Origin: a virus
Taxonomy: Duplodnaviria > Heunggongvirae > Uroviricota > Caudoviricetes
IMG/VR virus record: IMGVR_UViG_2698536672_000013
Strand: one strand, 5' to 3'
DNA: 10,212 nucleotides
Part shown: piece after piece, positions 1-10,212 of the stretch
How the letters are laid out: every line of letters starts with the position of its first letter
Numbering within the stretch: position 1 is the first letter of the stretch
Program-made: the position numbers and the translations under genes
Notes under the pieces: model-generated
What the model was told of the DNA's origin: nothing
What the model saw: the letters and a program-made list of their open reading frames with translations, nothing else
The model's database searches: none

Positions 1-486
1 TCATGCTGCCCTTACGATGTAATTAAACGCAATATTACGAGGACGAATGGTTACATAATTAACCCCATCACCTCGTGAAGGCCCTGCAAATGAAAAACAG
101 GAAAAGCCTGGTTGGTTAGAAACAATTTGGTCATAGTTATTGATTGAATGACCAGACCCAATGTCGAAATTACCTCCGTATTGAGAAAAACTTGTACCAT
201 CCTGTTCTGAAAGCAGGGTACGTCCCGCATCAATCCCGCGCCCATCATCCCAGCCACGAATAAACTCACCGCGTAAATCCAGCAGTTTCCCTGACGGGTA
301 TGCTTTGGCAAGGTTGGGATATTTCACTTTATCAAAGGCAGCACCATTGCATTTCAGCCAGCCGGTCGGCGGAGTAGTAGAAGGCCACGGAATCGGTACA
401 CCAACAGGCAATGCAGAGCCTTTCCCCAAACCAACGTTTTCGTCTTTATCCCTACCTATACCAACTATGTATTTTTCACGAAACAA
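1..486 (-). CDS. Phage tail fibre protein, variable C-terminal cassette; partial (continues past the left window edge) and apparently silent in this orientation
   Basis: The minus-strand frame is open from 486 to 1. The translation carries the tail-fibre junction motif shared by P2 H, Mu S, P1 S and lambda Stf (PVGVPIPWP...PTGWLKCNGAAF...YPNLAKAY...LDLRGEFIRGWDDGRGID). The frame opens with TTG, not ATG, has no Shine-Dalgarno, and begins right at the gix-like site, as expected for a cassette expressed only after fusion to a constant N-terminal part. Confidence 0.6.
   Translation of the reverse strand: MFREKYIVGIGRDKDENVGLGKGSALPVGVPIPWPSTTPPTGWLKCNGAAFDKVKYPNLAKAYPSGKLLDLRGEFIRGWDDGRGIDAGRTLLSEQDGTSFSQYGGNFDIGSGHSINNYDQIVSNQPGFSCFSFAGPSRGDGVNYVTIRPRNIAFNYIVRAA
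421..446. other. Candidate Gin/Hin-family inversion crossover site (gix/hix/cix-like, 26 bp)
   Basis: TTTCCCCAAACC-AA-CGTTTTCGTCTT: an imperfect dyad with the AAACC NN GTTT core typical of gix/hix sites as I recall them. It lies about 55 bp upstream of the invertase start and inside the tail-fibre reading frame, as in Mu G, P1 C and e14 P. The left half matches my remembered consensus well, the right half poorly. Confidence 0.45.
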
Positions 487-500
487 AGAGGATGTTTTTT

Positions 501-1100
501 ATGCAAATTGGCTATATTCGTGTGTCAACAAATGACCAGAACACGGATTTACAACGCAATGCACTGAACTGCGCAGGATGTGAACTGATTTTTGAAGATA
601 AAATCAGCGGAACGAAATCAGCCAGACCGGGATTGAAAAAACTGCTCAGAACGCTATCAGAAGGAGATACGCTGGTTGTCTGGAAGCTGGACAGACTGGG
701 CAGAAGTATGAAACACCTGATCACGCTTATTGAGGAATTGCGGGAAAAAGGTGTTAATTTCCGTAGTCTGACGGACAGCATTGACACATCAACACCCATG
801 GGGCGTTTCTTTTTTCACGTCATGGGGGCTTTAGCCGAAATGGAACGTGAATTAATTGTAGAGCGTACACTGGCCGGGCTGGCAGCAGCACGCGCACAAG
901 GACGCATTGGCGGACGTCGCCCGAAGTTGACAAAAGAACAACACGAGCAAATAGCGAGGCTGATTAAAAACGGTCATGACAGGAAACAACTGGCGATCAT
1001 TTACGACATCGGCATATCGACGATTTATCGTTATCACCCTGTAGGCGATATACAGGCTGAAGAAACAACCAGGCAGACTCAGGAAAATGAAAACCGCTAA
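501..1100 (+). CDS. Serine-recombinase DNA invertase (Gin/Hin/Pin/Cin family)
   Basis: The N-terminus MQIGYIRVSTNDQNTDLQ contains the catalytic serine motif. Further family hallmarks are LVVWKLDRLGRS, FFHVMGALAEMERELI.ERT and a C-terminal helix-turn-helix (KQLAIIYDIGISTIYRY). ATG 501 is preceded by AAGAGGA at 486-492. The ORF-track start at 411 is an in-frame upstream extension without an RBS. Confidence 0.93.
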   Translation: MQIGYIRVSTNDQNTDLQRNALNCAGCELIFEDKISGTKSARPGLKKLLRTLSEGDTLVVWKLDRLGRSMKHLITLIEELREKGVNFRSLTDSIDTSTPMGRFFFHVMGALAEMERELIVERTLAGLAAARAQGRIGGRRPKLTKEQHEQIARLIKNGHDRKQLAIIYDIGISTIYRYHPVGDIQAEETTRQTQENENR

Positions 1101-1126
1101 TCTGACCATTAGCGGTTTTGCGTTAA

Positions 1127-1621
1127 TCAAAACAGCCCTTTAACGGAGCTGGCCGCGCTGTTAAGGGATGATGTGACCTTATCTTTGAAGCCGGACAGCA
1201 TATCACTGAACGATGAGGATTGCAGGCGCTCCCGCAAATCCTCATCACAGCGTTCAAGAGTCAGTGAAAATTCTATCTTTTTCGCCTTACCGTAGCGATC
1301 AAACTCGGAGCGGGTCGTATTCGTTCCGGTCAGGACATACATGCCGTAAATCTGCCCGACACCATCAATCAGAGGCCAGGGGCGTCCTGTATATGCCTGC
1401 GTGGTCAGCAACGAAAGCGACACTTCGCCACCTGTAATTTCAGGATAAAGCACACCAGAAAGAACGATGCGATCATCGCCTGCCCCGATATACTGCCAGC
1501 TTGCTGAACGGTTAACGCGTTCATTTTTCACATGCCGCCAGCTTTTGTTTTGCTGTAACTGCTGATGCGGCAACGTGCGCAGCTCAAAAACAAACATGCC
1601 ATAGATCATCATCATGGCCAT
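1127..1621 (-). CDS. U: P2 gpU-like tail protein
   Basis: 164 aa. The N-terminus (M)MMIYGMFVFELRTLPHQQLQ...WRH resembles P2 gpU as I remember it. It sits immediately downstream of the tape-measure gene, with GAGGAG just upstream. Several Met codons (1621, 1615, 1612) could be the true start. Confidence 0.8.
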   Translation of the reverse strand: MAMMMIYGMFVFELRTLPHQQLQQNKSWRHVKNERVNRSASWQYIGAGDDRIVLSGVLYPEITGGEVSLSLLTTQAYTGRPWPLIDGVGQIYGMYVLTGTNTTRSEFDRYGKAKKIEFSLTLERCDEDLRERLQSSSFSDMLSGFKDKVTSSLNSAASSVKGLF

Positions 1622-1627
1622 GACTCC

Positions 1628-4444
1628 TCAATCTTTATCGTAAAAACTGCCACGCCCGGCACGGGCGCGCCGTTCCATCTCTGCCCTGACCATTTCACCG
1701 ACCAGTTTCGCCAGTTCGCGGGGATTCTGTGTAACAACGTTATGCAGATGAACATGAATTTCACCACCAAATCCGGAGGCAACAGGCTCCCGGTTACGGG
1801 AAGTTACAGGAACTGATGCCACTGGAGATCGTATGGCCTCCGCCACCGGGCGGGAGCTGGCCGCAACAACAGGGACCAGCGCCGGAGGCAGCGGAGCCGG
1901 GACCACGGGTGTGATATTAATTGCGGGGGCAGGCTTACTGGCCTGCGCAATCTTCCGCTCCTGCCACTCCCCACGAACAGCAAGTGCTCGGGGCAGGTTT
2001 TTAAAGACAATATCGCCGGGGCCAATGCGTTTTTTCGTCTCCTCAACCAGCTTACCTGTGTTATCAGCAATTTTGCTGAGTCTGCGTAGCGTCCCGGTAT
2101 TGCTGTCTGTGAGCGGTTTGTTGTCTTTGGGTTTATCACCTCCGGTGCCATTGCCATTTTCCACAGGCTTCGGCGGATTGATTTTCGCCAGGTCCCCTTG
2201 AAGTAAGGCAACCTTGTCCTGAAGAATGGCCGCACGCTGTGCGTCTTCGATTTTCTTTCTCGCCCTTTCCGCTTCATCCGGAAGCACACCGAGTTTTTCA
2301 AGTATCCACGCCAGCGTATCCAGTAGCATTTTTGCAGGTGTCAGAACAAGTTGTAACGCACCGCCAAGAACGTTACCGAATATCTCGCCAGCACTGGTAC
2401 ATTTATCCAGCGTTTCCTTGCTGGACTCCATCGGTGACAGCAGCGATTTAAACCAGTTAAACACCTGGCTGATCCCGCTTCCGATTGCGTCAAAAACAGG
2501 GCCAAACCGTTCAAAGGTTTCACGCAACGGGTTCAGCCTTTCCATAATCCCGCTGAACACCCCGGCAAAAAATGCCCTGATGGGATCCCAGTATTTCCAG
2601 ATAAGAACGGCAGCGCCGGCAAGCGCAGCCACGATAAGACTAACCGGACTGAACAGCGCCCCGATAGCTCCTCCCAGCAAAGAAACAGAACCCGTCACCA
2701 TTCCCCACAGCGCAGGCAACACCCTGATGACATTCATTGACCGGGTAAGAATGTCGAAACCAAGACGCAAGGTGGCCAGCTTCCCGTAAAGCACCCCAAT
2801 AACCAGCGACAACGAGCCAATCGTTGCAGTCATTGCCAGCAACGCACCGCCTGCTATCAGTAGCTGGCGCGTCAGTACCGGATGGGCCTGCGCCAGCGAG
2901 GTGATTTTTTCAAGCACCCGCGTGAGCCACTGCGTGACAGAACGCAGCGGACCGTCAACCAGATCACTGATGCGAATACGAAGACCTTCCCATGCGCTGT
3001 CGAGATTTTTCAGGTCTCCATCAAGATTATCGGCCATTACTTTTGCAACGCGATCGGCCTCTCCCCTTGCCCCCTGCAATTCTCTGGTCAGTTTTTGCAG
3101 TTCTCCTGAACCAGCCGCCGCAACAAGCGTCTGCAAACCAACGAACGCCTCTTCTCCGGCGATGTCCTTGAAGAAGGAGACCTGGTCCACCTGTCCGTAT
3201 TTTTGTGTCGCCTTATAGAGATCAAGCAGCACATCCTCCATCGGGCGCATTTTGCCTCTGGCGTCAGCAACTGACACCCCCAGCTCTTTCAGTGCATCAG
3301 CCGCAGCTTTTGGCGGTGATGCAAGGCGGGACAGACTTGCGCGCATGGCCGTACCAGCATCGCTTCCGCGAAGACCATTATTGGCAAGCATCCCGGCCAT
3401 GGCCGCCGCTTCTTCAAGACTGATACCAAGTTTTGCGGCAACCGGACCGGTATACTTCATGGTTTCGCCCAGCGCGCGTAAATCAGTATTGGTCCGGGTG
3501 AATGCTGCTGTCAGCGTATCGCCAACCCGGTCCATTTGATCGGCTGTCAGGTTGAACTGTGTGAGGATATTGGAGCCTATATCAGCCGTCTCGCCGAGTT
3601 CGACGCCACCTGCCAGCGCCATATTAAGAACACCGGGCAATGCGGCCTGAATGGCCTGCGGAGTAAAACCAGCCATTGCCAGAAAGCTCTGCCCACTGGC
3701 GGCATCACTCGCAGTAAACTGTGTTTCAGAACCAAGTTTTAACGCCTGCTCACGCAGCGCCTTAAACTGCGGGCTGTTTTTGTCGATTCGCGTCAGTGCC
3801 TGAACGCGGGACATCTCTTTGCCGAACCCGATCGCAGGCTGCAAAAAACGCCCGGCAGCATAGCCGCCAGCCGCTGCCGCACCAATTGCCAGCGCACCAC
3901 CTGTTTTCAGTTTTCCCGCGGTTTCCTGCGCGCGCGAATACCGCTCACGCGCCCGCGTTACACGCGCAAGCGCCTGCCGTTCGCGTTCAAGCTGGTTGTT
4001 GTACTGTTCGGTGCGTCTGATGGCCTGCTGGATGGTGTTATCGCTGCCTGTCAGGGAAATGCCGTGGCGTTTCAGCTCTCCGCCAAGTTCCCGCATTTTC
4101 TGAATTTCCCGTGTGCGCGATTCATTCAGGCGTTCAAGCCGGGTGCTTAACTGCTGCATCAGCTTTTGTTGTTTTTCGCTGAGCACTGTACCCGTGCGTT
4201 GTAACTGATTAAGGGCGTTAAGCTGGCGTCGTGCTTTCACGATGCCCGCATCCGCTTTACTGACAGCGTCACGGGCGCGCTCAAATGAACGCGCCTGACG
4301 CTCGAGATTTTTGATCGCCCCCTGCGTTCGCTGGATGGAGTCACCAAACTGCCCCATCAGGCGGCGGGCGTTTTCGGCAGGCCGGGTCAGCCTGTCAACG
4401 GCGCTGAAAGCGACCCGGATATCAAGAGTCTTCATTGTCTGCAT
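1628..4444 (-). CDS. T: Phage tail tape-measure protein (P2 gpT-like)
   Basis: 938 aa. The N-terminal half is Ala/Arg/Gln/Leu-rich and looks coiled-coil; the middle has long hydrophobic Gly/Ala-rich stretches (LLIAGGALLAMTATIGSLSLVIGVL...). Its position after E/E' and before U matches the conserved order. Confidence 0.88.
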   Translation of the reverse strand: MQTMKTLDIRVAFSAVDRLTRPAENARRLMGQFGDSIQRTQGAIKNLERQARSFERARDAVSKADAGIVKARRQLNALNQLQRTGTVLSEKQQKLMQQLSTRLERLNESRTREIQKMRELGGELKRHGISLTGSDNTIQQAIRRTEQYNNQLERERQALARVTRARERYSRAQETAGKLKTGGALAIGAAAAGGYAAGRFLQPAIGFGKEMSRVQALTRIDKNSPQFKALREQALKLGSETQFTASDAASGQSFLAMAGFTPQAIQAALPGVLNMALAGGVELGETADIGSNILTQFNLTADQMDRVGDTLTAAFTRTNTDLRALGETMKYTGPVAAKLGISLEEAAAMAGMLANNGLRGSDAGTAMRASLSRLASPPKAAADALKELGVSVADARGKMRPMEDVLLDLYKATQKYGQVDQVSFFKDIAGEEAFVGLQTLVAAAGSGELQKLTRELQGARGEADRVAKVMADNLDGDLKNLDSAWEGLRIRISDLVDGPLRSVTQWLTRVLEKITSLAQAHPVLTRQLLIAGGALLAMTATIGSLSLVIGVLYGKLATLRLGFDILTRSMNVIRVLPALWGMVTGSVSLLGGAIGALFSPVSLIVAALAGAAVLIWKYWDPIRAFFAGVFSGIMERLNPLRETFERFGPVFDAIGSGISQVFNWFKSLLSPMESSKETLDKCTSAGEIFGNVLGGALQLVLTPAKMLLDTLAWILEKLGVLPDEAERARKKIEDAQRAAILQDKVALLQGDLAKINPPKPVENGNGTGGDKPKDNKPLTDSNTGTLRRLSKIADNTGKLVEETKKRIGPGDIVFKNLPRALAVRGEWQERKIAQASKPAPAINITPVVPAPLPPALVPVVAASSRPVAEAIRSPVASVPVTSRNREPVASGFGGEIHVHLHNVVTQNPRELAKLVGEMVRAEMERRARAGRGSFYDKD

Positions 4445-4960
4445 TCCCGCTGCGAAGTGCCGCCCGCTCGCGCCAGCTAACCACTTCGCCGGGCGTCATC
4501 ATGAAGATTTCGGCGGGCGACCAGTTAAAAATGGCGGCAATATCCGCCACCAGATCTTCGATGTGCTCAAAGCACACCAGGGTGATTACGCTGCCGTCTC
4601 CTGCACGCTCTTCGCGCCAGAGTCTGGCTCGCTCATAAAATTTACAGCCACAGCGCACAACTGAATAAAATCGCGTGACGACATTTTTTTAATCATCACT
4701 TCATCCAGTCGTGGCGAGGTCACGCGAGGCAACAGCGTGAACATGGTATCCGCTTTCAGATTCAGCACATCAGACAGAGACAGACCACGCAGGGATCCAG
4801 CCTGTTCAATAGCCCCGGTGATCTCCACATATGTGATTTTTTCGGCACCACGCTCAATTGGCCGGGAAAGTTTTACACCACGTTCGACAGCCATATCCTC
4901 ACCTGACGTCACATCATCCGCTACGGTGTTATTCCGGGTTTCAGTATCGATATCTTTCAT
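4422..4960 (-). CDS. E+E' tail assembly chaperone made by programmed -1 ribosomal frameshift (E N-terminus joined to the E' frame)
   Basis: The E frame contains ATT AAA AAA ATG (A7 run at 4684-4690, minus-strand sense). The -1 frame is open from 4688 to a stop at 4422-4424 and overlaps the T start. This matches the conserved frameshift in the chaperone pair upstream of the tape-measure gene (lambda G/GT, P2 E/E'). Confidence 0.5.
4586..4960 (-). CDS. E: Tail assembly chaperone (P2 gpE-like)
   Basis: 124 aa, acidic, located between the tube and tape-measure genes. AAGGAG lies 7 nt upstream of ATG 4960. Confidence 0.8.
   Translation of the reverse strand: MKDIDTETRNNTVADDVTSGEDMAVERGVKLSRPIERGAEKITYVEITGAIEQAGSLRGLSLSDVLNLKADTMFTLLPRVTSPRLDEVMIKKMSSRDFIQLCAVAVNFMSEPDSGAKSVQETAA
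4684..4690 (-). other. Candidate slippery site (A7) for the E/E' -1 frameshift
   Basis: Seven consecutive A on the coding (minus) strand, at the point where the -1 frame becomes open, directly after a TAA in that frame. Confidence 0.45.
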
Positions 4961-5015
4961 CAGTTGTCTCCTTTTCAGTCAGAGGCGACGCACTGCGCCG
5001 CCTGCATATTACTTA

Positions 5016-5528
5016 TCAGCCAAGCCCAAGCGCGGAACGAATGCGGTCAGGCACAATGTCCTTGCCGTCCTTCCGGTAGATGTGGTTCAACAGGTCGATT
5101 TCCCACAGCGGGCGATCGTTAACGCTCAGCTTGTAGTAGGTGTTTTTGACAGCGTAAGTGTGTGATGTGGCTTCGCCCTGTTTGGCCTCCCCCATATCAA
5201 TTTCCGTCACACGCCCGCGCATCTCGATTTCATACAGATCGCTTTCTGCATCGGTGTAGTATTCACCCGCAAAACGCAGCAGCGTGCCGTCAATCGTGCC
5301 GCCATATTTAAGGAACAGCGCACGAACAGCTCCCCCCATGACAAAACTCGCATCAAGCGCGGAGTCGTCCAGACCGAGATCAATACTTACCGCCCCCATC
5401 ATGCCACCACCACGATAGCTGTCGGTTTTGCGCGTCAGTTTGGGTGGCGTGACGGACGTCACCTTACCCACTTCGTTTTCACCATCCACAAACAGCGTAA
5501 AAAAGCGAAGATGTTTTGGTACAGCCAT
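5016..5528 (-). CDS. FII: Contractile tail tube protein (P2 FII-like)
   Basis: 170 aa. MAVPKHLRFF...SVTPPKLTRKTDSYRGGGMMG...LRFAGEY...EIEMRGRVTEIDMGEAKQGE resembles P2 FII. The start overlaps the FI stop (TGATG). Confidence 0.9.
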   Translation of the reverse strand: MAVPKHLRFFTLFVDGENEVGKVTSVTPPKLTRKTDSYRGGGMMGAVSIDLGLDDSALDASFVMGGAVRALFLKYGGTIDGTLLRFAGEYYTDAESDLYEIEMRGRVTEIDMGEAKQGEATSHTYAVKNTYYKLSVNDRPLWEIDLLNHIYRKDGKDIVPDRIRSALGLG

Positions 5529-6712
5529 CAGGCACCTCCCAGCACCGCAAATGCGGGACCAAAGAATTCATCAGTAAACGACTGGTAAAGCTCCATGTCT
5601 TCCAGCGGCGGAACGGGCGTATATTTGTAGCGAATACGCACACGCCCCTGACGTAAATTCATGGTGCTGTTATCCACGATGTCATACCAGCACTCCGCGC
5701 CAATCAGTTTCCCGGCAGTAACCAGTGAATCCAGTTTTGCCCTGATGGCACTGATAACATCCTTCACGTTCGCAGGCGTCAGTGGACTGTCGATGGTTTC
5801 AAACTGCGCTTCCGCAATTGAATCAGCCAGCACCTGTGCGGTTCGGGTATACACCTCAAAGATGTAGGCGTTCGTTTCCGGTGTGCGGTTGCCCCAGAAG
5901 CGGAGCCCGTTGCGACGAATAATGGTCGTGATTTCTTTGTTGTTGAGGCTGTTGGCATCGCTGTCTTCGGCCTGCAACGACCAGAACACATGCCTGGACA
6001 TCCCCAGCACATTTTTAACCGGAACGTTGGACAGTGATTTGTGCCATCCCTGCTCATGGTCAATGTACGCACGAAGGCCGCACGCATAGGCAGGCGCGGG
6101 GAACGTTTCGTTTTTGCCACTTTTCGGGTTGTAGGCGATGAAGTCAGGCCATAAGAGCATCACCTCACGTTCGTTGAATTTCTGGCGGTAGGTAATCGCC
6201 TCAGCCATCGTGTTACAACCATGACATGCGGCATACACAAACGCGCGCAGTTTACCCGCAATCACGCACAGGGATTTTGTCACCGCCTCCGTGTCCAGCT
6301 CCGGCGCGGCCAGAATACGCGGACGGTATCCGATGCTTTCATCCTGCTCTGCAACAAGCAGCGCATACATCCCCGTATAGCTGCCGTCAGATTCAGAACC
6401 ACCGATAACCAGTTGATCCTGCGTCTTTCCGTTTTCTTCTTTGTGTTCAGCCACGCGAACGACGATCACCTTTGTGCTCACCTGGTCTGCGATGGCCTTA
6501 AGCGCACGATAAAGCGTCCCCGTTGTCCCGCATTTTCCCAGCACGTCATTGACGCGGGTCAGCAGTGTGGGCTTGTTCAGCGGGAACAGCTTCGCGTCCG
6601 CATCATCCGCCGTTGCCACGATACCGATAACGCTGGAATCAACATCGTTAATCGCTGTTACCAGGTCGGTACTTTCCGTAACACGGGCACCATGAAAACG
6701 AGTTTCACTCAT
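5528..6712 (-). CDS. FI: Contractile tail sheath protein (P2 FI-like)
   Basis: 394 aa. The N-terminus (...ATADDADAKLFPLNKPTLLTRVNDV...GTLYRALKAIADQ) and the length match P2 FI as I remember it. AAGGGG lies 8 nt upstream of ATG 6712. Confidence 0.92.
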   Translation of the reverse strand: MSETRFHGARVTESTDLVTAINDVDSSVIGIVATADDADAKLFPLNKPTLLTRVNDVLGKCGTTGTLYRALKAIADQVSTKVIVVRVAEHKEENGKTQDQLVIGGSESDGSYTGMYALLVAEQDESIGYRPRILAAPELDTEAVTKSLCVIAGKLRAFVYAACHGCNTMAEAITYRQKFNEREVMLLWPDFIAYNPKSGKNETFPAPAYACGLRAYIDHEQGWHKSLSNVPVKNVLGMSRHVFWSLQAEDSDANSLNNKEITTIIRRNGLRFWGNRTPETNAYIFEVYTRTAQVLADSIAEAQFETIDSPLTPANVKDVISAIRAKLDSLVTAGKLIGAECWYDIVDNSTMNLRQGRVRIRYKYTPVPPLEDMELYQSFTDEFFGPAFAVLGGA

Positions 6713-6869
6713 AGCTTCAGCCCCTTGTATCCGTTAAATGATTCGGCAACAATCATCACCCACCACGCGCGTAATCTCACCCCTGCGCCGTTCTCCCGCC
6801 ACGGCGACAACAAAAAGCAGTAACCCCCTCCGCACGCACATGCGACCATGCCGCACAGGGAGGGAGCAG

Positions 6870-7979
6870 ATGACCGACACCACCATGCAATTGCTCAGTC
6901 AGGGCACAGACCCCGTAAAAATGCCGGATTTTGATATTCTCGCGGAGGGTAAAACGCTGTCAGGCGTGGCAGAGCGCCTGATGAGCCTGTCACTGACCGA
7001 CAACCGGGGATTTGACGCGGACCAGCTCACCATCACGCTGGATGATGCGGATGGTCAGTTGCAGCTACCGCCACGGGGCGCGCGCCTGACGGTTCTCATT
7101 GGCTGGAAAGGAGAACCGCTGACAGAAAAAGGCACTTACATTGTTGATGAAATCGCTCACGAAGGACCGCCGGACAGGCTGACTGTTTCAGCCAGAAGCG
7201 CAGATTTTCGGGATGAATTTAACGTTAAACGTGAGGTGTCCTGGCATGATGTGACCGTTGAGCGTGTGGTATCCGCCATCGCTCATCGGTACGGTCTGAA
7301 ACCGCAAATCAGCGAAATGCTGATGGATATCGAAATCGACCACGCCGACCAGACCGAAGAAAGCGACATGTCCTTTCTTACGCGCATGGCGGAAATGCTG
7401 GGCGCAATCACCACGGTAAAAAGCGGTAATCTGTTATTCATTATGCCAGGCGGTGGCGTGAACGCACAGGGCCAGCCGTTGCCCTCGTTCGCCATCACGC
7501 GCGGCAGTGGCGATCGCCATCAGTTCCGCATTGCTGACCGCGAAGCGTATACGGGGGTACGCGCTTACTGGCTTGATCTTAATTACGGGAAAAAGAAAAA
7601 AGTCAGCGTGAAACGCCGTAAACCGCCAAAACCCAAAAAGGAGAAAAGCAGCAGCCGTGAAGGTGATTATATGGAAGGCGCGGAAGGCAATGTGTTTGTG
7701 TTACGCAAGACTTATCAGAACGAGCAGGCAGCAAGACGCGCAGCGGCGGCAAAGTGGCAGCAGCTACAACGCGGAGCCGCATCATTCTCCATCACGCTGG
7801 CATGTGGTCGTGCAGAACTCTACCCCGAAATGCATGGCACGGTAACAGGATTTAAAAGCGAGATTGATAATCAGGACTGGATTATTGCAAAAGCCGAGCA
7901 CACCATCGATAACAGCGGCTTTACCACGCAGCTTGAGCTTGAGGCAAAAATCCCGGAATGGATAGCAGAAACAGAGTGA
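6870..7979 (+). CDS. D: P2 gpD-like tail protein (late gene D)
   Basis: LSLTDNRGFDADQL, SARSADFR, SWHD, FLTRMAE, a Lys/Pro-rich linker (KKKKVSVKRRKPPKPKKEK) and the C-terminal block FSITLACGRAELYPE...GFTTQLELE match the gpD pattern. GGGAGGGAG precedes ATG 6870. The ORF-track start at 6738 is an unlikely upstream extension; ATG 6885 is an alternative start. Confidence 0.85.
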   Translation: MTDTTMQLLSQGTDPVKMPDFDILAEGKTLSGVAERLMSLSLTDNRGFDADQLTITLDDADGQLQLPPRGARLTVLIGWKGEPLTEKGTYIVDEIAHEGPPDRLTVSARSADFRDEFNVKREVSWHDVTVERVVSAIAHRYGLKPQISEMLMDIEIDHADQTEESDMSFLTRMAEMLGAITTVKSGNLLFIMPGGGVNAQGQPLPSFAITRGSGDRHQFRIADREAYTGVRAYWLDLNYGKKKKVSVKRRKPPKPKKEKSSSREGDYMEGAEGNVFVLRKTYQNEQAARRAAAAKWQQLQRGAASFSITLACGRAELYPEMHGTVTGFKSEIDNQDWIIAKAEHTIDNSGFTTQLELEAKIPEWIAETE

Positions 7980-8021
7980 GCAACTTAGAATAGCAGCAGC
8001 ACCACGTTAAGGGAGGTCGCT

Positions 8022-8282
8022 ATGTTCCGTTGTCCGCTTTGTGGCGCATCTGCCCGTATCCGCACCAGTCGTCCGGAAAATGATTCAAACACCGTGCGGC
8101 AAAAGTATTACCAGTGTAACAACCTGGAATGCGGCGTATGCTTCTCAACACTGGAAGCTTTCCATAAATTCACATCAAAACACACCTCCGGCGTTCACTC
8201 TTCAGAAGGTATCCCGTGGCATGAGCTGCCAGCTTCACACAGGGGAAACAATCAGATGAGTTTGCCTTTACCTCAGAATTAA
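8022..8282 (+). CDS. ogr: Ogr/Delta-family zinc-finger late transcription activator
   Basis: MFRCPLCGASARIRTSR...YYQCNNLECG gives the C-x2-C...C-x4-C pattern and N-terminal similarity to P2 Ogr (MFHCPLC...). AAGGGAGG precedes ATG 8022. At 86 aa it is longer than P2 Ogr (72 aa). Confidence 0.88.
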   Translation: MFRCPLCGASARIRTSRPENDSNTVRQKYYQCNNLECGVCFSTLEAFHKFTSKHTSGVHSSEGIPWHELPASHRGNNQMSLPLPQN

Positions 8283-8473
8283 CAGGCAGAATTGCCGGAG
8301 TAACAAAAAAGCGATAGATTACGCGCGGGTGCCTTTCGGCTGATGGTCGGAGGGAATACCCGAAGGCCAGATGTGGAAAGGCCCCGGAAAACATTTCTGT
8401 TTAACCGAGGCCCTAACATATCTACCTTAAGCAAGTGATAGGTTAGCGCCTCTCCAACAAAGGAGCAAGCGCT

Positions 8474-8614
8474 ATGTCGCAAAAATCGCTTACGGCCATC
8501 ACGTTCTGCGTGACGGTAATCCTCATCATCTGGATGCTACACGGTTCGCTGTGTGAAATACGGATGAGCTTCTGGGGAGCGGAGTTTGCGGCGTTCTTAC
8601 AGTGTAAGCAGTAA
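8474..8614 (+). CDS. Hok/Gef-family type I toxin (small membrane peptide), 46 aa
   Basis: Translation MSQKSLTAITFCVTVILIIWMLHGSLCEIRMSFWGAEFAAFLQCKQ: an N-terminal hydrophobic helix followed by the SLCE(I/L) and AAFL.C motifs seen in HokA-like peptides. AAGGAG lies 9 nt upstream of the ATG. It is absent from the ORF track only because it is shorter than 60 aa. Confidence 0.65.
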   Translation: MSQKSLTAITFCVTVILIIWMLHGSLCEIRMSFWGAEFAAFLQCKQ

Positions 8615-8708
8615 GGAAACCGCGACGGGGAAGGCAACTTCCCCGTCAATCGGTTGCCAGGGTAAAGGTCGAAAAGGCACCCTATTTCCAGTTGACGTGA
8701 ACAACAAG

Positions 8709-8740
8709 CCCGCAGCGTAAAAACTGCGGGTTTTCTTTTT
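8709..8740 (+). terminator. Rho-independent terminator, probable 3' end of the hok-like transcript
   Basis: A 7 bp GC-rich stem (CCCGCAG / CTGCGGG) with an 8 nt loop, followed by TTTTCTTTTT. Confidence 0.55.
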
Positions 8741-8764
8741 GGTTCCCTCACTCATGAGGACACC

Positions 8765-8804
8765 AAAAAACAAAGCCCACAGCATAGAAGCTGTGGGCTT
8801 TTTG
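8765..8804. terminator. Bidirectional hairpin terminator
   Basis: A perfect 11 bp stem (AAGCCCACAGC / GCTGTGGGCTT) with a 6 nt loop, flanked by an A-run upstream and a T-run downstream. Confidence 0.5.
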
Positions 8805-8877
8805 CATTCAAAGATGGACGTTATATGGACACTTAAAAATAAAATCCATTTATTTTCAAATGATTAAACCTCTACTT

Positions 8878-8898
8878 AAAGCGCCCGCAGGCGCTTTT
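8878..8898. terminator. Hairpin terminator between serS and the upstream region (likely the serS terminator; T-run is stronger on the plus strand)
   Basis: Stem GCGCC / GGCGC with a 4 nt loop, flanked by AAA and TTTTT, about 20 bp beyond the serS stop codon. Confidence 0.5.
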
Positions 8899-8919
8899 TA
8901 GATTCAGAAAAATTGGGTA

Positions 8920-10212
<1,293 letters not shown>

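Follow-up and report, generated by a model that had tools for sequence, protein, structure and literature searches.

What does an intact DNA invertase gene do beside a piece of tail-fibre gene that has no start of its own? This question is raised by the left end of the window, by which we mean the whole stretch of DNA that was analysed (10,212 nucleotides), and a sequence-only reading had answered it with a silent copy of an inversion-type fibre switch, drawn in the style of the Mu G or P1 C segments and thought notable on a P2-like phage. We conclude that the window very probably contains the invertase end of an active tail-fibre tip switch, one with several cassettes that are exchanged by the invertase. 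The components named by the earlier reading are all present, the silent copy that they imply is supported by an inversion between two assemblies of another strain and by published experiment, and the array to which they belong turns out to be built on a different plan from the one that had been supposed.

The invertase gene is intact, encoding 199 amino acids from the ATG at 501, with a GAGG ribosome-binding site at 488-491, and its product gives Pfam matches to Resolvase (PF00239, 1.5e-51) and HTH_7 (PF02796, 1.4e-12). Residues 1-185 align with the Mu Gin structures 4m6f and 3uj3 (E = 3e-91), the catalytic Ser9 of the window protein being aligned with Ser9 of Gin, and the identity amounts to 71.5% with Mu Gin, 81.5% with the invertase of phage P88 and 198 of 199 residues with the invertase of the E. 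coli strain E2348/69. On these sequence grounds the product is assigned to the Gin/Hin/Cin/Pin (Din) family of serine DNA invertases, as had been claimed, and a public assembly collection has the identical protein in 7,224 of its indexed blocks. A scan of positions 1-1700 gave no sigma-70-like promoter upstream of the invertase gene, and the promoter scan at the silent cassette gave no promoter-like site there. The single match to the P2 late-promoter element TGT-N12-ACA (468-485) stands at chance level, with 2.35 matches expected, and we do not claim it.

Reading away from the invertase on the minus strand, the frame 486-1 is open, holds no methionine codon, ends in a TGA at 3-1 and encodes a Phage Tail Collar domain (PF07484, 2.4e-11), in agreement with the claim of a fibre C-terminal frame without its own ATG; in relatives, the orthologous cassette pieces have been annotated by the genome pipeline as "incomplete; missing N-terminus". 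Inside this frame falls the gix-like dyad that had been placed about 55 bp from the invertase. It occupies positions 421-446 (TTTCCCCAAACCAACGTTTTCGTCTT), ends 54 nt from the invertase ATG, and reads on the minus strand AAGACGAAAACG TT GGTTTGGGGAAA, where positions 434-433 are the central dinucleotide. A consensus is shared by the hix, gix and cix sites and was used here together with the alignment with Mu, in which gixR matches the site and stands in the same place with respect to the invertase gene. The order of elements in Mu, namely the silent S' C-terminus on the minus strand, gixR, about 67 bp of spacer and then gin, is also the order found in the window, where the equivalent spacer runs from the site to the invertase gene.

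The core AAACCNNNGTTT occurs once in the window, at 421-446, against 0.09 expected, and 17 of 200 shuffles contained at least one copy. We judge the site to be real because it recurs in relatives, more than because of this modest chance statistic for its core: the terminal site of those relatives that have a collar-type cassette there equals the window site at 24-25 of 26 positions (1-2 differences), and related copies of the site bound every cassette in the relatives with collar-type cassettes. The window copy has its own variant, GGGGAAA, where all sites of the fetched relatives have GGGGGAA, GGAGAA or GGGAGAA, and a 71-mer identical to that of the window is found in no complete E. coli genome. 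No inverted partner site lies inside the window.

This locus belongs to a P88-type (Xuanwuvirus) P2-like prophage inserted beside serS, whose right end the window covers, a placement made by nucleotide similarity and gene order against P88. Phage P88 is 91.7% identical to window positions 507-2999 and has the identical gene order of invertase, U-T-E-FII-FI on the minus strand and D on the plus strand, and the best match to the window among complete E. coli genomes reaches 96-98%. Pfam finds gpU, the tape measure, E/E', FII, FI, D and Ogr, all of them present, and the P2-like tail module of the earlier reading is confirmed by this set; gpD is called as 369 amino acids in relatives, whose sets of head and lysis genes are complete. 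The hairpin between the convergent invertase and gpU genes is likely a two-way terminator, and an Rfam scan of the whole window returned no match. The gpD and Ogr genes lie on the strand opposite to the FI-U block, which is inverted compared with P2 and Fels-2. We considered whether this block is itself a programmed inversion and rejected the idea, since neither the window nor the related locus L001 has a gix-like core around its FI/D junction; the block has the same orientation in all relatives and in phage P88, and it is treated here as a fixed lineage trait.

Table. Position, strand and basis of the features of the window (coordinates run from its first letter).
Feature	Position	Strand	Basis
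Outer 7 nt of second, internal crossover site, including cassette TGA (3-1)	1..7	-	contig L014: AAACCAACGTTT followed by TCATGC
Silent tail-fibre C-terminal cassette, type A, 144 codons from crossover point to stop	1..433	-	Pfam Collar, no Met
Fibre C-terminal frame with Phage Tail Collar domain	486-1	-	ORF listing and Pfam
Invertase-proximal (terminal) 26-bp crossover site, imperfect dyad	421..446	-	gixR alignment, recurrence in relatives
Spacer from crossover site to invertase gene, including invertase GAGG (488-491)	447..500	+	direct reading
Resolvase and HTH_7 recombinase (invertase)	501-1100	+	ORF listing and Pfam
Candidate Fis-dependent recombinational enhancer, two 15-mers centred at 530 and 578	523..585	+	similarity to Mu gin
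Hairpin of 12 base pairs, AAAACCGCTAAT-GGTCAG-ATTAGCGGTTTT, between convergent invertase and gpU genes	1090..1119		
gpU	1127-1621	-	Pfam
Tape measure gpT	1628-4444	-	Pfam
E/E'	about 4422-4960	-	Pfam
Tube protein FII	5016-5528	-	Pfam
Sheath protein FI	5528-6712	-	Pfam
gpD	6871-7979	+	Pfam; ribosome-binding site and ATG at 6871
Ogr	8022-8282	+	Pfam
Hok/Gef-like ORF	8474-8614	+	
serS	8920-10212	-	

Where, then, is the rest of the switch? The source contig, CVTE01000024.1 of the draft assembly GCA_001499595.1, reaches only 12 nt beyond window position 1 on the left, and it is the only public contig with the tape-measure protein of the window; the partner fibre gene is out of view because the contig stops there. 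Those last 12 nt (AAACCAACGTTT) form, together with window positions 1-7 (TCATGCT), a second site in the same orientation as the one at 421-446, and the same 23 nt form an internal site in the relative L001 (14989-15011). The window cassette is consequently flanked by two directly oriented sites, with its stop codon lying within the outer one, and from the second direct site at the contig end it follows that the window carries one end of a multi-cassette array and not part of a two-site segment of the Mu G kind. That an assembly should break within an array of repeats that can invert is no surprise.

The complete array can be seen in relatives. The module is present in 612 of 5,426 complete E. 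coli genomes (about 11%), and from these, as well as from public assemblies encoding the identical invertase, we fetched 14 related loci. Three classes of site are found in them. Every intact locus has one H-type site within the plus-strand fibre gene H, reading TTCTTGATTACC TT GGTTTGGGGGAA; a terminal site, one per locus, adjoins the invertase wherever collar-type cassettes are present, reading AA(A/G)ACGAAAACG TT GGTTT...; and the internal sites read, in all relatives, (A/C)G(C/T)ATGAAAACG TT GGTTT.... Common to all of them are the central TT and the inner half-site GGTTT(G/A)GG(G/A)GAA, which encodes GLGEG. In each intact relative fetched, the H site is inverted and lies 1.6-4.4 kb to the left of the terminal site, with one tail-fibre assembly gene, tfa, between the two. 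This agrees with the sequence-only reading, which had called for an inverted site 2-4 kb leftward, in a plus-strand fibre gene and with a chaperone gene in the interval. The total number of sites per intact relative is 2-8 (the H site, the terminal site and 0-6 internal ones), and 3-8 in the closest relatives.

The outer half of each internal site includes the TGA of the preceding cassette, and since the stop thus lies inside the next site, the cassettes, of about 440-545 bp, follow each other head to tail, in either plus or minus orientation, around the single tfa gene, which is tied to cassette C. By their variable C-terminal halves the cassettes fall into types A to G and a few others, and the same types recur across strains in every setting, that is, fused to H, silent on the plus strand, silent on the minus strand, internal or terminal. 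The type A cassette of the window is silent, either terminal or internal, in six of the fetched loci (L001, L005, L006, L007, L011 and L016) and is fused to H in another (L018). As many as eight sites occur in one prophage (L007), and at least seven collar-tip types occur across the fetched loci.

Because H and its site are outside the window and the source contig stops, the switch could be truncated here, and the alternative that survives best is that of a dead remnant, in which the switch would be nonfunctional in this genome, with the fibre constant part and its site lost or interrupted, or with a variant site that is not recombined. The left partner is indeed out of view at the contig end, an insertion sequence has truncated the array of the relative L003 and left only the invertase and one cassette, and the G-to-A change in the window site is unique. 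Such a loss is opposed by the full-length invertase, whose identical protein occurs in thousands of assemblies, by a cassette that is intact and has the same 144 codons as in relatives, by the position of the contig end, which falls inside a site core and not at an insertion-sequence boundary, and by the other prophages fetched at serS, every one of which has a complete array. We consider a dead remnant unlikely, and an active array the better reading.

That such an array inverts can be observed directly in the strain whose invertase matches that of the window in 198 of 199 residues. Two assemblies of E2348/69, NC_011601.1 and CP059840.2, differ in this region by an exact 2,002-bp inversion that runs from the central TT of the H site to the central TT of the terminal site, with 0 mismatches inside it and with the 1 kb of flank on each side identical; this is the sole difference between the assemblies. 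The order in NC_011601.1 is an H-A fusion, B (+), tfa (-) and C (-), and in CP059840.2 it is an H-C fusion, tfa (+), B (-) and A (-), the last adjoining the invertase. The inversion is hence one that joins the cassette type of the window to H. Goldberg et al. (2014) had described this locus of E2348/69 as a three-repeat "shufflon" with three alternative C-termini, on the basis of sequencing and PCR, the latter confirming four coexisting variants of the locus, and in single colonies they observed flipping with minority fractions of 10-50% (PMC4272514). Their Table S1 gives the inversions NC_011601.1 1891695-1893703 and 1892127-1893703 (PMC4272514), and the coordinate 1891695 is exactly the H site located in our analysis. 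This pair of assemblies and the published experiment support the silent copy of a fibre switch that the sequence-only reading had proposed.

Further evidence comes from other genomes. A synthetic query, made of 300 nt of the H constant part and the window cassette joined at the central TT, finds a one-piece match in 28 complete genomes. The clonal isolates U13A and U14A have a prophage at serS that is 98% identical to the window, and in them the segment lies in opposite orientations. As a clean site-specific inversion this second pair was rejected, because its right junction has 8 unexpected bases and is not the product of a single crossover; it is supporting evidence only, and the E2348/69 pair is the clean case.

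The same two pairs bear on whether the exchange is made by the invertase at the 26-bp sites at all, or by RecA-dependent homologous recombination between the cassette heads of about 270 nt. The heads are inverted repeats of 220-290 nt with 82-93% identity, which such recombination could use, and the U13A/U14A junction is not explained by a single exchange at the core. In E2348/69, however, the crossover took place in a repeat of about 270 nt that is 80% identical, and no farther than 37 nt from the central TT, since the two repeats diverge after that point; a crossover in this first stretch points to site-specific and not to general homologous exchange. Homology starts, moreover, exactly at the central dinucleotide of the site, minority fractions of 10-50% would by our inference be far above what is usual for short repeats of 80-90% identity, and a Gin-family invertase adjoins the site in every copy fetched. 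We regard homologous recombination as a very improbable explanation of the flipping, and site-specific inversion by the adjacent invertase as the one to be kept.

By homology with Gin and Hin, the Gin-like invertase (501-1100) would bind the 26-bp sites as dimers, an inverted pair of sites would be synapsed on a Fis-bound enhancer, the sites would be cut at the central dinucleotide, and the strands would be exchanged via subunit rotation. For the enhancer there is a candidate within the invertase gene itself: two 15-mers, TGTCAACAAATGACC and GCGCAGGATGTGAAC, are each identical to Mu gin at 14 of 15 positions, their centres are 47 bp apart, and the first is centred about 96 bp from the centre of the crossover site, the same spacings in the hin enhancer being 47 bp and 99 bp (PMC3798978). 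The excess of conserved synonymous codons over the candidate enhancer (10/20 vs 34/107, p = 0.096) is not significant. The invertase of the window also has K46, K47, R50, Q150, R153 and L154, which correspond to Hin positions 47, 48, 51, 151, 154 and 155; in Hin, McLean et al. identified K47, R/K48, R/K51, Q151, R154 and L155 as contacts with Fis and the enhancer, residues that are kept in invertases and not in resolvases (PMC3798978). By the same homology, Fis and an enhancer located within codons 8-29 of the invertase gene are probably needed for the reaction.

One site is predicted to lie to the left of the window, in the expressed H gene at the junction of its constant and variable parts, and the others would head each silent cassette. 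Recombination of the H site with any oppositely oriented site would flip the intervening DNA and join the H constant part, in frame, to another collar-domain tip of about 145-180 residues, with the result that the receptor-binding tip would change. In this genome, one inversion that recombines the H site with the site at 421-446 should suffice for expression of the window cassette, giving ...DYL joined to GLGKGSALPVGVPIPWPS...IVRAA and stop, the in-frame joint passing from ...DYL to GLGKGSALPVG.... If the reaction is restricted to inverted sites, as homology suggests, the tandem cassettes, being bounded by direct repeats, would therefore be protected from deletion. To judge from the collar domain and from the analogy with Mu, P1 and carotovoricin, a change of tip may be expected to change the host range.

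Gin, Cin, Hin and Pin can replace one another, and an invertase that is interchangeable in this way might be kept for its action in trans on other segments or host loci, such as those of e14 or a Mu-like prophage, with the adjacent cassette being incidental. The repeats of e14 and of the Mu-like prophage listed by Goldberg et al. (AAACCTTGGTTTGGGAGAAGG) do almost equal the sites found here, but site, cassette array and invertase always occur together, the distance of about 54-67 nt between site and gene is like that in Mu, flipping occurs in the fibre array itself, and trans action would supplement the local role and not substitute for it, and we hold this explanation to be the least probable of all, close to negligible.

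The mechanism is accordingly supported, and the switch as such is already known, the orthologous locus having been shown experimentally to flip. What may be undescribed is how large and how variable the cassette library is, with up to eight sites and at least seven tip types, and the coupling of only one tip type to a chaperone, given that the published description of the switch covers a three-site version (PMC4272514). If this library has not been formally described, and if most of its tips fold chaperone-free, it could be the most extensive invertase-driven fibre-tip library in E. coli prophages, a possibility that we put forward tentatively and consider rather doubtful; were it true, the library would offer, ready-made in nature, receptor-binding tips that are interchangeable and chaperone-free.

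The switch opens no long-standing question, and its more immediate value is for annotation: fragments labelled "phage tail protein" and a neighbouring "recombinase family protein" make up one working unit that changes the receptor-binding tip. It is also useful to keep in mind that draft assemblies break at such sites, that of the window included, and that assemblies of one strain may legitimately differ here. The cassette repertoire is relevant, too, to host-range prediction and to the engineering of phage and tailocin tips.

Among known systems, the closest is the orthologous locus in the P2-like prophage of the enteropathogenic E. coli (EPEC) strain E2348/69, which is 94.8% identical to the window in DNA over positions 1-2999, shares its gene order, its type A cassette and 24 of the 26 positions of its terminal site, and is the locus for which flipping has been shown (PMC4272514). 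It differs in having three sites and three cassettes and in being inserted by ihfA and not by serS, whereas the genome of the window has at least two sites on the invertase side and, in the site at 421-446, one extra base change. The carotovoricin Er tailocin of Pectobacterium, as described by Nguyen et al. (2001) and cited in PMC4272514, likewise exchanges fibre C-termini by means of an invertase on a P2-like contractile tail; going by that description it is a headless bacteriocin, in contrast to the relatives studied here with their head and lysis genes. A 2024 survey of hotspots in P2-like phages found that invertases are frequent at this locus.

Escherichia phage P88 (Xuanwuvirus, Peduoviridae; NC_026014) resembles the window in its succession of fibre, invertase and U-T-E-FII-FI on the opposite strand, followed by D, but it has a classical Mu-style pair, consisting of fibre tip plus chaperone and chaperone' plus fibre tip', in place of the array of collar cassettes, and a search of its fibre region for sites of the collar-array type gave none. 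The Salmonella phage Fels-2 (Felsduovirus) is also P2-like, and its tail genes are preceded by H, G, G' and H' and a DNA invertase, an example by which switches of this sort have long been known in P2-like phages; in contrast to the window, it is a two-set, Mu-style system, and its FI-U block is codirectional with H and D where that of the window is inverted. The view that such a switch is notable on a P2-like phage has to be given up in the face of Fels-2 and P88, which both have one, and of a module present in 612 of 5,426 complete E. coli genomes.

The likeness to the Mu G segment is real as far as it goes: silent fibre C-terminus, crossover site and invertase gene stand in the same order and orientation, and the site core and the candidate Fis-site blocks are conserved. 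Mu, however, has two sites, one segment and a chaperone of its own for each tip (S-U and S'-U'), whereas the array of the window type has tandem cassettes bounded by sites, a stop inside the next site and one chaperone gene. Of the proposed "Mu G / P1 C style", then, the mechanism of invertase, site and silent cassette stands, and the strict layout of two sites with a chaperone per tip does not, a second direct site abutting the window cassette. More than two sites in both orientations, as in a multiple-inversion system, are found in the relatives (3-8 sites), and the genome of the window shows two sites in the same orientation. In the Min system of plasmid p15B, which is cited in PMC6906374, and in the P1 C segment with Cin, a Din-family invertase shuffles fibre C-terminal segments via more than two sites. 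These systems, likened here by description, belong to a P1-like plasmid replicon and to another fibre family; in its design, nevertheless, the array to which the window belongs resembles Min of p15B, or a shufflon, more than the strict Mu G / P1 C plan.

The crossover site at the left of the window, a 26-bp gix-like sequence, carries a change at base 423, its inner half-site reading GGTTTGGGGAAA, and in all of the relatives fetched the corresponding sites read GGGGGAA, GGAGAA or GGGAGAA. The half-site change turns GLGEG into GLGKG, and no identical copy of the 71-mer spanning 400-470 was found in any complete E. coli genome. Both e14 and a Mu-like prophage have inverted repeats (AAACCTTGGTTTGGGAGAAGG; PMC4272514 Table S1) that are nearly identical to the crossover sites of the window array; judging from these sequences, the invertases of co-resident prophages could act on one another's segments.

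Between the crossover site and the start of the Gin-family invertase lies TGTATTTTTCACGAAACA, which has the shape TGT-N12-ACA of the P2 late-promoter Ogr element, this being the single match in the window against 2.35 expected, that is, at chance level. We also found that the invertase of phage P88 (L015 26977-27564) is almost identical to Mu Gin over its first two thirds and matches the window invertase in its last third, so that it looks like a mosaic on sequence comparison.

In the clonal isolates U13A (locus L012) and U14A (locus L013), the fibre segment is oppositely oriented. Yet the two do not differ over about 37 nt adjoining the terminal, invertase-proximal site (L012 6190-6227), a stretch that departs from the expected product at 8 positions; a single crossover at the core cannot yield this junction. 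It may have arisen by gene conversion or through a second event, or the culture may have been mixed and its consensus polished. In strain CP024134, the array is truncated by an insertion sequence (L003 8587-9468), which has left the invertase with one complete and one partial cassette; the expressed fibre gene H is missing, as is every late gene to the left of the array. The switch in this strain is thus a dead one.

Each array holds only one tail-fibre assembly gene (L001 13379-13990; L016 5896-6507; L018 5228-5839), always directly 3' of cassette type C, one of the alternative C-terminal tips, whose stop codon overlaps the start of the gene as TAATG. In the EPEC strain E2348/69, where the majority state is 90% forward (PMC4272514 Table S1), the assembly gene is antisense, in that state, to the expressed fusion of H with cassette type A. 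Given that the gene is single, tied to cassette C and antisense to the majority fusion, most collar tips may be able to do without it.

Features of the window and their positions
Feature	Position	Strand	Remark
Crossover site	421-446
TGTATTTTTCACGAAACA element	468-485
FI-FII-E/E'-T-U block	1127-6712		strand opposite to D and ogr
124-aa ORF overlapping 78-aa ORF	about 4422-4960	-	78-aa ORF matches Phage_P2_GpE; runs into tape-measure start
D and ogr	6871-8282
Hok/Gef-type toxin ORF, 46 aa	8474-8614	+	just after ogr, at prophage end

The overlapping ORFs are the usual P2 E/E' pair, a putative product of programmed frameshifting. The position of the Hok/Gef-type ORF is kept in relatives at several insertion sites, and the Rfam scan of the window returned no antisense RNA matching it.

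The tail gene block is also opposite in strand to H, as seen in the relatives, and its inverted arrangement is common to phage P88 and every relative, and the FI/D junction has no gix-like site. The inversion thus has the look of a rearrangement that became fixed in the window's lineage, and it appears to have provided D with a separate start and presumably with a separate promoter too. In P2 and in Fels-2, by contrast, FI-FII-E/E'-T-U, D, ogr and H all share one orientation, with an overlap between U and D.

Follow-up and report, generated by a model that had tools for sequence, protein, structure and literature searches.

A tail-gene module beside serS is very probably the right end of a P88-like prophage

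A chromosomal block that carries phage tail genes and no other recognizable part of a phage raises the question of whether it is a tail-like bacteriocin kept by its host or one arm of a prophage that continues beyond the DNA at hand. The window analysed here, a stretch of 10,212 nucleotides corresponding to positions 13–10224 of contig CVTE01000024.1 (assembly GCA_001499595.1), holds such a module beside serS, the host gene for seryl-tRNA synthetase (8920–10212, minus strand; a 430-aa ORF annotated as serS in all relatives), which flanks the element and lies outside it. A first-pass annotation of this DNA had offered two readings, either the right arm of a P2-family prophage, seen at its ogr end and with attR lying between that gene and serS, or a domesticated R-type tailocin. 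On the sequence comparisons below, positions 1–8877 (about 8.9 kb) are very probably the right end of a P88-like temperate myovirus prophage (Peduoviridae, Xuanwuvirus) inserted at the serS terminator, and the element is an ordinary, common P88-type E. coli prophage arm that is already known and already annotated.

The tail-only appearance of the window has a simple origin. Neither ORFs nor profiles reveal a capsid, terminase, lysis, integrase or repressor gene within it, exactly as first reported. Only 12 nt of CVTE01000024.1 lie to the left of the window, and they are the crossover core AAACCAACGTTT of a DNA inversion system; the window looks tail-only because the draft contig stops there, within the repeated fibre-switching region, and the lack of non-tail phage genes is therefore an effect of truncation. 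A second draft assembly breaks at the same base, and in ST131 prophages inversion of the fibre region is known to cause breaks or duplications in assemblies (PMC4134206).

Strong profile matches assign the ORFs in 1–8282 to tail, fibre-switching or late-regulatory functions, so the earlier statement that every phage gene here is a tail or tail-regulatory gene needs amending only for the invertase and hok, which are not strictly tail genes. Five tail functions lie on the minus strand, namely the contractile tail sheath protein FI (5528–6712; three Pfam sheath domains; PHROG tail sheath, 6.9e-124; 97% identical to P88), the tail tube protein FII (5016–5528; Pfam Phage_tube, 2.1e-45; 97% identical to P88), the tail assembly chaperones E (4586–4960) and E+E′ (continuing to 4422 and thus spanning 4422–4960), the 938-aa tail tape measure protein gpT (1628–4444; Pfam PhageMin_Tail, 1.6e-56; 94.5% identical to P88) and a gpU-like tail protein (1127–1621; Pfam Phage_P2_GpU, 1.5e-38; 100% identical to the P88 protein). 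E matches a PHROG tail protein family (4.1e-36) and the E′ frame matches Phage_P2_GpE (2.1e-12). A −1 frameshift is predicted to join the two at the heptamer A_AAT_TTT (4643–4637, minus strand), which lies in X_XXY_YYZ register inside the E/E′ overlap and from which the −1 frame enters the GpE-domain ORF; the P2 record annotates the same −1 frameshift for E/E+E′. Divergent from this block, the plus strand encodes gpD, a 369-aa tail protein of the late-control D/baseplate-hub family (6870–7979; Pfam Phage_GPD, 3.1e-17; PHROG, 4.6e-165; 96% identical to P88). A longer gpD ORF starting at 6738 can be drawn, and that position is probably not the real start; gene calls in relatives, like that in the source contig, give a protein of 369 aa.

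Inversion of the FI–U block relative to D–ogr is a trait of the genus. An invertase-mediated or assembly inversion within the window was considered as its origin and rejected, as no inverted repeats bracket the block and the arrangement is common to P88 and all relatives.

Downstream of D, an Ogr/Delta zinc-finger late-gene activator is encoded at 8022–8282 (plus strand; Pfam Ogr_Delta PF04606, 5e-14). It shares 97.7% identity with its counterpart in P88, where the gene is unannotated, and 36% with P2 Ogr. Its target may tentatively be placed in the divergent FI/D intergenic region, where a TTGT-N14-AAC element at 6790–6810 (minus strand) is a candidate Ogr-responsive late-promoter site. This element begins 98 nt upstream of the FI ATG, and the annotated P2 pF activator site, also TTGT-N14-AAC, lies 97 nt upstream of P2 FI; by motif alone such elements are not above chance, with two found against 1.5 expected. 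The P2 late-promoter dyad TGT-N12-ACA gave one match in the window, at 468–485, below chance expectation, and none in the FI/D intergenic region.

At the opposite end of the module lies the fibre-switching system. Positions 1–486 (minus strand) carry a silent tail-fibre C-terminal cassette, a 161-aa ORF with Collar (Pfam, 2.4e-11) and 'tail collar fiber protein' (PHROG, 3.7e-61) matches, which is the invertase-proximal member of a multi-cassette invertible fibre region. Next to it, 501–1100 (plus strand) encodes a 199-aa serine DNA invertase of the Din family (Hin/Gin/Cin/Pin-type; Pfam Resolvase PF00239, 1.6e-51, and HTH_7 PF02796, 1.4e-12; PHROG 'DNA invertase', 1e-98), and an identical invertase protein is indexed in 7,224 blocks of the assembly collection. 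The predicted invertase crossover site is the 26-bp sequence TTTCCCCAAACC-AA-CGTTTTCGTCTT at 421–446, which was read directly from the DNA and lies in the 5′ part of the cassette ORF. It is similar both to the Din-family consensus and to the 3′ site of EC958 Phi2 (PMC4134206 Table 3). Its core occurs once in the window and again at the contig end, leaving a single full site inside the window. Among relatives that have the core, each fibre region contains two to seven copies, and the core was not found in P88 itself. In L019, a stretch of DABVXP010000001.1 (assembly GCA_014753745.1) that is 99.99% identical to the window (one mismatch), two further cassettes, a fibre assembly gene and the fibre gene H lie leftward of the window's end, and the inverted partner of a 214-bp repeat sits in the expressed fibre gene. 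The switchable fibre suggested at first pass thus takes the form of a multi-cassette Din-type inversion system with invertase and crossover sites present and with activity predicted from sequence. Such repeats can also act between elements: as strain 4/0, one of the relatives sampled, shows, recombination can take place between the switching repeats of two prophages and invert about 27 kb of chromosome.

The stretch between ogr and serS, which had been read as a gap of about 640 bp separating the module from a core gene, is itself phage DNA that reaches to 22 bp from the serS stop codon. It contains two features that the first-pass annotation had missed, a toxin–antitoxin locus and the attR core, together with hairpins. 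The locus at 8327–8614 (plus strand) is of the hok/sok type I toxin–antitoxin class, with a sok-like leader (8327–8484) and a 46-aa Hok/Gef toxin ORF (8474–8614) that matches PHROG_251 'MokW-like host killing' (2.5e-23) and is 100% identical to P88 gp52; relatives carry the Hok/Gef annotation, and Pfam HOK_GEF is weak on the identical product. No Rfam model matched the window at gathering thresholds; under relaxed settings the leader gave a full-model match to sok (RF01794; 47.9 bits, E=1.3e-9, under the gathering score of 59), and the other relaxed matches were noise. Two terminator-like hairpins, at 8706–8733 (plus strand) and 8801–8772 (minus strand), were picked up by a consensus scan in the phage attP arm and may act as terminators.

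The attR core, AAAGCGCCCGCAGGCGCTTT, occupies 8878–8897 in the stem-loop of the serS transcription terminator and marks the phage–host boundary. Homology to the empty K-12 site starts exactly at this core and the core ends 22 bp from the serS stop codon. The 20-bp sequence is single in K-12, and it occurs as two direct repeats bracketing the prophage in two relatives, L001 and L012 (strains 1434 and 266917_2), in which the copies lie 39,954 bp and 36,737 bp apart, respectively, and the far-end copy adjoins dmsA. Integration replaces the U-tract of the serS terminator. No relevant paper on a serS/dmsA prophage site was found in a search of the literature. The junction with serS is present in 279 of 5,426 complete genomes (about 5%; a junction-specific count), and the same tail module occurs at no fewer than five other chromosomal integration sites, which indicates a mobile element and not a fixed locus.

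Related genomes supply what the contig lacks. A full phage gene set contiguous with the module and a far-end repeat, which the first pass had named as signs of an ordinary prophage and thus as evidence against a tailocin, are both seen in L001 and L012. There, a whole prophage fills the interval from dmsA to serS in the order integrase, replication, portal, terminase, capsid, lysis, baseplate, fibre and then the module of the window, up to hok, over about 37–40 kb; the L012 copy lies at 4,878,100–4,914,850 of NZ_CP026723.1. attL and the integrase, which are not on the window's contig, are present in both. In strains U13A, AF10 and PCN033, about 20 kb read to the left of the invertase encodes fibre, baseplate, lysis, capsid, terminase, portal and replication/partition genes in the same order. 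Altogether, of the six complete E. coli genomes sampled, five carry the serS-site prophage as a contiguous element, its full extent having been read in L001 and L012. L019 reads through from the module into cassettes, tfa, H, I, J, W, V, S, R, lysis genes and X, and the 10 kb of left flank read there ends at gene X, just before the expected head genes. Together with the attR core and the DNA identity and gene order shared with P88, these observations bear out the prophage-arm reading offered at first pass. In the genome under study the head, lysis, baseplate and integrase genes presumably lie on another contig, and the prophage is likewise presumed to be complete.

Might the tail arm have been cut off from its prophage in this particular genome? 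It would then be part of a disrupted, decaying prophage and not of a functional phage, broken by an inversion between the fibre cassettes of two prophages or by an IS-mediated or other deletion. Precedents exist among the relatives, and the window's contig itself ends in a recombinogenic region. In strain 4/0, an inversion separates the tail arm from the rest of the prophage, with serS, tail arm, invertase and cassettes followed by the cassettes of a Mu-like prophage and a second invertase beside aroA, and with the att cores inverted. L004, at another site, is an IS-associated deletion remnant in which integrase and early genes are followed by an IS and then by cassette, invertase and tail arm, and L001 has an IS66 insertion in its fibre region. 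Weighing more heavily the other way, the split arrangement of strain 4/0 occurs in only 1 of 5,426 complete genomes and is the one exception to contiguity among the six relatives sampled; the nearly identical L019 is contiguous through fibre, baseplate and lysis genes, and all ORFs of the window are intact and full length compared with P88. We therefore regard disruption as improbable here.

Less probable still, to the point of being very unlikely, is a domesticated R-type tailocin, in which the host would have retained a locus for tails alone and would use it to produce headless, bactericidal particles whose fibre can be switched. The window shows no head, packaging or integration gene, the 10 kb of left flank read in L019 shows baseplate genes and a lysis cassette, and tailocins with invertible fibres exist, carotovoricin being described as one with an invertase-switched fibre (PMC13195805). 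Set against this are the core of an integrase-mediated insertion within the window, the absence of the locus from about 95% of E. coli genomes, the presence of the module at several other att sites, and head, packaging, replication and integrase genes in all sampled relatives. The span from endolysin to capsid is covered to at least 80% in 1,046 of 1,107 matching genomes, so that the lysis cassette is nearly always joined to head genes, and among the complete genomes listed no match was confined to the lysis genes, that is, none had a lysis cassette without head genes. Moreover, P88 itself makes infectious, headed virions (PMC5285337), and the Ogr late activator and hok moron are typical prophage cargo. 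The tailocin reading of the first pass is not supported. There is equally little likelihood that the serS-proximal tail arm became uncoupled from head and integrase genes, by inter-prophage invertase recombination or deletion, and was kept as an Ogr-controlled tail-only module; were this so, it would be an E. coli R-type tailocin in the making, its fibre switchable among several cassettes.

Read as the right end of a P88-like prophage, the window suggests the following course. The phage would have integrated through a tyrosine integrase into the 20-bp serS-terminator stem-loop, between serS and dmsA. Ogr would activate late promoters, after which FI and FII would form sheath and tube, E and the frameshifted E+E′ would act as chaperones for the tape measure T, and U and D would complete the tail and hub. 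The Din-family invertase may swap silent C-terminal cassettes onto the fibre gene and thereby change host range, and the hok/sok-type toxin–antitoxin would be a moron carried beside attR. Activity of the invertase, Ogr and Hok is predicted from their sequences. The tail-only look would follow from the position of FI–U, D and ogr at the extreme right of the prophage and from a short-read contig that halts in a repeated crossover site. As these genes occupy the extreme right of Xuanwuvirus prophages, any truncation there mimics a tailocin. The biological weight of the finding is small and its lesson methodological: where a window or contig stops in a repeated, invertible fibre region, finding tail genes alone beside that edge is no ground for calling the module a tailocin.

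Among known systems, the closest likeness is to P88 (Xuanwuvirus P88, Peduoviridae; NC_026014), P884B11, 500465-2 and Citrobacter phage Shae_phiSM, with 92–94% DNA identity over window positions 507–8740 (92.3% for the tail module against P88). The ICTV genus criterion of about 70% nucleotide identity applies to the whole genome, and about 8.9 kb of a 36–40-kb genome lies on this contig. The order of fibre cassettes, invertase (plus strand), U-T-E′-E-FII-FI (minus strand), D (plus strand), ogr and hok is shared, including the inverted FI–U block, and U, T, FII, FI, D, Ogr and Hok are 94–100% identical (100% for U and Hok). By contrast, E is only 72% and the invertase 87% identical, the fibre cassettes differ, and so do the integration module and att site; homology stops near 8740, and the last approximately 140 bp, the attP arm, belong to a serS-type integrase system. 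P88 can be induced with mitomycin C and is plaque-forming; its particles have a 55-nm head and a contractile tail (PMC5285337).

The fibre region resembles those of EC958 Phi1 and Phi2 of ST131, which likewise combine a Din-type invertase, 26-bp crossover sites and a constant fibre 5′ part joined to alternative Collar-domain 3′ cassettes, and in which inversion disturbs assemblies (PMC4134206). The left half-site and core of the window's site match the reverse complement of the Phi2 3′ site. The EC958 sites are described as single invertible segments of 2–3 kb (PMC4134206), whereas the relatives of the window have two to seven crossover cores in a multi-cassette arrangement. From its coordinates, EC958 Phi1 would appear to be a serS-site prophage.

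Bacteriophage P2 (Peduovirus P2) shares the tail genes FI, FII, E/E+E′ with the −1 frameshift, T, U and D, the Ogr late activator and an attP directly after the ogr end of the genome. Protein identity is only 33–48%, and FI-FII-E-T-U-D form one co-directional operon in P2, whereas in the window the FI–U block is inverted and divergent from D; P2 also has no invertase, fibre cassettes or hok. R-type tailocins, such as the R-pyocins of Pseudomonas and carotovoricin Er of Pectobacterium, share with the window a P2-family module of contractile sheath, tube and tape measure. Tailocin loci are not known to carry att repeats, integrase, replication or head genes, and they keep a fixed chromosomal position. 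The element in the window, by contrast, has an attR core, is found at this junction in about 5% of complete genomes and at several other sites, and has relatives that are full phages.

The window very probably holds the right arm of a P88-like (Xuanwuvirus) prophage, with the rest of that prophage on another contig. The ORF list and the profile matches agree with the gene list of the first-pass annotation, identifying on the minus strand a Collar-domain tail-fibre C-terminal cassette (1-486), gpU (1127-1621), a 938-aa tape measure (1628-4444), the E and E′ reading frames (4586-4960 and 4422-4658), tube FII (5016-5528), sheath FI (5528-6712) and serS (8920-10212), and on the plus strand a serine DNA invertase with Resolvase and HTH_7 domains (501-1100), gpD (6870-7979) and Ogr (8022-8282). 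A search of the window for tRNA genes returned none. The E/E′ overlap contains the heptamer A_AAT_TTT in X_XXY_YYZ register (4643-4637, minus strand), from which a −1 slip, as we read the sequence, leads directly into the GpE-domain frame; the same −1 frameshift is annotated for E+E′ of P2. The mechanical ORF of gpD starts at 6738, whereas every gene call starts it 132 nt further downstream, at 6870; the extra stretch (6738-6869) reaches across the FI/D divergent promoter region and probably stays untranslated.

The 637-bp interval between ogr and serS, initially described as a gap of about 640 bp, is not empty and carries hok, hairpins and the attR core. A previously unmentioned hok/sok-type toxin–antitoxin locus (8327-8614) lies between ogr and attR and includes a 46-aa Hok/Gef toxin gene (8474-8614, plus strand; PHROG 'MokW-like host killing', 2.5e-23). 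The sok-like leader 5′ of this gene matches the full Rfam model RF01794 with 47.9 bits (E=1.3e-9), which does not reach the gathering score of 59, and two terminator-like hairpins follow on its 3′ side. The 350-bp hok region is ~85% identical to hok loci of Stx2-converting phages. Host homology begins exactly at 8878 in an alignment to the empty K-12 serS-dmsA intergenic region, and the 20-bp sequence AAAGCGCCCGCAGGCGCTTT (8878-8897) forms the serS terminator stem-loop. This core is present as one copy in K-12 and as direct repeats on both sides of the prophage in relatives, spaced by 39,954 bp (strain 1434) or 36,737 bp (strain 266917_2). Alignment boundary and core duplication thus place attR where it had been predicted, between ogr and serS, and leave 22 bp between the phage DNA and the stop codon of serS. 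In this part of the window (8772-8905), integration retains the terminator hairpin and replaces its U-tract (GCGCTTTTTTTGTC in K-12 versus GCGCTTTAAGTAGAGG in the lysogen), exchanging a run of 7 T for 3 T followed by AAGTAGAGG. A phage-borne terminator-like hairpin (8801-8772, minus strand) stands on the serS strand ~80 nt beyond the serS terminator, and this predicted structure may take over serS termination.

Traced by an exact match of its tape-measure protein, the window corresponds to positions 13-10224, reversed, of contig CVTE01000024.1 (78.6 kb, GCA_001499595.1) at 100% identity, and past window position 1 the contig has only 12 nt, AAACCAACGTTT. These nucleotides repeat the core of the invertase crossover site, which in the window stands at 428-439 inside a full 26-bp site (421-446). 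The exact fibre cassette of the window occurs in three assemblies: two, the window's own and a second draft (L021), break at the same base, and the third (L019, on a contig of 802 kb) continues past the break point. Published PacBio sequencing of ST131 strain EC958 showed frequent inversion of such prophage fibre segments, which interferes with assembly (PMC4134206). A break in a repeated crossover core, taken with this precedent, indicates that the contig, and with it the window, is truncated, and that the lack of head, lysis and integrase genes is very probably an artefact of this; their absence had been misread. L019 matches the whole window at 99.99% identity, with 1 mismatch, and the 10-kb flank read to the left runs through two more cassettes, tfa, H, I, J, W, V, S, R, SASA/DUF6645, Rz, endolysin and holin and ends at X.

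Complete E. coli genomes contain the ogr-hok-attR-serS junction (window 7990-9300) in 279 of 5426 cases, and 344 contain the integrase-attL-dmsA junction. We sampled six genomes with the module at serS (1434, 266917_2, U13A, AF10, PCN033 and 4/0). Strains 1434 and 266917_2, read end to end, each carry a contiguous 37-40 kb prophage between dmsA and serS, ordered from the dmsA side as integrase, C-like repressor, Cox, replication endonuclease, ParM, portal, terminase, scaffold, capsid, gpM, L, X, holin, endolysin, Rz/LysC, SASA/DUF6645, R, S, V, W, J, I, H, tfa, cassettes, invertase, U..FI, D, ogr and hok. U13A, AF10 and PCN033, read for ~20 kb left of the invertase, keep this order out to portal and replication or partition genes. 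Together with the attR core and identity to P88, these contiguous relatives uphold the earlier reading of a P2-family prophage right arm. The tailocin proposed as its alternative, which drew on the tail-only gene content, is highly improbable: the endolysin-holin-X-L-M-N span has some match in 1107 genomes, in 1046 of which 80% or more of it is covered, and none of the matches listed is restricted to lysis genes, so no population of lysis-plus-tail derivatives is visible. An identical invertase with the same tail module also occurs at five or more other chromosomal flanks, including pheT/ihfA, flk, the pdxB side and bamD/yfiA, which argues for a mobile phage and not a fixed host locus.

Certainty about the window's own prophage is limited by two relatives; disruption or splitting of the prophage in that strain is unlikely. 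In strain 4/0, the tail arm, invertase and cassettes beside serS are fused to the cassettes and second invertase of a Mu-like prophage beside aroA. The aroA-to-dmsA segment is inverted along with integrase, capsid, baseplate and H, so that the two att cores point in opposite directions. Of 5426 complete genomes, 1 has exactly this arrangement. The split (NZ_CP023849.1; L013 1-14500, L014 10000-14200) is a ~27 kb chromosomal inversion with endpoints in the fibre-cassette regions of the P88-like and Mu-like prophages, the latter with its own invertase. Related switches of fibre regions, and a translocation between 'Entero_P88' and 'Burkho_phiE255' prophages, are described for ST131 'Bone' isolates in a preprint (10.1101/2022.05.07.487787). 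The second relative, at another att site (L004 1-20600; CP024134.1), is a genuinely tail-only, IS-associated deletion remnant that has lost head, lysis and baseplate genes; after integrase, cox and early genes comes an IS (rve/DDE), and next to it the Collar cassette and invertase, with U..FI, D, ogr and hok beyond.

Relatives that carry the AAACCAACGTTT core have 2-7 copies per fibre region, and the stop codon of each silent cassette abuts the next crossover site. This multi-cassette switch (window 421-446 and the contig end; L006 7411-9940, L008 5868-9940 and L012 11046-12557 in other relatives) is nearer to multiple-inversion (Min/shufflon-like) systems than to a simple two-state G segment. 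Applying established family knowledge to the sequence, we infer that Ogr would activate the late promoters, and that the FI-U operon and D would supply sheath, tube, chaperones, tape measure, tail terminator and hub. Acting on the 26-bp sites, the invertase would join one or another Collar-domain C-terminus to fibre gene H, an exchange expected to alter receptor specificity, and hok/sok could stabilise the prophage or act as a moron. One candidate Ogr site (TTGT-N14-AAC) begins 98 nt before the FI ATG, compared with 97 nt before P2 FI for the pF activator site of P2; the count of this motif alone is not above chance, and a motif search upstream of FI found no classical TGT-N12-ACA dyad.

The phage-genome search aligned 507-8740 at 92-94% identity to Escherichia phage P88, Xuanwuvirus P884B11, phage 500465-2 and Citrobacter phage Shae_phiSM. 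Identity to P88 proteins is 100% for U and Hok, 97.7% for Ogr, 97.1% for FII, 97.0% for FI, 96.2% for D, 94.5% for T, 86.7% for the invertase and 71.5% for E, whereas P2 counterparts reach only 33-48%. P88 can be induced with mitomycin C and forms plaques; it is a myovirus whose head measures 55 nm and whose contractile tail measures 137 nm (PMC5285337). A moron for a 626-aa SASA/DUF6645 protein (sialate O-acetylesterase-like, NanS-p type) lies between lysis and tail-completion genes in the sampled serS-site prophages (L019 17200-19080; strain 1434, L001 23695-25575; strain 266917_2, L012 18787-20667) and is missing from P88. We considered the inverted FI-U block as a rearrangement and rejected this, as P88 shares the layout and no inverted repeats bracket the block. 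The P88 record is arranged as in the window, with invertase(+), U-T-E′-E-FII-FI(−), D(+) and hok, whereas P2 has one co-directional FI-FII-E-T-U-D-ogr operon; the inverted block is therefore a genus trait.

Follow-up and report, generated by a model that had tools for sequence, protein, structure and literature searches.

The late operons of phage P2 depend on the activator Ogr and on a TGT-N12-ACA dyad (PMC3931495). In the canonical F operon the tail genes and D are co-directional from the late promoter pF, and we verified on NC_001895 that FI-FII-E-E'-T-U-D-ogr occupy a single strand in this order, as an earlier reading of the present locus (the sequence-only reading) had assumed. In pF, a distance of 82.5 nt separates the dyad from the FI ATG; counted from the dyad centre, the hexamer GAAAAT ends at 48.5 nt and transcription is annotated to start at +57.5. 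In the same record a single activator site is annotated for both pO and pP, midway between the two divergent late operons, with -10 elements about 48 nt and starts about 55 nt to each side (annotated at -56 and +55). A different order of the tail genes can be seen in the annotations of four phages of the genus Xuanwuvirus (Peduoviridae), P88, P884B11, 500465-2 and Citrobacter phiSM, in which an invertase is followed by a reversed U-to-sheath block and then by D and ogr. Among isolated phages, this order is visible in the annotated records of P88, phiSM, SEN4/5 and a fragment of KSP20; it is not discussed in the papers on P88, the SEN phages, the C. rodentium prophage, Serratia PP4 or the Xenorhabdus tailocin.

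We analysed a stretch of 10,212 nt (the window) with an ORF map and a Pfam scan (Table 1). The window encodes a complete P2-type contractile tail set, comprising FI, FII, E with a frameshifted E', T, U and D (all assigned by Pfam except E, for which tblastn was used), and an Ogr/Delta zinc-finger late activator gene 3' of D. As judged from the sequence, a -1 frameshift on the minus strand at 4643-4637 (AAATTTT) would extend E into E', and E' is annotated as 'GpE family' in E. coli. All eight genes, those of the P2 F operon and ogr, are thus present in the same internal order and with the same E/E' frameshift, at 31-49% protein identity, but FI to U are reversed relative to D and ogr, which leaves D outside the pF operon. 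The opposite strands described in the sequence-only reading were confirmed, the minus strand carrying U, T, E/E', FII and FI (1127-6712) and the plus strand D and ogr (6870-8282), with a spacer of 157 bp between FI and D; the strong ribosome binding site that it had ascribed to D was also found, as the Shine-Dalgarno sequence GGGAGGGAG directly 5' of the ATG at 6870. No Rfam family reached its gathering score anywhere in the window.

Table 1. Features of the window, with positions counted from its first nucleotide.
Feature	Position	Strand	Basis or remark
Tail-fibre C-terminal segment, fragment, alternative (silent)	1-486	-	Pfam Collar domain 2.4e-11
Invertase	501-1100	+	Pfam Resolvase 2.4e-51 and HTH_7; start ATG at 501
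Bidirectional intrinsic terminator hairpin	1090-1119	both	Terminator scan; common to invertase and FI-U operon
gpU tail protein	1127-1621	-	Pfam Phage_P2_GpU 1.5e-38
gpT tape measure	1628-4444	-	Pfam PhageMin_Tail 1.6e-56
E' extension of tail chaperone	4422-4643	-	Sequence reading; slippery heptamer AAATTTT
gpE tail assembly chaperone	4586-4960	-	tblastn to P2-family E; between FII and T
gpFII tail tube	5016-5528	-	Pfam Phage_tube 2.1e-45
gpFI tail sheath	5528-6712	-	Pfam sheath domains
Divergent control region, putative bidirectional Ogr-dependent late promoter (pF leftward, pD rightward)	6713-6869		
pF -10-like hexamer GATGAT	6752-6757	-	Last T 48.5 nt from dyad centre
Predicted Ogr-type dyad TCT-N12-ACA	6792-6809		Centre 6800.5
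Putative pD extended -10-like element TGcGACCAT	6841-6849	+	Last T 48.5 nt from dyad centre
gpD baseplate hub / late control D	6870-7979	+	Pfam Phage_GPD 3e-17
TAGAAT, -10-like hexamer of putative ogr promoter	7986-7991	+	
ogr, zinc-finger late activator	8022-8282	+	Pfam Ogr_Delta 5e-14
Hok/Gef-type ORF	8474-8614	+	Between ogr and prophage end
serS, complete	8920-10212	-	

Positions 507-8690 are collinear with P88, P884B11, 500465-2 and phiSM at 92-94% nucleotide identity, and the D protein is 98% identical to that of P88. The gene order is identical to that of Xuanwuvirus, including the invertase, the reversed FI-U block, the 157-bp spacer, D, ogr and the hok-type gene, although protein identity drops to only about 87% in the fibre/invertase region. 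Over the roughly 8.2 kb of prophage that it holds, the window thus appears to be the right end of a P88-like (Peduoviridae, Xuanwuvirus) prophage beside serS. The PGAP annotation of one E. coli chromosome has the same order, beside serS-rarA-lolA. Of 5426 complete E. coli genomes, 623 match the window collinearly over at least 80% of its length, and 1358, about a quarter, carry the FI-spacer-D junction (621 nt) intact. Within the tail block of two Escherichia phage records, 520873 and 503458, we noticed IS100/IS21-family elements, which suggests that these records represent defective prophages.

Among genomes with a D alignment, one being taken for each bacterial species, we examined the best 80 of 433 matches. 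The divergent layout was present in 62 of these best 80 loci, distributed over more than 25 genera of Enterobacterales (Salmonella, Citrobacter, Klebsiella, Raoultella, Enterobacter, Kosakonia, Serratia, Erwinia, Pantoea, Pectobacterium, Brenneria, Edwardsiella, Xenorhabdus, Photorhabdus, Providencia, Morganella, Hafnia, Yersinia and others); within the same best 80, every locus whose D is at least 61% identical to that of the window carried the reversed block (62/62), and every locus with D at most 53% identical had the P2 order (18/18). Mapping of all genes, together with tblastn searches of phage records for D and FI, also revealed divergent FI and D genes in the Klebsiella phages Kp4848-1 (Reipivirus) and Kp4871-3 (Reginaelenavirus), in Salmonella SEN4/5 (Senquatrovirus) and in Serratia KSP20, which resemble the window in the reversed block, the length of the spacer and its dyad but differ in having no invertase, in a protein identity of 55-74% and in their hosts. 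In the window itself the starts of FI and D face each other across about 150 bp of spacer, and its D is at least 61% identical to members of this group. In neighbour-joining trees, built with no support values, for D, which lies outside the block, and for FI, which lies within it, 66 divergent loci formed one clade, no P2-order locus fell inside this clade in either tree, and the outgroups (P2, 186-type, Felsduovirus SEN8, phiCTX, Ralstonia RsoM1USA and a Mannheimia phage) all had the P2 order. We conclude that the gene order is real but ordinary, being the normal layout of a large, sequenced and ICTV-classified P2-related group. The sequence-only reading had noted that the arrangement would be unremarkable if a divergent order proved common in a described family, and the synteny comparison found this to be the case: as the common, conserved order of a described phage group, it is not an anomaly.

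Three observations were made in passing among these loci. A P88-like tail region, 97% identical to the window and with about 1.4 kb extra between D and ogr, lies on a 226-kb contig of the Firmicute assembly 'Vagococcus sp. WN89Y' (NZ_JBQPOM010000071.1), where it is most likely enterobacterial contamination of the assembly. Symbiopectobacterium purcellii MEX carries three divergent-layout tail regions in one genome (L014, L015 and L019), in the last of which FI is disrupted by an insertion of about 1 kb. The Xenorhabdus tailocin paper describes a variable fibre region that adjoins the tail sheath gene, suggesting the P2 order for xenorhabdicin; three Xenorhabdus loci (L071, L075 and L088) have the P2 order, and we do not equate them with the xnp1 tailocin locus.

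Because the layout is monophyletic in both trees and all outgroups have the P2 order, we consider it very likely that it arose by a single ancient inversion of the FI-U block in a P2-order ancestor and has been fixed in this large clade since, a view that we hold jointly with the promoter model described below. The simplest reading is an in-place inversion in the ancestor of the clade, stable ever since. Both proposals of the sequence-only reading, that a single FI-U inversion would give the layout and that the arrangement might be a stable lineage-specific one, are borne out, the former by monophyly and P2-order outgroups and the latter by fixation in a monophyletic clade. The ancestral order that it postulated, fibre-invertase-FI...U-D-ogr, exists as a living layout in SEN8, which has fibre, alternative fibre, invertase, FI...U and D, with the block co-directional with D and a D protein about 53% identical to that of the window; the invertase, however, is not a necessary part of this ancestor, most members of the clade being without one.

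A possible alternative is that another P2-family phage supplied the sheath-to-U module, together with its promoter, and that this module was inserted the other way round. Mosaicism is well known among P2-like phages, H and G are clearly recombinant here (G is 95% identical to P2), and the sister of the clade is the Mannheimia phage in the FI tree but an enteric P2-order group in the D tree. This conflict, however, is one of unsupported neighbour-joining topology at about 45-50% identity, and P88 has diverged from P2 about equally within the block (U 46, FII 42 and FI 46% identity) and outside it (V 47, W 44, J 54, D 49 and int 46%), which makes the acquisition of a foreign module improbable compared with inversion in place.

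Active flipping of the FI-U block by the adjoining serine invertase, in which case the window would display one of two states, is brought to mind by the invertase gene that abuts the block and by the capacity of this family (Hin/Gin/Cin type) to flip adjacent DNA, yet several lines of evidence make it very unlikely. The usual substrate of the enzyme, the fibre module, lies on its opposite side, and we looked for inverted repeats at the two junctions of the block and found none, in agreement with the earlier claim that no such repeat joins them. The other orientation occurred in none of the 66 clade loci, and the junction is contiguous in 98.9% of the E. coli genomes with any match to it (15 genomes have no contiguous copy). 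Moreover, the reversed block is found without any invertase in most members of the clade, SEN5 and the Klebsiella phages included. An invertible segment spanning FI to U was rejected on the lack of crossover repeats and on the single orientation seen in the 66 loci and the 1358 E. coli genomes. Finally, it might be supposed that this single sequence was misassembled or had recently been rearranged in its strain only; nothing speaks for this beyond the difference from P2, its probability is negligible, and it was rejected as an artefact, given that the identical order recurs in independently sequenced particles (P88, phiSM, SEN4/5 and KSP20) and in hundreds of complete genomes.

Where an invertase is present in the clade, it always lies between the fibre module and the U end of the block, and P2-order relatives such as SEN8 have it at the equivalent place, upstream of FI; in SEN5, the fibre assembly gene G directly adjoins U. 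We regard the invertase as a sporadic neighbour that belongs to the fibre-switching module and has no demonstrable part in the inversion. The fragment at 1-486 is part of this invertible fibre module, outside the inverted tail block, and the annotations of P88 and E. coli show inverted fibre and assembly genes in this region. Just 5' of the invertase, the sequence TTTCCCCAAACCAACGTTTTCGTCTTT (419-446) appears similar to a crossover site of the Gin/Cin/Hin type. The invertase and the FI-U operon converge across a gap of 26 bp, and the hairpin that they share as a terminator folds with a dG of -16.9 kcal/mol on the plus strand and -15.8 kcal/mol on the minus strand (z -5.4 and -3.3, respectively).

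We then turned to the spacer between FI and D. The exact pattern TGT-N12-ACA has a single match in the window, at 468-485, outside the spacer and next to the 419-446 site, which is at the level of chance. With one mismatch allowed, a dyad emerged in the spacer, its centre 88.5 and 69.5 nt from the ATG codons of FI and D, respectively, with the half-site TCT instead of TGT as in many lineages, and it was then validated by comparison across lineages. Six lineages, including Xuanwuvirus, Kp4848-1, Kp4871-3, SEN5 and KSP20, have spacers of 147-157 bp, in each of which a T(G/C)T-N12-ACA dyad lies 81.5-88.5 nt away from the ATG of FI, as in P2. Across the clade, 63 of 68 spacers have the dyad where it is expected, centred 74.5-88.5 nt from the start codon of FI, and its N12 varies freely; in the other five the pattern used detected no dyad in this zone. 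Anchoring 31 non-redundant spacers on the dyad centre, ungapped, revealed conserved blocks on both sides, recovered in 31-32 non-redundant lineages of the clade: GAnnAT, ending at -48.5, on the FI side and TGn-aAnnAT, spanning +40.5 to +48.5, on the D side (31 lineages each). The sequence features of a P2-type late promoter, a TGT-N12-ACA dyad centred about 55 nt 5' of the start with a -10 element but lacking a good -35, are present with one mismatch (TCT), in a geometry identical to that of P2 pF and pP/pO. A generic sigma-70 scan called no promoter in the spacer, as is expected for activator-dependent promoters. In 15 P2-order loci that have the dyad, the -10 element is found on the FI side only, and no D-side counterpart is conserved.

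The dyad is therefore a candidate activator site for two divergent promoters, pF and pD. The geometry of the dyad and its -10 elements, together with the FI-side-only -10 of the P2-order relatives, suggests that pF moved together with the block and that a mirror-image -10 arose on the opposite side. Specifically, the inversion would have carried the Ogr-dependent pF along, as its position indicates, and placed the symmetric Ogr-binding dyad beside D; a mirror-image -10 would then have evolved 48.5 nt on the other side of the dyad, allowing one dyad to drive two divergent late promoters, pF leftward into FI-U and the new pD rightward into D, with read-through from D transcribing ogr. Both starts would lie about 55 nt from the dyad centre, like those at the shared pP/pO site of P2. 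Points against this model are the TCT half-site, the five clade spacers in which no dyad was detected in the expected zone and the leader of only about 14 nt that a pD start at +55 would leave D. With moderate confidence, we propose that the inversion turned the one-way pF into a second bidirectional late promoter, pF/pD, as a shared derived character of a clade spanning at least four ICTV genera. If so, D-ogr would have been uncoupled from the 5.6-kb tail transcript and the design of pP/pO copied; the candidate promoter differs from pP/pO in its location, which is between the tail genes FI and D, a site occupied in P2 by a one-way promoter.

As in P2, where a promoter is annotated at the same place before ogr, a TAnAAT/TATAAT-like hexamer is kept about 30-35 nt 5' of ogr in most lineages of the clade. 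An Ogr-independent promoter retained by ogr in this way would start the circuit.

The terminase-scaffold (P-O) spacer of P88 (L090 14152-14305, 154 bp) also contains one such dyad. There it is followed by ACAACAAAAG, nearly the same flank as that of the FI-D dyad, and on one side of this spacer the -10 is preceded by a CGCGCGCG box, which is also found upstream of the putative pD -10 in most lineages.

We found no published description of a bidirectional pF/pD promoter with a shared dyad, and this putative promoter, as a regulatory accommodation of the inversion, is the only part of the locus that would be mildly new. The FI-D junction provides a clean marker that separates the clade from P2, 186 and Fels-2-type prophages in Enterobacterales. 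The spacer would be a natural example of how a symmetric activator site can make an inversion tolerable, with only a new -10 being required, and it would offer a compact bidirectional Ogr-inducible promoter for the engineering of P2-type phages or tailocins.

At the right end of the prophage, similarity stops at about 8685-8747, depending on the phage compared. The window copy differs from P88 in adjoining serS and in that the published 14-mer attP of P88, for which we searched, is absent from the window. The segment directly ahead of serS contains an inverted repeat (8728-8750/8755-8777) and a pair of similar terminator hairpins (8706-8733 and 8772-8801). An Rfam search for an antisense RNA of the Hok/Gef-type toxin gene gave no match at the gathering score. 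The region around this gene (8306-8657) has a counterpart in many Stx2a-converting phages, at about 85% identity.

Follow-up and report, generated by a model that had tools for sequence, protein, structure and literature searches.

A probable hok/sok-type locus without a mok leader frame at the right end of a P2-like prophage

In the hok/sok (parB) locus of plasmid R1, mutation of the mok AUG (to AUA included) or a mok stop placed before hok abolishes toxicity, and disruption of the terminal stem destabilizes the truncated mRNA (PMC9841398). A prophage-borne relative, hokW-sokW of the Stx2 prophage Sp5, has been shown experimentally to act as a toxin-antitoxin system and to play a part in the life cycle of the phage (Takada et al. 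2021, PMC8621323); that paper also cites abortive infection against T4 by R1 hok/sok. Hok peptides have been catalogued by Escalera-Maurer et al. (bioRxiv 10.1101/2025.08.07.668861), who explicitly placed Mok, Sok, and mRNA structure outside their analysis.

Here, we describe a hok locus within a 10,212-nucleotide stretch of viral DNA (IMG/VR record IMGVR_UViG_2698536672_000013; hereafter, the window), in which a first-pass annotation had proposed a Hok-family toxin locus. The profile match of the peptide and a regulatory RNA layout typical of the family both support that proposal. We consider it very probable that the locus is an intact type I toxin-antitoxin system of the hok/sok type, which a P2-like prophage carries at its right end as accessory cargo. 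The locus is ordinary except for its missing mok leader frame.

The Hok peptide and its prophage setting

The two features that define the gene and its surroundings are as follows.

8474..8614, plus strand: hok coding sequence, a 46-aa Hok/Gef toxin belonging to cluster 72 of the Hok catalogue (RefSeq WP_000078920.1)
8878..8897, unstranded: 20-bp prophage att core, identical to the serS terminator hairpin, marking the prophage end

The hok frame encodes the peptide MSQKSLTAITFCVTVILIIWMLHGSLCEIRMSFWGAEFAAFLQCKQ. The 46-codon ORF with a good ribosome binding site that had been noted earlier begins with ATG at 8474, with the Shine-Dalgarno (SD) sequence AAGGAG at 8460-8465, 8 nt upstream. The N-terminal transmembrane helix and the two motifs named in the same annotation were likewise all found: the helix is predicted at residues 4-27 (Kyte-Doolittle 19-residue means of 2.0-2.15), with SLCEI at aa 25-29 and AAFLQC at aa 39-44. 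The profile search that had been suggested as a check returned a match to Pfam HOK_GEF (PF01848) over profile positions 5-42 of 42, with E=3.7e-7 and 30.1 bits against a curated gathering score of 22 bits. The peptide also matched PHROG 251 (E=2.5e-23, 82.8 bits). In an alignment with HokA, HokB, and HokC, residues C12, T14, L26, E28, E37, and A39 were invariant and C27 was common to HokA and HokC; the conserved residues correspond to catalogue positions C16, T18, L30, C31, E32, and E41. Among 68 homologues, those named by their source were all Hok/Gef (one of them HokA), and the full-length ones were nearly all 46 aa. Scores against the NCBIfam HokA equivalog NF007290 (35.8 bits, cutoff 89) and the Hok subfamily NF007279 (23.6 bits, cutoff 73) fell under the curated cutoffs, which sets the subfamily apart from HokA. 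None of the PADLOC defense-system models matched the peptide. An identity with HokW, or as a "MokW-like" protein, was considered and rejected, the only link being the PHROG 251 label "MokW-like host killing."

The median dN/dS of the peptide was ~0.22, falling to 0.11 in the C-terminal half, with purifying selection seen in E. coli, Salmonella, Citrobacter, and Klebsiella and with an invariant C-terminal motif. ORF 8474-8614 is thus a genuine Hok/Gef-family peptide under purifying selection. At only 46 codons, and with several antisense and overlapping ORFs nearby that are comparably long or longer, the frame might be taken for a meaningless chance opening in an intergenic region. That reading has practically no chance of being right: it is already refuted by the Pfam and PHROGs matches and by a dN/dS well below 1, and it also sits badly with conservation across genera and with the family-specific RNA context.

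The locus is already known, in that it is annotated and catalogued and a one-residue variant is reported to be toxic. The ORF had been described as missed by the ORF track, which does not hold for public annotation, where RefSeq/PGAP calls the CDS in every listed genome under the name "Hok/Gef family protein" (WP_000078920.1). The exact peptide is sequence >1628 of File S1, cluster 72, in the Hok catalogue, and the tested set of that study includes the cluster-72 representative 72_1621, one residue apart (V15A), as well as 72_1589, a close variant that is the Stx2-phage allele (bioRxiv 10.1101/2025.08.07.668861). On arabinose induction, 42 of the 45 tested Hok peptides were toxic, the three exceptions coming from other clusters (bioRxiv 10.1101/2025.08.07.668861); as both 72_1621 and 72_1589 belong to the 45 and are absent from the three non-toxic peptides, we count both as toxic. 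The gene itself therefore adds nothing new, being annotated in RefSeq, found in over a quarter of complete E. coli genomes, and catalogued as a peptide. While the protein is identical to that of catalogue cluster 72, the mok-less layout of the present locus is not covered by that paper.

The first-pass annotation had placed the locus in the spacer between the phage late genes and serS. The locus does not lie in a host spacer but within the prophage, 137 bp inside the att core. The prophage is P2-like (P88/Xuanwuvirus-related) and integrated in the serS terminator; K-12 has a single copy of the att core, and the UTI89 prophage has one at each end. The hok locus is situated between ogr and the att core, directly downstream of late genes D and ogr, and is ~95% identical to phages P88, Chuche, and the Xuanwuvirus phage P884B11, with P88 homology stopping just past the terminator of the hok transcript, at ~8742. 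Its value for annotation is as a marker of the accessory module of the P2-like prophage, placed between ogr and the serS-terminator att site. A Salmonella P2-like prophage has relatives in the equivalent position, and in Stx2 phages a 46-aa cluster-72 gene, distinct from hokW, has ~85% DNA identity to the locus. The subfamily is also found on a plasmid beside a relaxase and away from recognizable prophage genes, and related loci are present in 1,544 of 5,426 complete E. coli genomes. A locus search with the peptide alignment gave seven loci, and further loci were added from contigs encoding the peptide. Three of the seven had implausible hosts (Planococcaceae, Vagococcus, and Xanthomonas), probably through contamination.

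The main role of the locus could lie in the phage lytic cycle, with Hok made on induction to aid lysis and release rather than to stabilize the prophage or exclude other phages. Such a role is reported for the prophage-borne hokW-sokW of Sp5 (Takada et al. 2021, PMC8621323), and the present locus stands directly past D and ogr, where no terminator is predicted in the stretch that separates ogr from the hok promoter. However, HokW belongs to a different, 51-aa cluster and to a lambdoid rather than a P2-like phage, a lytic role would make no sense for the subfamily copies beside a relaxase on a plasmid or outside prophage genes, and post-segregational stabilization (the R1 paradigm) and abortive infection are equally possible. 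We hold a primarily lytic role to be rather unlikely.

Predicted sense and antisense RNAs

The predicted sense RNA and its elements, all on the plus strand, are listed first.

8292..8320, plus strand: candidate hok promoter (-35 TTGCCG at 8292-8297, 17-nt spacer, -10 TAGATT at 8315-8320)
8327..8740, plus strand: putative full-length hok mRNA, ~414 nt, both ends predicted
8327..8341, plus strand: tac (translational activator), GGGUGCCUUUCGGCU, pairing with 8667-8682 in the full-length minimum free energy (MFE) structure
8373..8386, plus strand: ucb-like box, GUGGAAAGGCCCCG, pairing with the GAGG region (full-length) or with tac (3′-truncated)
8407..8452, plus strand: Sok-target hairpin (mok-SD/dcb equivalent), -16.2 kcal/mol folded alone
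8445..8473, plus strand: anti-SD hairpin over the hok SD (AAGGAG, 8460-8465), -12.1 kcal/mol
8579..8594, plus strand: downstream coding segment, GCGGAGUUUGCGGCGU (encoding AEFAA), pairing with the hok start region 8474-8489
8624..8647, plus strand: post-stop GC-rich hairpin, the stem that likely protects the processed mRNA at its 3′ end
8667..8682, plus strand: fbi (fold-back inhibition), GGUCGAAAAGGCACCC, pairing with tac
8706..8740, plus strand: intrinsic terminator of the hok transcript (10-bp stem and downstream T run)

The candidate hok promoter matches 8 of 12 consensus positions; its -10 aligns with the hokC -10 TATAAT and is kept as TAGATT or TAGAAT in most of 16 relatives. A promoter consensus scan detected neither the hok nor the sok promoter, and for hok a score under the scan cutoff is what would be expected if, as we infer, hok promoters are weak. 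Both promoters are accordingly put forward as candidates, from positional homology and conservation. The 5′ end of the mRNA was predicted from promoter spacing and from the start of an Rfam match at 8327, and the 3′ end from the terminator, which is kept in relatives with compensatory changes. The originally annotated interval, 8283-8740, agrees well with the putative promoter (8292-8320) plus the predicted transcript (~8327-8740).

Modeling indicates that the predicted ~414-nt sense RNA carries the fold conserved in the hok family. Its full-length MFE was -179 kcal/mol (z=-7.48 vs shuffles). The consensus structure was 98% paired against ~40% for slid controls and held 13 compensatory pairs, a value reached by 0 of 500 shuffles; this covariation comes from 15 related loci and is largely that of one split, between E. 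coli-type and Salmonella-type clades. Rfam gave nothing in the window at gathering thresholds. With permissive thresholds only, RF01794 matched full length at 8327-8484 (E=1.4e-9), its 47.9 bits comparing with a gathering score of 59. None of five other cluster-72 loci scanned with RF01794 reached the gathering score, and K-12 hokC gave 118 bits. An orientation check on K-12 showed that this "sok" model describes the hok leader in sense orientation and not Sok itself.

Individual helices were conserved to differing extents. The tac/fbi pairing (helix 1) comprises 12 pairs, three of them compensatory, and is 98% paired, while in 3′-truncated folds tac pairs with 8373-8386 (ucb) in an alternative helix of 11 pairs, 96% paired; columns 11 and 12 of the alignment, which fall in tac, show covariation with fbi and with ucb alike. 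In the full-length fold, the ucb/GAGG helix (helix 4) is 100% paired with one compensatory pair. Pairing of helix 6, between the start region and the downstream coding segment, reaches 99.5% over 14 pairs, and the post-stop hairpin (helix 11), analogous to the R1 terminal stem, has compensatory double changes in five of its nine pairs. The Sok-target hairpin is 96% paired across the 15 loci, but its sequence is almost invariant, so this pairing says little. The outer stem of the anti-SD hairpin (helix 5) varies only by G-U wobbles, which are valid on the sense strand alone.

The GGAG of the hok SD is paired in every predicted form, and thermodynamic models keep the SD paired in full-length and truncated RNAs, with or without Sok. 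A purely thermodynamic switch that releases the SD was consequently not supported as a ground state, the SD staying paired whether the RNA was modeled free, truncated, or blocked by Sok; the switch proposed below is likewise not the predicted ground state, since the SD remains paired in all modeled forms. The open truncated conformation lies just 2-3 kcal/mol above the MFE.

On the opposite strand, two features could be placed.

8370..8433, minus strand: putative Sok-like antisense gene, ~60 nt, ends approximate, from alignment to the annotated K-12 sokC
8440..8468, minus strand: candidate sok promoter (-35 TTGCTC at 8468..8463, 17-nt spacer, -10 TAACCT at 8445..8440)

It had been stated that a Sok-like RNA could not be pinpointed by eye, which is true of inspection by eye only: homology to K-12 hokC/sokC suggests a minus-strand Sok-like antisense gene reading from about 8433 to 8370. 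The predicted RNA would have a single-stranded 5′ tail, a hairpin with a GAAA loop, and a U-rich tail, and the minus-strand fold of the region has -28.9 kcal/mol (z=-4.3). Across relatives, the sok -10 reads TAACCT or TATCCT and the -35 reads TTGCTC, TTGCCT, or TTTACT, with a spacing that is always 17 nt. The candidate promoter lies at what we take to be the position of the R1 sok promoter.

The missing mok frame and Hok translation

One further feature occupies the place of the mok start.

8407..8420, plus strand: relic mok initiation region (conserved GAGG at 8407-8410, AUA at 8418-8420, in-frame stop TGA at 8436)

In alignment with K-12 hokC, the mokC ATG falls over the window's ATA at 8418-8420. 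The earlier report of no ATG-initiated mok-like frame was right and extends to GTG and TTG: in the window, none of the frames opened by these codons extends into the SD or the start of hok, while the same frame test, as a positive control, recovers mokC and mokB in K-12. Widening the test to CTG, ATT, ATA, and ATC starts also gave no mok-like frame in the window. Across 16 subfamily loci, a start codon at the mok AUG position is absent from all 16, and there is no conserved leader ORF, near-cognate starts included. The one exception is E. albertii, where an ATG at -103 opens a 79-codon overlapping frame. By these comparisons, mok is missing throughout the subfamily and was not overlooked in the earlier inspection. 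A 19-codon ORF at 8371-8430 (GAAGG SD) was rejected as a mok substitute: it stops 30 nt upstream of the hok SD, it has another frame and another length in the Stx2 allele, and Salmonella-type leaders lack its ATG. A literature search for mok-less hok loci returned nothing relevant, and the literature searched does not discuss the point.

With no mok frame in the locus or the subfamily, Hok must use its own SD. The locus could then be translationally silent, as the equivalent mok mutations in R1 abolish toxicity. On this account, loss of mok ended Hok synthesis, and the locus is decaying or is kept only as hitch-hiking prophage DNA or for the Sok-like RNA that it supplies. The R1 loss-of-function mutations (PMC9841398), the hok SD predicted to be paired in all forms, and the many chromosomal hok loci that are inactive (Fozo 2010) speak for it. 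It is nevertheless improbable, given purifying selection on the peptide across four genera (dN/dS 0.22) with an invariant C-terminal motif and a 46-codon frame intact in 16 of 16 sampled loci, something a silent gene would not retain. The absence of mok is moreover old and subfamily-wide rather than a recent lesion, the remaining regulatory elements are all kept with compensatory changes, and the locus is retained in active phages and on plasmids. As the peptide is under purifying selection (dN/dS ~0.22), Hok translation in the present subfamily is probably mok-independent.

For an active, mok-less hok/sok system, we propose the following course, most of which is modeled on the R1 paradigm. 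As in R1, the full-length mRNA would be stable and neither translatable nor open to Sok binding. Slow 3′ trimming to the post-stop hairpin would strip fbi, upon which tac would switch to ucb and the Sok-target hairpin would form. A short, unstable minus-strand antisense RNA (~8433 to 8370) would bind the processed mRNA, with RNase III degrading the duplex. Once the antisense supply ends, through prophage loss, induction, or transcription shut-off, Hok would be made, enter the inner membrane, and kill or lyse the cell, as in R1. The departure from R1 would be that Hok is translated from its own SD. Our best guess is that Sok represses in two ways: by RNase III-mediated decay, and by capturing the 5′ arm of the target hairpin, 8407-8417, so that the freed 3′ arm, 8442-8452, rebuilds the -12 kcal/mol anti-SD hairpin.

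We tentatively suggest, as a possibility less likely to be right than wrong, that cluster 72 (in P2-like and Stx2 prophages, some plasmids, and ~28% of complete E. coli genomes) is a natural mok-less regulatory variant of hok/sok. Hok would be translated from its own hairpin-sequestered SD, and Sok, binding 30-90 nt upstream, would act beyond RNase III decay by releasing the dcb arm, so that the anti-SD hairpin is rebuilt, or by occupying the conserved relic mok SD (GAGG 8407-8410), which would serve as a ribosome standby site. The wider interest of the locus is in regulation only, the large and widely transferred subfamily keeping tac, fbi, ucb, dcb, and the mok Shine-Dalgarno with no mok frame. 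If the loci are active, they would provide a natural experiment on Sok control of Hok without translational coupling, as well as a simpler system for studies of the hok mRNA switch. If the mok-less reading is true, a large natural branch of the hok family would do without mok coupling, which is essential in R1.

Comparison with known systems

As in R1 hok/sok, the toxin is a small membrane peptide with an LCE motif, and the mRNA is predicted to be stable and folded, its ends joined by tac/fbi pairing, with a ucb box, a target hairpin (GAGG/dcb), and a 3′ stem that would protect it. The candidate antisense promoter overlaps the hok SD region, again as in R1. The locus differs in that the mok leader ORF, essential in R1, is absent; in that the peptide has 46 residues and a C-terminal QCKQ ending, where the R1 peptide has 52; and in being carried on a prophage rather than a plasmid, with a sub-threshold RF01794 leader score.

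Among K-12 loci, HokA is the nearest named relative of the peptide (43% identity and the best NCBIfam match). The hokC leader aligns position for position, through the -10, the 5′ GCGGGUGC, GCCCCG, and CCGAGGCC. The present locus has no counterpart of the AUGs of mokC (-57) and mokB (-58). The K-12 loci lie on the chromosome, and of the three compared, two adjoin insertion sequences, IS186 for hokC and IS150 for hokA. The hokW-sokW system of Stx2 prophage Sp5 resembles the present one in being a hok/sok system carried by a prophage. Unlike the present peptide, HokW is 51 aa and starts MKQQKAM, and its leader begins GGGUGCUUGAGGC; this length and differing leader assign it to a different cluster.

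In tisB/istR-1, an example of ribosome standby control, translation of the toxin is prevented by an antisense RNA that binds far upstream of a structured ribosome binding site. That system has no sequence relationship to the present locus, and the analogy is one of mechanism only. A similar geometry appears to recur here, with a predicted Sok site at 8370-8433 and the hok SD at 8460, and by this analogy one may speculate, purely as a hypothesis, that the present locus has a ribosome standby site of its own.

The Hok peptide and its relatives

The first-pass annotation had described a 46-codon ORF with a ribosome-binding site, an N-terminal hydrophobic segment and the SLCEI and AAFLQC motifs, and each of these elements was found:

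8474-8614, + strand: hok ORF, ATG start, 46 aa, product MSQKSLTAITFCVTVILIIWMLHGSLCEIRMSFWGAEFAAFLQCKQ

The Shine-Dalgarno sequence (SD) AAGGAG lies at 8460-8465, 8 nt before the ATG, the hydrophobic stretch covers residues 4-27 (19-residue Kyte-Doolittle means 2.0-2.15), and the peptide carries both motifs. The profile search proposed in that annotation was run and returned Pfam HOK_GEF (PF01848) at 30.1 bits, vs a gathering score of 22 (E=3.7e-7); PHROG 251 matched at 82.8 bits. The peptide missed the NCBIfam HokA equivalog cutoff (35.8 vs 89) and also scored under the cutoff of the NCBIfam Hok subfamily model. Identity is 43% to K-12 HokA and 22-24% to HokB and HokC, and alignment with these three shows that the family Cys/Thr/Leu-Cys-Glu/Glu positions are retained. 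Searching the database gave 68 homologues, spread over E. coli, Shigella, Salmonella and Klebsiella. Where the source gives a name it is Hok/Gef (HokA in one case), and nearly all full-length members have 46 aa. Residues that never vary are G24, C27, E28, A36, E37, A39, A40, L42, Q43, C44 and K45. Median dN/dS over 14 gap-free coding sequences was 0.22 (0.11 in the C-terminal half), a rough figure because synonymous sites are also constrained by overlapping RNA structure. The label "MokW-like" is misleading here, as HokW, characterised from prophage Sp5, is another peptide, 51 aa long.

This feature has been annotated and catalogued before, and functionally sampled as well. In RefSeq the CDS is named "Hok/Gef family protein" (UTI89: WP_000078920.1), an annotation present at 29 of 30 sampled rows for related loci. 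The whole 8283-8920 segment adjoins serS in 292 complete E. coli genomes, and a related locus occurs in 1544 of 5426. A 2025-26 preprint catalogue of Hok diversity includes the exact peptide (sequence >1628) and places it in cluster 72, one of the high-abundance clusters at 60% identity; two representatives were cloned, 72_1621 (one residue off the window peptide) and 72_1589 (the Stx2-phage allele), and 42 of the 45 tested Hok peptides were toxic, the three exceptions all lying outside cluster 72 (10.1101/2025.08.07.668861). The Hok-toxin observation is confirmed, and its interpretation in the first-pass annotation is supported.

Prophages are enriched for hok (10.1101/2025.08.07.668861). The locus may serve to stabilise the prophage, to aid lysis in the manner of HokW, or to act in abortive infection; no PADLOC model matches the peptide.

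Prophage context

Upstream of hok lie the P2-type genes D and ogr. The locus had been placed in the spacer between the phage late genes and serS; the att core puts the hok unit inside the prophage, as phage cargo and not in a host spacer:

8878-8897: att core, 20-bp AAAGCGCCTGCGGGCGCTTT, the serS intrinsic terminator hairpin

K-12 has one copy of this sequence (L004 ~2250-2270); in UTI89 (L022 ~10470-10495) a copy bounds the prophage at each end, towards hok-serS and towards int-dmsA, so integration regenerates the serS terminator. The hok unit ends 137 bp inside the prophage. Between its terminator and the att core is a 135-bp phage arm (8743-8877) not common to P88; a strong hairpin with a T run in this arm (8801..8772, - strand) could stop serS read-through into the prophage.

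Hok loci ~95% identical to this one are found in the P2-like phages P88 and Chuche and in Xuanwuvirus phage P884B11, and a ~85% identical copy in Stx2-converting phages. P88 matches the hok unit through the terminator and then diverges, which fits a different att/int module. Other relatives occupy the same position as the window hok, at the ogr-proximal end of a Salmonella P2-like prophage, or lie beside lambdoid tail-fibre genes, adjoining a plasmid relaxase, or in tandem pairs. The Salmonella cluster-72 pairs are ~490 bp apart (L020 1501-1641 and 1991-2131; L021 1501-1641 and 1995-2135), each copy having its own leader and terminator, and their peptides differ by 2 residues (L020) or ~9 (L021). 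In a Salmonella P2-like prophage, hok is directly followed by the enterobacterial sRNA STnc540 (L014 1795-1992, - strand; Rfam RF02082, 171.6 bits), next to genes for a Bac_DNA_binding (HU/IHF-family) protein and the phenylalanyl-tRNA synthetase beta subunit; this region presumably marks another integration site. The enterobacterial hok peptide (74-100% identity) also appears in genome records of unrelated taxa, L006 (Planococcaceae MAG), L007 (Vagococcus sp.) and L010 (Xanthomonas pisi), most likely as contaminating E. coli or Salmonella contigs. For tail protein D, the longest ORF (6738-7979, +) has an arginine- and proline-rich N-terminal extension of 45 residues, unlikely to be genuine, and translation probably starts at the internal MTDTTMQLL; UTI89 has a shorter VgrG/Pvc8-like CDS and a pseudogene fragment there.

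The predicted hok mRNA and a putative Sok-like antisense RNA

The elements of a hok mRNA are the 5' activator (tac), its 3' fold-back partner (fbi), the upstream box (ucb) and the target-hairpin arm (dcb). Features assigned to the window locus are as follows.

Candidate RNA features of the hok unit
8292-8297 and 8315-8320, + strand: candidate weak hok promoter, TTGCCG, 17-nt spacer, TAGATT; aligns with the hokC promoter
near G8327, + strand: predicted hok mRNA 5' end; aligns with the hokC 5' end
8327-8341 with 8667-8682, + strand: tac/fbi pairing in the full-length fold
+ strand: ucb/GAGG helix, in the RNAalifold consensus, as is tac/fbi
8445-8473, + strand: anti-SD hairpin, RNAalifold consensus
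8474-8489 (hok start) with 8579-8594, + strand: long-range helix, RNAalifold consensus
8624-8647, + strand: post-stop hairpin, RNAalifold consensus
8706-8740, + strand: predicted terminator closing the hok unit
~8433 to ~8370, - strand: putative Sok-like gene, from leader alignment with K-12 hokC, where sokC is annotated
8468..8463 and 8445..8440, - strand: candidate sok promoter, TTGCTC, 17-nt spacer, TAACCT

The hok promoter and 5' end are conserved among relatives. At the sok promoter, relatives have TAACCT or TATCCT as -10 and TTGCTC, TTGCCT or TTTACT as -35, at constant spacing. Neither promoter passed a strict consensus scan. Rfam RF01794 gave a full-length match at 8327-8484 (47.9 bits, E=1.4e-9), under its gathering score of 59; in the K-12 control it scored 118 bits on the hokC strand (L005 502-654, -). 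This "sok antitoxin" family models the sense strand of hok mRNA, running from the leader 5' end up to the hok start. In K-12, sokC is annotated on the strand opposite to the match, so RF01794 strand calls should not be taken as the Sok gene. We infer a Sok-like RNA gene and promoter in the window from alignment; the RNA is predicted to comprise a single-stranded 5' tail, a GAAA-loop hairpin and a U-rich tail (-28.9 kcal/mol, z=-4.3).

In modelling, the predicted hok mRNA took up the family fold and the alternative pairings that go with it. The 8326-8740 RNA folded at -179 kcal/mol (z=-7.5). In the RNAalifold consensus over 15 cluster-72 loci, 98% of structure cells were paired, vs ~40% with partners slid 1-3 columns. 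Thirteen consensus pairs showed compensatory double changes, and none of 500 column shuffles reached the observed covariation, much of which is a single split between E. coli-type and Salmonella-type clades. An alternative open fold, with tac/ucb and a target hairpin at 8407-8452, was 96% paired, and in tac, columns 11 and 12 show covariation with both ucb and fbi. Gultyaev and colleagues reportedly described coupled covariation of this kind for hok mRNAs. One Salmonella cluster-72 locus in a lambdoid tail-fibre context (L016 ~1300-1500) has an intact hok ORF and fbi and a 5' end without the GGGTGCC tac; its leader may be rearranged or inactivated.

By analogy with the plasmid R1 hok/sok paradigm, full-length hok RNA would be inert until 3' trimming to the post-stop hairpin freed tac, which would then pair with ucb as the target hairpin formed. 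Sok would bind this processed RNA, the duplex being destroyed by RNase III, and Hok would be made once Sok was lost.

Absence of the mok leader frame

No ATG-initiated mok, the leader ORF overlapping hok, had been seen at first pass, and this held up: no ATG, GTG or TTG frame in the window reads into the hok SD or start, nor does any when CTG, ATT, ATA and ATC are added. An AUA (8418-8420) aligns with the mokC AUG and is followed by an in-frame TGA at 8436. As a positive control, our script recovered mokC (ATG at -57) and mokB (ATG at -58), with GAGG before each; GAGG is invariant in the cluster-72 loci too (8407-8410 in the window). None of 16 cluster-72 loci has a start codon at the mokC AUG position, and no overlapping leader frame is conserved among them; just one, E. 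albertii, has a 79-codon frame, which opens with an ATG at -103. E. coli-type leaders contain a 19-codon ORF (8371-8430, +; ATG with GAAGG SD); it is cut to 15 codons in the Stx2 allele, whereas in E. albertii (L009) it reaches 79 codons and overlaps hok. Salmonella-type leaders have no such ATG, and the ORF is probably incidental.

How Sok might act here can be sketched from the folds: pairing with 8370-8433 would release 8442-8452, and the anti-SD hairpin (-12.1 kcal/mol) would be rebuilt. The open truncated conformation was just 2-3 kcal/mol over the MFE. The thermodynamic model kept the hok SD paired in all states, so we put this step forward as a hypothesis.

Mok and Sok were expressly outside the analysis of the Hok catalogue (10.1101/2025.08.07.668861), and our literature search found no paper discussing a missing mok in such hok loci; its absence across the whole subfamily is the sole remaining novelty. 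In R1, function is lost when the mok start codon is mutated, as in G118A (AUG to AUA), or when mok is cut short by a stop before hok (PMC9841398). The cluster-72 subfamily is therefore either silent for want of mok, as those lesions would suggest, or translates hok without it. Silence sits poorly with three observations: the peptide is under purifying selection, all the other elements are conserved, and active phages and plasmids have kept the locus. For these reasons we favour hok translation in cluster 72 that, unlike that of R1, is independent of mok.

What the first reader, a model, noticed from the sequence alone, without database searches (positions are those of the whole stretch)
8327..8682. 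Long-range 5'/3' complementarity flanking the hok-like ORF (fold-back inhibition architecture)
GGGTGCCTTT at 8327-8336 is perfectly complementary to AAAGGCACCC at 8673-8682, about 350 nt apart, bracketing the hok-like ORF and ending just before the terminator at 8709-8740. Hok mRNAs are about 400 nt and are kept inactive by pairing of a 3' fold-back element with the 5' end. A 10-mer complement at this spacing is only mildly unlikely by chance (rough expectation of order 0.1), but it fits the known architecture well.
Basis: seen in the sequence. Interest (0 to 1): 0.5.

Follow-up and report, generated by a model that had tools for sequence, protein, structure and literature searches.

The report
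Hok toxin mRNA end-pairing lock
The two complementary segments are real. They are the 5'/3' end-pairing ("tac/fbi" fold-back) that keeps a Hok-family toxin mRNA inert, here in a P2-like prophage of E. coli: a correct reading of a textbook mechanism, not a new one.

Summary
Observation confirmed. GGGTGCCTTT (8327-8336) is perfectly complementary to AAAGGCACCC (8673-8682), and the pairing extends to 15 bp (8327-8341 with 8667-8682, one bulge, two G·U).

A bare 10-mer inverted repeat at this spacing is not rare: 5 occur in the window against 2.9 in shuffles. But the 5' arm starts exactly where the hok-leader covariance model (Rfam RF01794) and a conserved promoter place the mRNA +1. Anchored there, chance is 5 in 20000.

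The enclosed ORF (8474-8614) is a Pfam Hok/Gef toxin. The full-length fold closes through this helix (pair probability about 1; 12 kcal/mol). Without the 3' arm, the 5' end refolds into a local hairpin or a tac/ucb-like stem.

Arms are nearly invariant within the subfamily, so there is conservation but no covariation there. Across hok subfamilies (R1 hok, pndA, srnB, hokW, a Vibrio copy) the arm sequences differ but stay complementary, at the same distance from the stop codon.

Interpretation supported. Differences from R1: no mok reading frame, and a second covarying long-range helix.

This is an ordinary new member of a known kind. Transcript ends are unmapped.

The parts
8292..8320 (+). Predicted hok promoter: -35 TTGCCG (8292-8297), 17-nt spacer, -10 TAGATT (8315-8320). 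It places +1 at about 8327.
   Evidence: Read from the sequence. Both hexamers and the spacing are conserved in relatives whose upstream flanks are otherwise unrelated (alignment). The consensus scan did not call it, because it scores 8 of 12 and the tool requires 9. Inferred, not mapped.
8327..8341 (+). [quoted passage not shown]
   Evidence: Rfam RF01794 model position 1 aligns to 8327. The arm pairs with 8667-8682 in the MFE with probability 0.99-1.0. It is nearly invariant in the subfamily.
8345..8361 (+). Local partner of the 5' arm. It forms a hairpin with 8327-8341 when the 3' arm is absent (metastable-hairpin analogue).
   Evidence: MFE of the 3'-truncated RNAs, and of the full-length RNA with the 3' arm blocked.
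8376..8385 (+). ucb-like box GAAAGGCCCC, the alternative partner of the 5' arm (tac stem). In the full-length fold it pairs instead with 8405-8412, which contains GAGG, the remnant of the mok Shine-Dalgarno.
   Evidence: I11. The tac/ucb form lies within 0-1.7 kcal/mol of the MFE of truncated RNAs. It is 95% paired across 14 loci, against 23-67% when slid. It is also the consensus structure of RF01794.
8372..8432 (-). Predicted Sok-like antisense RNA, about 60 nt: a 5' tail of about 8 nt plus a long stem-loop. Ends are approximate.
   Evidence: Position transferred from the annotated sokC of K-12 through the RF01794 alignment. It folds at -27 kcal/mol, z -4.65. The minus-strand promoter-like boxes are conserved. 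Not detected by the promoter scan. Inferred.
8440..8468 (-). Predicted Sok-like promoter on the minus strand: -35 TTGCTC (8468 to 8463), 17-nt spacer, -10 TAACCT (8445 to 8440).
   Evidence: TAACCT is invariant in 8 of 9 aligned loci. The -35 reads TTGCTC, TTGCCT or TTGACT. The layout is the same as I recall for R1 Sok. Inferred.
8425..8441 (+). Leader strand of a second long-range helix. It pairs with 8650-8666 in the full-length fold and overlaps the target of the Sok-like 5' tail.
   Evidence: helix 6: 14 pairs, 5 with changes on both sides, 82% of cells paired.
8444..8474 (+). Local hairpin that sequesters hok's own Shine-Dalgarno (AAGGAG, 8461-8466) and reaches the first bases of the start codon.
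   Evidence: helix 7: 94.8% paired. A Shine-Dalgarno lies 7-9 nt before the ATG in 13 of 14 loci.
8474..8614 (+). hok-family toxin ORF, 46 aa: MSQKSLTAITFCVTVILIIWMLHGSLCEIRMSFWGAEFAAFLQCKQ.
   Evidence: Pfam PF01848 HOK_GEF, 30.1 bits against a cutoff of 22. RefSeq WP_000078920.1, 'Hok/Gef family protein'.
8623..8648 (+). GC-rich stem-loop just after the stop codon. It is the likely road-block for 3' exonucleolytic trimming and the 3' end of the truncated mRNA.
   Evidence: I7. helix 14: 10 pairs, 4 with changes on both sides, 90.7% paired. The role is assigned by analogy with R1 (PMC1635323, Fig. 1 legend; PMC9841398).
8650..8666 (+). 3'-UTR strand of the second long-range helix, the partner of 8425-8441.
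   Evidence: helix 6.
8667..8682 (+). 3' arm: the fbi-like fold-back element.
   Evidence: It ends 71 nt after the first base of the stop codon. The equivalent arms end at +65 to +78 in the other subfamilies: +66 to +68 in R1 hok, the Atlantibacter copy, pndA and srnB, and +78 in Vibrio; +65 in hokW. Homology to the Stx-phage and IncF copies stops at 8682-8688.
8706..8745 (+). Intrinsic terminator: stem-loop 8706-8733 plus a T run. It sets the predicted 3' end of the primary transcript, about 415 nt.
   Evidence: It is shared by several relatives.

Best explanation
The two segments are the tac-like 5' end and the fbi-like 3' element of a hok-family type I toxin mRNA. The locus sits at the ogr end of a P2-like prophage, next to serS, in E. 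coli strain 4/0.

Shown in silico: the primary transcript (about 8327 to 8741) closes on itself. Nucleotides 8327-8341 pair with 8667-8682, and an adjacent helix joins 8425-8441 to 8650-8666.

Inferred by homology with R1 hok:
- This closed form is stable and translationally silent. It also hides the leader region that the Sok-like antisense RNA must contact.
- Slow 3'-exonucleolytic trimming back to the stem-loop 8623-8648 removes both 3' strands.
- The freed 5' end then refolds, through a local hairpin (8327-8341 with 8345-8361) or the tac/ucb stem (8327-8337 with 8376-8385). This releases 8405-8441.
- The truncated RNA is then either bound by the antisense RNA and destroyed, or, once that unstable RNA has decayed, translated into Hok.

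Unlike R1, there is no mok reading frame. Hok must be translated from its own Shine-Dalgarno, which sits in a conserved hairpin. How refolding opens that site is not resolved here.
For: Identity of the locus:
- The ORF is a Pfam HOK_GEF member above cutoff. RefSeq annotates it as a Hok/Gef family protein in the source genome.
- RF01794 aligns end to end, model 1-157 on 8327-8484, E 1.4e-9. This model is sense to hok mRNAs and ends at the hok AUG.

The pairing itself:
- The full-length MFE is -178.8 kcal/mol, z -6.7, with the ends paired. Pair probabilities are 0.99-1.0. Blocking the 3' arm costs 12 kcal/mol.
- Truncated RNAs switch the 5' end to the local hairpin or the tac/ucb stem, which lie within 0-1.7 kcal/mol of each other.

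Conservation in the subfamily:
- 14 loci from different prophages, plasmids and species keep the pairing: 85-90% of cells paired, against 36-54% in slid registers.
- One-sided changes give G·U pairs, which would be A·C mismatches on the other strand. That points to plus-strand RNA.
- S. diarizonae carries CGAU/AUCG where the window has CGGC/GUCG.

Family-wide covariation:
- With the 5' end set by the Rfam model, or by matching the conserved 5'-end motif (L029, L031), the arm pairs are: R1 GGCGCTT/AAGCGCC, pndA GGGCGC/GCGCCC, Vibrio GGGAGCTT/AAGCTCCC, srnB GGGTGTCTG/CAGACACCC, hokW GGGTGC+TTGAGG/CCTCAA+GCACCC.
- All 3' arms begin 52-71 nt after the first base of the stop codon, 60-62 nt in five of the seven.
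- MFE folds of the six end-pairing relatives folded (hokW was not folded) all pair nt 1-7 with that segment.
- 3 of 7 pairs change on both sides; 0 of 500 shuffles reach the observed covariation score.

Geometry parallels R1:
- R1 hok RNAs are 441, 398 and 361 nt, and 39 nt are trimmed back to a road-block stem-loop (PMC1635323).
- In the R1-type copy the fbi ends at +396.
- Here the terminator is at about +415, the fbi ends at +356, and the stem-loop foot is at about +322.

The mechanism is described in PMC9841398 and PMC2891591, which cite Thisted 1995, Franch 1997 and Gultyaev 1997.
Against: - No transcript mapping exists for this locus. +1, the 3' end and the processing are all inferred.
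- Within the subfamily both arms are almost invariant, so there is no covariation signal there (scores do not exceed shuffles).
- One relative, L002 in a Mu-like prophage, carries GGACACC at the 5' end with no compensation and loses the end pairing in its MFE.
- In the cross-family count, the 3' arms were located by complementarity and position, so that test is partly circular.
- A bare 10-mer inverted repeat at this spacing is common.
- The hok Shine-Dalgarno hairpin is predicted to persist in all forms. There is no mok. The step from end pairing to translational control is therefore not demonstrated even in silico.
- RF01794 scores below its gathering threshold, 47.9 against 59 bits.
Confidence: 0.85

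Rival explanations
1. The end pairing is real, but here it serves mainly to stabilise the mRNA and to hide the antisense target. It does not act as the R1-type translational switch. The mok reading frame through which R1 couples refolding to translation has been lost, and the hok ribosome-binding site is closed by its own hairpin in every predicted form.
For: - No overlapping or in-frame upstream ORF is conserved in 14 loci, while the same scan finds mok in R1.
- The position of the mokC AUG reads AUC at 8420-8422.
- The Shine-Dalgarno hairpin 8444-8474 is unchanged in the full-length, truncated and tac-stem folds and is 94.8% paired across loci.
- The second long-range helix covers the predicted Sok-tail target (helix 6).
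Against: - The whole tac/ucb/fbi set and the pairing of GAGG with the ucb-like box are retained exactly as in R1. That would be surprising if the switch had no role in expression.
- Thermodynamic folds cannot show ribosome access.
- The ORF is intact in all 14 aligned subfamily loci examined here (the decayed L013 copy was not included), and homologous DNA occurs in 1757 of 5426 E. coli genomes.
Confidence: 0.1
2. Chance complementarity: a 10-mer inverted repeat that happens to flank the ORF.
For: Five perfect inverted repeats of 10 nt or more with a 200-500 nt gap occur in this 10.2-kb window, and shuffles give 2.85 +/- 1.7.
Against: - Anchored at the independently predicted +1, only 5 of 20000 shuffles match.
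- The pairing extends to 15 bp and dominates the ensemble.
- It is conserved in relatives and covaries across subfamilies at a fixed distance from the stop codon.
Confidence: 0.02
3. A DNA-level feature: terminal inverted repeats or a recombination site that bounds a mobile hok cassette, or part of the prophage attachment region.
For: - The homology block shared with Stx phages and IncF plasmids ends at 8682-8688, right at the 3' arm.
- The locus is found in many unrelated contexts: prophages of P2, lambda and Mu type, IncI and IncF plasmids, and next to ykgM.
Against: - The left boundary of the shared block is the -35 box at about 8290, not the 5' arm.
- Several pairs are G·U and work only as plus-strand RNA.
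- The same 5' arm has two further conserved RNA partners.
- In R1 the 398-nt RNA also ends 2 nt after the fbi (PMC1635323), which explains the right boundary functionally.
Confidence: 0.03

Closest known systems
hok/sok (parB) of plasmid R1: the tac/fbi end pairing of hok mRNA
   Same: - A Hok/Gef toxin ORF.
- The 5'-terminal nucleotides pair with a 3'-UTR segment that ends about 65-71 nt after the stop codon.
- The same 5' end has a local metastable partner and a ucb partner.
- A GC-rich road-block stem-loop lies between the stop codon and the fbi.
- A cis-antisense gene lies in the leader.
- A terminator lies beyond the fbi.
(PMC9841398; PMC1635323.)
   Different: - The protein is only 28% identical and is 46 aa rather than 52 aa.
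- The arm sequences differ: GGGUGCC/GGCACCC here, GGCGCUU/AAGCGCC in R1.
- There is no mok reading frame.
- Hok has its own strong Shine-Dalgarno in a hairpin.
- An additional covarying leader/3'-UTR helix is present.
- The setting is a prophage, not a plasmid.
The same hok subfamily elsewhere: P2-like phages P88 and Chuche, Xuanwuvirus, the lom-adjacent copy of Stx phages (VT2-Sakai/Sp5, 933W relatives), IncI1 and IncF plasmids, and the ykgM-adjacent chromosomal copy
   Same: DNA identity is 73-95% over promoter, leader, ORF and 3' arm. The same end pairing is present. These are simply other copies of this element.
   Different: - The central part of the end pairing is an internal loop in most copies. 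The window has a contiguous 10 bp.
- Sequence downstream of the 3' arm differs. In Stx phages, an annotated ORF starts inside the arm.
- I found no experimental work on this subfamily.
hokW/mokW/sokW of phage 933W and Sakai prophage 5 (PMC8621323), and hokC(gef)/sokC of E. coli K-12
   Same: - A prophage-borne or chromosomal hok-family type I toxin-antitoxin.
- The 5' end is GGGUGCUUGAGG, and in hokW the 3' partner is CCUCAA-C-GCACCC, ending 65 nt after the stop codon.
- The antisense RNA is annotated at the equivalent leader position.
   Different: - It is a different locus and a different protein type (MKQQKAM..., 51 aa), and it has mok.
- The 'MokW-like' label that RefSeq phage records give to this window's relatives is loose.
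Other type I toxin mRNAs locked by a 5'/3' long-distance interaction and activated by 3' processing, such as aapA1/IsoA1 of Helicobacter pylori (PMC5416894). The tisB/istR-1 standby-site control is cited from my own knowledge.
   Same: They work alike: an inert full-length mRNA is closed by end pairing, and trimming yields the translatable, antisense-sensitive form. In tisB the antisense RNA acts far upstream of a structured ribosome-binding site, as the predicted Sok-like RNA would have to do here.
   Different: The sequences and toxins are unrelated. They are not family members.

Membership tests
[quoted passage not shown] | A small hydrophobic Hok/Gef toxin ORF | tested here: met
   PF01848, 30.1 bits against a cutoff of 22, residues 7-44. 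RefSeq names it 'Hok/Gef family protein'.
[quoted passage not shown] | A leader homologous in sequence and structure to hok mRNA leaders (Rfam RF01794, which models the sense strand from +1 to the hok AUG) | tested here: inconclusive
   The full-length match covers model 1-157 on 8327-8484, E 1.4e-9. The score is 47.9 bits, below the gathering score of 59. The whole subfamily scores 38-51 bits. An intact R1-type copy scores 88.9 bits, and an IS150-disrupted copy scores 31.9.
[quoted passage not shown] | Pairing of the mRNA 5' end (tac) with a 3'-UTR element (fbi) in the full-length RNA | tested here: met
   In silico only. The MFE and ensemble show it. It is conserved in the subfamily. It covaries across subfamilies at a fixed position.
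[quoted passage not shown] | Alternative partners for the 5' end: a metastable 5' hairpin and a tac/ucb stem | tested here: met
   Both form when the 3' arm is absent, within 0-1.7 kcal/mol of each other. The tac/ucb stem is 95% paired in 14 loci.
[quoted passage not shown] | A stable stem-loop between the stop codon and the fbi that halts 3' trimming | tested here: met
   8623-8648: 10 bp, with 4 pairs changed on both sides across loci (helix 14). The road-block role itself is inferred from R1 (PMC1635323).
[quoted passage not shown] | A cis-encoded Sok antisense RNA with its own promoter inside the leader | tested here: inconclusive
   A candidate lies at 8432 to 8372, with conserved -35 and -10-like boxes and an R1-like fold. 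Its position agrees with the annotated sokC through the model alignment. The consensus promoter scan found nothing, and there is no expression data.
[quoted passage not shown] | A mok reading frame overlapping hok, through which Sok controls hok translation | tested here: not met
   The window has no upstream ORF that overlaps or extends hok. None is conserved in 14 subfamily loci. The same scan recovers mok in R1, and mokC and mokW are annotated in K-12 and 933W.
[quoted passage not shown] | 3' processing to a truncated, translatable, Sok-sensitive mRNA; toxicity of the peptide | not testable with these tools
   This needs Northern blots or RACE after rifampicin, plus expression assays.
hokW-sokW of 933W/Sp5 (the name RefSeq phage records attach to relatives of this locus) | The same locus or protein as the experimentally studied HokW | tested here: not met
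   HokW starts MKQQKAM (primer YO-357). It lies at a different place in 933W, together with mokW and sokW. The relative of this window in Sp5 is the lom-adjacent 46-aa ORF.

The most novel reading that the evidence does not exclude
This widespread prophage and plasmid hok subfamily may be a mok-less variant of hok/sok. It keeps the whole tac/ucb/fbi refolding switch, including a vestigial mok Shine-Dalgarno still paired to the ucb-like box. But it translates Hok directly from a hairpin-enclosed Shine-Dalgarno. The Sok-like RNA, which binds 30-100 nt upstream of that site, would then have to repress by blocking a standby or unfolding region, or by RNase III cleavage, rather than by blocking mok. 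A second covarying leader/3'-UTR helix would gate antisense access.
Probability: 0.3. Interest if true: 0.45.

Novelty: new member of a known kind. Interest (0 to 1): 0.2.

Why it matters
The result confirms that a tool-less reader can recognise the hok fold-back architecture from raw sequence. It also supplies coordinates for every element of the switch in a subfamily that Rfam's threshold misses, that RefSeq phage records mislabel as MokW-like, and whose homologous DNA occurs in about a third of complete E. coli genomes.

The biology is textbook. The only modest point of interest is the apparent loss of mok while the RNA switch is retained. That could show how much of hok control is carried by RNA folding alone.

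Tried and rejected
Searches and comparisons that led nowhere:
- The search for related loci with a broad Hok alignment failed because no block was conserved enough. With the subfamily alignment it returned only 6 close loci, three with implausible host labels.
- tblastn with the 46-aa protein did not reach the classical hok genes. I fetched those with Hok R1 and PndA peptides written from memory; both were confirmed as 100% matches.
- The first R1-type copy (L021) proved to be disrupted by IS150 and gave a false 5' end. I replaced it with L029.
- K-12 hokC has IS186 20 nt after its stop codon, so its fbi cannot be assessed.
- A matrix of RNAduplex energies between 22-nt 5' ends and all 3' UTRs did not separate cognate from non-cognate pairs. 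I replaced it with anchored perfect-complement searches.
- The IncHI2 copy (L028) gave no clear 3' partner.
- MAFFT mis-registered R1 in the mini-alignment, so R1 was left out of the formal count.

Candidate substitutes for mok, considered and rejected as not conserved:
- ATG 8343, 31 codons, ending before hok.
- AUC 8420, 8 codons, ending at UAG 8444.
- GTG 8434, 3 codons.

The consensus promoter scan found no sigma-70 site in 8200-8900. The promoters given here rest on conservation and on analogy.

Full report
**Observation.** The sequence shows GGGTGCCTTT at 8327-8336 and AAAGGCACCC at 8673-8682, a perfect 10/10 inverted repeat with 336 nt between the arms. The arms bracket ORF 8474-8614. 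A terminator-like hairpin (8706-8733 plus a T run) follows.

In the minimum-free-energy fold of 8327-8745, positions 8327-8341 pair with 8667-8682. That is 15 bp with one bulged A and two G·U pairs.

**Is it more than chance?** Taken alone, no. The 10.2-kb window holds five perfect inverted repeats of 10 nt or more with a 200-500 nt gap. Dinucleotide shuffles give 2.85 +/- 1.7.

Conditioning on position changes the picture. Only 2.4% of shuffles place any 10-mer complement across the ORF. Only 5 of 20000 place a complement of 10 nt or more to the exact mRNA 5' end within 150 nt after the stop codon.

The 5' end was fixed independently of the repeat. Rfam RF01794 aligns over its whole length to 8327-8484, with model position 1 at 8327 (E 1.4e-9). 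Conserved -35 and -10 boxes (TTGCCG, 17 nt, TAGATT) end 6 nt upstream of it. Relatives keep these boxes although their upstream flanks are unrelated.

**What the locus is.** The ORF is a Pfam Hok/Gef toxin (30.1 bits, cutoff 22). The window is 100% identical to E. coli strain 4/0. There the gene is annotated as Hok/Gef and lies after ogr, at the end of a P2-like prophage inserted next to serS.

Homologous DNA occurs in 1757 of 5426 complete E. coli genomes. It is also found in:
- P2-like phages (P88, Chuche);
- Stx phages, next to lom;
- other prophage contexts (a lambdoid tail region and a com/mom, Mu-like region);
- IncI1 and IncF plasmids;
- next to ykgM;
- Salmonella and E. albertii.

RF01794, although named 'sok', matches the sense strand of hok mRNAs from +1 to the hok AUG. 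In K-12 it lies on the hokC strand, and the annotated sokC is on the opposite strand. This subfamily scores 38-51 bits, below the gathering score of 59. That is why the default Rfam scan of the window was empty.

**Folding.** The full-length RNA folds at -178.8 kcal/mol (z -6.7) with its ends paired. Pair probabilities in the terminal helix are 0.99-1.0. Forbidding the 3' arm from pairing costs 12 kcal/mol.

When the 3' arm is removed or blocked, the 5' end has two near-isoenergetic alternatives, 0-1.7 kcal/mol apart:
- a local hairpin with 8345-8361;
- a long hairpin closed by 8327-8337 pairing with 8376-8385 (GAAAGGCCCC).

The second alternative is the consensus structure of RF01794. These are the counterparts of the metastable hairpin and the tac/ucb stem of R1 hok mRNA, as summarised in PMC9841398 and PMC2891591. 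In the closed form, the ucb-like box pairs with 8405-8412. That segment contains GAGG at the place of the R1 mok Shine-Dalgarno.

**Conservation and covariation.** In an alignment of 14 subfamily loci, the terminal helix is paired in 85-90% of cells, against 36-54% for slid registers. Both arms are almost invariant, so covariation measures do not exceed shuffles.

The informative changes in the subfamily are one-sided G·U substitutions, which work only in plus-strand RNA. There is also a compensated inner helix in S. enterica subsp. diarizonae (CGAU/AUCG) and in an IncI1 plasmid copy.

One copy is an exception. L002, in a Mu-like prophage, has GGACACC at the 5' end without compensation, and its fold loses the end pairing.

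The whole full-length structure does carry covariation: 24 pairs change on both sides, against 15 +/- 2.2 in shuffles, and 0 of 500 shuffles reach the observed score. The signal is concentrated in three places:
- coding-region helices;
- the stem-loop 8623-8648 (4 pairs);
- a second long-range helix, 8425-8441 with 8650-8666 (5 pairs).

The tac/ucb stem is 95% paired.

**Across subfamilies.** I fetched classical and distant hok loci: R1-type hok, an Atlantibacter hok, pndA, srnB, a Vibrio owensii copy and hokW of 933W. Their 5' ends were set with RF01794 or, for L029 and L031, by matching the conserved 5'-end motif.

| Locus | 5' terminal nucleotides | 3'-UTR complement |
|---|---|---|
| R1-type hok | GGCGCTT | AAGCGCC |
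| Atlantibacter hok | GGCGCTTG | CAAGCGCC |
| pndA | GGGCGC | GCGCCC |
| Vibrio owensii | GGGAGCTT | AAGCTCCC |
| srnB | GGGTGTCTG | CAGACACCC |
| hokW (933W) | GGGTGC + TTGAGG | CCTCAA + GCACCC |
| window | GGGTGCCTTT | AAAGGCACCC |

In each case the 3'-UTR partner begins 52-71 nt after the first base of the stop codon, 60-62 nt in five of the seven. Independent MFE folds of six of these full-length RNAs pair nucleotides 1-7 with that segment.

A formal count on the seven terminal pairs of nine distinct arm pairs gives 90.5% paired, 3 pairs changed on both sides, and 0 of 500 shuffles reaching the covariation score. The caveat is that the 3' arms were located by complementarity and position.

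This re-derives what the literature already reports for the hok family: Gultyaev, Franch and Gerdes 1997, cited in PMC2891591 and PMC9841398.

**Geometry.** For R1, PMC1635323 gives hok RNAs of 441, 398 and 361 nt, with 39 nt trimmed back to a road-block stem-loop. In the R1-type copy the fbi ends at +396, 2 nt before the 398-nt end.

In the window the corresponding points are:
- terminator at about +415;
- fbi end at +356;
- stem-loop foot at about +322.

The homology shared with Stx-phage and IncF copies stops at 8682-8688, which is at the fbi end.

**Antisense gene.** Transferring the annotated sokC through the model alignment places a Sok-like RNA at about 8428 to 8371 on the minus strand. 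Conserved boxes on that strand (TTGCTC, TTGCCT or TTGACT; 17 nt; TAACCT) predict a start near 8432.

The 65-nt candidate folds into a 5' tail of about 8 nt plus a long stem-loop (-27 kcal/mol, z -4.65). This resembles the 64-nt R1 Sok described in PMC1635323. It remains a prediction, because the consensus scan called no promoter.

**Differences from R1.** There is no mok. The window has no ORF that starts upstream and overlaps or extends hok. None is conserved among the 14 loci. The same scan recovers mok in R1, and mokC and mokW are annotated in K-12 and 933W. Where hokC has the mokC AUG, the window reads AUC.

Hok instead has a strong Shine-Dalgarno of its own (AAGGAG, 8461-8466), inside a conserved hairpin that persists in all predicted forms. 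The link from end pairing to translation is therefore inferred by homology. It is not visible in the folds.

**Naming.** RefSeq phage records label relatives of this locus 'MokW-like host killing'. The experimentally studied hokW-sokW (PMC8621323) is a different locus, with a different protein (MKQQKAM..., 51 aa) and a mok frame. The relative of this window in Sp5 is the lom-adjacent 46-aa ORF. I found no paper containing this peptide sequence.

**Verdict.** This is the tac/fbi end pairing of a hok-family mRNA, a known mechanism, in an uncharacterised but very common prophage and plasmid subfamily. Novelty: new member of a known kind. Interest is low.

The most novel reading still open is that this is a mok-less variant in which the RNA switch is retained and the antisense RNA acts at a distance from the ribosome-binding site.

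Noticed in passing
window 8327-8484; L020 602-754: Rfam RF01794, named 'sok antitoxin', matches the sense strand of hok mRNAs from +1 to the hok AUG. In K-12 the annotated sokC lies on the opposite strand. This window's subfamily scores 38-51 bits, below the gathering score of 59, so default Rfam annotation misses it.
   Followed up: yes
window 8405-8473: No mok-like reading frame overlaps or extends hok, here or consistently in 13 relatives. The position of the mokC AUG reads AUC (8420-8422). GAGG (8407-8410) survives and still pairs with the ucb-like box.
   Followed up: partly
window 8425-8441 with 8650-8666: A second long-range leader/3'-UTR helix lies next to the terminal one. It has 5 pairs changed on both sides across 14 loci, and it covers the predicted target of the antisense RNA's 5' tail.
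   Followed up: partly
L002 325-331 (E. coli UR21/11-869, next to com/mom): This copy has GGACACC instead of GGGTGCC at the mRNA 5' end, with no compensating change in either partner. Its predicted fold loses the end pairing although the Hok ORF is intact.
   Followed up: partly
L030 1867-2268 (VT2-Sakai); L005, L007, L008: In Stx phages, a 133-aa hypothetical ORF (orf66) is annotated to start at the ATG inside the 3' arm (ATGGCACCC). No terminator is evident after the arm.
   Followed up: no
L031 (phage 933W) versus L030 (VT2-Sakai): Stx phages carry two different hok loci. The studied hokW/mokW/sokW is one. The lom-adjacent 46-aa hok, related to this window, is the other. The RefSeq label 'MokW-like host killing' on the second is misleading.
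   Followed up: yes
L009 (STEC1012, record CP061270) 1-129 and 463-603: Two Hok/Gef genes lie in tandem next to serS, at the same chromosomal site as in the window.
   Followed up: no
L014, L015, L018: Genome records titled Planococcaceae UBA3378, Vagococcus sp. WN89Y and Xanthomonas pisi carry an E. coli-type hok that is 74-100% identical. These are probably contaminating contigs. L014's leader is masked with N.
   Followed up: no
window 8022-8282 and 1-8000: An Ogr/Delta zinc-finger gene lies directly upstream of hok. The rest of the window is the P2-like tail module (sheath, tube, tape measure, gpE, tail fibre parts), with a recombinase-family gene at about 501-1100. serS occupies 8920-10212 on the minus strand.
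   Followed up: partly
window 8772-8801 and 8878-8897: Two further hairpins lie between hok and serS. The first is a good minus-strand terminator (12-bp stem plus a T run). It is imperfectly complementary to the hok terminator region (39 nt, 74%). It may be the serS terminator or lie near the prophage boundary.
   Followed up: no
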